Assembly (NCBI GenBank): GCA_050260055.1 | Contig: JBLNBO010000022.1 | Span: 131,207 to 195,206 of the forward strand | Reading direction: 5' to 3' | From: Ignavibacteriales bacterium | Lineage (GTDB): Bacteria > Bacillota > Clostridia > Acetivibrionales > UBA4821 | Length of the DNA: 64,000 nucleotides | In this document: positions 1-64,000 of the stretch, piece by piece | Layout: each line of letters opens with the position of its first letter | Position numbering within the stretch: the first letter of the stretch is position 1 | Notes under the pieces: generated by a model | The model's input: the letters and a program-made list of their open reading frames with translations, nothing else | Database searches by the model: none | What the model was told of the DNA's origin: nothing | Program-made: the position numbers and the translations under genes

Positions 1-498
1 ATGGCAGGTGTTATTCCAATAATATTTGCAATGTCAATAATGATGTTCCCAGCTACAATTATGAGATTTGCGAACCCTAACCCAACAGGATTTTGGCTCT
101 GGGTATCAAATAACATATTCTCACCTAGCAGCGCAGTATATGCACTTTTTAATGCGCTATTAATAGTAGGTTTTACATTCTTCTATACATTCGTAATATT
201 CAATCATGTTGAAATAGCAAACAATCTTAAGAAGAATGGCGGTTTTATACCGGGAATTAGATCTGGGAAGCCAACTGCAGATTATATAAAGAATGTGCTA
301 AATAGAGTCACTATTTTCGGAGGATTATTCTTGGCAATGATTTCAGTACTGCCATATTTAATCCAATGGGTTACTCCTTTCGGAAATATTTACTTTGGAG
401 GTACAGCTCTATTGATTGTTGTTGGTGTTGCTATGGACACAGTAAAACAGCTTGAGTCACAGATGCTTATGAGACATTATAAAGGTTTTTTAGAATAA
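1..498 (+). CDS. secY: Preprotein translocase subunit SecY, C-terminal part (5' end outside window)
   Basis: Frame open from base 1. Multi-TM hydrophobic sequence ending ...QMLMRHYKGFLE. Sits directly upstream of adk-map-infA, as at the end of the spc operon. Confidence 0.9.
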   Translation: MAGVIPIIFAMSIMMFPATIMRFANPNPTGFWLWVSNNIFSPSSAVYALFNALLIVGFTFFYTFVIFNHVEIANNLKKNGGFIPGIRSGKPTADYIKNVLNRVTIFGGLFLAMISVLPYLIQWVTPFGNIYFGGTALLIVVGVAMDTVKQLESQMLMRHYKGFLE

Positions 499-524
499 AA
501 TAATGTTCAAGGGGGCAGAGGTGT

Positions 525-1175
525 ATGAGGTTAATAATATTAGGTATACCTGGAGCCGGTAAAGGCACTCAAGCCGATAGAATTTCTCAAAGATTAGGCA
601 TACCTCATATCTCAACTGGTGATATATTTAGACAGAATATTAGTCAAGGGACTGAGCTTGGAAAGATTGCTAAAGAATATATGGATGCTGGAAAGCTGGT
701 TCCTGATGAAATAACAATTGGGATTGTCGCAAATAGAATTGAGCAGAGTGATTGTAAAAACGGGTTTATATTTGACGGATTTCCAAGAACGATACCTCAA
801 GCAGAATCACTTGGGGAAAAGCTGGCGGATATGGGCCTGAAAATTGATACTGTTCTGGATATTGAACTTGCGGATGAAAAAGTGCTTGAAAGAATGACAG
901 GAAGAAGAGTATGCAGTAAATGTAAAGCAACTTATCATATTAAGTACAACCCATCAAAAATGGATAGTATTTGCGATTTATGTGGTGGTTCTCTGATTCA
1001 ACGAGATGATGATAAAGAAGAAACAGTAGCAAAAAGAATTGAAGTTTATCATATGCAAACTGAGCCTTTGATTAGATTCTATAAAGAAAAAAATCTTCTT
1101 AAGGAAGTCGAAGGCGAGGGGGATGTAGAAAGTATTACTAAAAAAATATTTGAAGTCCTTACAGTAAGTGTATAG
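525..1175 (+). CDS. adk: Adenylate kinase
   Basis: P-loop [10 protein letters not shown], zinc-lid CSKC...CDLCGG, conserved position after secY. RBS GGGGGCAGAGG upstream. Confidence 0.95.
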
Positions 1176-1231
1176 CTGCTCTTTTAATGCTAAAGAGGCA
1201 AGCTGATTACTTTGGGAGTTTGGGGGGAAAA

Positions 1232-1993
1232 ATGATTTCAGTGAAGTCAGCCAGAGAAATTGAACTAATGAGAATGGCTGGAAGAATTGTTGCTTTGGCG
1301 CATGAAGAGGTTAAAAAATTCATAAAGCCGGGAATAACCACACTGGAATTAGATGAAATTGCTGAAAAGGTAATTCTTTCAAATGGTGCAACTCCATCCT
1401 TTAAAGGCCAAGAGGGGATAAATCATAGTATTTATCCGGCAGCAATATGTGCATCAATTAATGATGAGGTTGTACATGGAATACCTGGAAATAGAACCCT
1501 CAAAGAAGGCGATATAATTAGTATTGATATTGGAGCATGTTATGAAGGCTATCATGGAGATTCTGCAATGACGCATCCTGTAGGAAAAGTAACTGATAAA
1601 GCGCTTAGCCTAATAAAGGTTACCGAGCAGAGTTTCTTTGAAGGCATAAAATATGCAAGAACAGGTAATAGGCTTACTGATATCTCAAATGCAGTACAAA
1701 TATACGTAGAAAGCAATGGATATTCTGTTGTAAGAGATTTTGTTGGTCACGGGGTAGGCAGAGAACTTCAGGAAGAACCTCAAATACCGAACTTTGGCAG
1801 ACCGGGTTATGGTCCAAGGCTTGTTGAAGGTATGACGCTAGCAATTGAACCAATGGTTAATATAGGTAATTATCCAGTAAAAATATTATCAAACAATTGG
1901 ACAGTTGTTACAGCAGACGGAAGCTTATCAGCGCATTATGAAAACACAATATTAATTACCCAGGGAAATCCAGAAATACTTACAAAGTTATAA
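1232..1993 (+). CDS. map: Type I methionine aminopeptidase
   Basis: [14 protein letters not shown]... with the metal-ligand context (DIGA, HGVG, EPM, ENT) typical of MetAP. The ORF track starts at 1187, but the ATG at 1232 is preceded by a GGGGGG RBS. Confidence 0.9.
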
Positions 1994-2100
1994 AAAAACA
2001 TCTTGAAGATTCCGGAAAAATAGTATAAAATAAATTGTTCAATTTTATACTGATTGTTAAATAAAAAAATAGGTTGTTTTAATGAGGTGATTCTAAGATA

Positions 2101-2373
2101 ATGGAACTCGGTCAGATTGTTCTGTCCAAGTGCGGTAGAGATAAGAAGAAGTATTTTTTTGTTGTTTTAGTAGATAAATCAAAAGAATATGTATTCATTG
2201 CAGATGGCGATTTGAGAAAGATTGAAAAGCCGAAAAAGAAAAAACTTAAGCACCTGGTTCCTTTATATATGGACGAAACCGTAAAAGAGAAGCTTCAAAT
2301 TGGTTCAAAGATTACTAATGCTGAACTGAAGAAACATATAAAAATATACCTCGAAAGTACAGAACAAGGTTAG
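2101..2373 (+). CDS. KOW-domain RNA-binding protein (conserved small gene between map and infA in Clostridia)
   Basis: N-terminal GQIVLSKCGRDKKKYFFVV KOW-like motif, lysine-rich. Position between map and infA. Confidence 0.7.
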   Translation: MELGQIVLSKCGRDKKKYFFVVLVDKSKEYVFIADGDLRKIEKPKKKKLKHLVPLYMDETVKEKLQIGSKITNAELKKHIKIYLESTEQG

Positions 2374-2406
2374 GTCTTGTATCGGAAAATGAGGGAGGGT
2401 GATACA

Positions 2407-2625
2407 ATGGCAAAAGAAGATATTATTGAAGTAGAGGGAACTGTAGTTGAAGCGCTTCCAAACGCTTTATTTCAGGTTGAACTAGAAAATGGTCATAAAA
2501 TTTTAGCTCATATTTCCGGAAAATTAAGGATGAATTTTATAAGGATTCTTCCCGGAGATAAAGTTACCCTTGAGTTATCCCCATATGATCTCACGCGCGG
2601 TAGGATAACATGGAGAGCGAAATAA
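2407..2625 (+). CDS. infA: Translation initiation factor IF-1
   Basis: [30 protein letters not shown]...RITWR is near-canonical IF-1. The ATG at 2407 follows a GAGGGAGG RBS; the ORF track start at 2377 is probably too long. Confidence 0.95.
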
Positions 2626-2661
2626 TAATTGATAATATTTGCTGGGGGCTGAATAATATCC

Positions 2662-2735
2662 CTGTTCTGCGTGCTGAGTGCTGTGTACTGAGAAAAAATA
2701 AAATCTCAGAACCCAGAACCGAGTACACAGAACAG
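2662..2735 (+). other. Long imperfect hairpin in the enlarged infA-rpmJ spacer
   Basis: Left arm 2662-2693 (CTGTTCTGCGTGCTGAGTGCTGTGTACTGAGA), A-rich loop 2694-2703, right arm 2704-2735 (TCTCAGAACCCAGAACCGAGTACACAGAACAG). By hand alignment about 24 of 32 positions are Watson-Crick complementary. Both arms have 7-nt phasing (NNGTNCT / ACNCAGA). Confidence 0.6.
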
Positions 2736-2791
2736 TAGTTAATCAGAGAACTCAGGACTTATGAATCTTAGTGAAAGGAATGAGGATTAAA

Positions 2792-2905
2792 ATGAAAGTT
2801 AGACCATCAGTAAAAGCAATATGTGAAAAATGCAAATTCATTAGGAGAAAAGGCAGACTAAGAGTAATCTGCGAAAATCCTAAACACAAACAAAGGCAAG
2901 GCTAA
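2792..2905 (+). CDS. rpmJ: 50S ribosomal protein L36 (not in ORF track because under 60 aa)
   Basis: Hand translation gives [50 protein letters not shown] upstream. Conserved position between infA and rpsM. Confidence 0.95.
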
Positions 2906-2909
2906 TAGC

Positions 2910-2938
2910 AGTTGATAGTTGACAGTGACCAGTTGACA
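2910..2938 (+). repeat. Four phased heptamers AGTTGAT AGTTGAC AGTGACC AGTTGAC, starting 5 nt after the rpmJ stop codon
   Basis: Read directly from the sequence. Strict 7-nt period with an AGT at each unit start. Confidence 0.7.
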
Positions 2939-3077
2939 TTTAATTAGGTAGGTCTCTGCAAGAAAAGTGAAAATAAGCTGATTATAGGTGCGGCTGATGA
3001 TTTGCACATTTCAAATACTGTGAATCATTGCTTATAACAGTTTATATATAAAATAACAATGTATCCGCATATTGGCC

Positions 3078-3103
3078 TTATTGACCTCCCTCGTGGTCAA
3101 TAA
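3078..3103 (+). promoter_or_regulatory. Perfect 9-bp hairpin with a CCUCC-containing loop, about 25 nt upstream of the rpsM Shine-Dalgarno
   Basis: TTATTGACC (3078-3086) / GGTCAATAA (3095-3103), loop TCCCTCGT. With the flanking stem C at 3086 the loop region reads CCTCCC, which is complementary to the rpsM SD GGAGG (3128-3132). Confidence 0.45.
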
Positions 3104-3143
3104 ATGGAGATTTTAAAGAGAATTTTAGGAGGTGTTTCAAGAA

Positions 3144-3512
3144 ATGGCTCGTATTTCGGGAGTTGATTTGCCGAGAGAAAAAAGGGTCGAAATAGGTCTT
3201 ACCTATATTTTTGGTATTGGCCGAACAGTATCAAATGAAATTTTAAAAGCTACAGGAGTTAATCCTGATACACGCGTTAAAGATCTTACAGATGCTGAAA
3301 TTAGCAAACTTAGAGAGTATATTGATAAGAATTGTAAGGTAGAAGGAGACCTCAGAAGAGAAGTATCCTTAAACATAAAAAGACTTATGGAAATTGGATG
3401 CTATAGAGGTTTAAGGCATAGAAAAGGCCTTCCAGTAAGAGGACAGAGAACTAAGACTAATGCTAGGACAAGAAAAGGGCCTAAGAAGATTGCCGGTGCT
3501 AAAAAGAAATAG
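3144..3512 (+). CDS. rpsM: 30S ribosomal protein S13
   Basis: [26 protein letters not shown]... is canonical S13. ATG at 3144 after a GGAGG RBS; the ORF track GTG at 3132 overlaps the RBS. Confidence 0.95.
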
Positions 3513-3527
3513 GAGGTAGGTAGATAA

Positions 3528-3932
3528 ATGGCTACAAAGGCTTCTAGTGCTAAGAAGACCACAAGAAAAAGAAGAGAACGCAAAAATATTGAACGCGGTG
3601 CGGCTCATATACAATCAACATTTAATAATACAATTGTGAGTATTACCGACACAGCTGGGAATGTACTTTCATGGGCTAGTGCCGGAGGACTCGGATTTAA
3701 GGGCTCAAGGAAAAGCACTCCTTTTGCGGCTCAGATGGCTGCTGAAACAGCTACAAAGACTGCTATGGAACATGGTCTAAAGACAGTTGAAGTTTACGTT
3801 AAGGGACCTGGTTCAGGAAGAGAAGCAGCGATTCGTGCTCTTCAAGCGGCTGGTTTGGAAGTAAGCCTTATTAAGGATGTTACTCCAATACCGCACAATG
3901 GTTGCAGACCACCGAAAAGAAGAAGGGTGTAA
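3528..3932 (+). CDS. rpsK: 30S ribosomal protein S11
   Basis: ...[22 protein letters not shown]...[14 protein letters not shown]... is canonical S11. Confidence 0.95.
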
Positions 3933-3935
3933 GCA

Positions 3936-3970
3936 AGTTTACAATGTAAAGTTGACAGTGTAAAGTTAAA
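3936..3970 (+). repeat. Five phased heptamers AGTTTAC AATGTAA AGTTGAC AGTGTAA AGTTAAA, starting 4 nt after the rpsK stop
   Basis: Read directly. Later AGTT occurrences at 4013 and 4027 keep the same 7-nt phase. AGTTGACAGT (3950-3959) is the exact reverse complement of ACTGTCAACT (4076-4085). Confidence 0.7.
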
Positions 3971-4109
3971 AAAACTTACACCTACAACTAAAAATGTAAA
4001 CTCCAAATCCAAAGTTAACAATGAGCAGTTGAAATTAAAAATTATTTATTGATAATCTTTAATATTTGGTTTTTAACTGTCAACTGAAATTATGGAGGTG
4101 TAAATATAG

Positions 4110-4736
4110 ATGGCAAGATATACGGGAGCTTCGTGCAAGCTTTGCCGTCGCGAAGGCGAGAAGCTTTTTCTTAAAGGCGAAAGATGCTATACGGAAAAGT
4201 GTGGAGTAACGAAGAGACAGTACGCGCCTGGACAGCATGGTCAGGCAAAGAAGAAACTTTCCGAATACGGTATACAGCTTAGAGAAAAACAAAAAGCCAA
4301 GAAATTTTATGGAGTATTAGAGAGCCAATTCAGAAAGTATTTTGAGATGGCATCAACAGCAAAGGGTATCACAGGTGAAAATCTTCTCAAGCTTCTTGAA
4401 ACAAGGCTCGATAATATCGTTTACAGATTAGGATTTGCTAGATCTAGAGCAGAAGCAAGACAGTTAGTAACACACGGACATTTTTCTGTAAATGAAAAGA
4501 AGGTTAATATACCTTCGTATCTGGTAAAAGCGCAAGATGTAATTGCTGTAAGAGAAGGAAGCAAGGATGATGAAATGTTCAAAGAAATCCTTGAAGTAAC
4601 CGGAAGCAAGGTAGTTCCAAAATGGCTTGAAACAGATCAGGAAAAGCTCAAAGGAACAGTTTTAGCTGCTCCGACTAGAGAAGATATTGATTTACAGGTT
4701 GAAGAACATCTGATAGTTGAGCTATACTCCAAATAA
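4110..4736 (+). CDS. rpsD: 30S ribosomal protein S4
   Basis: [26 protein letters not shown]... is canonical S4 with the zinc-ribbon-like N-terminus. GGAGG RBS. Confidence 0.95.
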
Positions 4737-4771
4737 TAAATTAGTTGCTTTCATATTGTTGATAAGCAATT

Positions 4772-4830
4772 CAGTTTACAGAGAGAGATGTTGACTCTAA
4801 ATATAGATTATTACTGTCAACTGTAAACTG
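4772..4830 (+). other. Composite hairpin in the rpsD-rpoA spacer
   Basis: CAGTTTACA (4772-4780) pairs with TGTAAACTG (4822-4830). The inner stem is GTTGAC (4790-4795) with GTCAAC (4816-4821). A 9-nt internal loop lies on the 5' side. Confidence 0.55.
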
Positions 4831-4847
4831 TTAACTGTAAACTATAA
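4813..4847 (+). repeat. Five phased heptamers ACTGTCA ACTGTAA ACTGTTA ACTGTAA ACTATAA, ending 2 nt before the rpoA GGGAGG RBS
   Basis: Read directly. This is the reverse-complement flavour of the AGTNNAN arrays found after stop codons. Confidence 0.75.
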
Positions 4848-4858
4848 ATGGGAGGTTA

Positions 4859-5809
4859 ATGATGATAGAAATAGAAAAACCCAAGATAGAGTGTGTTGAA
4901 ATAGCGCCGGATAATTCGTTCGGAAGATTTACCATAGAACCTTTAGAAAGAGGATATGGGACAACGCTAGGAAACTCGTTAAGAAGGATTCTCCTTTCAT
5001 CACTACCTGGAGCAGCTGTAACATCAGTGAAGATTGATGGTGTACTACATGAATTTTCCACAATAAACGGAGTTGTTGAAGATGTTACCGAGATTATTCT
5101 TAATGTTAAAGGTATTGCTTTGAAGCTTCATTCAGAAGGAGCAAAGACACTTTATATTGAGAAGAACGGTGAAGGAGAGGTAACAGCTGGGGATATTAAG
5201 GAAGATCCTGATGTTGAAATTCTAAATCCTGAGCTCCATATTGCAACATTAGCTAATAATGCTAAATTCTATATGGAGTTGAATATTTCCAAAGGCAGAG
5301 GATATGTTCTTGCTGATAAGAATAAGAATAATGCCAATCCAATAGGTGTTATACCAGTTGATTCTTTATATACACCTATAAGAAAGGTAAACTTTATTGT
5401 AGAAAACACCCGTGTAGGACAGGTTACTGACTATGATAAGCTTACAATTGATGCTTGGACAAATGGAAGTATTACTCCTTATGAAGCACTTAGTTTAGGG
5501 GCAAAGATAATGAGTGAGCACTTGAAATTATTCATTGATTTATCAGACAATGCTCGTAATACTGAGATAATGGTTGAGAAGGAAGAAACCAAAAAAGAAA
5601 AAGTTCTTGAGATGACAATTGAGGAACTTGATCTTTCAGTTAGATCCTACAACTGCTTGAAGAGAGCAGGTATAAATACAGTTGAGGACCTTATTGCAAG
5701 AACTGAAGAAGATATGATGAAGGTAAGAAATCTTGGAAGAAAGTCACTTGAAGAAGTAGTTCAAAAGTTAGAGGCACTGGGACTTTCACTTGCTCCCAGC
5801 GAAGATTGA
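4859..5809 (+). CDS. rpoA: DNA-directed RNA polymerase subunit alpha
   Basis: [11 protein letters not shown]...[28 protein letters not shown]... is canonical RpoA with the C-terminal domain ([16 protein letters not shown]). The start may be the second ATG at 4862. Confidence 0.95.
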
Positions 5810-5833
5810 TTGGTTTTCAGGAGGTGAAGTAAT

Positions 5834-6358
5834 ATGACAGGTACAAGAAAGCTTGGCCGTACAACGGCACAAAGAAATGCTATGTTAAGAGGTCTTGTAA
5901 CAGCTTTGTTCCAAAGCGGACGTATCAAGACAACTGAAGCAAGAGCAAAAGAAGCTAGAGTGATAGCTGAAAAGCTTATAACCATTGCTATAAAAGAAAG
6001 AGACAACGTAACAAGTGCTACAAAATGGGTTAGCAGACCAAAACTTGATAGTAAAGGTCGCAAAATTACAACCACTGTTACAAGCAAAAATGGCAAAAAG
6101 TATTTAAAAGTTGAGAGAGAAAAGGTTCAAGAAATGGTAACCTTGGATGCTCCTTCAAAGCTAGCTGCAAGAAGACAGATTATGTCCTATGTATACAAAG
6201 TAAAAGATGCAGATGGAAAGAATATTGATCTTCCAAAGAAGCTTTTTGAAGATATGGCTTTAAAGTACAAGGATAGAAATGGTGGCTATACAAGGATTCT
6301 TAAGCTTGGCCCAAGAAGAGGGGACGGAGCAGAAGAAGTAATACTTGAATTGGTATAA
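5834..6358 (+). CDS. rplQ: 50S ribosomal protein L17 (long form with an internal insertion)
   Basis: N-terminal [21 protein letters not shown]...[11 protein letters not shown] and C-terminal [25 protein letters not shown] are canonical L17. About 55 extra residues lie between them. Confidence 0.9.
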
Positions 6359-6373
6359 TAATTCTAATAAAAT

Positions 6374-6407
6374 AAAAAGGAACCTGAAGGTTCCTTTTTA
6401 TTTTATT
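6374..6407 (+). terminator. Rho-independent terminator after rplQ
   Basis: AAAAAGGAACC-TGAA-GGTTCCTTTTT followed by a T-rich tract. Confidence 0.8.
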
Positions 6408-6489
6408 AGAATTATTATATGGGCAAAAAGATTAAAACAAATTTCCTTACAAAAATTGTTATTAATCTTAAATTTTATTGGAGAAACGT

Positions 6490-7239
6490 ATGGAGAAAAG
6501 CAACAGAAATATCAAATTAATAATTGAATATGATGGAACAGATTATCATGGGTGGCAGAGGCAGCCAAACCGGATTAGCATCCAGGAAGTTCTTGAAAAT
6601 ACATTAAGCCAGGTTCTTGAACATGAGGTTTCAATTATATCAGCCGGAAGAACTGATGCAGGAGTTCATGCACTTGGACAATGTGCAAATTTTAAGACTG
6701 ACTGCAGAATACCTGCTGAGAAAATACCTTACGCGCTTAATGCATTATTGCCTGATGATATTGTTATTAAGCATGCGTGTGAAGTCTCTGCTGATTTTCA
6801 TGCCCGATTTTCTGTAAAGGGTAAATACTATAAATATATAATCAATAATGGAAGATTCCCCTCTGCGATAGATGCAAAACGAGAATATTTTTGTCCATAC
6901 AGGTTAAATATTGATTTGATGAAAGAAGCATTGGAACAATTACTTGGCACCCATGATTTCAAAGGATTTATGGCATCCGGATGTGCAGTAAAAAACACAG
7001 TTAAGACTATCTATGAAGCAGGATTAGAAGTAAAAGACGATAAGATTACGATTGGTTTGAAGGCAGATGGATTTCTTTACAATATGGTAAGAATAATTGC
7101 TGGAACGCTTATTGATGTAGGAAGAGGAAGAATTCCTATTGAGAATGTAAAAAAAGCATTGGAGACAGGCGAAAGGAGTCTTGCTGGCAAAACAGTTCAG
7201 CCTCAAGGATTGTATTTGGTTGAAGTGTATTACATATAA
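6490..7239 (+). CDS. truA: tRNA pseudouridine(38-40) synthase TruA
   Basis: IEYDGTDYHGWQRQ and GRTDAGVHA catalytic motif. ATG at 6490 after a GGAGA RBS; the ORF track TTG at 6478 is less likely. Confidence 0.9.
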   Translation: MEKSNRNIKLIIEYDGTDYHGWQRQPNRISIQEVLENTLSQVLEHEVSIISAGRTDAGVHALGQCANFKTDCRIPAEKIPYALNALLPDDIVIKHACEVSADFHARFSVKGKYYKYIINNGRFPSAIDAKREYFCPYRLNIDLMKEALEQLLGTHDFKGFMASGCAVKNTVKTIYEAGLEVKDDKITIGLKADGFLYNMVRIIAGTLIDVGRGRIPIENVKKALETGERSLAGKTVQPQGLYLVEVYYI

Positions 7240-7284
7240 TATTGAATTTCTTCATAAACTTTAAATAAAAAAGAAGGAATTCAT

Positions 7285-7920
7285 GTGAAAAAACTTACAA
7301 TAATCATATCAATAATCTTAATCGTTCTTTGTGCATGTGCATTAAAAAACAGCAATTTGCAGCGTTCTGCTGCTGGGCAGCAATTTATGACCAATGAACA
7401 GATTAAGTCAGAAATATCACAGGAAACAAGAATCCCAATAGATAAAATTGTTGATAAGTATATATGGTTTCAATATGCAGATATTGACGAGGATTCAGAA
7501 TTTGAGCTTTTATTGAGTTATAGGTTTGAACTTCATAAAGGTTATTATTTAATATTTGATTATAAAAATGGAAAATATACTAATATATTTTTACGGCCAT
7601 GGCCTATTGAGAAGATGAGCCAAAAAGAAGTAGTATATGCCAGCGGAAATGATGTTGTTCATACACTAACTGCAAATATACTTCAAATCCAAAAAGAGAA
7701 AGTTAATATAATATGGAGTGGAATTTATGATAAATATGACTATTCTAAATTAACTAATGGACTTGAAACTCATGGAAGATATTACATTGATACTAATGGC
7801 GTCCTAAATTATTTTTATAAAGTAGATGCAACTGATTATAATGGCATTCCTGTAAAAACCGAATATAAAAGCGAAAGATATTACTGGAATGCAAATAAAA
7901 ACATGTTTATTAAACAGTAG
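7285..7920 (+). CDS. Hypothetical lipoprotein
   Basis: GTG start after a GAAGGA RBS. Signal peptide with a lipobox-like LCAC. No family recognised. Confidence 0.6.
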   Translation: MKKLTIIISIILIVLCACALKNSNLQRSAAGQQFMTNEQIKSEISQETRIPIDKIVDKYIWFQYADIDEDSEFELLLSYRFELHKGYYLIFDYKNGKYTNIFLRPWPIEKMSQKEVVYASGNDVVHTLTANILQIQKEKVNIIWSGIYDKYDYSKLTNGLETHGRYYIDTNGVLNYFYKVDATDYNGIPVKTEYKSERYYWNANKNMFIKQ

Positions 7921-7923
7921 GCC

Positions 7924-8172
7924 TTATTCTTTACGAATATTCCTTTGTAAATATTCAAAATCATAAATGTTGCTGACAAGAAGTTTCCAATCTACTTTGT
8001 TGAATACCTTTATTACAGAATCAGGGTAAAAAATCTCTTCACATTCCTCACAATAAAATATCGGGACATTATTAATAGTATACAGCTTATTATTTATAGA
8101 TTTTTTTATTGATTTTAATTGAAGCTTGGTCTGATTCTGACAATAAAAGCATGAACAGGGTTTGTAAGTCAA
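7924..8172 (-). CDS. Small zinc-finger protein, YokU-like architecture (two CxxC pairs)
   Basis: CFYC ... CEEC pairs in an 82-aa protein. Assignment to the YokU-like family is from memory of its architecture only. Confidence 0.45.
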   Translation of the reverse strand: MTYKPCSCFYCQNQTKLQLKSIKKSINNKLYTINNVPIFYCEECEEIFYPDSVIKVFNKVDWKLLVSNIYDFEYLQRNIRKE

Positions 8173-8272
8173 AATTATTCACCTCATAATAAAATTATTA
8201 ATAATTATATATTGATTTTAGCTGTAAAATCGACATTTTACAACATGAAAATTTCTGAAATATTAAAAATAA

Positions 8273-8318
8273 ACAAAAAAAATGTAGGTTCTTCTTTAAG
8301 AAGAACCTACATTTTTTA
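8273..8318 (-). terminator. Strong bidirectional terminator hairpin (14-bp perfect stem)
   Basis: AATGTAGGTTCTTC-TTTAA-GAAGAACCTACATT, flanked by an A-run and a T-run. Lies just downstream of the minus-strand gene ending at 8321. Confidence 0.85.
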
Positions 8319-8320
8319 AA

Positions 8321-8698
8321 TTATAAAGCTCTTCCGGGAATTAAATAGTCAACTATACCAAAAATAATTGCGCCAATAACAGCTCCTAGTACAGTAACAC
8401 TATATCCAACTACAAAGAACTGTGTAGCATAAATAATCACTGCAGCTGCTATAAATCCAGTTATTCCTCTTGCAAAAGGTGATGCATTAATTCCGGTTAT
8501 AAGATTAAGAAGATAATCAAGTACTGTTAAAACTATAGCTGCAGCTATTAATGGTCCAATACCTGTTATTGCAAAACCAGGAGTAAAAAATGCTGTAATA
8601 GCGAGTACTATTGCTGCGGCAATAAATCTTATTATGATTTGTGAAAAGTCCAGGCCTCTTTCTCGAATATCTTTATTTTCAATGTTTCCAGTATCCAT
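8321..8698 (-). CDS. Small integral membrane protein (about 4 TM, internally duplicated halves; possibly holin-superfamily-IV-like)
   Basis: Two similar halves (...TPGFAITG...VLDYLLN / ...VVGYSVT...IVDYLIPG), very hydrophobic. The family call is tentative. Confidence 0.55.
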   Translation of the reverse strand: MDTGNIENKDIRERGLDFSQIIIRFIAAAIVLAITAFFTPGFAITGIGPLIAAAIVLTVLDYLLNLITGINASPFARGITGFIAAAVIIYATQFFVVGYSVTVLGAVIGAIIFGIVDYLIPGRAL

Positions 8699-8859
8699 TC
8701 ATACACATCCTTTCGTTGATAGTTTCTATAATAGTATTGATATAAAAATAAAAATTTATTCATTAAAAAGCCAGAAAAATCCAGAATAAATAATTGCAGA
8801 ATATGAAAGAACAATTTGAAGATAATAAATATATATAGATAATTAAATAGGAAGGATTA

Positions 8860-9546
8860 TTGAAATTTATGCTTGTAGTCTTTTTTAGAACACTAATATT
8901 ATATATTTTGGTCGTAATTGTAATGAGGATTATGGGAAAAAGGCAGATTGGGCAGCTTCAACCTTTCGAGTTTGTAATTACAATAATGCTGGCAGAACTT
9001 GCAGCTATTCCTATGCAAAATACGGGAATTCCATTAATAAATGGCATAATTCCAATATTCACTTTATTAATTGCGCAGATTGCATTCTCTTATTCAACCT
9101 TAAAAAGCGAAAGATTGCGTGGAGTAGTTTGCGGCAAGCCTAGTGTACTAATTGAAGGTGGTAGAATAATTGAAGAGGAACTAGAAAGGCAAAACTATAA
9201 CCTGAACGACCTCATGGAGCAATTAAGATCAAAAAGCTATCCTAATGTTGCTGATGTGGAATTTGCTATTCTTGAAACAAGCGGACAAATAAGTATTATT
9301 CCTAAATCTCAAAAAAGGCCGATAATTCCTGAAGATTTAAAAATTGAGACACAATATGAAGGTATACCAATTAGCTTGATAATAGATGGGCATATTCTTT
9401 CAAAAAATTTGTATTCCATTGGTCTTAACGAACAATGGTTAAGTAATGAACTTGAAAAATTAGGAGTATCTGATACTAAAGATGTATTATATGCTGATAT
9501 TGATACTTCAGGAAAGATATTCTATCAAAAAAAGGTGGGACACTAA
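8860..9546 (+). CDS. DUF421 (YetF-family) membrane protein
   Basis: N-terminal TM region with ...RIMGKRQIGQLQPFEFV... and a C-terminal soluble domain, as in B. subtilis YetF/YdfS-type proteins. Start uncertain (TTG 8860 or ATG 8869). Confidence 0.75.
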   Translation: MKFMLVVFFRTLILYILVVIVMRIMGKRQIGQLQPFEFVITIMLAELAAIPMQNTGIPLINGIIPIFTLLIAQIAFSYSTLKSERLRGVVCGKPSVLIEGGRIIEEELERQNYNLNDLMEQLRSKSYPNVADVEFAILETSGQISIIPKSQKRPIIPEDLKIETQYEGIPISLIIDGHILSKNLYSIGLNEQWLSNELEKLGVSDTKDVLYADIDTSGKIFYQKKVGH

Positions 9547-9926
9547 TGAAACCAATTTTACTAATAACTTTGGTGTTAGTTATAATTTTTGTTTCAGGAC
9601 TTTTGATGTATGATTATATTAGTAAAACCTCGAAGTCAATTGATACAGAACTGGCAAAGTTAGATAAAGAGGTTAGGATCAACAAATGGATTCCAGCTTA
9701 TAAGATTCTTAGCACAATGGAAAACAAGTGGATAGATCTAAAAGATAAATGGGCATTATTTGTAGACCATCAGGAAATTGATAATATTGATTTGAGTATT
9801 TCGAAGATGAAAGAATACATCAAAAAAAATGATACTGTAGATGCACTTGCAGAAATATCATCATTAAGGCTTCTTTTTGAGCATATACCTAAAAAGGAAT
9901 CACTAACATTAACAAACGTTTTATAA
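9546..9926 (+). CDS. DUF4363 family protein (usual partner of DUF421)
   Basis: Single N-terminal TM. The start overlaps the upstream stop (TAATG). The DUF421-DUF4363 pairing is a known conserved gene pair. Confidence 0.65.
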   Translation: MKPILLITLVLVIIFVSGLLMYDYISKTSKSIDTELAKLDKEVRINKWIPAYKILSTMENKWIDLKDKWALFVDHQEIDNIDLSISKMKEYIKKNDTVDALAEISSLRLLFEHIPKKESLTLTNVL

Positions 9927-9991
9927 ACAGAGCATAATTTGATAAAACGCTGAAAAAATGGTAAAATAGAAATAGAAAGAATTATTAGGAA

Positions 9992-10483
9992 GTGATTCTT
10001 TTGAAGGTAGGAACCGGATATTTTGAAACTAGGATGAATTTATCATCAAATACAGATAAACCTAATAATGGGGTCAATTACTCGCCTGATATAATTCAGA
10101 AAAATGACCCTAGTATACGCATGGAAAAAAGTTTAGGTGTAACTGAATGTAAGACATGCAGTCAAAGAAAGTATATGGATAAATCAAATGATGCATCTGT
10201 ATCATTTCAAGCACCAACTCATGTTGATCCAAATTTGGCAGGTTCTAAGGTAATGTCGCATGAGCAAGAGCATGTTGTAAACGAGCAGGCTAAAGCGCAG
10301 GAAGAAGGACGTGAAGTTGTTTCTCAGACGGTTCAGATTTTTACTGATGTGTGTCCCGAGTGCGGAAAAAGATATGTTTCAGGTGGCAATACCAAGACAG
10401 TAACAAAGGCGAAAAGTAATAATAGCATTGAAAAAGAGTTGAATAATAAGTATTTTGGAGAAAAAATAGATGTAAAAGTCTAA
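9992..10483 (+). CDS. SprA-related / putative metalloprotease (CJM1_0395-like) family protein
   Basis: CKTC...RKY..., then SHEQEHVVNEQAKAQEEGREVVSQ and CPECGKRYVSGGNTKT, matching my recollection of this family. Alternative start ATG at 10034. Confidence 0.5.
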   Translation: MILLKVGTGYFETRMNLSSNTDKPNNGVNYSPDIIQKNDPSIRMEKSLGVTECKTCSQRKYMDKSNDASVSFQAPTHVDPNLAGSKVMSHEQEHVVNEQAKAQEEGREVVSQTVQIFTDVCPECGKRYVSGGNTKTVTKAKSNNSIEKELNNKYFGEKIDVKV

Positions 10484-10493
10484 GAAAATAAAT

Positions 10494-10526
10494 ATAAAAA
10501 GAGCACTTTTAAGTGCTCTTTTTATA
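10494..10526. terminator. Bidirectional terminator between convergent genes
   Basis: AAAAAGAGCACTT-TT-AAGTGCTCTTTTT with flanking A and T runs. Confidence 0.8.
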
Positions 10527-10534
10527 TTTATTTT

Positions 10535-12199
10535 CTATTCATTTGAAGTATCTTTTTCTCTGATTTCCACTCTTCTTATTTTACCGCTTATTGTTTTTGG
10601 AAGCTCAGTAACAAATTCAATTATTCTTGGGTATTTATAAGGTGCAGTTACTTTCTTGACATGGTCTTGAAGTTCTTTTGCAAGAGAATCGCTTGCTTCA
10701 TAGTTTTTTGCAAGTACAATTGTTGCTTTTACTATCTGTCCTCTATCGGGATCTGGAACTGCCGTTATTGCACATTCCAGTACTGCAGGATGTTCAACCA
10801 AGGCGCTCTCAACCTCAAAGGGGCCTATTCTATAACCTGAACTTTTAATTACATCATCTGCACGTCCAATAAACCAATAATAGCCATCTTCATCACGCCA
10901 AGCCATATCGCCTGTATAATATATATCATCATGCCATACTTTTCTAGTCATTTGCTCATCCCCATGATAACCTTGAAACATACCAGCAGGTTTTCTCTTA
11001 TTTGTTCTGAGCACAATCTGGCCTTCTTCTCCGACATCACATGAATTTCCATCTTCATCGAGCAAATCTATATCATATCCAGGAGAAGGTTTTCCCATTG
11101 AGCCTGGTTTGGGTTCTACGCCAGGATATGTTCCAAGTGTAACAGTAAGTTCAGTTTGTCCGTATCCTTCAATAAGTTTTATTCCTGTAGCCTTAAAAAA
11201 TTGGCTATATACTTCCGGGTTTAAAGGTTCTCCGGCAACAGTACAGAACTCTAGTTTTTCAAGGTTATAACTCTTTAAGTCTTCCTTTATCAAAAAACGA
11301 TAAATGGTTGGGGGTGCACAGAAACTTGTTACACCATATTTTGAAATTACGCTTAACAGATCTTTGGGAACGAATTTATTGAAATCATAAACAAAAACAG
11401 CACACCCGCAAATCCACTGCCCATATATTTTACCCCATACAGCTTTAGCCCAGCCAGTTTCAGCTACAGTCAGGTGAAGCCCATTATCCTTGACGTTTTG
11501 CCAATATCCTGCTGTAAGAATATGACCAAGCGGATAAGTATAATCATGGCTGACTATCTTAGGCATGCCAGTTGTCCCAGAAGTAAAGTATAGAAGAAGT
11601 ATATCGCTGTTTACTGGGGCATCGTTACCTACAGGCCTTGAAAAATCACTAGATGATTTTGCAATTTCTTCATCGAAATTAAGCCAGCCTTCTTTGGAAA
11701 CTCCTCCTATAAGAGCTTTAAGCTCAACGGATGGAGATTTTTCAAGAGAGTCCTCTACATGCTGGATTACTTCGGGTTCAGCAACGCTGATAATCATCTT
11801 TATATTAGCTTTATTGTTCCTATATACAATATCCTTCGAAGTAAGAAGGTTTGTAGCAGGGATGCAAATTGCACCTATTTTATGAAGTGCAAGAATGCAA
11901 AACCAAAATTCGTAACGTCTTTTGAGTATTACCATTACGCGGTCGCCTTTTTTAATACCGATTGATTTGAAAAAGTTTGCGGTCATATTACTGTAATCTC
12001 TCATATGGGCATAGGTAAATATTCTTTCTTCGCCATTTTCATTACACCAAACCATTGCAACCTTATCAGGTGTCTGTTTAGCTCTTTCATCAACAATATC
12101 ATATGCAAAGTTAAAATTGTCAGGGATATTGATTTTAAAGTTTTCATAAAAATCTTCATAAGATTTAAAATTTGTTTTACTTAAAAATTTATCTAGCAT
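10535..12199 (-). CDS. AMP-binding acyl-CoA synthetase (medium-chain/acetyl-CoA-synthetase-like)
   Basis: [15 protein letters not shown]-binding motif, [38 protein letters not shown]. Confidence 0.85.
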
Positions 12200-12220
12200 T
12201 AAGCCGACCTCCTTGGTAGA

Positions 12221-12775
12221 TTAAAGTATAATGGCCAAAAACTTAGCAGGCTTGTTATTTAAAGCTCTCATACCGTGATTTATACCTGAATCAAAGTATA
12301 GCGAATCACCTTCATTTAAAATAACTTCATGAGAATCTATGTAAACCTTCATAGAGCCTTCAATTAAATAGTTAAACTCTTGCCCTGGATGAGAGTTATA
12401 ATGAATTTCAGCATCTTCAGCTTCTGGTTCTACTGTAACCATGAATGGTTCAGCCTTTTTATGAATAAAGTTGAATGCTAAATTTTCATATTTATATTCT
12501 TTTCTTCTATCAACACTTATACCTTTTCCTTTTCTTACTATTGAATAGGTATGAAGCCTGGGACTTTCACCTGTTAGGAGTGTTGAAAGCTCAATATTGA
12601 ACTTGTTGGCAAATCTATATAGGAAACTTACAGGAATATCTATACTACCAGATTCATAGTCTTTATATAGTTGCTGGCTGACTCCAAGTTCTTCTGCTAA
12701 TGAATCAGCAGATATATCTGAGATTTCACGCATTTCTTTAATTCGTGCTGCAACTTGTTTAATTTGTTCAGTCAT
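12221..12775 (-). CDS. XRE-family HTH transcriptional regulator with C-terminal cupin domain
   Basis: The N-terminal HTH (IKEMREISDISADSLAEELGVSQQLYKDYESG) plus a cupin-like C-terminus (GDSLYFDSGINHG). ATG at 12775 follows an AAGGAGG RBS. It lies immediately upstream of the acyl-CoA synthetase on the same strand. Confidence 0.8.
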   Translation of the reverse strand: MTEQIKQVAARIKEMREISDISADSLAEELGVSQQLYKDYESGSIDIPVSFLYRFANKFNIELSTLLTGESPRLHTYSIVRKGKGISVDRRKEYKYENLAFNFIHKKAEPFMVTVEPEAEDAEIHYNSHPGQEFNYLIEGSMKVYIDSHEVILNEGDSLYFDSGINHGMRALNNKPAKFLAIIL

Positions 12776-12986
12776 ATAATCCTCCTTATGCAATATTTAA
12801 GATTTGTGTTGAATTCCGATTATCCAGCTAGTGAATTGTTTTACAACATGATAGCATTACAATATTAAAATGTAAAGGAATTTGTTGCTTGAAATACCAT
12901 TATATAGAATTAATATGGCAGTAAAAACAGGAACATGATATAATATATATATAATCTGATAATCTTTGCCTTGGTTAGGGGGGCAT

Positions 12987-13808
12987 ATGAAAAAAAGATA
13001 TATTCTATTATTTTTATCAATTCTAATTATAATTCTGCCAGCTTCAATAATTATTTCAGCGCCTAATGACCTGAAAAAAGGTACTCTATCCGATGGCAGT
13101 GTATGTTCAAACGTTTATTCTTTACAGATGGATAAAGTGGATGTAATTGCTGTGCCTGCCGTTAAAGAGGTTAAAAAAGATGAAGTGAAGCCTCCGGTAA
13201 ATCCAAAAAAATTTGCATATCTAACCTTTGATGATGGCCCGAGCCCAAGCGTTACACCCAAAGTATTAAAAGTATTGGATGAATGTGATGTAAAAGCGAC
13301 ATTCTTTATGCTTGGTGCATATGTTCAAGAATACCCATCAGTTGCAAAGAGTGTATATAATAAGGGCCATGCTATAGGTAATCATACTTATACTCATAGA
13401 TGGAATAAGATCTGTTCCAACTTTAAGACAGAAATCAATAAAACAAATAGTGCAATTGAAAAAGCAACTGGCGGTTCTAAGGTAAAACTTTTCAGAACAC
13501 CATATGGTTATAAACTTCAGACAGGCTTTAAAAATCACCTTAAATCTCTTGGTATGAGGACATTCATATGGAATGTTGACTGCAAGGATTCCAGAGCAAA
13601 AAGGGTTCCAGCTGCTGATATTTATAATAGCGTTGCCTGGTCACTTGATGGCAAGAAGGATGTAGTAGTTATTCTCCATGATGGAAAAGGCCATGAACAA
13701 ACCGCTTATGCATTAAAGAAAATAATATATGAATTATGGCGAAAAGGATATGGAATAAAACCGCTTACGCCAGATGTAAAAATTAATGCGAAAGTTGAAA
13801 TAAAGTAA
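12987..13808 (+). CDS. Polysaccharide deacetylase (NodB-domain) family protein, secreted
   Basis: Signal/TM segment, then the FAYLTFDDGPS and GNHTYTH motifs of NodB deacetylases. ATG at 12987 after a GGGGGG RBS. Confidence 0.85.
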   Translation: MKKRYILLFLSILIIILPASIIISAPNDLKKGTLSDGSVCSNVYSLQMDKVDVIAVPAVKEVKKDEVKPPVNPKKFAYLTFDDGPSPSVTPKVLKVLDECDVKATFFMLGAYVQEYPSVAKSVYNKGHAIGNHTYTHRWNKICSNFKTEINKTNSAIEKATGGSKVKLFRTPYGYKLQTGFKNHLKSLGMRTFIWNVDCKDSRAKRVPAADIYNSVAWSLDGKKDVVVILHDGKGHEQTAYALKKIIYELWRKGYGIKPLTPDVKINAKVEIK

Positions 13809-13835
13809 AAGCTCCCGGAAGGGAGTTTTTTATTT
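13809..13835 (+). terminator. Rho-independent terminator
   Basis: AAGCTCCC-GGAA-GGGAGTTTTTT. Confidence 0.75.
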
Positions 13836-14083
13836 GGCAAACGACAGATTTAGTTAACTCAATCCTAGTCAGTATTTACCAGTTATCCCTTGGATTTCAA
13901 GAAAGATTGTGATATAATATAATTAATATTGCAATTTCAAATTTTAAATATTTTACCACCGGATTATTATCGAGGAGGGGATTATATAGAGTAGTAATGT
14001 CATTTACTAATGATATGAGGAGGGATTTTATAGTTATTACATTTCAAACACCTAGGTACTGCTATTTCGCTTTTTTCAATATA

Positions 14084-14112
14084 TTGACACTTTATATTAT
14101 AAATGTAATAAT
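14084..14112 (+). promoter_or_regulatory. Putative sigma-A promoter of lysA
   Basis: TTGACA (14084-14089), 17-nt spacer, TG-T-AATAAT extended -10 (14104-14112). Confidence 0.45.
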
Positions 14113-14141
14113 TTAATAAAAAAATGTCGGGAGATGGAAGA

Positions 14142-15443
14142 ATGTTCACATCGGAAGCATTAAACATAAATCATAAAAGGCATCTTACAATAGGAGGAGT
14201 CGACTGTATTGAGTTGGCAGAAAAACACGGCACTCCTGTATACATAATGGACGAGCAATTAATAAGAAAAAACTGCCGCGCTTTTAAAAACTCGCTGGAT
14301 AAGTTTTATGATGGAAATGGACTTGTCATATATGCGAGTAAAGCCTTTTCTTGCCTTTATATGATAAACATTATCAAGGAAGAAGGCCTGGGCTTGGATG
14401 TTGTATCGGGTGGAGAGCTCTATACGGCAATAAAGGCTGGGTTTCCGATGGAAAAAGTCTATTTCCATGGGAATAATAAAACTATAACCGAATTGGAGAT
14501 GGCTCTTGATCACTCGATTGGAAGAATCGTAGTTGATAACATTCAGGAGCTGGAAATGCTGAACGAGCTGGCAAAAGCAAGAGGAATAAAAGTCGGAGTA
14601 TGCTTTAGAATTAAGCCGGGAATTGAAGCGCATACACACCAGTTTATCCAAACTGGTCAGATTGACTCTAAATTCGGCTTTGCTCTTGAAACTGGTGAAG
14701 CATTTGCGGTTATGGAAAAGGCCATGAAGCTTGACAATATAGAAGTTGTCGGATTGCACTGTCATATCGGCTCGCAGATATTCGACATACAGCCGTTTGT
14801 CGCAGCCTCAGAAGTGATGATGAGCTTCATTGAAAGAGTTAAAAACGAGCTGGGAATAGAAATTTCAGAGCTTAATCTTGGCGGTGGATTCGGAATAAAA
14901 TATCTTTCCGAGCAAAACCCTGCGGGATTTGAAAAGTATCTGGAAGCTGTCTCGGCAAAAATCAAAGAGATTTCGGCTCAAAAAGGAATAAAAATTCCGA
15001 AGATTATCATAGAACCGGGAAGATCGGTTGTGGCCGAGGCAGGGATAACTGTCTACAAGGTCGGAGCGGTAAAAGATATCCCGGGAATACGCAAATACGT
15101 TTCAGTTGATGGCGGAATGTGCGATAATCCTAGATACATCCTTTATGAGTCACAGTATGAGGCATTGGTTGCCAATAAGGCAGACCAGCCTAAAATTCAA
15201 AAAGTTACAATCGCAGGAAAGTGCTGCGAATCCGGTGATGTTATAGGAAAAGATATGCCTCTGCAGGAGGTAGAAGCCGGAGATTACATAGCAGTATTGT
15301 CCACTGGGGCATATAATTACTCAATGTCGAGTAATTATAACAGAATCCCGAGATTGCCGGTTGTAATGGTGAATAATGGAGTAGATAAGGTAATAATCAA
15401 AAGAGAATCATATGAAGATTTGATTCGAAATGATGTTATCTAA
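14142..15443 (+). CDS. lysA: Diaminopimelate decarboxylase
   Basis: PLP-dependent fold-III decarboxylase motifs (YASKAF, HCHIGSQ, GGGFG, EPGR, CESGD). ATG at 14142 after a GGGAGATGGAAG RBS. Confidence 0.9.
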   Translation: MFTSEALNINHKRHLTIGGVDCIELAEKHGTPVYIMDEQLIRKNCRAFKNSLDKFYDGNGLVIYASKAFSCLYMINIIKEEGLGLDVVSGGELYTAIKAGFPMEKVYFHGNNKTITELEMALDHSIGRIVVDNIQELEMLNELAKARGIKVGVCFRIKPGIEAHTHQFIQTGQIDSKFGFALETGEAFAVMEKAMKLDNIEVVGLHCHIGSQIFDIQPFVAASEVMMSFIERVKNELGIEISELNLGGGFGIKYLSEQNPAGFEKYLEAVSAKIKEISAQKGIKIPKIIIEPGRSVVAEAGITVYKVGAVKDIPGIRKYVSVDGGMCDNPRYILYESQYEALVANKADQPKIQKVTIAGKCCESGDVIGKDMPLQEVEAGDYIAVLSTGAYNYSMSSNYNRIPRLPVVMVNNGVDKVIIKRESYEDLIRNDVI

Positions 15444-15463
15444 AAACCCTAATGACACAAAAT

Positions 15464-15492
15464 AAAAAGCTCCCGAGGGAGCTTTTTATTTT
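15464..15492. terminator. Terminator between convergent lysA and the minus-strand membrane gene
   Basis: AAAAGCTCCC-GA-GGGAGCTTTTT followed by a T-run. Confidence 0.8.
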
Positions 15493-15510
15493 TGCTTTTT
15501 TAGCGAATAA

Positions 15511-15861
15511 TTAAATTTGTCTTTTTATTCTTTCCAATTGAGCTTGTGTGGCTTTCCACATATTTTTGTTCATCCGGGATGCCAGCTTTATCAAATAGAT
15601 TGAAGTGCCAGTTAGCCCAATAATGAGAATAACAGTAAATAGCAAGGCAAATTTTCCAATTAAGCAATACGAGAGGCTTGTTAAAGGGAATAAAATCAAT
15701 AAAATAAAAAGTACTTTTGCTGTGAGCTTGAATTGTTGCAAATCTTTCTTTCTCATTTTAGAAATATCTTTAGAAAAATCTGGCTGTTCATACGGACTTT
15801 TCATTCTGTATTTTCCGTCTTTACCTAGCTCCATTTCAAGAATCAACGATTCGCTTTTCAT
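15511..15861 (-). CDS. Hypothetical membrane protein (2 TM)
   Basis: GGAGGAGG RBS 7 nt before the ATG at 15861, two hydrophobic helices. No family recognised. Confidence 0.5.
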   Translation of the reverse strand: MKSESLILEMELGKDGKYRMKSPYEQPDFSKDISKMRKKDLQQFKLTAKVLFILLILFPLTSLSYCLIGKFALLFTVILIIGLTGTSIYLIKLASRMNKNMWKATQAQLERIKRQI

Positions 15862-16120
15862 AAACATCCTCCTCCAAAAATTTTTTTGGCTTTATAATCT
15901 TATATCTTTTTGCCTACAAAATATTGTTGTGACGTTGGCAACTAACATAATAAAAATTAAAGTATTATTATATTATACCAAATACATTGATAAAAACAAG
16001 AAAGTATTATTTATTTTATCAAGCGTCTTTCATTTATTAATCTTACGCTTTAGCTTTTAAATATTATTAAATTAAAGTCAGGTATTTATAAGAGATACTT
16101 AAATGCTTTTGTTTTAATGA

Positions 16121-16154
16121 AAATGGACATAGAATCTAAATTCTATGTCCATTT
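16121..16154 (-). terminator. Hairpin immediately downstream of tRNA-Val
   Basis: ATGGACATAGAAT-CTAA-ATTCTATGTCCAT, a 13-bp perfect stem. Confidence 0.7.
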
Positions 16155-16231
16155 TGGTGGGTGATAATGGGCTCGAACCATCGACCCCCACGATGTCAAC
16201 GTGGTACTCTAACCAGCTGAGCTAATCACCC
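16155..16231 (-). tRNA. tRNA-Val (anticodon GAC), CCA encoded
   Basis: The reverse complement folds by hand into a cloverleaf: acceptor GGGTGAT/ATCACCC, anticodon stem CCACG/CGTGG with loop TTGACAT, T-arm GATGG-TTCGAGC-CCATT. Confidence 0.9.
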
Positions 16232-16248
16232 ATTTATCAGCGAAATTA

Positions 16249-16277
16249 ATTATATATACTGTTGCAAAAATATTCAA
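16249..16277 (-). promoter_or_regulatory. Putative sigma-A promoter of tRNA-Val
   Basis: Minus strand TTGAAT, 17 nt, TATAAT. The -10 ends about 17 nt before the mature tRNA 5' end. Confidence 0.55.
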
Positions 16278-16445
16278 TACCTCTAGGAATAAAAATTAAT
16301 ATTTTAGCTTTTCAAATATGCTTTACACTAATTGCAACAAAGCCAACAAGCAAAATGCTGCGTTAGGCAATTGCTATTTTAATTAAGGGTGAATTTTTAT
16401 GTATTTATAAATAATCTGTTTTGTGATAAATTTTTTCTAATAGGA

Positions 16446-16474
16446 TGAACCTTTTTGAAGTTTCAAACGTTATA
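16446..16474 (+). promoter_or_regulatory. Putative ECF-type (autoregulated) promoter
   Basis: TGAACC, 16 nt, CGTTAT resembles the TGAAAC-N16-CGTA class. It lies about 35 nt upstream of the ECF sigma gene. Confidence 0.45.
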
Positions 16475-16508
16475 TTAACGAACAATAAAAACAAATCAGG
16501 GGATAGAG

Positions 16509-17042
16509 ATGAACGAGAAAACATTGATTGACCTATGCAAAAATGGAAATAGAGAGGCGCTTGAACGGATTATAAGTGATAATTATCCGATTGTTAAAGG
16601 CTACCTTATTAAGATAACTCTTAATGAACATCTTGCAGAAGACCTTACTCAGGATTGCTTTATAAGGGCATTGGACAATATTAAAAAATATAGCCCCAAT
16701 GGAAAGCTCTCTACCTGGCTGATAACCATTGCCAATAACCTTTATTATGATTATCTGAGGAAGAATCGGAAAATAGTATTAGGGCTGGAAATGGAAGAAG
16801 ATATACAGTCTGTTGAAGAAAATTTTGAAGATAGGCTTGAACTGAAAGAGATAGCGAATGTTATTTCTCTCCTGCCTTATGAGAAAAGAACTGCATTTAT
16901 TCTAAAACACTACTACGGTTACAAATATGAAGAGATTGCGCAGATACTTAAATGTCCTATTGGGACAGTTAAGTCCAGGATATTCAGCGCAATAGAATTA
17001 ATCCAAAAAAAACTTGAAGGGGATGAAACGGATGAAAAATAG
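16509..17042 (+). CDS. RNA polymerase ECF-type sigma-70 factor
   Basis: Region 2 (EDLTQDCFIRA) and region 4 HTH (YEEIAQILKCPIGTVKSRI). Confidence 0.85.
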   Translation: MNEKTLIDLCKNGNREALERIISDNYPIVKGYLIKITLNEHLAEDLTQDCFIRALDNIKKYSPNGKLSTWLITIANNLYYDYLRKNRKIVLGLEMEEDIQSVEENFEDRLELKEIANVISLLPYEKRTAFILKHYYGYKYEEIAQILKCPIGTVKSRIFSAIELIQKKLEGDETDEK

Positions 17043-17439
17043 AGATTGTTCAAAAGAAAAAGTCCTTGATGCTTATTATAATGAAACAAAAGATGAATAC
17101 ATTTTAAAGCATATAGAGAGTTGTGCAGAATGTGGCAAGTTTTATGACAGTTTAAAGAGTACGGGAAACAAAATGGACTTATTTAATAATGTTGTCCCTA
17201 CTGTTAATCCATTTATAGTTAAAAAAATTATAAATACACACTTAGCTGAAAGAGAAAAAAGAAGAATTATGCAGGAATCCCTAGGGTTTTTCTTAGGCAG
17301 CAGCGCATTCATAACGATATTTTATGGCGCAATAATAGCTTATGACTTCAGATATGCTGCAGTATTTTATTTATTAATTTTTTCAATCATGCCGTTTTTA
17401 TTAATACCGGCAGTTCTCAAAAGAAAGGAGATGAATTAA
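17032..17439 (+). CDS. Anti-sigma factor (zf-HC2 type) with C-terminal TM segments
   Basis: HIESCAECGKFY zinc motif, 2 TM. The start overlaps the sigma gene end by 11 nt. Confidence 0.65.
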   Translation: MKNRDCSKEKVLDAYYNETKDEYILKHIESCAECGKFYDSLKSTGNKMDLFNNVVPTVNPFIVKKIINTHLAEREKRRIMQESLGFFLGSSAFITIFYGAIIAYDFRYAAVFYLLIFSIMPFLLIPAVLKRKEMN

Positions 17440-17769
17440 ATGAGTATAATGACTTCATTCTTGATGGTTATTTTAGTTGCATTGCTTGCTTCCCAGGCAA
17501 CATGGATATACATTGACGCTCGTAGGAGGGGAGAAAATGCCACACTTTGGGGGTTATTCGGATTACTGAATGTTCCTTCGTCACTGATTATTTACCTAAT
17601 TGTTACAAGGATAGGCAAACGCAAATGTCCGAACTGCAAAAAGGTTGTTGAAAAGAAGTTTAATAACTGTCCATTTTGCAGCTATAAATTAAACAATTCC
17701 TGCGCTAATTGCAATAGCAGGATTGAAGAGGGATGGAGCTACTGCCCAAACTGTGCAAAGGAATTATAG
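17440..17769 (+). CDS. PLD-nuclease-N-terminal-like membrane domain fused to a double zinc ribbon
   Basis: TWIYIDARRRGENATLWGL...IIYLIVTR, then CPNC...CPFC and CANC...CPNC. The ATG abuts the anti-sigma stop (TAAATG). Confidence 0.65.
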   Translation: MSIMTSFLMVILVALLASQATWIYIDARRRGENATLWGLFGLLNVPSSLIIYLIVTRIGKRKCPNCKKVVEKKFNNCPFCSYKLNNSCANCNSRIEEGWSYCPNCAKEL

Positions 17770-17878
17770 GTATAAGGGTAGAGATTTACCAATGGAGAAG
17801 CATCATGCTTGCAAGGAATTCCTTAAAGCCAGCCCATGGAGTTTAGAGAAGTTGGTGTCCAATATTTATGCAAATTAA

Positions 17879-17908
17879 TAGGACTCTCATATGAGAGTCC
17901 TATCTTTT
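17879..17908. terminator. Palindromic terminator hairpin
   Basis: TAGGACTCTCAT/ATGAGAGTCCTA followed by TCTTTT. Lies between the convergent operon ends. Confidence 0.7.
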
Positions 17909-17936
17909 AGTATTAGCCATTAGCTAACAGACATTT

Positions 17937-20027
17937 TTATTCTTCTTCTTCATCTTCCTTCATATTCTTCTTAGCTTCCTCGATTACCTTTGAAGCAATA
18001 TGGGATGGAGCTTCTTCGTAGCGTTCAAACTTCATAAAGAAGTTCCCTCTTGCCTGGGTTAATGAACGTAAATCTGTTGCATACTTAAACATTTCAGCCA
18101 TAGGTACTTCAGCTACTACTTGTTGAATACCTTTATCCTGAGGATTCATGCCCATTATTCTTCCACGTCTCTTATTTAGGTCGCCAATAATATCTCCCAT
18201 ATATGAGTCAGGAATATAAACTTCGACGTTAGCTATAGGTTCAAGCAATATTGGTGAAGCTTCAACCATTCCTTTTTTATAAGCAAGGGATGCAGCAACC
18301 TTAAATGCCATTTCGGAAGAGTCAACAGGATGATATGAACCGTCAACAAGGGTTGCCTTAAGGTTTACTACAGGATAACCGGCAAGAATACCACGTTGGA
18401 TAGCTTCTCTCAATCCTTTTTCAACTGCAGGGAAGTACTGCTTTGGAACTGCCCCTCCAAAGATTTTTTCTTCGAATGTCAAATCTTCAGATGTCCCTGG
18501 TTCGAACTCTATCCAAACATGGCCAAATTGTCCGTGGCCACCGCTTTGTTTTTTATGTTTGCCTTCAATCTTAACCTTTTTCCTTATTGTTTCCCTATAT
18601 GGAACCCTAGGGTCCGTAAGGGTTACAGATACACCAAATTTGGTTTTTAACTTGCTGACGATAACATCCAGATGCTGTTCACCAATACCGGAAATGAGAA
18701 GCTGTTTCATTTCTGCATTGTTCTCAACTTTGAAGGTTGGGTCTTCTTCAAGAAGTTTCTGAAGGCCTGTACCTATTTTTTCTTCATCTCCCTTAGCTTT
18801 TGGTTCAATACCCATTGATATTGAAGGTATTGGGAATTTAATTCCTTCAAGTTCGATTTGTTTGCCTTGGTCGCAAAGAGTATCGCCGGTATTAGCAAAT
18901 TGTAATTTTGCAACAGCTGCAATATCTCCTGCAACAGCTTTTTCCACCGGAACCTGCTTTTTGCCTCTTAGGGTGAATATTGATGATAACTTTTCAGTTT
19001 TTCCTGAACGTGAGTTAAACACTGTAGAATCAGGTTTAATCATACCGGAATAAACTTTGAAAAGACTGATTTTACCAACATATGGGTCTGCTATTGTCTT
19101 AAAAATCAAAGCTGAAGTAGGTTCATCGGAGCTTATCTTTCTTGTAATCTTTTCATCAGTTCCTGGTTTTACTCCACTGACTTCTTTTACAAAATCAGGT
19201 GCAGGCATGTATTCCACAATAGAATCAATTAATGGAATAACACCCATATTCTGCAGAGCTGAACCGCAAAGAATAGGAACAGTTCCTACTTCAATGATAC
19301 CTTTTTGTAGACCGAGAGTAAGTTCTTCTTTGGTAAACTCATCCCCATTAAAGAATTTATCCATTAATGCTTCATCTGTTTCGGCGATTGCTTCAGCAAG
19401 CATATCCTTGTATGGTGCAGCTGTAGTTTTCATAGTATCAGTTAATGGAGTTTCAACAACTTTTGCGCCTTCATACTTATATGCTTTCATTTCAATCAAA
19501 TCTATATATCCTTTTACAGCATTGCCTTCGGAATAAGGTACTTGTATAGGAATAACACTATTTCCGAAAGTAGATCTGATTTTTTCTACTGCAGCAGAAA
19601 AATTTGCATTTTCATCATCTATTTTATTTATAAACATCATCTTTGGTATATTTAATTCATTTGCATAATCCCATGCCTTTTCAGTACCTACAGATACTCC
19701 GCTTTTTGCTGAAACTAAAATTAATGCAGCGTCTGCTACACGGATTCCTTGTTTTAATTCGCCAACAAAATCAAAATATCCGGGAGTATCAATAATATTG
19801 ATTTTTGAGTTTTTCCACTCGCATGGAGCAAGTGTTGTAGATATTGATGCCTGCCTTTTAGTTTCTTCGGGATCGTAGTCACTTGTAGTATTTCCATCCA
19901 TGACTTTTCCCATTCTGTCGATTGCGCCTGAGTTAAAAAGAATTGCTTCGGTTAGAGTTGTTTTGCCTGCACCTCCATGTGATATGAAGCAGATGTTTCT
20001 GATGTCGCTTGTTGAGTAGTCTTTCAT
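17937..20027 (-). CDS. Elongation factor G paralog (EF-G2-like)
   Basis: Full five-domain EF-G length. G1 is SHGGAGKTT rather than AHIDAGKTT. KHKKQSGGHGQFGHVWIEFEP resembles T. thermophilus EF-G-2 as I recall it. Not in the str operon. Confidence 0.8.
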   Translation of the reverse strand: MKDYSTSDIRNICFISHGGAGKTTLTEAILFNSGAIDRMGKVMDGNTTSDYDPEETKRQASISTTLAPCEWKNSKINIIDTPGYFDFVGELKQGIRVADAALILVSAKSGVSVGTEKAWDYANELNIPKMMFINKIDDENANFSAAVEKIRSTFGNSVIPIQVPYSEGNAVKGYIDLIEMKAYKYEGAKVVETPLTDTMKTTAAPYKDMLAEAIAETDEALMDKFFNGDEFTKEELTLGLQKGIIEVGTVPILCGSALQNMGVIPLIDSIVEYMPAPDFVKEVSGVKPGTDEKITRKISSDEPTSALIFKTIADPYVGKISLFKVYSGMIKPDSTVFNSRSGKTEKLSSIFTLRGKKQVPVEKAVAGDIAAVAKLQFANTGDTLCDQGKQIELEGIKFPIPSISMGIEPKAKGDEEKIGTGLQKLLEEDPTFKVENNAEMKQLLISGIGEQHLDVIVSKLKTKFGVSVTLTDPRVPYRETIRKKVKIEGKHKKQSGGHGQFGHVWIEFEPGTSEDLTFEEKIFGGAVPKQYFPAVEKGLREAIQRGILAGYPVVNLKATLVDGSYHPVDSSEMAFKVAASLAYKKGMVEASPILLEPIANVEVYIPDSYMGDIIGDLNKRRGRIMGMNPQDKGIQQVVAEVPMAEMFKYATDLRSLTQARGNFFMKFERYEEAPSHIASKVIEEAKKNMKEDEEEE

Positions 20028-20292
20028 TATGAAACCTCCTTTTAATTTTTTGCCGGATTCATAAAGTATACCGTAGAAGCTGTTTGCTAGAATTTAAATG
20101 CGTCTATTGAATAAAATTATCAAATCCTTCATAACTGTTATATAGCATGAAGATATTTCCTAGCAAAGTATATATTTTTTTTTCTCTTAATGCAACAGAT
20201 TCTAAGCATTTGCTTTAAAATTTTAGAGAAAAAAATACGTATTTATTATTCTCTATTATTTCCAGATTTCCTTTTTTAAATTAAATTTTAAT

Positions 20293-20324
20293 CAAAAAAA
20301 AGCAGTCAGTTTAGACTGCTTTTC
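20293..20324 (-). terminator. Rho-independent terminator of the GGDEF gene
   Basis: Minus strand AAAAGCAGTC-TAAACT-GACTGCTTTTTTTT. Confidence 0.8.
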
Positions 20325-20333
20325 CGACGCTTT

Positions 20334-21953
20334 TTAGTCTTTATACACAACCTTATTTCTACCCTGGTGTTTTGCCTTATATAAACGTTCATCGGCTTTC
20401 ATTATTAATTCCTTACTTGTAAGCGAATCGGCTGGACAGTGCGCAGCACCGACACTTATTGTTAGATTGCCATTCGGCTGTTTTTCTTGAAAGCTAAATT
20501 CATGCTTTTCTACAACAGACCGTACTTTTTCTGCGGCTATTGCAAGACCATCTGGAGAGGTTTTACAGCAGATAATAACAAATTCCTCGCCGCCATATCT
20601 GCAAAATATATCAGTAGGGAATAAAACAGACTTAACAACTGCTGCAATCTCTTTAAGTAATTCATCGCCTGCAAGATGGCCATTCTCATCGTTATATGTC
20701 TTAAAGAAATCAATGTCAAGCATAATAAGTCCAAAATCTTCGCTAGATTGCTCATCGATTTCTCCAAATTTTTGCTGTTTAATTACACGCTCAATTTCTT
20801 GCTGCAGTCTTTCATCAAAAAAATATCTGTTATAGACCTGGGTTAATCCATCCTTATTAGCTAATTCTTTAAGCTTTTCATTAAATATGGTCAATTGTTC
20901 AATATTTTTCTTATGCTCTGTAATATCCTTTATAAGAAGGATTGTCCCAATATGACTGCGACCAGAAAAGATTGGTATGATTTCGACTAAGAAATATTTG
21001 TTGCCATTTTCTATAAGTATTTGCTTTTCAACACTTACAGGACTTCTCTGTGAAACTGCTGATTCTACAAGTCGTTTAAATTTCTCAAGGTTGATGTCGC
21101 TTTTATCATCTTTAAACAATTCATTAATTTTTATTTTCCTTTTGATTATAAAATTCGCTTTGTTGAATGTATCTAAAAATGTTTTATTATAATCAACTAT
21201 TTCAAAAGCTTCATTTATTATGATGTAGCTATCGGAAATTAAATCTACAATTCTTTGCAAAGCAATAGGTAGTATACTCAAAAAATCAAACTTGAGAATT
21301 GCAAACATAAAGCAAAAAACACTAAACGTAAAGGCGATATTTTCAATATATGTCGGCCATTCGGGCACAAGCTGAAATGTACTAAAGGAATCGGTAATAA
21401 AGGGAGCTAAAATGCCTAAGAGCACTAGTAAAGATTGTTTTGAAAAAAATCCGGAGTTCTTAATTGAGAAATATGCGAGGTAAGAAAGTCCTATTATTAT
21501 ACAGATATATGAGTAAAAAGTATGAATCATGTAGTAATTACCGGGAATGAAATCGCGGGTTAAAAGAGAGTATTGGATATAAAAAAAGTGATGAAATTGA
21601 TTAGTAACAAGTATCGCAGTTGAAATGAATGGAATAATGAAAATAAATAAGTGTTTCCAAGTCAGGTCAATTTTTGTTTTGGCAAAGACAAGACCTAGGT
21701 ATAGAATTGAAATAGATGCATATATGACACCAAAGAAAAATAGCTCTTCTAAAAATTCTGAGTACCATTGATTGGGTTCTAAGACTAATTGAAATATTAT
21801 AGCAAGGTTCCAAAGCGATGCATAAAAAGCCAAGCTGATAAAAGCATAATGAATTTGCTTTTTATTTCTCATTACACTTATAAAGATTAATAAGAACAGC
21901 ATCAGAATTGTTGATACAAGCATTAAGGAAAAAAGAATTTGATTGCCAGCCAT
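20334..21953 (-). CDS. Diguanylate cyclase: N-terminal multi-TM (7TM-type) sensor, PAS-like linker, GGDEF domain
   Basis: About 7 hydrophobic helices, then a C-terminal GGDEF domain with RYGGEEF. ATG at 21953 after a GGAGA RBS. Confidence 0.85.
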   Translation of the reverse strand: MAGNQILFSLMLVSTILMLFLLIFISVMRNKKQIHYAFISLAFYASLWNLAIIFQLVLEPNQWYSEFLEELFFFGVIYASISILYLGLVFAKTKIDLTWKHLFIFIIPFISTAILVTNQFHHFFYIQYSLLTRDFIPGNYYMIHTFYSYICIIIGLSYLAYFSIKNSGFFSKQSLLVLLGILAPFITDSFSTFQLVPEWPTYIENIAFTFSVFCFMFAILKFDFLSILPIALQRIVDLISDSYIIINEAFEIVDYNKTFLDTFNKANFIIKRKIKINELFKDDKSDINLEKFKRLVESAVSQRSPVSVEKQILIENGNKYFLVEIIPIFSGRSHIGTILLIKDITEHKKNIEQLTIFNEKLKELANKDGLTQVYNRYFFDERLQQEIERVIKQQKFGEIDEQSSEDFGLIMLDIDFFKTYNDENGHLAGDELLKEIAAVVKSVLFPTDIFCRYGGEEFVIICCKTSPDGLAIAAEKVRSVVEKHEFSFQEKQPNGNLTISVGAAHCPADSLTSKELIMKADERLYKAKHQGRNKVVYKD

Positions 21954-22056
21954 ATAAATTCTCCATCTATACAAGATATTGAATCATTCAATACTTATTA
22001 TAATTAATAATGAGAACTATTACAATAATTAGGAAGTCATTTGCAGTTAACGCTAA

Positions 22057-22090
22057 ACAAAAAAATCTTAAGGCTATACCCTTAAGATTT
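22057..22090 (-). terminator. Terminator hairpin downstream of tRNA-Gly
   Basis: ATCTTAAGG-CTATAC-CCTTAAGAT with a T-run on the minus strand. Confidence 0.75.
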
Positions 22091-22094
22091 TTTA

Positions 22095-22168
22095 TGGAGC
22101 GGGTGATGGGAATCGAACCCACGCAATTAGCTTGGAAGGCTAATGTTCTACCATTGAACTACACCCGC
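22095..22168 (-). tRNA. tRNA-Gly (anticodon UCC), CCA encoded
   Basis: Reverse complement GCGGGTGTAGTTCAATGGTAGAACATTAGCCTTCCAAGCTAATTGCGTGGGTTCGATTCCCATCACCCGCTCCA. Acceptor GCGGGTG/CACCCGC, anticodon loop CTTCCAA. Confidence 0.9.
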
Positions 22169-22197
22169 ATTTCTGGTGACTTTTTATATTATAGATT

Positions 22198-22226
22198 TGA
22201 AAGAATAGTTTGTCAAGAGGAAATAT
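22198..22226 (-). promoter_or_regulatory. Consensus sigma-A promoter of tRNA-Gly
   Basis: Minus strand TTGACA, 17 nt, TATAAT (both hexamers perfect). Confidence 0.7.
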
Positions 22227-22626
22227 TCAAGCTCTTAGCAGTTATCTGAGTTAGCAATTGGGATATGGTACGGTATTTGTCAATAACTTACCGCAAAAGG
22301 GGATAGCTAGGGGAAATATTATATTCAGCAGGTACATATAGGCAGTAGTGCCTTATTTTTTGCATTTTTTCATCTGTTTATGAATGTTAAAATATTTATA
22401 AGGATATATCAAAATAATCCCATCGGAAGAATCAATTAATTTCGTTAGTTTGTTCTCTTATAATCATTGCGGTTTTATAAAATTAAATATTTAGACATCT
22501 TGGCATGCAAGGGACTTAGGATAGAACTTGTGTCAACATAAAAAGTTAACTATAACCTGACTAAAGGTTTTATAAATTTTTTTAGTTGCTTGACAGCTAG
22601 TTACTATTATTTTGGGAGGTATACAA

Positions 22627-24132
22627 ATGAACCAAAAGCTAAGAGTGTACGGTTTATTAGTTTCTGTTTTCTTATCATTCTTATTTTCCTATCAAAGCAT
22701 TGCTGCTACATATTCTATGGTAGATGTAACACTAAACAACAATTCAATTAACTGGGATACAAAGCCAATTAATGTAGATGGCAGTGTCTATATGCCTATA
22801 GCTGAAATAATCCAGGCAGCAGGAATGCAAGGCGCCTTTGATGCTAAAACATTAGTTTATTCTATAAAATTTGAACAGAATGAGATTGAGCTAAAGCTTG
22901 ATAACAGTATTGCAAGTATTAATGGAAAGTTAATTCAAATGACGGGACCAATGAAAATTATTAACACAAGGCTGATGATGCCGGTAAAAAATCTCGAAAA
23001 GTTAGGTTTTATGGTTGTTGACAGAAGCGGGAAAGTGCTTGTGTTTAAACCTGAAAACGGTAAGATAATTTACAAGGTTGCTAGTGGAGATTACTTATGG
23101 AAGGTTTCGCAGATGTTCGGTACTCCTATTTCTGAAATTAAAATCCTAAATAATCTAACGTCAGATAATATTAATATTGGGCAAATGCTTGTAGTAAAGA
23201 TTGCTGAACCATTCAGTACCAATTATGACGCTGTGACTGGAAGTGCTACAATAAAAAGTGGGGCAGGGTTTGGTTTTTCAGATGTTGGTTATCTTGCTGC
23301 TGGAACTCATGTAAGTGTTACAGGAAAGAGTGGACTTTGGTATAAGGTTTCTACTTTAAAGGGTAACGGATATATCTACTATACTGTAATTAAAGTCACT
23401 CAAAGCATAACAGATACTACTGTAGTAAGCACGTTCTTCCAAAAAAGCATATCAGTTGATACATCAGGAGATACAATATCTTATAAACAATATAAAGTTA
23501 TGTCTGGAGATATCCTTTGGAGTATAGCTGAGAAAATGGGAATCCCGGTAGAAGAATTGGCAAAAGTGAATGGGCTTTCTACAAGTTCTTACTTGACTAT
23601 TAATCAGGTACTTATAATTCCGGTCCACACTATAATAAAGAAACAAACTGTTAATGCACAAGCAGGAGAGGTTTTGGATTGGTTTACAGAAGGGCAATAT
23701 GTACTTCCCATAGGTAAAATTGCAAAGGTAACTGATGTTCAGACTGGTTTAAGCTTTAATATTCAAAGAACTATAGGAAGCAGTCACTCGGATACAGAAA
23801 CGCTTACAGCAGGAGATACTCAAATTATGAAAAATATATTTGGAGGTACTTGGAACTGGACAAGAAGAGCGTTCATACTTGAAGCAGATGGCAGAAAATT
23901 TGCCGTTTCAATTGCTGGAATGCCTCATGCGGGAGTTGAAGGACAGCCTTTCTTGCAGAATGTTTATAATAGAAGTGATAATTATGGTTACGGGCCCAAC
24001 TATGATAGAATTTCCGGAAACCAGATGGACGGGCATTTTGATTTGTATTTCCTAAATGGTCTAAAACATTTGGATAATCAAATAGACCCGGACCACCAGA
24101 AGATGGTTATGATTGCTGGAGGGTTAAAGTAG
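22627..24132 (+). CDS. Secreted cell-wall-associated protein: copper-amine-oxidase-N-like domain, LysM, SH3-like, LysM, unassigned C-terminal domain
   Basis: Signal peptide. Two LysM repeats (YKVASGDYLWKVSQMFG..., YKVMSGDILWSIAEKMG...). An SH3_3-like segment (GLWYKVSTLKGNGYIYY). A C-terminal stretch of about 160 aa with conserved H/D residues that I cannot place. Confidence 0.75.
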   Translation: MNQKLRVYGLLVSVFLSFLFSYQSIAATYSMVDVTLNNNSINWDTKPINVDGSVYMPIAEIIQAAGMQGAFDAKTLVYSIKFEQNEIELKLDNSIASINGKLIQMTGPMKIINTRLMMPVKNLEKLGFMVVDRSGKVLVFKPENGKIIYKVASGDYLWKVSQMFGTPISEIKILNNLTSDNINIGQMLVVKIAEPFSTNYDAVTGSATIKSGAGFGFSDVGYLAAGTHVSVTGKSGLWYKVSTLKGNGYIYYTVIKVTQSITDTTVVSTFFQKSISVDTSGDTISYKQYKVMSGDILWSIAEKMGIPVEELAKVNGLSTSSYLTINQVLIIPVHTIIKKQTVNAQAGEVLDWFTEGQYVLPIGKIAKVTDVQTGLSFNIQRTIGSSHSDTETLTAGDTQIMKNIFGGTWNWTRRAFILEADGRKFAVSIAGMPHAGVEGQPFLQNVYNRSDNYGYGPNYDRISGNQMDGHFDLYFLNGLKHLDNQIDPDHQKMVMIAGGLK

Positions 24133-24196
24133 TTGACATTTAACTCAGGACAACCTAAAAGACCTATTTCAGAGGGAAGATAGATGAATGAGTTGA

Positions 24197-24228
24197 AAGG
24201 GCGAGATAATATCTCGCCCTTTTGCTTT
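24197..24228 (+). terminator. Rho-independent terminator
   Basis: AGGGCGAGAT-AAT-ATCTCGCCCT followed by TTTGCTTT. Confidence 0.8.
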
Positions 24229-24236
24229 ACATAATA

Positions 24237-24266
24237 TTGACGAAGTTATGTTAATTATGGTAAAAT
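24237..24266 (+). promoter_or_regulatory. Putative sigma-A promoter
   Basis: TTGACG, 18 nt, TAAAAT preceded by TGG. Confidence 0.4.
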
Positions 24267-24406
24267 ACAGATAATGATTTTAAGATGGGGATATTAGTGA
24301 ATTTTATAATTTATTAGATATCCTTGGAAAAATTACTTCTAAACAAGAGGGCTCCAGAATAAAAATTACATTAGATGAACGGCGCTTTTATGAACTAGAG
24401 AGGAGA

Positions 24407-25090
24407 GTGGGGCATTTGACCGGCAGTGCAGCAACTATTGAAAACAACACTGTAACTATAATCGGAAAAGTAGCATCAGAACTAAATTTTAGTCATGAAG
24501 TCTATGGAGAAGGATTTTTCAATTTCATGCTTGATGTACCTAGATTGAGTGATGTGAATGATCTTTTGCCTGTAACAATTTCAGAAAGGCTGATTCAGAA
24601 TATTCAGTTTGAAGAAGGAGCTTGCTTTGAAATTGAAGGACAATTTAGGTCTTATAACAGTTATAATAATGAATCCAACAAATTGATGCTGACTGTTTTC
24701 GCCAGAGATATTAAACCAGTTGAAGATATGTCCAAAGTAAAAAATCCAAACCAGATTTTCCTAAATGGTTTTGTATGCAAGAAGCCGATATATAGAACTA
24801 CTCCTTTTGGAAGAGAGATATGTGACGTTCTTTTAGCTGTAAATAGACAGTATAATAAATCTGATTACATACCTTGTATTGCTTGGGGAAGAAATGCGAG
24901 ATATTCTGAAAGTATTAATGTCGGAGAAAATATAAAGGTTTGGGGAAGAGTTCAGAGTAGAAGCTACCAAAAAACCCTTGAGAATAACCAAGTAATTAAT
25001 AAGGTTGCATATGAGGTTTCAGTTATAAAAATGGAAATTGTGGGCGATAAGGATGATACTGCTCCGGTTATTGAGGAAACAGGTGCGTAA
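24407..25090 (+). CDS. Single-stranded-DNA-binding (OB-fold) family protein, tandem-OB form
   Basis: The C-terminal half (IFLNGFVCKKPIYRTTPFGREICDVLLAVNR...IPCIAWGRNARY...VWGRVQSRSY) is SSB-like. GTG start after an AGAGGAGA RBS. Confidence 0.55.
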   Translation: MGHLTGSAATIENNTVTIIGKVASELNFSHEVYGEGFFNFMLDVPRLSDVNDLLPVTISERLIQNIQFEEGACFEIEGQFRSYNSYNNESNKLMLTVFARDIKPVEDMSKVKNPNQIFLNGFVCKKPIYRTTPFGREICDVLLAVNRQYNKSDYIPCIAWGRNARYSESINVGENIKVWGRVQSRSYQKTLENNQVINKVAYEVSVIKMEIVGDKDDTAPVIEETGA

Positions 25091-25127
25091 AGATAGTATG
25101 CAAGTTAAAAATAAGATAAAAAAATAG

Positions 25128-25160
25128 GTAGGACTGACTTTGGGCAGTTCTATTTTTTTT
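25128..25160 (+). terminator. Rho-independent terminator
   Basis: AGGACTG-8 nt-CAGTTCT (one G-U pair) followed by a T9 run. Confidence 0.7.
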
Positions 25161-25259
25161 ATAATTATAATATATGAACTCTAAGCTAAGGAAATATATT
25201 TCTTTATTTTTATAATGGGCTTTGAGCAGCAGAAGAGTTTTGCATCATTTCAAGTTATA

Positions 25260-25288
25260 TTGACATTTAATAATATAAATTGTAAAAT
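25260..25288 (+). promoter_or_regulatory. Putative sigma-A promoter of aroF-tyrA-aroA
   Basis: TTGACA, 17 nt, TG-T-AAAAT type extended -10 (TAAAAT at 25283-25288). Confidence 0.5.
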
Positions 25289-25420
25289 TAAGCGGAAAAC
25301 ACTGTATGGTGGCTAAAAAACGTGGATTTCAAGCCAATTTGCGCATAATAGATATAAAATATACAAATATTATTAGAATATAATGTTTTACAATTTTAGA
25401 ATTTGTAGGAGAAAAATAAA

Positions 25421-26446
25421 ATGATTATTGTTATGAAACCTTGTTCAACTGATGAGCAGGTTGATGAAATTGTCAAGGTTCTTAAATCTATAGGTTTAGG
25501 TGCACATATATCAAAAGGCGATATGATTACTATCATCGGAGTAATTGGTGATAAGAAGCTTTTAAGTGAAGTGCCTCTTGATTTAATGCCAGGGGTTGAT
25601 AAGCTTGTTCCTATAGTTGAAGCCTACAAGCTGGTAAGTAAAAGTTTTAAGCCTGAGTCTTCAGTAATTGATGTCAAGGGTGTTAAAATAGGTGGAAAAG
25701 AAATTGTTATTATGGCAGGTCCTTGTGCAGTTGAGAGTGAAGAGCAAATTCATGCAGCTGCAAAAGCTGTGAAAAAATCAGGAGCCAAGTTTTTAAGAGG
25801 AGGCTCATTTAAGCCTAGAACATCTCCTTATGCTTTTCAAGGACTTGAAGAAGACGGCCTGAAAATGATATATGATGCAGCCAAGGAAAATGATCTGCTT
25901 ATTGTAAGTGAAGTTATCAGCGAGAAAACTCTTGAGATTTCGGATAAGTATGTTGATGTTTTCCAGATTGGGGCTAGAAATGTGCAGAATTTTCAGCTTT
26001 TAAAGGAAGTTGGAAAGTCAGGCAAACCAGTTGTACTTAAAAGAGGACCGGCTTCGACAATAGAAGAATGGCTTAATGCTGCAGAGTATATTGTTAGTGA
26101 AGGCAATAATAATGTAATTTTATGTGAACGAGGAATAAGAACATTTGAAACGGCCACAAGAAATACTTTAGATATAAGTGCAATACCTGTTGTTAAAAAA
26201 CAGAGCCATCTACCTATAATTGTTGACCCGAGTCATGCTGCAGGAAAGGTTCATTACGTTCTTCCACTTGCCAAAGCAGCAATAGCAGCTGGCGCAGATG
26301 GCCTTATTGTTGAGGTTCATCCTGACCCAAGACATGCACTTTCAGATGCAGCACAGCAGTTAACGCCTTCTTTGTTTGATTTATTATGCCAGGATATTAG
26401 CAAAATGGCACCAATACTAGAGAGAGAATTTAAATATGGAATGTAA
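25421..26446 (+). CDS. aroF: 3-deoxy-7-phosphoheptulonate (DAHP) synthase, type I-beta with N-terminal ferredoxin-like regulatory domain
   Basis: N-terminal stretch of about 70 aa forming an ACT/FL-like domain, then MAGPCAVESEEQ...FLRGGSFKPRTSPYAFQGL, typical of the KDO8P/DAHP I-beta family. Confidence 0.9.
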   Translation: MIIVMKPCSTDEQVDEIVKVLKSIGLGAHISKGDMITIIGVIGDKKLLSEVPLDLMPGVDKLVPIVEAYKLVSKSFKPESSVIDVKGVKIGGKEIVIMAGPCAVESEEQIHAAAKAVKKSGAKFLRGGSFKPRTSPYAFQGLEEDGLKMIYDAAKENDLLIVSEVISEKTLEISDKYVDVFQIGARNVQNFQLLKEVGKSGKPVVLKRGPASTIEEWLNAAEYIVSEGNNNVILCERGIRTFETATRNTLDISAIPVVKKQSHLPIIVDPSHAAGKVHYVLPLAKAAIAAGADGLIVEVHPDPRHALSDAAQQLTPSLFDLLCQDISKMAPILEREFKYGM

Positions 26447-27533
26447 AACAATTTCTATTGTTGGATTAGGTTTAATAGGAGGTTCACTGGCAAAGGCAAT
26501 TCGCAAGGTTTTGTCTGTGAAGACCATTATTGGTATTGATACTGATGAAAGAATTCTTGAAGCAGCTTTGTCACAAGGAGTTCTTGACAAGGTTTCAAGG
26601 GAAATTGATAATACTATAGGAGATTCAGATATAGTATTTGTATGTACACCAGTAAATAAAATTTCGGAATGTGTAAAAGAATTAAATAAATTTGTTAAAA
26701 AAGATTGCATAATTACCGATACCGGAAGTATAAAAGGTAACATAGTTAATGAAATTGAAAAACTAAACGGAGATTTCGTTTTCGTAGGCGGGCATCCAAT
26801 GTGCGGGTCTGAAAAAGTGGGGTTTGAAGCAAGCAGGAGCCATTTATTCGAAAATGCATATTATATTTTAACACAATCCAAGCACACAACAGATTCTGCC
26901 GTAAAAGTACTGGAAGAAATTATAATTGAAATTGGGGCAATTCCTGTTATTATTGATAATAAGGAACACGACTTGGTCACTGGCACAATCAGTCATTTTC
27001 CCCACGTAATTTCTGCAGCAATTGTTAACACTGTAAATAAATTAGATGGAAAAGAAAATCATATGAGGACTTTAGCAGCTGGGGGATTCAAAGATATAAC
27101 CAGGATTTCTTCTTCCAATCCTGAAATGTGGAAGAATATTGTGATTAGAAATAAAGACAATGTTGACAAAATATTAGATAATTTCGTTGAATTAGTAAAC
27201 GAGTTCAGGTCTTGGCTAAAAAATAATGATGCCGGCTCAATATATAAATACTTTGAATCTGCAAAGGAATATAGGGATACATTTTCTTCAGGGAATATTG
27301 GATTGATTAATCCGTTAAATGATATTACAGTTGATGTGAAAGATAAGCCAGGTGAAATTGGAAAAATTGCAACACTCTTGGGCGAAAGCAATATTAATAT
27401 TAAGAATATTAATGTTATAAACAGCAGAGAGAATGAACAAGGGTGTTTGAAAATTAACCTGTCGGATGCAGATAGTACCGCAAGGGCATGTTCTGTTTTG
27501 AGAGAGAATGGCTATAACGTTTATAAAGTATAA
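26436..27533 (+). CDS. tyrA: Prephenate dehydrogenase with C-terminal ACT domain
   Basis: Rossmann fold IVGLGLIGGS, GGHPMCGSE, C-terminal ACT-like domain. Overlaps aroF by 11 nt. Confidence 0.9.
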   Translation: MECKTISIVGLGLIGGSLAKAIRKVLSVKTIIGIDTDERILEAALSQGVLDKVSREIDNTIGDSDIVFVCTPVNKISECVKELNKFVKKDCIITDTGSIKGNIVNEIEKLNGDFVFVGGHPMCGSEKVGFEASRSHLFENAYYILTQSKHTTDSAVKVLEEIIIEIGAIPVIIDNKEHDLVTGTISHFPHVISAAIVNTVNKLDGKENHMRTLAAGGFKDITRISSSNPEMWKNIVIRNKDNVDKILDNFVELVNEFRSWLKNNDAGSIYKYFESAKEYRDTFSSGNIGLINPLNDITVDVKDKPGEIGKIATLLGESNINIKNINVINSRENEQGCLKINLSDADSTARACSVLRENGYNVYKV

Positions 27534-27593
27534 AAATTATAATATTAGATTCTTTTTGTTTATTTTCAGAGAAAAAAGAGGGGGAGACTTGAA

Positions 27594-28868
27594 ATGGTCG
27601 TAGAACAAAAAAATGTTGTCAAGGGAGAATTGTATGTTCCTGGTGACAAATCAATTTCTCACAGGGCAATAATGGTTGGAGCTCTTGCAGAAGGCATATC
27701 TGAGATTGATGGATTTTTACTGAATGAGGATTGCTTAGCTACAATTGAATGCTTCCGAAAAATGCAGGTAGGAATCGAAATTCTTCCTAAAAACCGTGTT
27801 AAGGTTTATGGAAGAGGAATAAATGGGCTAAAACCATACTTGCATCCTTTAGATACCGGAAACTCAGGAACAACAATACGATTGATGCTGGGAATTATGG
27901 CCGGGCAGAAGTTCAATTCAGTATTAACTGGAGATGATAGAGCTCACAAGAGACCAATGGGTAAAGTAGTTAAGCATCTTAGAACTATGGGAGCGAATAT
28001 TATAGGTAAGGAAGATGGAAATTATGTTCCATTTCTAATTAACACCAGTCATCTTACAGGAGCGACATTTGACTTCCCCAATTCAGGAACCCAAGTTAAG
28101 TCTACCCTATTATTTGCAAGTCTTTTTGCAGAAGGTGAAACAGTAATCAATGAAAGAATAAAATCTAGAGACCATACTGAGAGAATGCTGAATGTATTCG
28201 GAGCAAATATCAAAGTTGATGGAAATACCGTCAGAAGCAATGCAGTTCCAGAGTTGTTTGCACAGAAAGTATATATACCTGGAGATGTATCTTGTGCAAT
28301 TTATTTCTTAGCTGCAGGTCTTTTGATTCCTAACTCAGAAATATTAGTCAGAGATGTTGGAATAAATGAAACCCGAATGGCAATCTTTGATGTGTTGAAA
28401 AGAATGGGTGCAAACATTGAGATTTCTAATATAAGAACAATAGATAACGCGACTATTGGTGATATTTGTGCAAAATATTCTGATTTGCAGGGTGTTACAG
28501 TAGAGCCGGATGATGTAGCAAGGATGATAGATGAAGTACCAATAATGGCGCTGATAGCTGCCAAGGCAAATGGTACTACAGTATTAAAAGAAGCGCCAGA
28601 GATTATGCAAAAAGAAACCAACAGGATAAAGGCAGTATCGCTTGAACTTTCAAAGATGGGTGCTAAGATCACTGAAACACCAGAAGGAATAATAATTGAA
28701 GGCGGAAAGAACCTTAAAGGAACAGTAGTTGAAAGTTATAATGATGAAAGAATAGCAATGGCTCTTGCAATAGCTGGTTTAACGTCCGAAGGAGAAACAA
28801 TGATTAGAAGGCCGCAGTGCGTTGACGTTGCTTTCCCTGAGTTTTTTGACATACTATATAGATTATAG
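27594..28868 (+). CDS. aroA: 3-phosphoshikimate 1-carboxyvinyltransferase (EPSP synthase)
   Basis: VPGDKSISHRA, GNSGTTIRL, and a length of 424 aa. Confidence 0.95.
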   Translation: MVVEQKNVVKGELYVPGDKSISHRAIMVGALAEGISEIDGFLLNEDCLATIECFRKMQVGIEILPKNRVKVYGRGINGLKPYLHPLDTGNSGTTIRLMLGIMAGQKFNSVLTGDDRAHKRPMGKVVKHLRTMGANIIGKEDGNYVPFLINTSHLTGATFDFPNSGTQVKSTLLFASLFAEGETVINERIKSRDHTERMLNVFGANIKVDGNTVRSNAVPELFAQKVYIPGDVSCAIYFLAAGLLIPNSEILVRDVGINETRMAIFDVLKRMGANIEISNIRTIDNATIGDICAKYSDLQGVTVEPDDVARMIDEVPIMALIAAKANGTTVLKEAPEIMQKETNRIKAVSLELSKMGAKITETPEGIIIEGGKNLKGTVVESYNDERIAMALAIAGLTSEGETMIRRPQCVDVAFPEFFDILYRL

Positions 28869-28895
28869 AAGAAGCTGAAAGGCTTCTTTTTTTTG
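28869..28895 (+). terminator. Rho-independent terminator
   Basis: GAAGC-TGAAAG-GCTTC followed by T8. Confidence 0.65.
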
Positions 28896-29268
28896 GGTAT
28901 TTCCATATACAAGATGTACGAATCTGAGGTAAGTTTTATCAATCCGGTTTATGGAGATTAACCCAGATTTATATGGATTGATAAATAGTAATTAAGCTAA
29001 TATAATCATGTTTGGTGTTAAGCCCTATATCCAAAACTTATTTGCATGCCAGGATGGGATTTGGAAAAAAATAATTAAAATTTCCGGACTTCCCTGTTAT
29101 AAATATTTAACTTGGGGTATAATGGCTATGGAGTTTTATTAAATATTCATTAAATTATGAATAAGTTTTATATAATCAGCATAAAAGGTCTTGTCTGATA
29201 TTTATTGTATGAATTATTTTATTGGTTTTAAATTTCTAAATTATTAATCAAAGTAAGGGAGGTATACT

Positions 29269-29766
29269 ATGTGTAATTGTGGATGCTGCTGCGACAGTGA
29301 AAATGACGTTGAAGTAAAAAAGATAGGCAAAATTAAGGAAGTTATAAACAAATATAAAGATACCAAGGGTGCATTGATTCCTATTCTTCATGAGGTACAG
29401 GAGATTTATGGCTATCTACCTTTAAAGGTCCAAAAAATCATTTCTGAAGAATTGAATGTTCCATTGGCTGAAATTTATGGAGTAGTAACCTTTTATTCAA
29501 ACTTTATAACTAGCCCTAAAGGGCAATATAAAATTCAAGTATGTCTAGGTACTGCATGTTATGTTAAGGGTTCAGGAAAGATAATTGAAAAGGTTAGCGA
29601 AGTACTAGGAATTGATGTAGGAAAAAGCACTAAAGACGGCAAGTTTTCTCTTGATGCTGTTAGATGCATAGGTGCTTGTGGTCTTGCTCCTGTAATGATG
29701 ATAAATGATGATGTTTACGGTCAGCTTACAACCGACAAGATAGAAGGAATACTGAAAAAGTACTAA
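29269..29766 (+). CDS. hydC: NuoE-like [2Fe-2S] subunit of a multimeric [FeFe]-hydrogenase (HydC/HndA type)
   Basis: Thioredoxin-like 2Fe-2S pattern (CLGTACYVKG ... CIGACGLAPV). Unusual MCNCGCCC N-terminus. First gene of the hydCBA cluster. Confidence 0.85.
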   Translation: MCNCGCCCDSENDVEVKKIGKIKEVINKYKDTKGALIPILHEVQEIYGYLPLKVQKIISEELNVPLAEIYGVVTFYSNFITSPKGQYKIQVCLGTACYVKGSGKIIEKVSEVLGIDVGKSTKDGKFSLDAVRCIGACGLAPVMMINDDVYGQLTTDKIEGILKKY

Positions 29767-29990
29767 TACCAGAATTCATAGGACAGAATAAAACGATTTT
29801 AACTATCAACTGGCTCTCTAACTGAATATTAGAAGCCATTATCCATGCTACTAGCCACTTGATTTCAAAGAAATCTTAGTGATAGTGTATATCCTTAAAG
29901 GATTGGACTTAGCGCCGCTTAACATCTATGAATGACTGGAAGGAATAGCGGTGGTAGTCGTCGGAGCTAACTTACAATGGGGGTGTTTAA

Positions 29991-31856
29991 ATGAAAACAA
30001 TCCAGGAATTAAATAAAATCAGGGAAGAAACCCTGAAAAAGATAAAAGCAGGTGGCGAAAACAAGACAACCAGAATCGTGGTAGGTATGGCGACCTGTGG
30101 TATTGCTGCCGGAGCGAAACCTGTTCTTGAAGCCTTCGAAAATGAAGTAAAGAGCAGAGGAATGAATAACGTTGAAATTAAGCAGAGCGGATGTATAGGT
30201 GTATGCAGACTCGAGCCAATCGTTGAGATTTACGAGCCGGGCAAAGAAAAGGTAACCTATGTAAAGATGACGCCGGAGAAGGCAAGAAAGGTTATTGAAG
30301 ACCACCTTGTCAGAGGTACAATTTGTAATGATTGTACAGTTGGTGGTAAGGAAGCAGAAAATATTGAAGAGCTTAAATCAATAAATGATGCTTATTACTT
30401 TAAGAAGCAGTTGAGAATTGCATTGAAGAACTGCGGAATCATAGACCCTGAAAATATAGATGAATATCTGGCGATGGATGGATACAAAGCAATCGAAAAG
30501 GTATTGAATGAATATACGCCTGCTGAAGTTATTGATATAGTTAAAAGATCTGGTCTCAGAGGCCGTGGAGGAGCAGGTTTCCCGACAGGTATGAAATGGG
30601 ATTTTGCTTTTAAGGCTCAAGGAGATCAGAAGTATGTATGCTGTAATGCAGACGAAGGAGACCCAGGTGCCTTTATGGACAGAAGTGTTCTTGAAGGTGA
30701 TCCTCATGCAGTTATTGAGGCTATGGCTATTGCAGGATATGCAATTGGCTCCAACCAGGGGTATATTTATGTGAGAGCAGAGTATCCTATAGCTGTAAAG
30801 AGATTGGGAATTGCTATAAAACAAGCCAAGGAATATGGGCTTCTTGGAAAAAATATTTTAGGAAAGAATTTTGATTTTGACCTTGAACTCAGACTTGGAG
30901 CCGGAGCATTTGTCTGCGGTGAAGAAACAGCTTTGATGACATCCATTGAGGGAAAAAGAGGAGAGCCAAGGCCAAGACCGCCTTTCCCGGCAAACAAAGG
31001 ATTATGGCAAAAGCCAACAATACTGAATAACGTTGAAACTTATGCAAATGTTGCTCAGATAATATTAAAGGGGCCTGAGTGGTTTTCTAGTATCGGAACT
31101 GAAAAGAGTAAGGGAACCAAGGTTTTTGCAGTAGGAGGAAAAATCAATAACACAGGCCTGGTTGAAGTTCCTATGGGTACAACATTAAGGGAAATTCTTT
31201 ATGATATAGGTGGAGGAATTCCAGAAGGCAAGAAATTTAAAGCTGCCCAGACAGGAGGACCTTCAGGTGGATGTATACCTTCTGAATGTCTTGATATTCC
31301 AATAGATTATGAGACCCTGATTCAAATTGGTTCAATGATGGGTTCAGGGGCATTAATTGTAATGGATGAAGACAACTGTATGGTTGATATAGCAAAATTC
31401 TTCTTAGGATTTACGGTTGATGAATCCTGCGGTAAGTGCCCTCCGTGCAGAATCGGTACAAAAAGGATGTGGGAAATCCTTGATAAGATAACATCAGGGA
31501 ATGGTGAAGAAGGAGATATTGAGAAACTTGAAAACCTTGCAAAGAGCATAAAGATATCTGCGTTTTGTGGATTGGGGCAGACTGCACCAAACCCAATCCT
31601 CAGCACTATTAGGTACTTTAGAGATGAGTATGAAGCTCATATCAAGGAGAAGAGATGCCCCGCCGGTGTATGTAAAGCGCTTCTTGGTTACAAGGTTGGT
31701 GTTGATAAATGCAAAAGCTGCGGAATATGTGCAAAGAACTGCCCTGTAAGTGCAATATCAGGTGAAAAGGGCAAGCCATATGAAATTGACCCTGCAAAAT
31801 GTATTAAATGCGGTGCATGCGAAACAAAATGCCCGTTTAAGGCGATAAGTAAGTAG
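29991..31856 (+). CDS. hydB: NuoF-like flavoprotein subunit (HydB/HndC type): N-terminal 2Fe-2S domain, FMN/NADH site, C-terminal 2x[4Fe-4S]
   Basis: GLRGRGGAGFPTG, CNADEGDPGAF, ESCGKCPPCR, C-terminal CKSCGICAKNCP and CIKCGACETKCP. Confidence 0.9.
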   Translation: MKTIQELNKIREETLKKIKAGGENKTTRIVVGMATCGIAAGAKPVLEAFENEVKSRGMNNVEIKQSGCIGVCRLEPIVEIYEPGKEKVTYVKMTPEKARKVIEDHLVRGTICNDCTVGGKEAENIEELKSINDAYYFKKQLRIALKNCGIIDPENIDEYLAMDGYKAIEKVLNEYTPAEVIDIVKRSGLRGRGGAGFPTGMKWDFAFKAQGDQKYVCCNADEGDPGAFMDRSVLEGDPHAVIEAMAIAGYAIGSNQGYIYVRAEYPIAVKRLGIAIKQAKEYGLLGKNILGKNFDFDLELRLGAGAFVCGEETALMTSIEGKRGEPRPRPPFPANKGLWQKPTILNNVETYANVAQIILKGPEWFSSIGTEKSKGTKVFAVGGKINNTGLVEVPMGTTLREILYDIGGGIPEGKKFKAAQTGGPSGGCIPSECLDIPIDYETLIQIGSMMGSGALIVMDEDNCMVDIAKFFLGFTVDESCGKCPPCRIGTKRMWEILDKITSGNGEEGDIEKLENLAKSIKISAFCGLGQTAPNPILSTIRYFRDEYEAHIKEKRCPAGVCKALLGYKVGVDKCKSCGICAKNCPVSAISGEKGKPYEIDPAKCIKCGACETKCPFKAISK

Positions 31857-31889
31857 TGTAAAGTGTAAAATGTAAAGTTTAAAGTTAAA
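31855..31889 (+). repeat. Five phased heptamers AGTGTAA AGTGTAA AATGTAA AGTTTAA AGTTAAA, overlapping the hydB stop codon
   Basis: Read directly. Same unit type as the arrays after rpmJ, rpsK and efp. Confidence 0.75.
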
Positions 31890-32052
31890 GGATAAATAAT
31901 GAATAAAAAGGAACGTCAGAAGCGAGCAGTACAAGGCGCACAAGGCGAAAAGCACGGAGCATATATCTAATATGTGAGTACTTTGAAACGAAGTGCAACG
32001 CAGTAATGCGATGGTTATCACGTTCCGTAACCTATAGAAAGGTGTGAAAGAT

Positions 32053-33804
32053 ATGGAAGATATGGTGAATATAATAATAGATGGTCAAAGTATGCAGGTG
32101 CCGAAAACATATTCGGTTCTTGATGCAGCTAGGGAAGCCAATATTGATATACCAACCTTGTGTTATCTGAAAGGCGTTAACGAAATAGGCGCATGTAGAA
32201 TGTGCGTAGTAGAAATAAAAGGAGCGAGAGGGCTTCAGGCGGCTTGTGTTTATCCTGTATCTGAAGGCCTTGAGATTAAGACAAATACTCCAGCCGTTAG
32301 AGAATCAAGGAAAGTAACTCTTGAGCTTATTCTTTCAAATCATGATAGACAATGCTTAACATGCGTTAGAAATAGAAATTGCGAACTTCAGAAACTATCT
32401 GATCAGTTGAATATTCAAGAGATAAGATATGAAGGCGGTATGAAAAAACGCCCTCTTGATAATTTTTCACCGTCAATAGTTAGAGACCCGAATAAATGTA
32501 TTTTATGCCGTAGGTGTGTAAACGTATGTAAAAATGTTCAAACAGTAGGAGTTATTGATACTGTTGAAAGAGGATTCGACACAATAGTATCGCCTGCTTT
32601 TGAAAAACATATGGATGAAGTTCCATGTGTAATGTGCGGGCAATGTATTGTTGCATGTCCGGTTGGAGCTTTAAGGGAAAAAGATGATACCCAAAAGGTA
32701 TGGGATGCATTAGCAAATTCTGATTTGCATGTTGTTGTCCAAACAGCTCCAGCGGTTAGGGTAGCATTAGGAGAAGAATTCGAAATGCCGGTTGGAACAA
32801 GTGTAACTGGCAAAATGGTTGCTGGACTTAAAAGACTTGGTTTTGCCAAGGTGTTTGATACTGATACAGCGGCAGACCTTACAATAATGGAAGAAGGAAC
32901 AGAACTGATTCAAAGGATAACAGAAGGAGGAAAGCTTCCGCTAATTACTTCATGCAGCCCTGGCTGGATAAAATTTGCCGAGCATAATTATCCTGATTTA
33001 TTAGAAAATCTTTCAACCTGTAAGTCGCCGCATGAGATGTTTGGTGCTTTGCTTAAATCATATTATGCACAGAAAGCTGGCGTTGACCCAGCCAAGGTAT
33101 TTGTAGTTTCTATTATGCCTTGTACTGCTAAAAAATTCGAAGCAAGAAGGCCAGAGCTTTCAGCAACAGGCTTTAAAGATGTCGATGTTGTGCTTACAAC
33201 TAGAGAGCTTGCAAGAATGCTAAAAGAATCAGGAATTGATTTGAAGACACTTTCGGATGAGAAGTTTGATGATCCTATGGGAGAAGCAACTGGTGCAGCA
33301 GTAATCTTTGGAGCAACTGGCGGTGTTATGGAAGCAGCGCTGAGAACGGTTGCAGAGATTCTTACCGGAAAGCCTTCTGAAAATATAGAATATGAAGCGG
33401 TTAGAGGTACGGAAGGAGTCAAAGAAGCTGAAATACAAATTGGTGATTTAAAATTGAAGGCAGCTGTTGCTCATGGACTTGGCAATGCAAGAAAGCTAAT
33501 GGACAAAATACGAAATGGTGAAGGGAACTATCATTTTATTGAGGTAATGGCTTGCCCAGGTGGATGCGTAACGGGAGGCGGTCAGCCGATTCGTTCATCC
33601 AAAGACCTTGCAAAGATGAATCTTAAAGAAGAAAGGGCAAAAGCAATTTATGCAGAGGATAAAAGTCTTCCTTTAAGAAAATCTCATGAGAATCCTGCGG
33701 TTAAGAAGCTGTATGAGGAATTCTTGGGTGAACCCGGAGGCCATAAGGCCCATGAACTTCTGCATACACATTATCAGGGAAGAGAAAACTATCCAGAAGA
33801 ATAA
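32053..33804 (+). CDS. hydA: [FeFe]-hydrogenase catalytic subunit (M3-type: 2Fe-2S, His-ligated 4Fe-4S, 2x 4Fe-4S, H-domain)
   Basis: H-cluster motifs ITSCSPGW (variant of TSCCPxW), MPCTAKKFE, EVMACPGGCVTGGGQP. N-terminal ferredoxin-like cysteine motifs. Start at ATG 32053 or 32062; the ORF track GTG at 32044 lies inside the RBS. Confidence 0.9.
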   Translation: MEDMVNIIIDGQSMQVPKTYSVLDAAREANIDIPTLCYLKGVNEIGACRMCVVEIKGARGLQAACVYPVSEGLEIKTNTPAVRESRKVTLELILSNHDRQCLTCVRNRNCELQKLSDQLNIQEIRYEGGMKKRPLDNFSPSIVRDPNKCILCRRCVNVCKNVQTVGVIDTVERGFDTIVSPAFEKHMDEVPCVMCGQCIVACPVGALREKDDTQKVWDALANSDLHVVVQTAPAVRVALGEEFEMPVGTSVTGKMVAGLKRLGFAKVFDTDTAADLTIMEEGTELIQRITEGGKLPLITSCSPGWIKFAEHNYPDLLENLSTCKSPHEMFGALLKSYYAQKAGVDPAKVFVVSIMPCTAKKFEARRPELSATGFKDVDVVLTTRELARMLKESGIDLKTLSDEKFDDPMGEATGAAVIFGATGGVMEAALRTVAEILTGKPSENIEYEAVRGTEGVKEAEIQIGDLKLKAAVAHGLGNARKLMDKIRNGEGNYHFIEVMACPGGCVTGGGQPIRSSKDLAKMNLKEERAKAIYAEDKSLPLRKSHENPAVKKLYEEFLGEPGGHKAHELLHTHYQGRENYPEE

Positions 33805-33815
33805 ATTATTCATTT

Positions 33816-33846
33816 AAGCCCCTCTCTTAAAGAGAGGGGCTTTTTG
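33816..33846 (+). terminator. Rho-independent terminator of the hyd operon
   Basis: AAGCCCCTCTCT-TAA-AGAGAGGGGCTTTTTGT. Confidence 0.85.
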
Positions 33847-33893
33847 TACATGTTGCACAAAACCCGGGCAGTAATTTTTGTTTATATTGGCAA

Positions 33894-33923
33894 ATGACAA
33901 GGCATGGAAGAATATGATATAAT
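33894..33923 (+). promoter_or_regulatory. Putative sigma-A promoter
   Basis: ATGACA, 18 nt, TG-A-TATAAT (extended -10, TATAAT at 33918-33923). Confidence 0.5.
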
Positions 33924-33936
33924 TTTTATATATGAT

Positions 33937-33976
33937 GCTAAAAGTAAAAATGGCATGAAAGGAGATGCCTTTTAGC
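33937..33976 (+). other. 5'-UTR nested hairpin with an SD-like loop
   Basis: Outer stem GCTAAAAG (33937-33944) / CTTTTAGC (33969-33976). Inner stem GGCAT / ATGCC enclosing GAAAGGAG. Confidence 0.5.
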
Positions 33977-34000
33977 ACAAAATAAAGGCAGGGAAATAAA

Positions 34001-35635
34001 ATGGCTGGCGGAAGAAATAATACTAAGCTATTAGAAGAATATGACAGCCCATTTAATGGGTCATTTGACGACCAATTTGATGGCCCAACAGATAGATCAA
34101 CAAGAAAAAAGAGCAAATCTAAGGATACAAAGCCTAGTCCTAAAGAAAATTTGATGAAACTTAAGGGCTTAGAGGATAATCGTGAATCACTAATAAATTT
34201 TTGCAGCAAACTAGCAAATGCGGATATAGAAGCAATGATTAAAATTGACCAAGGAATTATTGAGATTTTACGGATAGGCCTTGGAGAAAAATTTAATAAA
34301 TTTGAAAATAATCCTAAACTGGCAGAATACTTTGAGAAAAGACAAGAAACCCAGCAAGAATTTAATCAAGAAACTGGAACGGTTCAGGAAGAGGTATCAA
34401 CAGCAGGGATAATTGATGCTGAATTTGAAGATATTAAGCATCCTGAGCCTGTTACTGAAGAGAATAATAATAGAGCTGATTTTGAGCAGAATGAAAAAAC
34501 TCAAACCCAGAATGCGGATATAGAAGCTGCAGCAACAGCAGAGCCTGAGGTGTCCGAAACAGAAAAACAAATAAACTTTGATGAAGAGCATAATAAGAAA
34601 CAAGCAGAATATGATATTTGGTGGAATGAAAGCCTGCATGAGTTGGAAAATATCGCTGACCCAAGCGGTCTTGGTGCATATGGGGTAGAAGAAGGACTAA
34701 ACGACCCGGAAATTGAAGAACTCAGGAAAGAATCATGGGGGAAAATTACAAGAGATTATCAAGGTATGCCTTCAAGATATGCATACCTTGATAAAAATGA
34801 TGTTATTAAACCTAATCAAGCGCCGGACAAATCTCAAGACGTGGGTATTAACCCGGATGAGCCGATAAATGACCAAGCTAAAAAAGGCAAGAAAAAATCC
34901 AGCTTCAAAGATATGCTGAATAATGGCAAAAAGAAATTAAAAGAATACATTAAAAATTCGAAAATTTTTGCTTTCCTAGATAAAGAGGATGAATCAGAAC
35001 TTGATGTTCAAGCTATGCTAAGAAGCCGTGCCATATATTTAAAAGCGCAAAAAAAAGAAAGAGAGCTTAAGCAACAACAAAATCAAAAAACTCAGCCCCA
35101 AAAAGGTTTTATCCATAGAAAATATAGGGATGTTAAAGGATATCTTAAGCAAAAACAATTGAGCCACAAATTCGATAGATTTGTGGAAGAACAAGAGGGT
35201 AAAGAAGTTAAACCTGAACTCTCTATGGGGTTTGCTGGCATTAGTTCTGCTGCAATATATAAAATCGGGGAGACAAAAGATGGGCAAAATGAATACATGC
35301 TTATAAAAGGGAATCTAAAAAAGCCTCAGAATATACAACACTTTAATTTTGTTGGAAATATTGATGACTTAAAAAATTCTGATAGGGGGATTGAGGCGCT
35401 AAACTTAAAGAAATTCTTTACATTTATTACATATCCTATGGTTAAAGAAGCATTAAACAATAATAAAACACCAGACGGAAAATTTGATTTTGGGAAAGTA
35501 ACTGTAGATAGCATGAACAATCCGGTTTTAGGAAATCAGAAAGTGAATAAAGAGATAGCAGCTAATTTTAAGCATTTAAAGCTGGATCAGGCTGTCAAAC
35601 AAAATTCACAAGGCAAAAGTGATTTTGGACGCTAA
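34001..35635 (+). CDS. Hypothetical 544-aa protein, K/E/N/Q-rich, no recognised domain
   Basis: Long ORF with its own promoter-like element, RBS (GGCAGGGAAATAAAATG) and terminator. No TM segment and no motif I recognise. Confidence 0.6.
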   Translation: MAGGRNNTKLLEEYDSPFNGSFDDQFDGPTDRSTRKKSKSKDTKPSPKENLMKLKGLEDNRESLINFCSKLANADIEAMIKIDQGIIEILRIGLGEKFNKFENNPKLAEYFEKRQETQQEFNQETGTVQEEVSTAGIIDAEFEDIKHPEPVTEENNNRADFEQNEKTQTQNADIEAAATAEPEVSETEKQINFDEEHNKKQAEYDIWWNESLHELENIADPSGLGAYGVEEGLNDPEIEELRKESWGKITRDYQGMPSRYAYLDKNDVIKPNQAPDKSQDVGINPDEPINDQAKKGKKKSSFKDMLNNGKKKLKEYIKNSKIFAFLDKEDESELDVQAMLRSRAIYLKAQKKERELKQQQNQKTQPQKGFIHRKYRDVKGYLKQKQLSHKFDRFVEEQEGKEVKPELSMGFAGISSAAIYKIGETKDGQNEYMLIKGNLKKPQNIQHFNFVGNIDDLKNSDRGIEALNLKKFFTFITYPMVKEALNNNKTPDGKFDFGKVTVDSMNNPVLGNQKVNKEIAANFKHLKLDQAVKQNSQGKSDFGR

Positions 35636-35643
35636 AAAAATAT

Positions 35644-35676
35644 AAAAAGAGAAGTTGAAAGACTTCTCTTTTTTAT
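35644..35676 (+). terminator. Rho-independent terminator
   Basis: AGAGAAGT-TGAAAG-ACTTCTCT followed by a T-run. Confidence 0.8.
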
Positions 35677-35730
35677 TTCAAATTGATATAATTACCAGTA
35701 ATTAAGAATATGGGTGGAGGGTCAATACAA

Positions 35731-36978
35731 ATGGAACAATTCACAATGAACACTGTTTACGAGGTTTTGAGTAAACTCCAAAAAAGTTTCGAAAAATTTT
35801 CTCTAGAGGCAGAAAAGGTTGGGCTTGAACATTTATTCGGGAGATATACTAGCGAGGATGTTATTTTGCAAGAAGATATTCCTTGTTTTGATAGGGCACT
35901 TATTGATGGATATGCTTTGATATCGGGTGATACATTTGGTTTAGGCGAAGGAAATAATAAGCCTTTTAGCCAGGTTGGACAGTGTGAAGTGGGACAGGAA
36001 TGTGAAATAAATCTTGGGCCAAATGAATGTGTATATATTTCTTCGGGCGCAATGATTCCTCTTAATGCGGATGCGGTAGTTCCAATTGAAGATATTGAAT
36101 TGACTGGGCCTGGAGAAGTTTTAATTAATAGGTTTATTGACAGATGGGAAAATGTAATTAGAAAAGGCGACGATTTGAAAACAGGTGAAGTTCTTATCAA
36201 AGAAGGAACCAGATTAGGTGTAAGAGAGATGGGAGCCCTTGCTGGATCAGGTATTGGCCATGTAAATGTAATCAAGAAGATAAGAGCGGCAGTAATTTCC
36301 ACTGGAGAAGAGTTGGTACAACCATATTCTACTATTATTAAACCTGGAAAGGTTAGAGATATTAATTCGCACATGATATGTGATGCATTAAAATCCTTTG
36401 GAGTAGTTCCAATAAATATGGGTATAGCCGGAGATGATTCAAGGAAAATGGAAGAGATTATTGCTGACAGTCTTGAAACTGCGGACTTAATAATAATTTC
36501 TGGCGGCAGCTCAAAAGGTACAATGGACAAGACATATAGTGTTATAAAGAGGATTAATGGCGGAGAAATCATTACAAATAAAATTGGAATTGAACCCGGT
36601 AGGGACACAATAATTGCAAAATGCGGGGATAAGGCAATTTTTGGGCTGCCAGGTAACCCAATTTCCGTTCTTTTAACTCTTCATATTTTAGTTAGGCCTT
36701 TAATACTATGGATGAATAAATCTCAGCCGCGAAATCTAAGCATTAGAGCAGTGTGTACTGAGAACTACAAATCATCAATAGGAAGGGAAGAGTACGTGCT
36801 GGTAAACCTTGATATGAATGACAATGAGTTTACTGCCTCCCCAATTTTGCATAAAAAAGGTTTTATTACTTCAATGATAAAAGGTAATGCATATGTAAAA
36901 ATCAGAGCCTCAGATGAAGGAATAAAAAGAGGGCAGGAAATCGAAGTAGTCGTAATGCAGAATCATGTTTTGTTCTAA
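35731..36978 (+). CDS. moeA: Molybdopterin molybdenumtransferase MoeA-like
   Basis: MoeA N-terminal pattern (...DIPCFDRALIDGYAL...), central MoCF-binding domain (ISTGEEL, ISGGSSKG, GLPGNP). ATG at 35731 after GGTGGAGGG. Confidence 0.8.
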   Translation: MEQFTMNTVYEVLSKLQKSFEKFSLEAEKVGLEHLFGRYTSEDVILQEDIPCFDRALIDGYALISGDTFGLGEGNNKPFSQVGQCEVGQECEINLGPNECVYISSGAMIPLNADAVVPIEDIELTGPGEVLINRFIDRWENVIRKGDDLKTGEVLIKEGTRLGVREMGALAGSGIGHVNVIKKIRAAVISTGEELVQPYSTIIKPGKVRDINSHMICDALKSFGVVPINMGIAGDDSRKMEEIIADSLETADLIIISGGSSKGTMDKTYSVIKRINGGEIITNKIGIEPGRDTIIAKCGDKAIFGLPGNPISVLLTLHILVRPLILWMNKSQPRNLSIRAVCTENYKSSIGREEYVLVNLDMNDNEFTASPILHKKGFITSMIKGNAYVKIRASDEGIKRGQEIEVVVMQNHVLF

Positions 36979-37015
36979 GGATATCTAAAAACAAATATAA
37001 TTTAATAAAACAAAT

Positions 37016-37046
37016 AAAAGCCAGAGAAAACTCTCTGGCTTTTTTA
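37016..37046 (+). terminator. Rho-independent terminator
   Basis: GCCAGAGA-AAAC-TCTCTGGC followed by TTTTTT. Confidence 0.8.
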
Positions 37047-37056
37047 AGGATTAGAT

Positions 37057-38241
37057 ATGCCTAACATTACAGTATTCAGAGTATCTTCTCAAAAGAGCTT
37101 AAAAAAGCCGCTGTTTTATTTGCTTCTTTGGTTCGTAATATCAATGATGTTTATTTTGATATATATTACATTCTTTTTTGATTCTGTTAAGTATTTAGAA
37201 TCTGAAAGCATTAGATTTGTAAGAGCAGCTAATCTAAAAACATTGGAAAGCGTAATTTTCTATTCTATACCTGTTTGTAATACTGGCTCTTTAAATGGCA
37301 AAGAGCCGAATAAAAGTGCGAACACATTATATCTAGGAATTTTTGACTTTAAGAAAATACTGCAGGGGAAATATCCTGTGTTATCTGGCTATGTTCCAAA
37401 TTCTATAAGAGATAAAGCAAATAATCAAAATAGTAATTTTAATGAAAATTCTAATGAAAAGAATCAAGTTGATGAAAATGAAAATAAAAATTCAAAAATT
37501 TACTCAAAGACAACTTTGGTAAAAGCAGGGGGAATTTTAATTAGAAATCATACGAAATATAAAATCGATATAAATAAAATGCTTTCTGAACCTCTTAAGT
37601 TTAAAACTTCGCAAAAAGGTACGAGTGCGATTATACTGCATACGCATACTACTGAAGCATATATGTCAAACAGTAAGAACGCTGCAAATGGGTATAGAAC
37701 AAATTCTCCGGATGAAAATGTTACAAGGGTTGGACTTGAGCTTAAAAAGCAGCTAAATGCGAATAAGATTAAAGCATTTCAAGATACTACGGTACATGAT
37801 TATCCGGAATATCTTGGTGCTTATTCAAGGGCTTTTAAAACCATTTTAAAAAACTTGGGAAAATATCCTGAAGCAAAACTTGTACTTGATATCCATAGAG
37901 ATGCATATGGAGAAACTGAAGGCAGCCTCAGAACTGCAGTCAAGATAAATGGTTCTGATACAGCAAAGATAATGTTTGTTATAGGGACAGATGAATTGGG
38001 GTTGGAGCATAAGGAATGGAGAGAAAATCTTAAATTAGCTGTCAAGCTTCAAGATAAGGCCAACAAATTATATCCTGGACTGTGCCGGGAGATTGATTTG
38101 CGCAAGGAGAGATTTAACCAGCATTCGGCACGCGGAGCTATAATAGTTGAAGTCGGAGGAACAGGAAACAATATAATTGAAGCAGAGAGAAGTATGAAAT
38201 ATCTTGCCAGAATAATATCTGATACATTTAAAACAAAATAG
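37057..38241 (+). CDS. spoIIP: Stage II sporulation protein P
   Basis: N-terminal TM segment, ILHTHTTEAY motif and a C-terminal amidase-like region typical of SpoIIP. Confidence 0.8.
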   Translation: MPNITVFRVSSQKSLKKPLFYLLLWFVISMMFILIYITFFFDSVKYLESESIRFVRAANLKTLESVIFYSIPVCNTGSLNGKEPNKSANTLYLGIFDFKKILQGKYPVLSGYVPNSIRDKANNQNSNFNENSNEKNQVDENENKNSKIYSKTTLVKAGGILIRNHTKYKIDINKMLSEPLKFKTSQKGTSAIILHTHTTEAYMSNSKNAANGYRTNSPDENVTRVGLELKKQLNANKIKAFQDTTVHDYPEYLGAYSRAFKTILKNLGKYPEAKLVLDIHRDAYGETEGSLRTAVKINGSDTAKIMFVIGTDELGLEHKEWRENLKLAVKLQDKANKLYPGLCREIDLRKERFNQHSARGAIIVEVGGTGNNIIEAERSMKYLARIISDTFKTK

Positions 38242-38272
38242 TATCGATTTTTTCATTCAGGAAAAAATACTA

Positions 38273-38608
38273 ATGAATTTTAGATTCCTGGAGGGAAAAA
38301 GATTGAATAAAACAAAAGTAAAAAGAAAATTAAAAGTGACGCGCTCATTAAGTATATTTCTATGTCTTATAGGCTTTTTTTTATTTTTAGGAGTGGGATT
38401 AATTACTGTTGATTGCAGCTTTAACAATCTTACAGGACGCAAGAACAATACACCAATATTTGCATTCATTGATCAAGGAAACGGGAAATATAACATAGCC
38501 ATTTTTGGAAAGAAGCAAGAGCTTAATATCAAAAGAACCAGAGAAATAATAGAAAGTACAGGGCATTTTATAAAAAGTACATTTAATGAAGAAAAAATAA
38601 AGAAGTAA
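38273..38608 (+). CDS. Small membrane-anchored protein (positional analogue of B. subtilis YqxA downstream of spoIIP)
   Basis: Basic N-terminus, one TM segment, 111 aa. The analogy rests on position and size only. Confidence 0.4.
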   Translation: MNFRFLEGKRLNKTKVKRKLKVTRSLSIFLCLIGFFLFLGVGLITVDCSFNNLTGRKNNTPIFAFIDQGNGKYNIAIFGKKQELNIKRTREIIESTGHFIKSTFNEEKIKK

Positions 38609-38680
38609 AACTGATTTAGAGAGTGCGGATAATTATTATTCTGGAATTTAAAAAATCGCATATAAACTATACTTCTCAGA

Positions 38681-38709
38681 TTGATTTCCATAAAGCAATA
38701 TGTTAAAAT
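38681..38709 (+). promoter_or_regulatory. Putative sigma-A promoter
   Basis: TTGATT, 17 nt, TG-T-TAAAAT. Confidence 0.45.
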
Positions 38710-38749
38710 GATTTGAACCATATAGTTTTGATATTTGCGGGGGTACGTT

Positions 38750-40594
38750 ATGAGTGCAGAAAAACTATTATTCAATATTATTATTCTATTTCTTATTGTA
38801 TTTATTTTCAACAGATATATTGTTATGCAACGGATCTCACTCCTGCTAGTACTGACTGGCCAATTTTTTGCTTTAATTTTAAGTATAATAATGTCTGTTA
38901 ACGGAATAAAACCAAGTACACTTATTGAATTTATCTTGGCAATCTTTGGTATAGTAGTACCTGGTATTATATTTTTCTATTTTTATTTTAAAAACAAAGA
39001 AGGAAAAATAAAAAAAATATATCAGACAGTACTAGGAATCTTTACACAAAGCACCACTCCCAAAATTGATGATAAATTTATGATAGAGGATGGCAGTAAA
39101 GACAAGTATAATTTAGGCTTAAAAATGCAAGTAATTCCTGAAAAAACTAGTGATGTCATCTTAAGAGGATATAGTTGTTCTATTGAGGATATACCACTTT
39201 CAGTTAAAGAAGGCTTAGCTGAAAATGATAGGCTTATTGAACTTAAAGCATGGCGAAAGGCGCTCGAGAAATATAACCTGATTTTAAAGCAATGCGGAGA
39301 AAATCCTGTATTACAATTCAATATTGGTAATATTTATTTTCATCTTAAGGAATATCAAAATGCAATAAATGTTTATAATACTGTTTTAGAGATGAATAAA
39401 ATTACCCATAACCTTAGTTTACCTGATGATGAGGAAGCTAGTCACAAGACTGCGGCAAGAAGGATAAAAACGGTACTAAAAAAAGTTGAAGATTATGAAA
39501 TTATTTTTAATACAGCTGTATGCCTTGTATGTCAGGGAAAATACGAGCAAAGCATAGAAGCTTTTAAAAGTGCAGGAGATAATAAGGATAATTGGATAAA
39601 TGTATATCAGCCTCTTGCTTTGGTCTATGAAGCACTTGGTAAAACTATTGAGGCTGCTGAAATGTATAGAAATTTAGCAGAGATTTATCCAGAAGATTTT
39701 GAAATACAAAAAAAGTCAGGGGACTTTTGCTGTACCATGAAAAATTATGATTCTGCAAAACAATATTATGATAGGGCAAACGTATTAAAGCCTGAATATT
39801 ATCAAGGATACCTTAATATTGGAATCTGTTTATTAGGAGATAAAAGATATAAGGAAGCAGTTGACATACTTCAGTTAGTTATTAAGATTTCACCCGATAT
39901 TGCAGAGGTTCATCATAACCTTGGTAATGCATATTACGGAATTGGACAAAAGCTTCTTTCTTTGAGTTCATATAAAAAAGCCATTGAGCTTAACTCAAAT
40001 GACTATAAGTCATTATATAATCTTGGCGTAATTCTTGATGAACTTGATGTGAAAGAGGAGGCTATTATGGCTTTCTCGCATACTCTTGATATTAAGCCTG
40101 ATTTCTATGAGGCTTCAAATAACCTTGCTATATTGCTGTGTTCGATAGAGAGATATGATGAAGCTGTTGATTATTACTTAAAAGCGCTTCAATTTAATCC
40201 TTCAAATATTGAGCTGTACTTTAACCTTGCAATAACATTAGAATACCAGAAGAAATTTGATCAGGCTGAAGAGCTATATCATAAAATTATAAAAATGAGT
40301 CCTAAACTAAGTGATGCCTATTACAATATTGGACTTATCAGAGTACAAAAAGAAGACTTCAAGGGAGCTGAACAGTATTTTAGAAAAGCAGTTGATTGTA
40401 ATCTTGAGCATCATAAATCTTACTATCAACTCGCAAAGATTTATGTGGTCTCAAGGGAATATGGACGGTGCTTAGATTGCTTGGAAAAAGCTGTTGAACT
40501 ATCAAATGATTATATTGAAAAAGTTAAAGTTGAAAAGATTTTTGATTCAATTAGGAAAATGAAAAGTTACGAAGAAATTGTAGAAGCATGCTAA
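38750..40594 (+). CDS. Membrane-anchored tetratricopeptide-repeat (TPR) protein
   Basis: N-terminal TM helices, then many TPR-like units (...AYYNLG..., ...ALQFNPSN..., ...KAVELSNDY...). ATG at 38750 after GGGGG. Confidence 0.75.
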   Translation: MSAEKLLFNIIILFLIVFIFNRYIVMQRISLLLVLTGQFFALILSIIMSVNGIKPSTLIEFILAIFGIVVPGIIFFYFYFKNKEGKIKKIYQTVLGIFTQSTTPKIDDKFMIEDGSKDKYNLGLKMQVIPEKTSDVILRGYSCSIEDIPLSVKEGLAENDRLIELKAWRKALEKYNLILKQCGENPVLQFNIGNIYFHLKEYQNAINVYNTVLEMNKITHNLSLPDDEEASHKTAARRIKTVLKKVEDYEIIFNTAVCLVCQGKYEQSIEAFKSAGDNKDNWINVYQPLALVYEALGKTIEAAEMYRNLAEIYPEDFEIQKKSGDFCCTMKNYDSAKQYYDRANVLKPEYYQGYLNIGICLLGDKRYKEAVDILQLVIKISPDIAEVHHNLGNAYYGIGQKLLSLSSYKKAIELNSNDYKSLYNLGVILDELDVKEEAIMAFSHTLDIKPDFYEASNNLAILLCSIERYDEAVDYYLKALQFNPSNIELYFNLAITLEYQKKFDQAEELYHKIIKMSPKLSDAYYNIGLIRVQKEDFKGAEQYFRKAVDCNLEHHKSYYQLAKIYVVSREYGRCLDCLEKAVELSNDYIEKVKVEKIFDSIRKMKSYEEIVEAC

Positions 40595-40603
40595 TTAGCA
40601 TAA

Positions 40604-40945
40604 TTATTTATTTGGTGAAAGTTCATCTTTAATTTTATGAAACTTAGAAAGGCATTCATCACAATATTTACCGCGCTTTATTGGTTTTTTACAATAAACG
40701 CATGTGAAGAATTCCCCAAGATGGTTAATATCATCAAAACGGCCTTTGCTTATATATCTCAGGATATCTTTTTTTGATACTTTGGTTTCACTGGATATTT
40801 CATCAATAGTAGATGTACTAGGGTTATCAAGTAAAAATTTCCTGACTGTTTCAAGGTCCTGAAGATCCTGAGAAAGGCAATTGGAACAGAGGTCTTCATT
40901 TGCAGGAAATAATTTACCACATTTTACGCATTTGCTTAATTCCAT
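40604..40945 (-). CDS. YvyF-like (TIGR03826-type flagellar-region) zinc-ribbon protein
   Basis: N-terminal CVKCGKLF...CSNC, central HTH-like ...TIDEISSETKVSKKDILRYISKGR, C-terminal CVYC...CDEC. The family call is from memory. Confidence 0.5.
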   Translation of the reverse strand: MELSKCVKCGKLFPANEDLCSNCLSQDLQDLETVRKFLLDNPSTSTIDEISSETKVSKKDILRYISKGRFDDINHLGEFFTCVYCKKPIKRGKYCDECLSKFHKIKDELSPNK

Positions 40946-41138
40946 TGTATTTTACTCTCCTTAGAAATTGAACATTTAGATAATAACGAAACAAGAAAAT
41001 TTAAACCAAAGCAATAGAGAAAATCTCATATATTTATTCTACCACAAAATTTAAAATTAATAAATAAAGCTAAAGCCAAAATCTTGATTTTGCAATTAAA
41101 TATTTTATTTATATGATAATAGCATGGAGGAATTGAAA

Positions 41139-41705
41139 GTGATTGAAAGATTTTTTCCTGATATGGAAGTAAATAAGGTCGAAGATATAAGCATAGATGA
41201 CCTTAGGGATAATAATATCAAAGCTATCATTCTAGATATTGATAACACAATATGTGAATGGAAAATGGAACCTGCAGAAAATGTTAAAGCATGGCTTGGA
41301 TTATTAAAAAGAAATGGAATACAAATATGTCTGGTTTCGAACAATAAAAGATACCGTGTTGAGAAGATTGGAAGGATACTTGAAATAAATTCGATACATA
41401 GTGCAATTAAGCCTAGTAGGAAGGGGTTTCTTTCTGCTATTTCTATTATGAATGTTACACCTGAAGAAACTGCAGTTATCGGAGATCAGATATTTACTGA
41501 TATCTATGGAGGCAACAGGCTTAATATGCTAACAATTTATGTTAAGCCGATTTGTGATAAAGATTATTTATTTGTAAGGATGAAAAGGCCATTTGAAAGA
41601 TTCATTTTACGTAAATATAAATTATGCAATTATTTTCAGAAAGAGAAGAGGATGGTCTGGAAAATAAGGAGCAGAGTAAAAAAATATAAATCATATGAGG
41701 TTTAG
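41139..41705 (+). CDS. yqeG: YqeG-family HAD-IIIA phosphatase
   Basis: IILDIDNTICEW HAD motif I, SNN, GDQIFTDI. GTG at 41139 follows GGAGGA by 7 nt and gives MIERFFPD..., matching the usual YqeG N-terminus. The ORF track start is 41124. Confidence 0.8.
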   Translation: MIERFFPDMEVNKVEDISIDDLRDNNIKAIILDIDNTICEWKMEPAENVKAWLGLLKRNGIQICLVSNNKRYRVEKIGRILEINSIHSAIKPSRKGFLSAISIMNVTPEETAVIGDQIFTDIYGGNRLNMLTIYVKPICDKDYLFVRMKRPFERFILRKYKLCNYFQKEKRMVWKIRSRVKKYKSYEV

Positions 41706-41708
41706 ATT

Positions 41709-42599
41709 ATGTCATACGAAATTACTGCTAAAACCTGTATTACCGGTCTTGTTGGAAATCCAGTTGAGCATAGCGTATCACCAATTTTTCAAAATAAATT
41801 ATGTTATAAGATGAATATAAATTCGGTTTATTTGCCATTCAAAGTGGAACAGGGAGATTTGATAAAGGTCATTGAAGCGTTTAAAGCACTGAATATTAAA
41901 GGATTTAATGTGACAATTCCCTATAAAACTGATGTTTTGGATTTGCTTGATGAAGTGACGGATGAGGCATTGTTAATCGGGGCAGTAAATACAGTGAAGA
42001 TTGTAGAGAATAAACTCTACGGCTATAATACTGATGGTTTAGGATTCATAAGGGCATTAGAAAGTCGGAATGTTGAAATAAAAGATAAAAATGTAATTGT
42101 ATTAGGAGCTGGAGGGGCAGCTCGTGCAGCTGTTGTAAAACTTGCGCAGAAAGGTGCAAAAAAAATTATAATTTTAAATAGAACTCAGGATAAAGCAAAA
42201 ATACTCTCTGATTTAGTTAATAAAAAAGTTGCTGATATTGCAGTAAATGATGAATTAACCAATAATACATTAAGAAAGTATGCCGCTGACTGTAATATGC
42301 TGATAAATACTACTTCGGTTGGAATGTGGCCTGATATAAATAAGTGTATAGTTGATTCGGAAGAAATATTCACTAATAAGCCTGTTGTTTTTGATATGAT
42401 TTATAATCCTTTTAAAACAAATTTTCTATCGCTAGCAGAAAAAAACTCATGTAATATTATTAACGGTCTTGGAATGCTTGTATACCAAGGTGTTTGTGCA
42501 TTTGAAATATGGCATGATGTCAATGTCCCATTACAAATTGGAACTGAATTAATCACTAACCTAAAAGAATATTTTGTTAAAATGCAGGATTTTAAGTAA
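41709..42599 (+). CDS. aroE: Shikimate dehydrogenase
   Basis: GNPVEHSVSP, NVTIPYK, GAGGAARA. Confidence 0.9.
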   Translation: MSYEITAKTCITGLVGNPVEHSVSPIFQNKLCYKMNINSVYLPFKVEQGDLIKVIEAFKALNIKGFNVTIPYKTDVLDLLDEVTDEALLIGAVNTVKIVENKLYGYNTDGLGFIRALESRNVEIKDKNVIVLGAGGAARAAVVKLAQKGAKKIIILNRTQDKAKILSDLVNKKVADIAVNDELTNNTLRKYAADCNMLINTTSVGMWPDINKCIVDSEEIFTNKPVVFDMIYNPFKTNFLSLAEKNSCNIINGLGMLVYQGVCAFEIWHDVNVPLQIGTELITNLKEYFVKMQDFK

Positions 42600-42648
42600 T
42601 TTTAAAGAATATTTAGTTATACGTTTTATACCAAAAGGGGGATTTATT

Positions 42649-42930
42649 ATGTCACAAGAGGAATTAAACATTAAAAACTATATGGAAGAAGTTGTTTATG
42701 GACTTTTTGACGATGTATTAAAAGATTTGAATGTTTGTACTTGTGGAAAATGCAGAATGGATATTGCAGCGATTGCTTTAAATCAGCTTCCTGCAAAGTA
42801 TATAGTAACTGAAAAGGGAGAACTTTACTCAAAAATTAATACATTAAGACAGCAGTTTGAGGTTGATGTTATATCTGCCATTACAAAAGCAGCTGTACTC
42901 GTAAAAAGGTCGCCAAGACATGAAAGCTAA
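42649..42930 (+). CDS. comFB: ComFB-family (late competence development protein ComFB-like) small protein
   Basis: NYMEEVV...CTCGKCRMDIAAIALNQLPAKY...RSPRH matches the ComFB family pattern. ATG at 42649 after an AAAGGGGGA RBS. Confidence 0.7.
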   Translation: MSQEELNIKNYMEEVVYGLFDDVLKDLNVCTCGKCRMDIAAIALNQLPAKYIVTEKGELYSKINTLRQQFEVDVISAITKAAVLVKRSPRHES

Positions 42931-43447
42931 TCTCTCTAATCTTGTATTTACAGGATTTATGGGAACAGGTAAATCTTCGATTGGCCAGCTTTCAGCTTCA
43001 GCATTAAGTTTTGATTTTATTGATATCGATAAAGAAATCGAAAATCGTGAAAATATGCTAATATCAGAAATATTTGCAACTTTTGGCGAAGCTTATTTTA
43101 GAAGATTAGAAAGTAAATTAATTGAGGAAATATCACTTAAAACAAAAACGGTTATTTCAACCGGCGGTGGAGTTGTACTTAATCCTGAGAATATTAGCAA
43201 TCTTAGAAAGAATGGAATTGTTATTCTCCTAAAAGCTGAACCGGAAATAATTTATCGAAATGTTGCAAAAGATAAGAATAGACCGCTTTTAAATTGTGAA
43301 AATCCTATGGCTAGAATAATAGAGCTGCTTGAAGCAAGAAAATCATATTATGAGAACAATGATTTTGAAATCGATGTTTCTAAATTAACTATACAAGAGG
43401 CTGCTTTAAGGGCAATACAATTATTTAATAATAAATGTTCTTCATAA
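42920..43447 (+). CDS. aroK: Shikimate kinase
   Basis: GFMGTGKSSIG P-loop, 175 aa. Overlaps the comFB end by 11 nt. Confidence 0.9.
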   Translation: MKANLSNLVFTGFMGTGKSSIGQLSASALSFDFIDIDKEIENRENMLISEIFATFGEAYFRRLESKLIEEISLKTKTVISTGGGVVLNPENISNLRKNGIVILLKAEPEIIYRNVAKDKNRPLLNCENPMARIIELLEARKSYYENNDFEIDVSKLTIQEAALRAIQLFNNKCSS

Positions 43448-43477
43448 TAAGTGATGTTTTAATTTATGATTTTTGCT

Positions 43478-43507
43478 GACGGCTAGGGAAGTTTTTCTCT
43501 AGCCGTC
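43478..43507 (+). other. Perfect 9-bp GC-rich hairpin inside the aro operon (no T-tract)
   Basis: GACGGCTAG-12 nt-CTAGCCGTC. Confidence 0.5.
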
Positions 43508-43549
43508 TCTAAATAGAATTATTATACAATAAAAGGAAAATATAATACT

Positions 43550-44416
43550 ATGATTAGATTTGGACCTTCCGGGAACTCAGAGTCATTTTATAAGCAAGGC
43601 TTCAATTCATCCATTGATGCACCTGGGTGGATTGCTAAGCTTGGTCTTAATGCCTATGAATACCAATGTAGTAAAGGGATAAATATTTCTGCAGAAAAAG
43701 CGGAAGTTCTTGGGGAAAAAGCAAAAGAATATAAAATATTTTTGAGTATTCATGCCCCATATTTTATAAACTTTGCTAATGCGGATGAAACAAAAAGGCA
43801 AGGTTCAATAAAATATGTACTTGATACTTTAGAGATTGCAAAAAAGATGGATGCAAAAAGGATAGTTGTTCATCCTGGGACTTGTGCTGGAGTAGACAGA
43901 CGTGAAGCATTCCTTACAGCAAAGCAGACTTTAAAGATTATTATAGATGAGGCTAAAAACTTAAGGCTTAATGGAGTTTGTATCTGTCCGGAAACAATGG
44001 GTAAAATAAATCAATTAGGCAATGTGGATGAGATAATAGAGCTTTGTGCTATTGATGAACGAATATATCCAACATTGGATTTTGGACATATACATGCACG
44101 GAGCAGGGGGGAATTATTGAATAACACTCAAGATTATGAGAAAATATTTGATAGTATAGAAAATAAATTAGGCAAAGAGAAGCTAAAATATTTTCATTGT
44201 CATTTTAGTAGAATAGAGTATACGCAGGGTGGAGAAAAAAAGCATTGGACATTGAATGATGCACAATTTGGACCGGAATTTATCTTTTTGGCTAAGGTTA
44301 TTGCCAGACGCAAACTTGAACCTGTAATAATTAGCGAGTCAAGAGGCACAATGGCAGAAGATGCGTTAGAGTTAAAAAGTATTTATGAATCAGTAAAGGA
44401 GAAAAAGAAGCTATGA
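43550..44416 (+). CDS. Endonuclease-IV-like (xylose-isomerase-fold TIM-barrel) protein
   Basis: Nfo-like metal-ligand blocks in the expected order (HAPYFINF, VVHPG, CPETMG, LDFGHIHA, FHCHFS, IISESR). The stop overlaps the aroQ start (ATGA). Confidence 0.6.
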   Translation: MIRFGPSGNSESFYKQGFNSSIDAPGWIAKLGLNAYEYQCSKGINISAEKAEVLGEKAKEYKIFLSIHAPYFINFANADETKRQGSIKYVLDTLEIAKKMDAKRIVVHPGTCAGVDRREAFLTAKQTLKIIIDEAKNLRLNGVCICPETMGKINQLGNVDEIIELCAIDERIYPTLDFGHIHARSRGELLNNTQDYEKIFDSIENKLGKEKLKYFHCHFSRIEYTQGGEKKHWTLNDAQFGPEFIFLAKVIARRKLEPVIISESRGTMAEDALELKSIYESVKEKKKL

Positions 44417-44853
44417 AATTTTTGGTTGTTAATGGGCCCAATCTTAATATGCTGGGAAAAAGGGAACCGGAGATTTATGGAGTAGAAACGCTAAATGATA
44501 TTATTAAGAAAACCGAGAATGAAGCTAAAAGTCTAGGTGTTGAAGTTGATTTTTTCCAATCTAATCATGAAGGCGAAATAATTGACAAAATACAAAGTGC
44601 TATAGGCAAATATGATTCTATAATAATAAATCCGGCTGCTTTTACTCATTATAGTATAGCTGTTAGGGATGCCGTAAAATCAACTGGAATTCCAACTATA
44701 GAAATACATATCTCAAATATTCATTTAAGAGAGGAATTCAGAAGTAAATCTGTTATTTCTCCAGTATGTATTGGACAAATATCTGGTTTTGGTTCGGATT
44801 CTTACATATTAGGGCTGCATGCAGCAATTCTGACATGTAAAAAAGAAGGGTAA
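44413..44853 (+). CDS. aroQ: Type II 3-dehydroquinate dehydratase
   Basis: VVNGPNLNMLGKREPEIYG, FQSNHEGEIID, NPAAFTHYS, HISN. Confidence 0.95.
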   Translation: MKFLVVNGPNLNMLGKREPEIYGVETLNDIIKKTENEAKSLGVEVDFFQSNHEGEIIDKIQSAIGKYDSIIINPAAFTHYSIAVRDAVKSTGIPTIEIHISNIHLREEFRSKSVISPVCIGQISGFGSDSYILGLHAAILTCKKEG

Positions 44854-44873
44854 GTTATGATATGGAGGATATA

Positions 44874-45944
44874 ATGTTCCAAAGTAGAATTAAGAAGCTT
44901 AGAGATAGCTTTAATAGCAATAATATTGATGCGCTAATTGTAGAAAACCACTATAACGTATATTATCTTTCTGGATTTACTGGTACCAATGGATATTTGC
45001 TCATTGAAAAGGGAAGAAGCTTTTTAATTACTGATTCAAGATACTTAGAACAAGCAAAGATTGAATGCAAAGATTACGAAGTAGTTAATCAAGGGAAGGA
45101 TATTTATGGCACTCTTTTTAACATCCTTGATGAAACAAATATCAAGAATCTTGGATTTGAAGGTAATTATATTACTTTAAAACGATTTGGTGAATATGAA
45201 GAAAGATTGACCGGAATTAATCTGATTTCAGTAAAAGGAGAAATAAAAAAACTCAGAGAAACTAAAGACCTGCAGGAAATCCAAAAAATTAAAACTGCAG
45301 CTAATATTGCAGATATGGCTTTTAATCATATACTTAATTACCTAAAACCAGGGATCACTGAAAATGAAATTTCTCTTGAGATAGAATACTTTATGAAAAA
45401 GCAGGGAGCATCCGAAATATCCTTTGAAACAATAGTTGCTTCTGGGGTAAGGAGTTCTATGCCTCATGGCGTTGCAACTTCAAAAATAATAGAATATGGT
45501 GATACCGTAACTCTTGATTTCGGTTGTATTTATGATAGGTATTGTTCAGATATGACAAGAACAGTATTTATTGGTCAAGCACAGGAGAAAATAAAAGAGA
45601 TTTATAAAATAGTATTAGAAGCACAACAATCTGCTATACAAATGCTGGAGCCTGGTTTGGTGTGTAAAGATGCTGATGCAGAGGCAAGAAGCATAATCAG
45701 CAAGTCCGGTTATGGGCCTAATTTTGGCCATTCACTTGGACACTCACTTGGACTTGAGGTTCATGAGGAACCGTCTTTATCATATAATAGTGAAAAAATA
45801 TTAAAACCAGGTATGGTTGTTACAATTGAACCGGGCATATATCTTGAAGGTATCGGGGGAGTAAGAATAGAAGATTTGATTTTGATAACAGAGAATGGGT
45901 ATGAAAATTTTGTAAGTGCATCAAAGGAAATAATAATAATTTAA
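44874..45944 (+). CDS. M24-family Xaa-Pro aminopeptidase/dipeptidase
   Basis: Creatinase-like N-domain plus the pita-bread fold (HGVATS, DFG, DMTRT, HSLGLEVHE, IEPG, RIED). ATG at 44874 after GGAGG. Same aroQ-pepP-efp synteny as B. subtilis yqhS-yqhT-efp. Confidence 0.85.
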   Translation: MFQSRIKKLRDSFNSNNIDALIVENHYNVYYLSGFTGTNGYLLIEKGRSFLITDSRYLEQAKIECKDYEVVNQGKDIYGTLFNILDETNIKNLGFEGNYITLKRFGEYEERLTGINLISVKGEIKKLRETKDLQEIQKIKTAANIADMAFNHILNYLKPGITENEISLEIEYFMKKQGASEISFETIVASGVRSSMPHGVATSKIIEYGDTVTLDFGCIYDRYCSDMTRTVFIGQAQEKIKEIYKIVLEAQQSAIQMLEPGLVCKDADAEARSIISKSGYGPNFGHSLGHSLGLEVHEEPSLSYNSEKILKPGMVVTIEPGIYLEGIGGVRIEDLILITENGYENFVSASKEIIII

Positions 45945-45967
45945 TGACATAATTTCTGGAGGAAAAA

Positions 45968-46651
45968 ATGGACGAAATATTTTACAATCATAGTTGTACC
46001 TGCCCTATTTGTGATCTTAGTTTTAAAACCAAGAAAGTACATGAAAAGAAGATTAATGTTATAAAGAAAGATGCTGATTTTTGTAAGTATTTTGAAGGAC
46101 CTAACCCATACTTTTATGAAATAAATGTTTGCCCTAATTGTGGTTTTTCTTTTTCAGACAGCTTTAATAAAAAATTAACTCCAGCCAATATTGATAATTT
46201 CGTAAAAGTATTTGCGCCTCAGTGGAATAAGATTAATTATACTGGAGAAAGAGATATTTTTAGGGCTATAGAAACCTACAAACTAGCAATTGTTTGCGGA
46301 CAAATACTTGAAATAAAACCGAGCTCTCTAGCTAAAATATGCCTTAAAATATGCTGGCTTTATCGTCTAAATCAAGATAAAAAACAAGAATTAAAATTTA
46401 TTAAGGGAGCTATAGATTTTTTTGAAAAAGCTTACGAAGTTGAGGACTTTAACAGAAGTGATAGTATGGAACCTGAAATGATAGTATATCTACTTGGAGA
46501 ATTAAATTATAGATTAGGAAACGCCGAAGAAACAAAGAAATGGTTCAATATTGGTTTAACCAAGTACGGGAATAGCGTTTCTGCAAAGAAACAAACAATT
46601 GATGCTATGCGTGAAAGATGGCTTGAAATTAAAGCAGATGTTTCGAAATAG
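45968..46651 (+). CDS. DUF2225 domain-containing protein
   Basis: N-terminal CPICDLSF...CPNCGFSF zinc ribbon and a TPR-like C-terminus. The family call is from memory. Confidence 0.6.
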   Translation: MDEIFYNHSCTCPICDLSFKTKKVHEKKINVIKKDADFCKYFEGPNPYFYEINVCPNCGFSFSDSFNKKLTPANIDNFVKVFAPQWNKINYTGERDIFRAIETYKLAIVCGQILEIKPSSLAKICLKICWLYRLNQDKKQELKFIKGAIDFFEKAYEVEDFNRSDSMEPEMIVYLLGELNYRLGNAEETKKWFNIGLTKYGNSVSAKKQTIDAMRERWLEIKADVSK

Positions 46652-46885
46652 AATAGTAAAATAAGCATAAACTTTAGGATAAGGCTTTGAACTTTATAAC
46701 TTTTCTGAATATCCGAATTTTGAAACTTTTTCTTGAAAATTATACTAATATAAATTAAGATATTGTATGCAATGAACCGAATTTAGAAAAGGAATAATAA
46801 TATGAAAAGCAATAAATAAAAGGAAGAATACAACTGTCATCTAGCCATTGACAACTAGCAACTAAAATAATGGAGGTATATTTTA

Positions 46886-47443
46886 ATGATTTCAGCTGGA
46901 GAATTTAGAAATGGAGTAACTTTTGAACTTGATGGGCAAGTTTATAGAATCGTTGAGTTCCAACACGTAAAACCTGGAAAAGGAGCTGCTTTCGTAAGAA
47001 CAAGATTAAAAAATGTAATGACAGGAAGTGTTGTAGAAAGAACATTTAATCCTTCAGAAAAATTACCAAAAGCACAGATTGAAAGAAGAGATATGCAGTA
47101 TCTATATAATGATGGCGGGTTATATTATTTTATGGATACAGAATCATATGAGCAGATTCCGTTGAATATCGAACAATTCGGAGATGCATTGAAGTTTGTA
47201 AAAGAGAATATGATGGTTAAAATACTTTCATATAAAGGCAATGTATTCGGAGTAGAACCTCCGACCTTTGTTGAACTTGAAATAACTCACACGGAACCAG
47301 GATTTAAAGGAGATACAGCTACTGGCGGGACTAAGCCTGCAACAGTTGAAACAGGAGCGGTAATCCAAGTACCATTATTTGTAGAAATCGGAAATGTAAT
47401 AAAAATTGATACACGTACAGAAACTTATATTGAAAGAGTATAG
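46886..47443 (+). CDS. efp: Elongation factor P
   Basis: [43 protein letters not shown] is canonical EF-P. Confidence 0.95.
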
Positions 47444-47470
47444 ATGTAAAGTGTAAAGTTTGAAGCAAAA
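47443..47470 (+). repeat. Phased heptamers GATGTAA AGTGTAA AGTTTGA AGCAAAA, starting in the efp stop codon
   Basis: Read directly. Same unit type as the arrays after rpmJ, rpsK and hydB. Confidence 0.65.
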
Positions 47471-47510
47471 ATAAAAAAATAATAGAAGTATATTATAGGA
47501 GGAAAAAGGA

Positions 47511-47915
47511 ATGTCAGTTTTAAAAGAAAAGGTAGCTTATTTAAAAGGCATGGCAAATGGATTAAATCTTGAGGATGGTAAAGACCAAAGCAAAATTGTA
47601 AATGCAATAATTGATGTTTTAGATATTTTTGCAGAAGAATTTACAAGACTTGAAGAATTGCATAATAATATGCAAGAACAGGTAAATATTATTGATGAAG
47701 ATTTAGGAACTTTAGAAGATGAGATTTACGAAGAAGAGGATTATGAAGAAGATTTGATTGAAGCTGTATGTCCGCACTGTGAAGAAACAGTAACCTTTTT
47801 TGAAGATGAAATAAATGAAGACGATGAGGTTGAATGTCCAAAATGTCACAAGACATTTGAAATCGAATGGGAATGTGATGAAGACTGCGGATGCGGCGAG
47901 TGCCATCACGAATAA
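47511..47915 (+). CDS. Acidic zinc-ribbon protein (CD1247-N-terminal-domain-like)
   Basis: N-terminal LKGMANGLNL...VLDIF helix region, acidic linker, CPHC...CPKC ribbon. The family name is from memory. Confidence 0.5.
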   Translation: MSVLKEKVAYLKGMANGLNLEDGKDQSKIVNAIIDVLDIFAEEFTRLEELHNNMQEQVNIIDEDLGTLEDEIYEEEDYEEDLIEAVCPHCEETVTFFEDEINEDDEVECPKCHKTFEIEWECDEDCGCGECHHE

Positions 47916-47928
47916 GAAATTTAATATG

Positions 47929-47957
47929 AAAAAGCCTTAGGGCTTTTTCTTTTTTTT
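47929..47957 (+). terminator. Rho-independent terminator
   Basis: AAAAAGCC-TTAG-GGCTTTTT followed by a T-run. Confidence 0.7.
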
Positions 47958-48022
47958 GAATATTATTTTTTTGCGCTTGCTTGAATATATTTAAATAAAT
48001 ATAGGATTGTAGGAGCAATTGT

Positions 48023-48352
48023 ATGGAAGGACCTTTTTGGGAGTATAGATATCTTTTTCTCTTCGTAGTTCTTATTTTCCTTTTCTATCAATTTGAATGG
48101 CAAAGGTCAAAAGCAATACTTTATGCGTTAATGCTTAAAGCCAAAAAATATTATATAAAAAAAGTTTTTGTAACTGGAAGAGAACAAGAAGAGTGGGTAC
48201 TGGAGAAAGCAATAAAAATTTTACCAATATCGGTAAGATTTTTGCTTAACAAAAATATATTAAGATCAATCATACATGAAATGTATCAAGGACTTGACGC
48301 TTTTTGTATTGATGAAGAATTACGAGGATATTCAGATATTAAAAAACCGTAA
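48023..48352 (+). CDS. Hypothetical small membrane-anchored protein
   Basis: One N-terminal hydrophobic helix. No family recognised. Confidence 0.4.
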   Translation: MEGPFWEYRYLFLFVVLIFLFYQFEWQRSKAILYALMLKAKKYYIKKVFVTGREQEEWVLEKAIKILPISVRFLLNKNILRSIIHEMYQGLDAFCIDEELRGYSDIKKP

Positions 48353-48376
48353 AAAAAAACCTGCAAGCAGGTCGGA
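48350..48376. terminator. Bidirectional terminator (mainly serving corA on the minus strand)
   Basis: A9 run, ACCTGC-AA-GCAGGT. On the minus strand the stem is followed by T9. Confidence 0.65.
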
Positions 48377-48378
48377 TT

Positions 48379-49311
48379 TTAAAACATGTTCCTTTTCTGA
48401 AGGAATATTATTGATATTACACATAACACAAGAGAAATTCCTAATATAATGTTAAATGCATATGGCATATGTGCAAGCGGGTTTGTCACATTCATCCCAA
48501 AGAAGCTAGATACCATAGTAGGTATAGCAATAATTATTGTGATAGATGCAAGGAATTTCATTACTATATTAACGTTATTAGAAATTATTGATGCAAAAGC
48601 ATCCATAGTACCGCTTAGTATACTACTATAAATGTTGGCCATTTCTATGGCCTGCTTATTTTCAATGATAACATCTTCAAGAAGCTCGGTATCATCAGGA
48701 TATTTTTTTACGTAGTCTAATTTCAGCATTTTTTCCAGAACAATTTCATTAGCTTTAAGAGAAGTAGAAAAATAAACAAGACTTTTTTCCAGCTTCATTA
48801 ATTGCAATAATTCTTTATTTCTCATTGACTCGTGAAGCTCATGCTCAATCCTGCTGGAAATCTTATCAATATGTCTAAGATATATAAGATACAGGGTTGC
48901 GTTTCTATACAAAATCTGAAATAAAAATCTACTTTTATAAGAAGTATAAAAGTTTTTCACCCTGCTGTTCTTAAAGTCTTTAATAACTGGATTCTCTTTT
49001 AAGCATATGGTTACTATACTTTCATTGGTATAGATTATACCTAAAGGGATTGTATAATAAACATTTGTATTCTCTTCTTTTTCAATTACTGGCGTATCGA
49101 CAAGGATTATTGTTTGACCATTTTCATACTCGATTCTGGAACGCTCTTCTTCATCCAATGGAGCATGTAAATATTCAATTTCAATCTTCAATCCTTCGCT
49201 AACTGTTTTTATTTCTTCTGGAGTAGGATCAATTAGGTTTACCCAAACCCCATCTTCGAAATGGTCAAGTTCTTGGAGCTGGTCTTTTACTGTCTTGAAA
49301 ATCTCGAGCAT
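48379..49311 (-). CDS. corA: CorA-family magnesium transporter
   Basis: Two C-terminal TM segments with FFGMNV (GMN motif). ATG at 49311 after a GAAGGTG RBS. Preceded by an M-box. Confidence 0.9.
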   Translation of the reverse strand: MLEIFKTVKDQLQELDHFEDGVWVNLIDPTPEEIKTVSEGLKIEIEYLHAPLDEEERSRIEYENGQTIILVDTPVIEKEENTNVYYTIPLGIIYTNESIVTICLKENPVIKDFKNSRVKNFYTSYKSRFLFQILYRNATLYLIYLRHIDKISSRIEHELHESMRNKELLQLMKLEKSLVYFSTSLKANEIVLEKMLKLDYVKKYPDDTELLEDVIIENKQAIEMANIYSSILSGTMDAFASIISNNVNIVMKFLASITIIIAIPTMVSSFFGMNVTNPLAHMPYAFNIILGISLVLCVISIIFLQKRNMF

Positions 49312-49350
49312 TTTTACACCTTCTTTCCTGTTTCTTAGGCGCAAAAAAGG

Positions 49351-49455
49351 TTAATGCCACTCTCCAAAGTTTATTGAAGGAGATACAGACATGAGAGCTA
49401 ACCCTTTTGCATCAAAAGTTAATTTTATAATATTACTACTAGGGTCACTATCCAT
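49351..49455 (-). CDS. Unannotated 34-aa small ORF between the M-box and corA (MDSDPSSNIIKLTFDAKGLALMSVSPSINFGEWH)
   Basis: Hand translation. Strong GGAGGTGG RBS 8 nt upstream of the ATG. The stop is 37 nt before the corA ATG. Coding status unproven. Confidence 0.4.
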   Translation of the reverse strand: MDSDPSSNIIKLTFDAKGLALMSVSPSINFGEWH

Positions 49456-49520
49456 GCTAACCACCTCCAAAGAAATTTATAATTAACAATTAAAACAATT
49501 TTAAAAAGCAGTAAAACCGA

Positions 49521-49559
49521 AAATAAAAAATCCTTCTACAGCGAGCGAAGAAAGGATAA
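49521..49559 (-). terminator. Intrinsic terminator of the M-box expression platform
   Basis: Minus strand ATCCTTTC-TTCGCTCGCTGTA-GAAGGAT followed by TTTTTTATTTT. The alternative pairing GAGCGAGGATAA / TTATCC..TCGCTC overlaps it. Confidence 0.7.
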
Positions 49560-49577
49560 TAAACAAAACAAATATTT

Positions 49578-49733
49578 TATCCTCGCTCGTTTAGCTTTAG
49601 CACTATACAACTTTGGATTTCATCCAGCTGCGTTAAGTAAAACCTTATTCCGATAGTACTTGTTCACCCTTTGGCATCTCTCGATGTTCCAGGGTAGCAG
49701 CATTTATCTGTATAGTAACCTCACCTAACAAAG
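49578..49733 (-). promoter_or_regulatory. M-box (ykoK-leader) Mg2+ riboswitch
   Basis: The minus strand contains GTTAGGTGAGG, GCTGCTACCCTGGAACATCGAGAGATGCCAAAGGGTGAAC, TAAGG and CTAAAGCTAAACGAGCGAGG, matching conserved M-box blocks. It is upstream of corA. Confidence 0.85.
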
Positions 49734-49749
49734 ATATTTGTATCATACT

Positions 49750-49778
49750 AATTATATACGCGACTTTACATAATTACA
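49750..49778 (-). promoter_or_regulatory. Putative sigma-A promoter driving the M-box-corA transcript
   Basis: Minus strand TTGTAA, 17 nt, TATAAT, about 20 nt upstream of the M-box start. Confidence 0.55.
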
Positions 49779-49924
49779 ACAAATTTGCAAGAATTAATCG
49801 AAATTTAACTATTTCTGCGTAATATTTTCTAAAATCAATCATACGCAAAGATTATTATTAAATTTATTAAGATTAATAGATTTTACCATAAATTATTCAG
49901 ATTATCTAAAAAAGTGTCTGGTCA

Positions 49925-50809
49925 TTATCTTTTTTTAAACCTGAAAGAGAAAATCTTTGATGTGTTTATATTGACATTAACTATTGAGAATATTATTAAT
50001 ATACTTCCTATTACTGCTAGAAGGCTAAGTACATTATTAAACACCAAATATGAAACAAGAATACTGAAGATTGGCGTGGTAGAGAAAATTATGCCTGTAC
50101 GTAAAGGAGAAATATATTTTTGCCCATAGTTTTGCAGGGAGAAAGCCACCCCTGAACAAAATACGCCGCTCAATATTACAGCAAGCGTACTTGCAGAAGA
50201 AAAGGCTGCCGAGCTTCGTTCAGTAATAGCTGAAAAAGACAAACATATAATTGATGTTGCGATAAGTTCAATGATTGATATTAATATAGGTACATGCTTT
50301 TTCACAAGATTTCCTATAAGGATAGTCTGAATAGAGAATGCTGCAGCAGCAAGAATGGTTAGAAGCGTACCGATATTAAATTCAAACGAGATTCCATTGT
50401 GATTTATTAATATTAATCCAATAAATGCGCAAAGAAGGCTGATTACTTCATTAGGTTCCATAGCTTTTCTTGTAAGGAAAAAACAAAATATTGGAATAAA
50501 AATTGTTTCAAAGCTTATAAGCAAGCCTGACTTAATGGGGGTAATATATTGCAATCCCAGAATCTCTAAAATTGATCCTAGAGATAAGAAAATTGAAGTG
50601 ATTAAGGAAAAGTAAACTATGCTTCTGTTTATGAATTTAAGTTTTTTTCTGAATACAAAAGCAATAATAATTCCACCAATTAAATAGCTAATTCCCAGAA
50701 AAAGCAGGGGCGGAATACTTCCTAACCCTATTTTGTTAACCGTAGGAGTGCATCCCCAGAAAAAACAAGTAGCGATAATCGCCAGAGTGCCTTTTGATGA
50801 ATCCTTCAC
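49925..50809 (-). CDS. DMT-superfamily (EamA-like) transporter
   Basis: Ten hydrophobic helices in two repeated halves, 294 aa. Confidence 0.75.
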   Translation of the reverse strand: MKDSSKGTLAIIATCFFWGCTPTVNKIGLGSIPPLLFLGISYLIGGIIIAFVFRKKLKFINRSIVYFSLITSIFLSLGSILEILGLQYITPIKSGLLISFETIFIPIFCFFLTRKAMEPNEVISLLCAFIGLILINHNGISFEFNIGTLLTILAAAAFSIQTILIGNLVKKHVPILISIIELIATSIICLSFSAITERSSAAFSSASTLAVILSGVFCSGVAFSLQNYGQKYISPLRTGIIFSTTPIFSILVSYLVFNNVLSLLAVIGSILIIFSIVNVNINTSKIFSFRFKKR

Positions 50810-50958
50810 AAAGTTAAGCTCCTTTCCAAGGTAATTATATTAGTAGATTAAATATTCAACTTTTTATTACAATTTCCTTCAAAATAGTTGTAAATTCGAA
50901 AACAAAAAGTATGAATTTGGACATAATATTTAATAAATTTATTATGGAGATAGTAAAA

Positions 50959-51678
50959 GTGAAAATTCTTATGCCAAACATTGATATTGTTTTAAGAAAT
51001 GTGTCTGCTATTTTAATATTATTTATACTTGCTCGCCTTATGGGTAAAAAGCAGATTTCCCAGCTTAATTTTTTTGATTATGTAGTAGGTATATCAATTG
51101 GTTCGATTGCTGCGGCTTTTTCTGTTGATAGAAAGATTTCTTATTTTGAAGGGGTAATAAGTTTGGTTATTTGGTCGGTTCTTTCTATTTTTGTTGCATA
51201 TTTGTCTTTAAAGAGCCTAAAAGCACGTAAACTCCTAGAGGGAGAATTACGGATTCTTATTGAAAATGGAAGAATAATTGAAGAAAACTTAAGAAAAGAA
51301 AGATTCAATATTAATGATTTGGTTGAAGAGCTTAGAATGAAAGGGATATTCAATCTTTCAGATGTCGAATTTGCACTGCTTGAAACCAGTGGAAGAGTTA
51401 GTGTAAAACTAAAATCCCAAAAGCAGCCGGTTACTCCATACGATATTGGAATTCCAACTACTTATCAAGGACTAAGCACAAACCTTATAATAGATGGAGA
51501 GATAATAAAAGAGAATCTCGCATATGTGAAATTGGATGAGGCATGGCTAAAAAGTGAATTGAATAAAAAGAATATACATTCATTTAAAGAAGTTCTGCTT
51601 GCATCTCTAGATACGGAAGGGAGTCTTTATATTTCTTTGAAGAACAAGAAACAAAAAGATACAAAAGAATCTAATTGA
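50959..51678 (+). CDS. DUF421 (YetF-family) membrane protein, second paralog
   Basis: ...ARLMGKKQISQLNFFDYV... and the same overall layout as the gene at 8860. Start uncertain (GTG 50959 after GGAGA, or ATG 50971). Confidence 0.7.
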   Translation: MKILMPNIDIVLRNVSAILILFILARLMGKKQISQLNFFDYVVGISIGSIAAAFSVDRKISYFEGVISLVIWSVLSIFVAYLSLKSLKARKLLEGELRILIENGRIIEENLRKERFNINDLVEELRMKGIFNLSDVEFALLETSGRVSVKLKSQKQPVTPYDIGIPTTYQGLSTNLIIDGEIIKENLAYVKLDEAWLKSELNKKNIHSFKEVLLASLDTEGSLYISLKNKKQKDTKESN

Positions 51679-51756
51679 AGTAAAGATTTATTTGTATGTA
51701 TGAATCTGTTATTTTATAATATAGAAAAGATTAACATATCTTAAGGAGGATTAAAA

Positions 51757-52755
51757 TTGAAACGAATAATTACTTTACTTTCGGTAATTTTATTAATATG
51801 TTCTTTAATGCTAGGCTGTCAAAAGGTGCAGAATCCTTTAAATCCAAACAACGTAGAAAAAAAACAAGTCATAAATATAGCTGGGCTGCAAGGGCCAACG
51901 TCAATGGGCATGATTAAGATGATTGAAGAAAAGCCTTCCTTAGGTGCCAATGTCGATTCTAATTATGAGATAGCAAAAACGCCGGACATTCTAGTTTCAA
52001 AGCTTATTTCCAAGGAGTTTGACATAGCCACAGTTCCGACAAATCTTGCAGTTAAGCTTTATAATAAGGGTATTGATTATAAATTAGCTGCTATGAATAC
52101 ATGGGGAGTACTATATATTGTTGGCAGTGAAGAAGGTATTAAACAATGGAAGGACTTAAAAGGTAAAACAATCAATTCAGTTGGAAAAGGAACAACACCA
52201 GATATTGCTATTAGGTATTTGCTTGATAAAAATGGGCTTAATCCTGATAAAGATGTAACCGTAGATTATACAATTGCGCAGGTGGAACTTGCACAGGCAG
52301 TAATAGCAGGAAAAATAAAACTAGCTATTCTCCCGGAACCTTTCGTAACGATGGTTATGACTAAAAATCCAAAAGTAAAAATTATTTTTGATATACAGAA
52401 AGAATGGGATAAAGCATCCAAGACTACAGGCGAATTTGCTCAAACATGTTTGCTGGTTAAAGGAGACCTTGCAAAGAATAATCCCGCCGTTGTGAATACA
52501 TTCCTTGAAGAATATAAAAAGTCTACAGAATGGGTAAATGCTAACAAAGCAGAAGCTGGTCAGCTTGTTGAAAAAAATAATATTGGAATAAAAGCTAAAG
52601 TTGCTGAATTATCTATTCCACGCTGTAATATTAGATATGAAGATGCTGTGACTGCAAAACCCAAAATTAATAGTTTTCTTGAAATAATCTTAAAATACTC
52701 ACCTAATGATATTGGAGGAAAAATTCCAGATGAAGGGTTCTACTATAAAAAATAG
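51757..52755 (+). CDS. ABC transporter substrate-binding lipoprotein (NMT1/THI5-like, NitT/TauT family)
   Basis: Lipobox LMLGC, periplasmic-binding-protein-like sequence, followed by a permease and an ATPase. Confidence 0.75.
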   Translation: MKRIITLLSVILLICSLMLGCQKVQNPLNPNNVEKKQVINIAGLQGPTSMGMIKMIEEKPSLGANVDSNYEIAKTPDILVSKLISKEFDIATVPTNLAVKLYNKGIDYKLAAMNTWGVLYIVGSEEGIKQWKDLKGKTINSVGKGTTPDIAIRYLLDKNGLNPDKDVTVDYTIAQVELAQAVIAGKIKLAILPEPFVTMVMTKNPKVKIIFDIQKEWDKASKTTGEFAQTCLLVKGDLAKNNPAVVNTFLEEYKKSTEWVNANKAEAGQLVEKNNIGIKAKVAELSIPRCNIRYEDAVTAKPKINSFLEIILKYSPNDIGGKIPDEGFYYKK

Positions 52756-53482
52756 TATATTAACCTTTATTTCCTTTTTATTTGTTATTGTTATATGGAA
52801 ATTAGCTTCGATAATGGTAGACTCCGAGATAATAATTCCATCTCCAGAGTCTACTATTAACAGCATTGCATTAATAGTAACATCGCCCGATTTTCTAAGG
52901 GTTGTCGTTGAGACTGTATTCAGGGTATTAGAGGCCTTTTTAATAGCATGTTTTGCAGGAATTACATCAGGATTGCTAATGGGGTTCAGTAAAACAATTA
53001 ATGCGCTTTTTAAACCATTACTTATAGTAATTATGTCTGCTCCGGTTATTTCTTTTATACTTCTTGCACTTATTTGGTTTAAAGCAGGGCAGATACCGGT
53101 ATTCGTAGCTTTCTTGATAATATTCCCTATTATAACCATCAATGTTAGTGAAGGGATTAAGAATATTGACTTAAAACTTATTCAAATGGCCAAATCTTAT
53201 AGGGTAAAAGGGATAAGAATTTTAACAGAAATCTATTTGCCTTCAATAATGTCTTTTTTGGTAGCTGGAATATCAACTGCGGTTGGAATAGGATGGAAAG
53301 TTGTTGTTACAGCTGAGGTTTTGAGCCAGCCTAAATTTGCTATAGGAACAAGCATGGAAACAGCAAAGGTGTATCTTGAAACTCCGACTGTTTTTGCATG
53401 GACAATAATTGCAATACTACTTAGCTTTTTGTTTGAGAAGTCAATCAGGCTGTTGGAAGCCCGAATGTTTAAATGGAGATAA
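52730..53482 (+). CDS. ABC transporter permease (NitT/TauT family)
   Basis: Six TM helices. The EAA-like loop region is (AKSYRVKGIRILTEIYLPS). Confidence 0.8.
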   Translation: MKGSTIKNSILTFISFLFVIVIWKLASIMVDSEIIIPSPESTINSIALIVTSPDFLRVVVETVFRVLEAFLIACFAGITSGLLMGFSKTINALFKPLLIVIMSAPVISFILLALIWFKAGQIPVFVAFLIIFPIITINVSEGIKNIDLKLIQMAKSYRVKGIRILTEIYLPSIMSFLVAGISTAVGIGWKVVVTAEVLSQPKFAIGTSMETAKVYLETPTVFAWTIIAILLSFLFEKSIRLLEARMFKWR

Positions 53483-53486
53483 AATA

Positions 53487-54197
53487 ATGAGCCTCAATAT
53501 TAAAAACTTAAGTAAAAGCTTTGGAAAGTTAACAGTTTTTAAGGATTTCAACCTTGAGATACCAGAAGGTCAGATTACCTGCATTCTTGGTCCTTCAGGC
53601 TGTGGAAAAACTACTCTCTTAAATATAATTGGCGGCTTGGAAGAACCGGATTCAGGTGAGTTGAAGGGTTTCGAGAGTAAGGTTATTTCTTATATTTTTC
53701 AGGAGCCGAGGTTAATAAGGTGGAAAACTGTTTGGGATAATATTGACTTTGTGATTAAAGATTCTCATTCAAAGGAAGAAAGAAATAATCTTATAAATAA
53801 ATATCTTGAAATAGTCGGACTTGCAGATTTCAAAGATTATTATCCTGACAGACTTAGCGGAGGAATGATGCAGAGAACTGCAATTGCAAGGGCTTTTGTT
53901 TATCCGGCTGATTTATTGATAATGGATGAACCTTTCAAAGGGCTTGATTTAAAGCTTAAGATATCAGTTATGGATTCTTTTATTAAACTGTGGAAGGCCG
54001 ATAAGAGAACGGCAGTATTTGTTACGCATGATATTGACGAAGCATTGTATATGGGGGATGAAATATATGTTCTAAGCAGTCTGCCTGCCCAGATAAGAAA
54101 AGAATATTTTAACCAAGTTGGCAGGGAGGATAGAAAGTTTCGTGACAGCCGAAACTTTGAAGCTGAAGGCAAATTTTTTGAATTAATTACTAGCTAA
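53487..54197 (+). CDS. ABC transporter ATP-binding protein
   Basis: Walker A GPSGCGKTT, signature LSGGMMQR, Walker B LLIMDEP. Confidence 0.9.
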   Translation: MSLNIKNLSKSFGKLTVFKDFNLEIPEGQITCILGPSGCGKTTLLNIIGGLEEPDSGELKGFESKVISYIFQEPRLIRWKTVWDNIDFVIKDSHSKEERNNLINKYLEIVGLADFKDYYPDRLSGGMMQRTAIARAFVYPADLLIMDEPFKGLDLKLKISVMDSFIKLWKADKRTAVFVTHDIDEALYMGDEIYVLSSLPAQIRKEYFNQVGREDRKFRDSRNFEAEGKFFELITS

Positions 54198-54262
54198 TCA
54201 TTCCTTTTTTTCTGTAAAAATGGTAGAATGAATATAAATACAAAAGATAAGGTAAATGTGAA

Positions 54263-54478
54263 ATGGCATTAAAAACCCAAAAGAGAACAACAGCATATTA
54301 TCTTAAGAGATGTATAGAATCAATGCCTTTAAGCGGGAAAGATGTATGCCCCTGGTGCAGGGTGGAACCTTCAGTGATTCTTGCATGCAATGCTAAAAAT
54401 GGCACAACCTTGTTTTTAAAAAAATGTAATACTTGCGGGAGCTTTATAAGAATTTATAGAAAAAGTAGTGATATTTAA
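54263..54478 (+). CDS. Hypothetical small zinc-ribbon protein
   Basis: CPWC ... CNTC pairs, 71 aa. No family recognised. Confidence 0.4.
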   Translation: MALKTQKRTTAYYLKRCIESMPLSGKDVCPWCRVEPSVILACNAKNGTTLFLKKCNTCGSFIRIYRKSSDI

Positions 54479-54543
54479 TCTGATTGGGAATATTAATAAT
54501 GCTTGCGTATGCAGGCATTTTGTTTTAAGGTGGAGATAATTTT

Positions 54544-55203
54544 ATGACAACAAAGATAATATTTGTAAGACATGGAGAAGCTGAAGGAAACTTTGAGAGA
54601 ATATTCCATGGACAAACAGATTCAAAGCTGACAGAGAAAGGTCACAGCCAAGCCAAAAAAGCAGCAGAAAAATTAAAGAATGAAGATATAGATGTTATCT
54701 ATTCAAGTCCGCTTAAAAGAGCATATGAAACTGCAGAATACATTGCCAAAGAAAAAAACATTAATAACATTATAGCTGATGATGGGTTAATGGAGATTTA
54801 TGGCGGAGAGTGGGAAAATGTAAGATGGGACGATTTACCCCAGATTTGGCCTGAAGAATATGAAAATTGGGAGAATCGCCCGCATTTGCACTGCATGCCT
54901 GCCGGAGAAAGCATGAAACAGGCGTATGACAGGATTGTATATACTGTAAGCAGAATTGCGAATGAGAATAAAGGCAAAAACATATGCATTGTAACACATG
55001 GAACAGTATTGCGGGCTCTTATGTGTTATATTTATAGAAAACCTTTTGAGGATTTGATAACCGTATCATGGTATGACAATACAGCAATTACCATAGTAGA
55101 GTTTATCAATAACAGTTTTAAGGTTATTCTTGAAGGTGACAATTCTCATTTGGGGGACCAACTAAGTACTTTTGCAACTCAGGATTGGTGGAAAGAAAAA
55201 TAA
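54544..55203 (+). CDS. Histidine phosphatase family (phosphoglycerate-mutase-like) protein
   Basis: IIFVRHGEAEGN catalytic RHG motif and a downstream TH(G) motif. Confidence 0.85.
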   Translation: MTTKIIFVRHGEAEGNFERIFHGQTDSKLTEKGHSQAKKAAEKLKNEDIDVIYSSPLKRAYETAEYIAKEKNINNIIADDGLMEIYGGEWENVRWDDLPQIWPEEYENWENRPHLHCMPAGESMKQAYDRIVYTVSRIANENKGKNICIVTHGTVLRALMCYIYRKPFEDLITVSWYDNTAITIVEFINNSFKVILEGDNSHLGDQLSTFATQDWWKEK

Positions 55204-55211
55204 ATTCTGGA

Positions 55212-55241
55212 TTGACATTGCAAAAACCAATGTAGTACAAT
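55212..55241 (+). promoter_or_regulatory. Putative sigma-A promoter of guaB
   Basis: TTGACA, 18 nt, TACAAT. Confidence 0.5.
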
Positions 55242-55323
55242 AATAAAAATCATTACACTTCAATTTAATTTCTATAATAGTTTTTTAATTTAACATAAAA
55301 ATATCTAATAGGGGGGAAAAAAG

Positions 55324-56835
55324 TTGGCAATGTTTTTGAATGAACCTTCCAGGACTTTCAGTGAATATCTATTACTACCAAACCTTACTACCAGGAAATG
55401 TACACCGGATAATATCGACTTAAAGACTCCAATTGTAAAATATAAAAAAGGTAAAGAAGAACCTGGGTTCAAGATTAATATTCCTATCTGCTCAGCTGTT
55501 ATGCAATCAGTTTCAGACCACAATATGGCAATAGCATTGGCAAGATGTGGGGGAGTTTCATTTATCTTTGGCTCTCAAGGAATTGAAACTCAAGCGGAAA
55601 TGGTAACCAAAGTAAAAAAATACAAGGCCGGGTTTGTTGTAAGTGATGCAAATCTTAAGCCTGAAGATACTCTTGCAGATGTTATAAGGCTTAAAAATAA
55701 ATCAGGTCATTCAACCATGCCTGTAACTGAGAATGGTACGCCAAAGGGAAAACTGCTTGGAATAGTAACAAGCAGGGATTACCGTTTGAGCAGGACGCCA
55801 ATGGATGCTAAGGTTAAGGATTTTATGACTCCATTTTCTGAATTGATATATGGAACTAATGATATCAGCCTTAGTGAAGCTAATGATATGATTTGGGAGC
55901 ATAAACTTAACTGCATGCCTATTATAGATAAGAATCAGAACTTAAAATATCTTGTATTTAGGAAGGACTATAATGAGCATAAAGAGAACCCAGACGAACT
56001 GCTTGACAAAAATAAAAGATTGGTCGCAGGTGCAGGAATTAACAGCAGGGACTATAAAGAAAGAGTACCAGAGTTGGTGAAAGCGGGAGTAGATATTCTC
56101 TGTATTGATTCTTCTGATGGATTTTCTGAATGGCAGGCTGAGACAATTGAATACATCAAAAAGGAATATAATGAGCAAGTAAAAGTTGGTGCTGGAAATG
56201 TAGTCGATAAAGAAGGTTTCCTTTATCTTGCCGAAGCAGGAGCAGATTTTGTTAAGGTAGGAATAGGCGGAGGTTCTATTTGTATAACCAGAGAACAGAA
56301 AGGTATAGGGAGAGGCCAGGCAACATCAGTAATAGAGGTTGCGGCAGCAAGAGATGAATATTTTAAGAAAACCGGAGTATATGTTCCGATTTGTTCAGAT
56401 GGCGGTATCGTACATGATTATCATATGACCCTTGCACTTGCCATGGGCGCAGACTTTGTTATGCTTGGCCGTTATTTTGCAAGATTTGATGAAAGCCCTA
56501 CAAGAAAAATTAAGATTGGTGGTAACTTCGTAAAGGAATACTGGGGAGAAGGTTCGAATAGGGCACGAAATTGGCAGAGATATGATACTGGAGGAGAAGC
56601 ACATGATATGACCTTTGAAGAGGGAGTAGACAGCTATGTACCATATGCAGGAAAGCTCAAGGATAATGTAGAGGTGACAGTAAGTAAGATAAAATCAACA
56701 ATGAGCAACTGCGGTTCCAGAACAATAGAAGAGCTTCATCAAAATGCAAGGCTTACGCTTGTTTCGGCAACCAGCCTGACTGAAGGCGGAGCACATGATG
56801 TAATATTAAAGGAAAAGAATGTTTACAGCGAATAG
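55324..56835 (+). CDS. guaB: IMP dehydrogenase (503-aa form, closely resembling the Tritrichomonas foetus-type enzyme)
   Basis: [18 protein letters not shown]..., CBS pair, catalytic loop [23 protein letters not shown], and [12 protein letters not shown]. Near-colinear with the T. foetus IMPDH sequence as I remember it. Start at TTG 55324 or ATG 55330. Confidence 0.9.
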
Positions 56836-56856
56836 AACCAGCTTATGTGAATAAAT

Positions 56857-56888
56857 GAAGAGAACCAAGAAATTGGTTCTCTTTTTCG
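56857..56888. terminator. Bidirectional terminator between convergent guaB and the CinA-like gene
   Basis: AGAGAACCAA-GAAA-TTGGTTCTCT followed by TTTT. Confidence 0.8.
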
Positions 56889-56890
56889 TT

Positions 56891-57457
56891 CTAAAATGAA
56901 TGCTCATTTACAGACTTCTGATCCGGCATTTTTGAAAAGTTTTGAGTTTTTCCTTCAAGCTGTCGAACAACATTATATAAAATAATATCCTTTTGGTCTT
57001 TTCTCTGCAAAGGTTGCCCCTTGTCATCTTTAATAGGGACCGATGCTGTTTTCTCAATGTATTCATTGGGCATTGAAATACAGAAGAATACACGCCCGGG
57101 CATACTGCTTTCTTGATTTTGAGGATCAACATTTGAAAAATTGCCTGTAATCCCTATTGAAATATCTGCACCGCTTTCTTTTTTACATGCATCTGCCATA
57201 GCTTTTGCACATTCAGCACTATATACTGAATATTTTTGTATTATTTCACTTGGGACTCCTCTTCTAATTTTTTCTTCATTGGAGTATGTAACATAACCTG
57301 CTTTTGCTACACTCGAAGCGCCTTCTATGTTGGTCAGGGAATTCATGAATCCTCCGCCGGTGCAGCTTTCCATTGCTGATATTGTAAGTCCTTTTTCGGA
57401 AAGAAATGTGACTAGTTTTTTAAATTTAATCTCATTCATTTGGCTGTATGATGACAT
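56891..57457 (-). CDS. CinA C-terminal-domain protein (nicotinamide-nucleotide amidohydrolase PncC-like)
   Basis: LTISAMESCTGGGF...AKAGYVTYSNEEK is typical of the CinA/PncC domain. Confidence 0.75.
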   Translation of the reverse strand: MSSYSQMNEIKFKKLVTFLSEKGLTISAMESCTGGGFMNSLTNIEGASSVAKAGYVTYSNEEKIRRGVPSEIIQKYSVYSAECAKAMADACKKESGADISIGITGNFSNVDPQNQESSMPGRVFFCISMPNEYIEKTASVPIKDDKGQPLQRKDQKDIILYNVVRQLEGKTQNFSKMPDQKSVNEHSF

Positions 57458-57561
57458 TGTTTACCTCCAATAATTTATTACATAAATAAATTATATCAGA
57501 TTTTAAGAATATTTTGGCTATTTATAAAAGCATCATAGAGAATCCCATAGATTATTGAAGA

Positions 57562-57590
57562 TTGAATATCAAGCAATTTTGTGATAAAAT
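57562..57590 (+). promoter_or_regulatory. Putative sigma-A promoter with a long leader
   Basis: TTGAAT, 17 nt, TG-A-TAAAAT. It lies about 145 nt upstream of the small membrane ORF. Confidence 0.4.
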
Positions 57591-57738
57591 AGTAATAATA
57601 CTATACAACTAAATATTATAAATTGAAAGGAATTTTTCCCGAAAAAGATTATCAACTAAACAAACAGCTCTTTTGGCTGCTGAGGATATATTTTTGTAAA
57701 TACAGGAAGTTTTAAAATTATGTTAGGAGGTTGAAAAT

Positions 57739-57960
57739 ATGCACGGAAGTTACGTTGCGAATTTCTTTTTTACTGTTGCATTGATTCTTCTCGGATTGGG
57801 AGCAGCAAAATTTTTCTATGAAACCCAGGATGCTGAGACAGCGGTAATTTTCTTCATCGTTTTTGCAGCAATTGCATGGGCAGTTATATATGGGCATTGG
57901 CTCATACTAATTATCGGCGTGATTGCTGTCATCGTAATCTTTTTATGGACCACACGCTAA
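57739..57960 (+). CDS. Hypothetical small membrane protein (2-3 TM)
   Basis: AGGAGG RBS, hydrophobic 73-aa product, followed by a terminator. Confidence 0.5.
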   Translation: MHGSYVANFFFTVALILLGLGAAKFFYETQDAETAVIFFIVFAAIAWAVIYGHWLILIIGVIAVIVIFLWTTR

Positions 57961-57964
57961 ATAC

Positions 57965-57993
57965 AAAAAGACCACCAAAAGGTGGTTTTTTTG
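57965..57993. terminator. Rho-independent terminator
   Basis: AAAAAGACCACC-AAAA-GGTGGTTTTTTT. Confidence 0.8.
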
Positions 57994-58014
57994 TTCTCTT
58001 TATCCGCTTTTTGA

Positions 58015-58329
58015 TTATACCAGCTTTCTATAGATTTTACCCTCCATTTCTTTAGGAGTAATCTTTTTGAAATTGTGGAATTCCCACATAGATAACTGGT
58101 TGCAGGATAGATATACTTTTTCGGAATCGGAATTTTGTCCGACAACAAATAAACGCGGCCATAAGGTATTCAAGCAGCCATATTGGTCAAATGCAGCATA
58201 AAGGTTGGTTAATTCGAAATCTTTAATTTGTTTGAAATCACCTGTGAAGACAACCTGAGCTTCAGCATCATGCAGCTGCTGAACGGTAGCCTCACTAAAG
58301 GGCAATGTTCTAATTTCATCCTTTTCCAT
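58015..58329 (-). CDS. Hypothetical 104-aa protein
   Basis: ORF with no motif I recognise. Confidence 0.4.
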   Translation of the reverse strand: MEKDEIRTLPFSEATVQQLHDAEAQVVFTGDFKQIKDFELTNLYAAFDQYGCLNTLWPRLFVVGQNSDSEKVYLSCNQLSMWEFHNFKKITPKEMEGKIYRKLV

Positions 58330-58471
58330 TCTACTTTCATCCTTTCTTTTTTCCTATTCTTCTTAATAAAGAGGAACAAAGATAACAAAATTCTTGCAGA
58401 CAGGTGTATGCAAAACATATTAAAATAATAGGTATTTGAAAGTATTATATTATCTAATCATTTTCTTTTCA

Positions 58472-58521
58472 ATAAATAAAACAAGAACACCTTTATAGCC
58501 AAGTTCAAAGGTATTCTTGTT
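58472..58521 (-). terminator. Terminator of the efflux operon
   Basis: AACAAGAACACCTTT-12 nt-AAAGGTATTCTTGTT. The single mismatch becomes a G-U pair only on the minus-strand RNA. A T-rich tract follows on the minus strand. Confidence 0.7.
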
Positions 58522-58547
58522 CATATAGGATATAAATCTTTTTAAAA

Positions 58548-59909
58548 TTAATATATAAATATACCGCAATCGTTATTGTATTTTGCTTTAGCCATATTAT
58601 AAGAATATAGAATTTCTATTGTTTTTTCCTCAATCTCAGATAGCTTTTCTTCGGCGGCTAATGATTCCACAATAGTGCCTGAAGAGCTTTCTATCTGCAA
58701 AGTTTTCATAAGCTGATTATTTACTTTAAGACCGGTTTTATATCTGGTATTTGCAATTTCAACGCCTTCAGAAGCTTTCGAAACCATCTCCTTTGAGGCC
58801 TTAAGCATTGATGAAACTGCATTAAGAGTTTCGAAAGATTGACGGATTGAACTTTCTACATTCAATTTTGTCTGCTGGAGATTTAAAATTGCTTTTTCTT
58901 CTAATAATTTAGCTTCTCTGTATTTAAAGGTATAATCAAGTTCGTTTGCCTTGGTAATATTAAAATTGTCAGTATATATTAATGCTTCACCTAATGACTT
59001 TTTCATTTCAAGCCTGTTGGCAAGGCCGCTCTTAATCCCTTCCTCAAGGCTTACTGTTTTACTTTCATCGCTTAATGATTCAGTCAATTCGAGTTTGGTA
59101 TCTAAAGGAATATTCATATCCTTTTTCAGTGCGGTCAAAGCGTTGTTCAATTCGCCTATGGCCTTAGAGTATTCAATCCTTGTGCTGTCATAGTAGTTGC
59201 TTGAAAGCAGCATATCATCCTTTGCCTTCATTCCAACTGAATAAGAATTTAAAGAGAATTCATACTGGGTTTTTCCTCTTTGCATTGCTTTATTTTTGAC
59301 TTCAACAATTTTTTGCATTTTTAATACATCATAGTAGTCATTTTGTATGAGCATGGCTAATTGATTTTTATATATATCGTAAGACGCTTTTGAAACCTCA
59401 TAATTTATGCTTGCAGATGATTCCATAAGTTTTGCAGCATCTTCCGGGGTTATTGATGAGAATTCTATAGTTCCAATCTTGTCTGATATAACGCCTCCAG
59501 CTGTTGCCGAAGCAGAATCAAGCTTATCTTCACCACTGGAAATTTTCTGAGCACTTGCATCGACTTGTGCTTGAGCAGCTGCTTTTACAGCGGGGTCTGA
59601 AATAGCATTTACCTGTTCCTGAACCTGGGCTAAAGTAGTTTTGGCATGGCTGATATTGCTCCCGGCCTTTTTTAGGTCATGCCCAGCAAGTTCTGCCTGA
59701 TCGTAATAAACATTATTTAGAGCAATCTGGTTACTAACAAGCTTAAGTGGTATAGAATGCTCAATCCCTAATGCAATTGCATCTTTGATACTTATTTTCA
59801 TTATGGTGCTTTCTACAGTTTTAGCTGTATCTTCTGCATAGGATGATGATACAGGTACTATAAATAGAATGATTAAGGATAAGGTAATTGATAACTTTCG
59901 TTTTAACAT
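58548..59909 (-). CDS. TolC-family outer-membrane-efflux-protein homolog
   Basis: Signal peptide (MLKRKLSITLSLIILFIVPVSSSYA), two long coiled-coil repeat halves typical of the OEP/TolC family. ATG at 59909 after GGGGGG. Last gene of the MFP-RND-OEP operon. Confidence 0.7.
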   Translation of the reverse strand: MLKRKLSITLSLIILFIVPVSSSYAEDTAKTVESTIMKISIKDAIALGIEHSIPLKLVSNQIALNNVYYDQAELAGHDLKKAGSNISHAKTTLAQVQEQVNAISDPAVKAAAQAQVDASAQKISSGEDKLDSASATAGGVISDKIGTIEFSSITPEDAAKLMESSASINYEVSKASYDIYKNQLAMLIQNDYYDVLKMQKIVEVKNKAMQRGKTQYEFSLNSYSVGMKAKDDMLLSSNYYDSTRIEYSKAIGELNNALTALKKDMNIPLDTKLELTESLSDESKTVSLEEGIKSGLANRLEMKKSLGEALIYTDNFNITKANELDYTFKYREAKLLEEKAILNLQQTKLNVESSIRQSFETLNAVSSMLKASKEMVSKASEGVEIANTRYKTGLKVNNQLMKTLQIESSSGTIVESLAAEEKLSEIEEKTIEILYSYNMAKAKYNNDCGIFIY

Positions 59910-59970
59910 TATTAAACCCCCCAGAGTACATTTATAATTGAAATTTGATGATTCCACAATACATTCATCC

Positions 59971-62900
59971 TCAACACTTCCTTTTTTCAATACCAGATTC
60001 AATCACGTAATACACGACAGGTATTACAACCATTGTAAAGAAGGTTGAAAAAGTCAATCCTGACATCAGTGAAACTGCCATAGGAGAGAATAGGTTGTTT
60101 CCCGAAACAGCAAGAGGAATCAATGCAACTATTACTGTCAGAGCAGTCAGGATAACTGCATTATACCTTTTGTCGACAGATTGTATACAAGCATCATAAA
60201 GAGGTATGCCTTCTTTTCTTGCCGCGTTAATAAAGTCTATTAAAAGGATACCGTTCTTTACAACAAGCCCGATAAGAGCAATTATTCCGAGAAAAGCAGT
60301 AAGCGAAAGCGGCTGCCTGAAAATATACAACCCAAGTGTAGAACCAATAAGAGATAATAGTATAGAAACCATTATTACAAGAGGCTGTGTAAAGGAATTA
60401 AACTGTAATAGGAGCATAATATATATCATAAATGCTGCAAAAACTGCCAGCAGGCCTACAATACTAAAATAGCTCTTGATTTCCTCCCTTTCGCCAGCCA
60501 ATGTAATTTTTGTACCTGAAGAGTCTAGCTTAGGTAAAATATTAGCCTCTATATAATTCTCAATACTTGCAGCATTTGAACCTGGGGCAGGGTCAGCCAT
60601 TACGGTTATTGTCTGATCCTTATTATAGGTTTTTATGGTGTCCAGTTTTGAGTTATAACTGACTAAAGCAAACTCTTTCAAAGGTATTTTTTTGCCTGTA
60701 ATAGATGACTTGATTTTAAAATTTTCAAGCATTGATACATCTTTAATATCGCTTTTTACTAAAATCGAATACTCTTTGCTATCTTTGCGGTAAACACTTG
60801 GTTTACTACCATATAGAGCAATATTGATTTGCGCTTGAACATCATATTTACTAATACCAAGACTGCTTGCTTTGTCCTCATCTATATCCACTTTGAGCTC
60901 AAGCGTTTCATCACTACAATCATCACGGACGTTAGTAACAGTGTCCATTTTTGACATTTCTTTTTCCAAAACCAAAGCAACATTTTTAATATTATCTCTA
61001 TTTTTCCCAGATACCCTAATTATTACTTTTGCATCAACTGGCTTTGCATATTCCAGGAGTCTTACTCTAAACGTTGCTTCAGAAAAGTTGTCATCCAATA
61101 GTTTTTGCAGATAATTTGCTAATTCGGTATTAGACTTAAATCTCTTTGATTTTAAATTGAACTGGCATGCAATTTGAGCATAATTACTTGATGGCGAAGC
61201 AATGGGCATTGTAACATAGAATTTAGGGATATCCTTGCCAACAGATTCTAGACAGCTTTCAATTTCAGGAACTGATTTTAAAATTTTTGACGCTTTATCT
61301 GCGATATTTTCAGTTGAATTAATGTCAAATTTTTCAGAAGTCATATCTATGTATAAAATGTTTGAGGTGACATAAGGGAAAAACTGCAGCGGAATATGTG
61401 GGATTACTACTTTTATTGCGATAAGGAGTGCTGCAAATGTACAAACAATGGTGGCTTTTCTAAATCTCAGGCATAATCTCAGCATATCTTGAAAGAATTT
61501 TCTTGCTATGCTTCTTTTGTTATGTTTTTCGTTTGATTTTTTAAAGAATAAGGCTGAAAACGCAGGAGTAATAAACATTGCAGTAAAATAAGATGCAATT
61601 ATTGAAGTTATAATAACCAGCGGAATAGCACGCATGAATCGTCCTGCCGGGCCATCCATAAACAAGAAAGGGCAAAACGATAGGATTATTGAAATTGTTG
61701 CTGTGAGTATAGGGATTATACAGCGCTGGGCGCCTAAATATGCGGCTTTGACTCTATCCTCACCTTGATTTATTCTTACTTGAATTGAATCAGCAACCAC
61801 AATTGCATCATCAACCAAAATTCCAAGCGAAATTATTAACCCAACTAAAGATACTTGGTGTATCTGTATTCCTGTAATATACATAACAATAAAGGTAGAA
61901 AGTATTGAAAGCGGTATTGCCGTAGAAGCGATTACGGCATTTCTTGCTCCCATTCCGAGAAATACCACAACTATTACAAGGATGATACCAATAACCAAGT
62001 GAAGCATAAATTCATTTGTTTTATTGCTGACATCATCTGGTTGATAAACTACTTCCTTTATTATTAAATCACTTGGAAGGTTGCCTTTGACCAAATTAAT
62101 TTCTTTTCTAACTTGATTCCCTACTAAAATAATATTTTTGTTTTTCTCAAAATAACCAACAAGAATTACTGCGTTTTTTCCATCTTGTTTGAATTTTTGA
62201 GCATCATCCTCGATTCCCATATGGATATCAGCAATATCTTTTAAGGTTAATGTTTGTCCGGTTTTTTCAGAGACTGCAATGATTGTGTTTTTTATATCAT
62301 TAGTTGATGTAAATGTTCCAGGTGTATTGACTGTAATTTTATTTCCATTATATTTTATACTTCCGGATGGAATCTGAATATTTTGCGCTTTTAGCAGTCT
62401 GCATATTTCATCTAGAGAAAGACCGATTTGATTAAGTTTTTCGGAATCAATGGTTATTTTTACTTGATTATCAAGTTTTCCTTTTAAGGATACTTTTGTA
62501 ATACCATTGATGTTTTCTAATTTATCTTTAAAGAGTTCTCCGAACGAAGACAGCTGTTCATAAGAGTAATTTTCACCCGAAAGACTAATTATTATGCCGG
62601 TAGCTTCTGAAAGATCGGTTATCAACTGGCTTGGCAAGCAGCCTTCAGGCAGTTCGGATTTAGCATCTGCAACAGCGTTCCTTACAGCCTGGATAGATTT
62701 ATCATAATCTGCTGAGTTTTCGAAGAAGATAACGACAACAGAAAGACTCTCTTTAGATGTTCCGGAACAATAATCATAACCATCAAGAGAGACTAATTTA
62801 TCCTCAATTTTTTTTGTAACCAAATCTTTTACATCATTTGGTGATGCTCCTGGATATGGAGTAACAATCATTGCAATTGGAGGGGAGAGCTCCGGACTTT

Positions 62901-63009
62901 GCTGTCTTGGAAGCATATAATATGTATATAAACCTATCAAACAGACCACTAAGGCCAGAAACAGGGTCGTTTTTCTTATTTCAACCAACTTTTTAATCAA
63001 CCATTTCAT
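59971..63009 (-). CDS. RND-superfamily efflux transporter permease (AcrB/HAE-type)
   Basis: About 1010 aa, 12 TM segments with two large extracytoplasmic loops. ATG at 63009 after GGAGG. Confidence 0.9.
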   Translation of the reverse strand: MKWLIKKLVEIRKTTLFLALVVCLIGLYTYYMLPRQQSPELSPPIAMIVTPYPGASPNDVKDLVTKKIEDKLVSLDGYDYCSGTSKESLSVVVIFFENSADYDKSIQAVRNAVADAKSELPEGCLPSQLITDLSEATGIIISLSGENYSYEQLSSFGELFKDKLENINGITKVSLKGKLDNQVKITIDSEKLNQIGLSLDEICRLLKAQNIQIPSGSIKYNGNKITVNTPGTFTSTNDIKNTIIAVSEKTGQTLTLKDIADIHMGIEDDAQKFKQDGKNAVILVGYFEKNKNIILVGNQVRKEINLVKGNLPSDLIIKEVVYQPDDVSNKTNEFMLHLVIGIILVIVVVFLGMGARNAVIASTAIPLSILSTFIVMYITGIQIHQVSLVGLIISLGILVDDAIVVADSIQVRINQGEDRVKAAYLGAQRCIIPILTATISIILSFCPFLFMDGPAGRFMRAIPLVIITSIIASYFTAMFITPAFSALFFKKSNEKHNKRSIARKFFQDMLRLCLRFRKATIVCTFAALLIAIKVVIPHIPLQFFPYVTSNILYIDMTSEKFDINSTENIADKASKILKSVPEIESCLESVGKDIPKFYVTMPIASPSSNYAQIACQFNLKSKRFKSNTELANYLQKLLDDNFSEATFRVRLLEYAKPVDAKVIIRVSGKNRDNIKNVALVLEKEMSKMDTVTNVRDDCSDETLELKVDIDEDKASSLGISKYDVQAQINIALYGSKPSVYRKDSKEYSILVKSDIKDVSMLENFKIKSSITGKKIPLKEFALVSYNSKLDTIKTYNKDQTITVMADPAPGSNAASIENYIEANILPKLDSSGTKITLAGEREEIKSYFSIVGLLAVFAAFMIYIMLLLQFNSFTQPLVIMVSILLSLIGSTLGLYIFRQPLSLTAFLGIIALIGLVVKNGILLIDFINAARKEGIPLYDACIQSVDKRYNAVILTALTVIVALIPLAVSGNNLFSPMAVSLMSGLTFSTFFTMVVIPVVYYVIESGIEKRKC

Positions 63010-63098
63010 ATTTGAGGCCTCCAACAAAAAAATAGTAATGATTTTTTAGATTTTTTAAAGTATGTCTTTGCGAAAGATAGTAAGGTAATCTATAGTAA

Positions 63099-64000
63099 TT
63101 ATTTATAAGTGCTAGAAAGTACCTTTACCTTTGAACCATCATCTAAATTTTTCATTCCACTTACTGCAAGAAGTTCTCCTGGGTTCAAACCGGTTACTAG
63201 AACAAGGTCATTATCTATTTTTTCTATTTCAATTGTTTTCTTAAAAGCTATATTATCTCTGACTATATAAACGTAGTACTCTCCATCTGAGAATACAGCT
63301 GTCATTGGAATCCAAATACCTGATTGTTTACCTGTATCAATACTTACTTTTGCGATAGAGCCTAATCTGAAATTGGATTTTTCAACTTTTATCTCAGCTG
63401 TGTATGTGCGTGTTGTTGAATCAGGAGCTTCTGCAATGTTTGTAACAGTGCCATAAGCCTTTTCACCATCAATGTCAACTTTAGCTTTTGAGCAAAGTGT
63501 TATGTATTTAAGTTCACTTTGAGGAATCCCAATATTTATTATCTGTTCCTCGCTTCTAATAATGACTACCGGCATAAAAGCGCCGACACGTTCAGTTTCA
63601 TCAAAGGTAGTACTGACAACTATACCATCATTTTCTGCATAGATTACTGCATTATTAAGAAGCTCCAATTTGTATTCATAATCGGTTTTTGCGGCTTGGT
63701 ATTGAGATTTTGCTTGCGCAAGCTCAGACTCGGATACGCTTTTTTGTAAAACCGCCTGCTCGTAGTCATTCTTTGAGATGGAATTCTTTGAATACAACGA
63801 ATCCACTTTTTCAAACAAGCTTTTAGCGTAATTTAGAGCATACGAGGCTTTGTTAATATTTTTCTCGGCGGTATCCATAAGCGATTTCGCAGCATTTAAT
63901 TGAAATTTCAAATCATCCTTATAAAGTTCTGCAAGCTTATCTCCCGCATGAACCGTATCACCTTTTTTTACATAGATTTTGTTAATTTGGCCGGGTGTTT
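63099..64000 (-). CDS. RND efflux periplasmic adaptor (MFP/HlyD family), N-terminus outside window
   Basis: The frame stays open to base 64000. Upstream of the internal TTG it reads ...TPGQINKIYVKKGDTVHAGDKLAELY, a biotinyl-lipoyl-like MFP motif. Coiled-coil and beta-barrel regions follow. Confidence 0.85.
   Translation of the reverse strand, partial: TPGQINKIYVKKGDTVHAGDKLAELYKDDLKFQLNAAKSLMDTAEKNINKASYALNYAKSLFEKVDSLYSKNSISKNDYEQAVLQKSVSESELAQAKSQYQAAKTDYEYKLELLNNAVIYAENDGIVVSTTFDETERVGAFMPVVIIRSEEQIINIGIPQSELKYITLCSKAKVDIDGEKAYGTVTNIAEAPDSTTRTYTAEIKVEKSNFRLGSIAKVSIDTGKQSGIWIPMTAVFSDGEYYVYIVRDNIAFKKTIEIEKIDNDLVLVTGLNPGELLAVSGMKNLDDGSKVKVLSSTYK

Follow-up and report, generated by a model that had tools for sequence, protein, structure and literature searches.

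The textbook P1 motif of [FeFe]-hydrogenases is TSCCPxW, in which the second cysteine is the fourth ligand of the [4Fe-4S] subcluster of the H-cluster. The HydA studied here reads TSCSPGW and has Ser305 at that position. Can such a protein be a working hydrogenase, and if so, what holds its cluster? We addressed this in a stretch of 64,000 nucleotides, called the window below, and in related sequences and structures. An earlier note on this DNA had named three options: an H-cluster with a natural Ser ligand in an enzyme whose gene stands with those of NuoE/NuoF-like subunits, a functionally altered or sensory variant, or a sequencing error. The first is supported by the precedent of Ser301 in the A. 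woodii enzyme (PMC10021017). We consider it probable (roughly 0.8) that the HydABC encoded in the window is a working electron-bifurcating enzyme of the A. woodii type, linked to NAD, whose H-cluster naturally has Ser as a ligand.

The P1 motif of HydA and its register

The gene begins at a GTG codon, and the database copy begins at the ATG at 32053 (583 aa). The P1 codons ACT TCA TGC AGC CCT GGC TGG lie in frame and give T302 S303 C304 S305 P306 G307 W308 (Table 1). The earlier note had read the motif, its codons and its frame in the same way, and it was right that the AGC codon of the serine is one base away from TGC. The CpI numbering that it gives, C299 and C300, also agrees with the PDB sequences, where the corresponding residues are C299/C300 in CpI, C298/C299 in T. 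kivui and C300/S301 in A. woodii.

Table 1. Features of the hyd region, with positions in the window.
Feature	Position	Strand	Remarks
Terminator-like hairpin closing aroA	28867-28890		before the promoter-like site
Promoter-like TTGATA-17-TATAAT upstream of hydC	28978..29006	+	consensus match only, 11/12 positions
hydC, NuoE-like [2Fe-2S] subunit	29269..29766	+	165 aa; best PDB match A. woodii HydC 7q4v_C
hydB, NuoF-like FMN/NAD subunit	29991..31856	+	621 aa; best PDB match A. woodii HydB 7q4v_B, 901.5 bits
hydA, M3-type [FeFe]-hydrogenase catalytic subunit	32044..33804	+	586 aa from GTG start
P1/L1 H-cluster motif TSCSPGW	32947..32967	+	read in the hydA ORF
Cys304 codon TGC	32953..32955	+	proton-relay Cys = CpI C299
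Ser305 codon AGC	32956..32958	+	[4Fe-4S]H ligand position = CpI C300, T. kivui C299, A. woodii S301, CrHydA1 C115
P2 motif MPCTAKKFE	33115..33141	+	ligand Cys360 (33121-33123) and Lys363
P3 motif EVMACPGGCVTGGGQP	33541..33588	+	ligands Cys504 (33553-33555) and Cys508 (33565-33567, = bridging CpI C503)
Terminator-like hairpin and T-run	33821..33839	+	17 nt past the hydA stop; consensus match only

The register was taken from alignments to CpI, T. kivui and A. woodii HydA and from an alignment of 150 H-domain sequences. Against each of the three, the alignment of the window protein stays gap-free over more than 50 residues both before and after P1, and Ser305 falls directly on CpI C300, as the earlier note had assumed. 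In the 150-sequence alignment this column holds Cys in 111 sequences, Ser in 37 and another residue in 2; the columns on its two sides have Cys in 135/150 and Pro in 137/150.

The remainder of the H-cluster site is conventional. Both other motifs are intact, as had been stated before, with MPCTAKKFE and EVMACPGGCVTGGGQP lying in the hydA ORF; the P2 pattern MPCxxKxxE is matched by the former, and the P3 pattern ExMxCxxGCxxG by EVMACPGGCVTG. The three other ligand cysteines, C360, C504 and C508, align to CpI C355, C499 and C503. The relay and proton-transfer residues of CpI (C299, E279, E282, R286 and S319) are present as C304, E284, E287, R291 and S324, and the alignment also shows M358, K363, E366 and M502 to be kept. 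Upstream of the H-domain, HydA has the F-domain of the M3 type (an N-terminal [2Fe-2S], a His-ligated [4Fe-4S] and 2x[4Fe-4S]). This region can be aligned over its whole length with A. woodii HydA1 and CpI, and His100 and Cys 104, 107, 113, 152, 155, 158, 162, 195, 198, 201 and 205 are invariant.

An annotated database entry (P0001) has the same sequence at 100% identity, and its Pfam domains include PF13510, PF10588, PF12838, PF02906 and PF02256. HydA scores 943.3 bits against NCBIfam NF040763, "NADH-dependent [FeFe] hydrogenase, group A6" (cutoff 765), 569.7 bits against TIGR02512 (cutoff 405.95), and 779.8 bits against its best PDB match, A. woodii HydA1 (7q4v_A). A search of all six frames of the window found no further [FeFe]-hydrogenase motif outside hydA.

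With this arrangement, the [4Fe-4S] subcluster would be held by Cys360, Cys504, Cys508 and the side-chain oxygen of Ser305, the last replacing the fourth Cys, and Cys304 would stay the last proton-relay residue before the diiron site. That a serine can serve as ligand with normal FTIR signatures and activity comes from the literature on the A. woodii homologue, and by analogy the same probably holds for the window HydA.

The hydCBA genes and their probable bifurcating role

The genes of the NuoE-like and NuoF-like subunits mentioned in the earlier note lie directly upstream of hydA, and all three genes are adjacent and co-oriented. HydC matches 7q4v_C with an E value of 1.6e-57 (197.5 bits) and passes the NCBIfam NuoE model TIGR01958 (146.4 bits, cutoff 142.4). 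The alignment of HydB to 7q4v_B spans residues 30-621. HydB has an N-terminal [2Fe-2S] domain (NCBIfam 2Fe-2S ferredoxin matches, 36-114) and a C-terminal FdxA_fam domain (571-618); the latter is a 2x[4Fe-4S] ferredoxin domain in which CxxCxxCxxxCP occurs twice (residues 574 and 604).

Three marks have been proposed for bifurcating beta subunits: Ala/Glu-x-Met near the NADH site, Phe near FMN, and GGPSG in the SLBB domain (PMC7311640). HydB has all three, in GDPGAFMD at residue 223, GAGAFVCGEE at 303 and GGPSG at 422. Its nucleotide loop is ADEGDPG; loop motifs of this kind are described in PMC9431212, where the P1 serine is not discussed. On these sequence criteria, HydB is probably a bifurcating subunit, and the hydC-hydB-hydA operon would encode a heterotrimeric [FeFe]-hydrogenase that performs flavin-based electron bifurcation and is probably coupled to both NAD and ferredoxin.

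In about 70 of 80 related loci the arrangement is the same, with hydA following immediately after a HydB-like gene. The gap between hydC and hydB is only about 225 nt in the window, so no extra gene fits there; it is about 1 kb in many related loci. The terminator-like hairpin after hydA suggests that the three genes may form one unit. Sites like the promoter-like one upstream of hydC are no more frequent in this region than after shuffling of the sequence.

Serine among relatives and the alternative readings

The serine is the norm among relatives. A chance calculation has no meaning for a single codon; what counts is agreement between independent sequences, and the serine is shared by them. 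It occupies the ligand position in 120/120 of the nearest database relatives (74-100% identity), 119 of which carry the full TSCSPGW; these include two entries from JGI and ENA sources that are 93% identical (P0002 and P0003). A set of 80 species-representative genome loci gave Ser in 75 cases, Cys in 2 and no readable residue in 3. A survey of homologs had been proposed in the earlier note, and this is its outcome. All six serine codons (AGC, AGT, TCA, TCT, TCG and TCC), and thus both codon families, occur among the related loci. The families fall into phylogenetic blocks, with 11 changes compared with a mean of 26 in shuffles, and the window hydA sits in an AGY-Ser subclade. A Syntrophus sp. 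locus (L056) has TSCSPGW as well.

Across the family, clustering at 50% identity gave about 126 representatives, and 24 of them (19%) carry Ser. This agrees with the figure of about 20% of [FeFe]-hydrogenase sequences given for the same position in PMC5855289. The 19% is a regex count of P1 motifs, which misses degenerate sequences, and the column of the 150-sequence alignment was read instead. In a neighbor-joining (NJ) tree of these 150 H-domains, the window HydA falls into one clade with A. woodii HydA1 in which every member has Ser, and Ser appears elsewhere in the tree too. The Fitch minimum is 15 Cys/Ser changes, but at 36-60% identity an NJ tree has too little power to prove recurrent origin. 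A scan for compensating residues by column association, uncorrected for phylogeny, gave no clear candidate. It showed a weak preference for Gly at +2, found in 15/17 Ser-state versus 31/92 Cys-state sequences with the same lack of correction.

Ser305 is thus an inherited lineage signature and the norm of its sub-lineage, and the TSCSP motif is already known, both from publications and from a solved active enzyme. The TSCSPGW of the window is ordinary because it is the inherited, published signature of a large lineage that includes such an enzyme. The unusualness implied in the earlier note does not stand: that note would have given way to a well-documented TSCSP signature, and the motif is documented in PMC5855289, in PMC3787301 and in the structure of PMC10021017. 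We expect that Ser305 is selectively maintained and that the enzyme would be normal and active.

How do the alternatives fare against this reading? A miscall of A at 32956 in a true TGC codon would need one substitution, and the exact protein is recorded from one assembly (P0001: 1 member, 1 contig). However, P0002, P0003 and the other 118 closest relatives all have the serine, as do 75 of the 77 readable loci from other species. Together with the codon-family blocks, in which the window falls on the AGY side, and with the same residue in a solved active enzyme, this refutes the sequencing error proposed earlier, to which we assign a negligible probability. It is also very improbable that HydA is a degraded or sensory/regulatory paralogue whose catalysis has been lost or changed, with the altered ligand as the sign of it. 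Sensory [FeFe]-hydrogenase groups do carry changes in the P1 motif, which speaks for such a role, but the residue changed in those enzymes is the relay Cys, and HydA retains it along with all proton-pathway residues and the other cluster ligands. The Pfam domains listed for P0001 include no PAS or signalling domain, and the features of the HydS type (groups C/D), a PAS or comparable signalling domain at the C-terminus and a lost relay Cys and proton pathway, are absent. HydA aligns over its full length to CpI and A. woodii HydA1, so there is no room for a sensory domain. The gene shares its operon with hydC and with a hydB of the bifurcation type and is the sole hydrogenase in the window, and catalysis is retained in A. 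woodii HydABC, which has this motif too. The altered or sensory variant of the earlier note therefore finds no support.

Other readings accept the serine and question its role. Cys304 might ligate the [4Fe-4S] cluster, or the cluster might have three protein ligands, with Ser305 no ligand and the proton relay altered or run by Ser. Such a swap is in line with the poor cluster binding of engineered CrHydA1 C115S (PMC5855289) and with the resolution of the structural evidence, which limits the certainty of the A. woodii Ser-Fe assignment. A map resolution of 3.49 A is quoted for T. kivui HydABC (PMC10021017), and the A. woodii structure is also from cryo-EM; at resolutions of this type, an Fe-O(Ser) bond and a non-bonded Ser beside a three-Cys cluster are not rigorously distinguishable. 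Against the swap, the A. woodii authors modelled Ser301 as a ligand in an enzyme with canonical FTIR and normal activity, and the sequence around the motif aligns without gaps. The Cys at motif position 3 is as conserved in Ser-state as in Cys-state sequences, with TSCSPGW in 119/120 relatives, as would be expected if it still serves as the relay. In studied enzymes, variants that lose this Cys (C169/C299) are much less active, and this too counts against the swap, which we regard as decidedly unlikely.

Somewhat less improbable, though still doubtful, is a non-bifurcating NADH-dependent hydrogenase of the Syntrophomonas wolfei/Syntrophus aciditrophicus type, which would still have a Ser-ligated H-cluster. 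The NCBIfam name of the HydA model and the TSCSPGW of the Syntrophus sp. locus point that way; HydB, in contrast, has all three marks of PMC7311640, keeps its extra Fe-S domains and finds its best PDB match in the bifurcating A. woodii HydB. Finally, there is a modest chance that the serine is not a neutral stand-in but is kept in the A. woodii-type lineage because it adjusts the potential or protonation behaviour of [4Fe-4S]H for bifurcation, either by O-ligation or by leaving a three-Cys cluster to which Ser is not bonded; in the extreme form, Cys304 would be the real fourth ligand. Tuning of this kind would depend on scaffold features absent from CrHydA1. Several observations are compatible with either tuning or a Cys304 ligand: the serine is kept over deep divergence and in both codon families, C115S is inactive, the column scan gave no strong compensating residue, and the structure is from cryo-EM only.

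Known enzymes and the meaning of the motif

The reading of HydA as a naturally Ser-ligated, bifurcating enzyme says little that is new about the window itself, where the motif is the normal state of the lineage and the protein is identical to P0001. It says more about the family. With Ser305 in 120/120 relatives, in 75/77 loci and in A. woodii HydA1, the textbook motif is too narrow as a family definition, and TSCCPxW is too strict as a functional filter, since about one in five [FeFe]-hydrogenase clusters reads TSCSPxW. In 2017, a natural Ser ligand to a [4Fe-4S] cluster was still described as "unknown to date" (PMC5855289); among [FeFe]-hydrogenases it is a common feature.

A contrast is seen with CrHydA1 C115S, where Cys was exchanged for Ser at the ligand position that Ser305 occupies naturally. 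In the engineered variant the [4Fe-4S] site was poorly occupied, [2Fe] was not inserted and activity stayed under the detection limit (PMC5855289), so Ser ligation is not generically tolerated, whereas the natural Ser enzyme of A. woodii is active. The natural scaffold must therefore accommodate Ser in a way that CrHydA1 does not, a mechanistic contrast that is not specific to the window. A near-isogenic natural pair, L032 (Cys) and L045 (Ser), with 84% H-domain identity, is good material on this difference in tolerance.

CpI (PDB 4XDC, 3C8Y and others), the prototypical monomeric M3 enzyme, aligns at residues 2-573 to residues 8-578 of HydA (556 bits). Its proton pathway and other three Cys ligands are identical to those of the window protein, but it has Cys300 in place of Ser305, and it is monomeric and ferredoxin-dependent without HydB/HydC partners, whereas HydA is encoded with both. 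Melainabacteria ACD20 also has TSCSPGW, in gene clusters of trimeric "confurcating" hydrogenases; the two proteins concerned also have Ile for a Cys of motif 3 (PMC3787301), a motif that is intact in HydA. Publications dealing with CpII or with the TSCCCP motif of group B have no bearing on the Ser305 position.

T. kivui HydABC (PDB 8A6T, 8BEW) is of the same complex type and architecture, and its HydA is the second-best PDB match of the window HydA (656.4 bits). It has the canonical TSCCPSW with Cys299 as ligand where the window has Ser305, and the complex is reported to be NADP-dependent, with the loop GDEGDPG in HydB (PMC9431212) rather than ADEGDPG. The closest known system is A. woodii HydABC(D) (PDB 7Q4V, 7Q4W, 8A5E), in which Ser301 replaces the Cys ligand of cluster A1 and which shows the canonical FTIR states Hox, Hred, HoxH and Hhyd together with normal activity (PMC10021017). 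The two differ in that the H-domain of A. woodii HydA1 is only about 60% identical to that of HydA, and in RGGGGFP of A. woodii HydB versus RGGAGFP in the window. They share TSCSPGWIKF with Ser at the ligand position, and they match in M3 architecture, length and partner subunits; A. woodii chains are the best PDB match for all three subunits of the window complex.

A serine at the ligand position of HydA

The codons ACT TCA TGC AGC CCT GGC TGG at 32947-32967 on the + strand lie in frame with hydA and read T302-S303-C304-S305-P306-G307-W308. The earlier note had reported this TSCSPGW motif together with intact other H-cluster motifs and NuoE/NuoF-like neighbours; the sequence, the frame, the two other motifs and the upstream genes are all as it described, so that the observation stands in full. 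No further [FeFe]-hydrogenase motifs occur in any frame of the window.

Features of the window, in order of position
Feature	Position	Strand	Remarks
tRNA gene	16158-16231	-	Rfam, 62.7 bits
tRNA gene	22098-22168	-	Rfam, 77 bits
Terminator-like hairpin closing aroA	28867-28890		consensus match only
Promoter-like site	28978-29006		consensus match only
NuoE-like gene	29269-29766		co-oriented; with the NuoF-like gene directly upstream of hydA
NuoF-like gene	29991-31856		co-oriented, directly upstream of hydA
hydA ORF	32044-33804	+	586 aa from GTG start
MPCTAKKFE motif	33115-33141		same ORF as TSCSPGW
EVMACPGGCVTGGGQP motif	33541-33588		same ORF as TSCSPGW
Terminator-like hairpin 3' of hydA	33821-33839		consensus match only
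544-aa ORF	34001-35635	+	immediately 3' of hydA terminator-like hairpin
SpoIIP gene	37057-38241		Pfam PF07454
CorA-like Mg2+ transporter gene	48379-49344	-	Pfam PF01544
M-box magnesium riboswitch	49575-49739	-	Rfam RF00380, 150.7 bits

A search of all PDB sequences gave full-length alignments of HydA to three structures: 'Iron hydrogenase HydA1' of 7Q4V/7Q4W/8A5E was the top match (779.8 bits), with 8A6T HydA1 at 656.4 bits and CpI, the Clostridium pasteurianum hydrogenase, at about 556 bits. The alignments to 7Q4V, 8A6T and CpI are gap-free for more than 50 residues on each side of the motif, and residue counts in the PDB sequences give C299/C300 in CpI, C298/C299 in 8A6T and C300/S301 in 7Q4V. 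The numbering given in the earlier note (first Cys the relay, second the ligand) holds, and Ser305 of the window aligns with the ligand. We regard it as the decisive point that the best-matching solved structure, 7Q4V, itself reads ITSCSPGWIKF.

Judged from the family alignment, E284, E287, R291, C304, S324, M358, C360, K363, E366, M502, C504 and C508 are conserved in window HydA (CpI E279, E282, R286, C299, S319, M353, C355, K358, E361, M497, C499 and C503, respectively), and the Cys and His ligands of the F-domain are invariant. Gly at +2 from the Ser is found in 15/17 Ser-state vs 31/92 Cys-state sequences, a count that ignores phylogeny; the alignment scan found no other position tracking the Ser state.

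Distribution of the serine variant

When 1.84 billion cluster representatives were searched exhaustively with HMMER, 2627 proteins came up at E up to 1e-30. Among the best 150 of these (36-64% identity), Ser occupies the ligand position in 24 of the ∼126 whose motif could be recognised; this share of 19% is in line with the ∼20% that PMC5855289 credits to Winkler, Esselborn and Happe 2013. An alignment-based reading of the column, which also took in 14 close homologues, the three PDB references and the query, gave Cys in 111, Ser in 37 and other residues in 2. A quick neighbor-joining (NJ) tree has one all-Ser clade, made up of the query, its close relatives, Acetobacterium woodii HydA1 and the database protein P0123; further Ser lineages lie elsewhere in this tree, which is too weak for counting origins. 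Another database entry, P0121, is a predicted protein of 4122 aa with seven [FeFe]-hydrogenase H-domains, six of them in tandem and 99-100% mutually identical, the seventh 69% identical to those six. Its P1 motif reads TSCCA(S/G)W, with Ala for Pro, in all seven. P0121 is probably an artefact of assembly or a tandem gene array that was annotated as a single gene.

Close relatives were drawn from 5.8 billion clustered proteins (NCBI, JGI, ENA, Logan), and the best 120, at 74-100% identity and with Acetivibrio and Pseudobacteroides species among their sources, all carry Ser (TSCSPGW in 119, SSCSPGW in 1). Scanning the GTDB species, each represented by one genome, gave 80 loci at 54-72% identity, mostly from Clostridia and also from Desulfotruncus, Syntrophus, Holdemania and Armatimonadota, with Ser in 75, Cys in 2 and a motif unreadable by the search pattern in 3. 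These counts dispose of the sequencing error that the earlier note had listed as a possibility: Ser305 is a lineage signature, not an error.

The Ser codons in the scan are AGC (19), TCA (18), TCT (11), AGT (10), TCG (10) and TCC (7). AGY and TCN codons are two steps apart, and each is one step from the TGY of Cys. On an NJ tree they form phylogenetic blocks (11 changes, where shuffled labels average 26), with window HydA inside an AGY block. Nested in the same block is one of the Cys loci, L032 (TSCCPAW, TGC), whose H-domain is 84% identical to that of its Ser neighbor L045 (AGT); Cys and Ser have therefore interconverted naturally on nearly the same scaffold. These loci, with P1 at about 5392 in both, are a natural near-isogenic Cys/Ser pair.

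The hydCBA unit and its surroundings

The best PDB matches of HydB (621 aa) and HydC (165 aa) are A. woodii chains (901.5 and 197.5 bits). HydB carries a [2Fe-2S] domain at its N-terminus and a 2x[4Fe-4S] domain at its C-terminus. It fits all three sequence criteria put forward for bifurcating beta subunits by Losey et al. 2020 (PMC7311640): the Ala and Met of GDPGAFMD, the Phe of GAGAFVCGEE, and GGPSG. Its ADEGDPG loop (residue 220) is the form linked with NAD rather than NADP, and PMC9431212 assigns this NAD-type loop to group A3 partners. This loop occurs together with RGGAGFP (residue 192), which is typical of group A4 partners (PMC9431212), whereas A. woodii HydB has RGGGGFP.

The terminator-like and promoter-like consensus matches suggest that hydCBA is a self-contained unit. 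The hydC-hydB gap is 225 nt (29766-29991), and the genes are nearly adjacent in some related loci as well; in many others the hydC-like and hydB-like matches are about 1 kb apart, with room for at least one extra gene (in locus L001, for example, from the end of hydC at 1677 to the start of hydB near 2740). The 544-aa ORF beyond hydA is high in Lys, Glu, Gln and Asn, and Pfam gave no hit for it at E up to 1e-5. Farther on, the M-box riboswitch lies directly upstream of the CorA-like gene, a textbook arrangement.

A database protein identical to window HydA (P0001, 32053-33804) carries the NCBI label 'MAG: Ignavibacteriales bacterium'. The window encodes SpoIIP, its GC content is 34%, and its relatives are all Clostridia/Bacillota; the Ignavibacteriales label probably reflects a mis-binned contig.

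Probable serine ligation and known systems

We read the window HydABC, with a probability of about 0.8, as a functional A. woodii-type electron-bifurcating enzyme in which Cys360, Cys504, Cys508 and Ser305 would ligate the [4Fe-4S] of the H-cluster and Cys304 would be the proton relay. Sequence, register, conservation and operon were established in this analysis. Katsyv et al. 2023 (PMC10021017) described the HydABC of A. woodii (7Q4V/8A5E) and Thermoanaerobacter kivui (8A6T); the Ser of the homologue was modelled as a ligand, with normal FTIR and normal activity, and we infer the same for window HydA.

A non-bifurcating, NADH-only enzyme, to which the name 'NADH-dependent [FeFe] hydrogenase, group A6' given to many of the best 120 relatives could point, is unlikely in view of the sequence features of HydB. 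Somewhat less likely is a three-Cys cluster, or a swap in which Cys304 becomes the fourth ligand. In CrHydA1, where every ligand Cys was replaced in turn (Kertess et al. 2017, PMC5855289), the exchange C115S, at the same position as Ser305, removed most of the [4Fe-4S] cluster and left no measurable activity; the A. woodii model has the Ser itself as ligand. We hold a sensory or degraded variant, set beside the conserved residues of window HydA, to be very improbable, and the chance of a sequencing error to be negligible.

The bridge to the diiron site is canonically made by the second Cys of P3 (CpI C503), which in CrHydA1 is C366 (PMC5855289). PMC10021017 names Cys354Tk/Cys356Aw as the bridging Cys, which by residue count in the PDB sequences is the Cys of P2 (CpI C355). 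This is possibly a slip in the text of PMC10021017, and it leaves the Ser301 assignment unaffected.

Full-text literature searches on the TSCSP variant led only to PMC10021017, PMC5855289 and Di Rienzi et al. 2013 (PMC3787301), with TSCSPGW in two trimeric hydrogenases of one Melainabacterium. The variant is already in the literature, though sparsely. The earlier note would have given up its claim if TSCSP proved to be a well-documented clade signature; by that criterion the finding is explained, and it is already known. The question that reaches beyond this window is why natural scaffolds accept Ser where engineered CrHydA1 does not.
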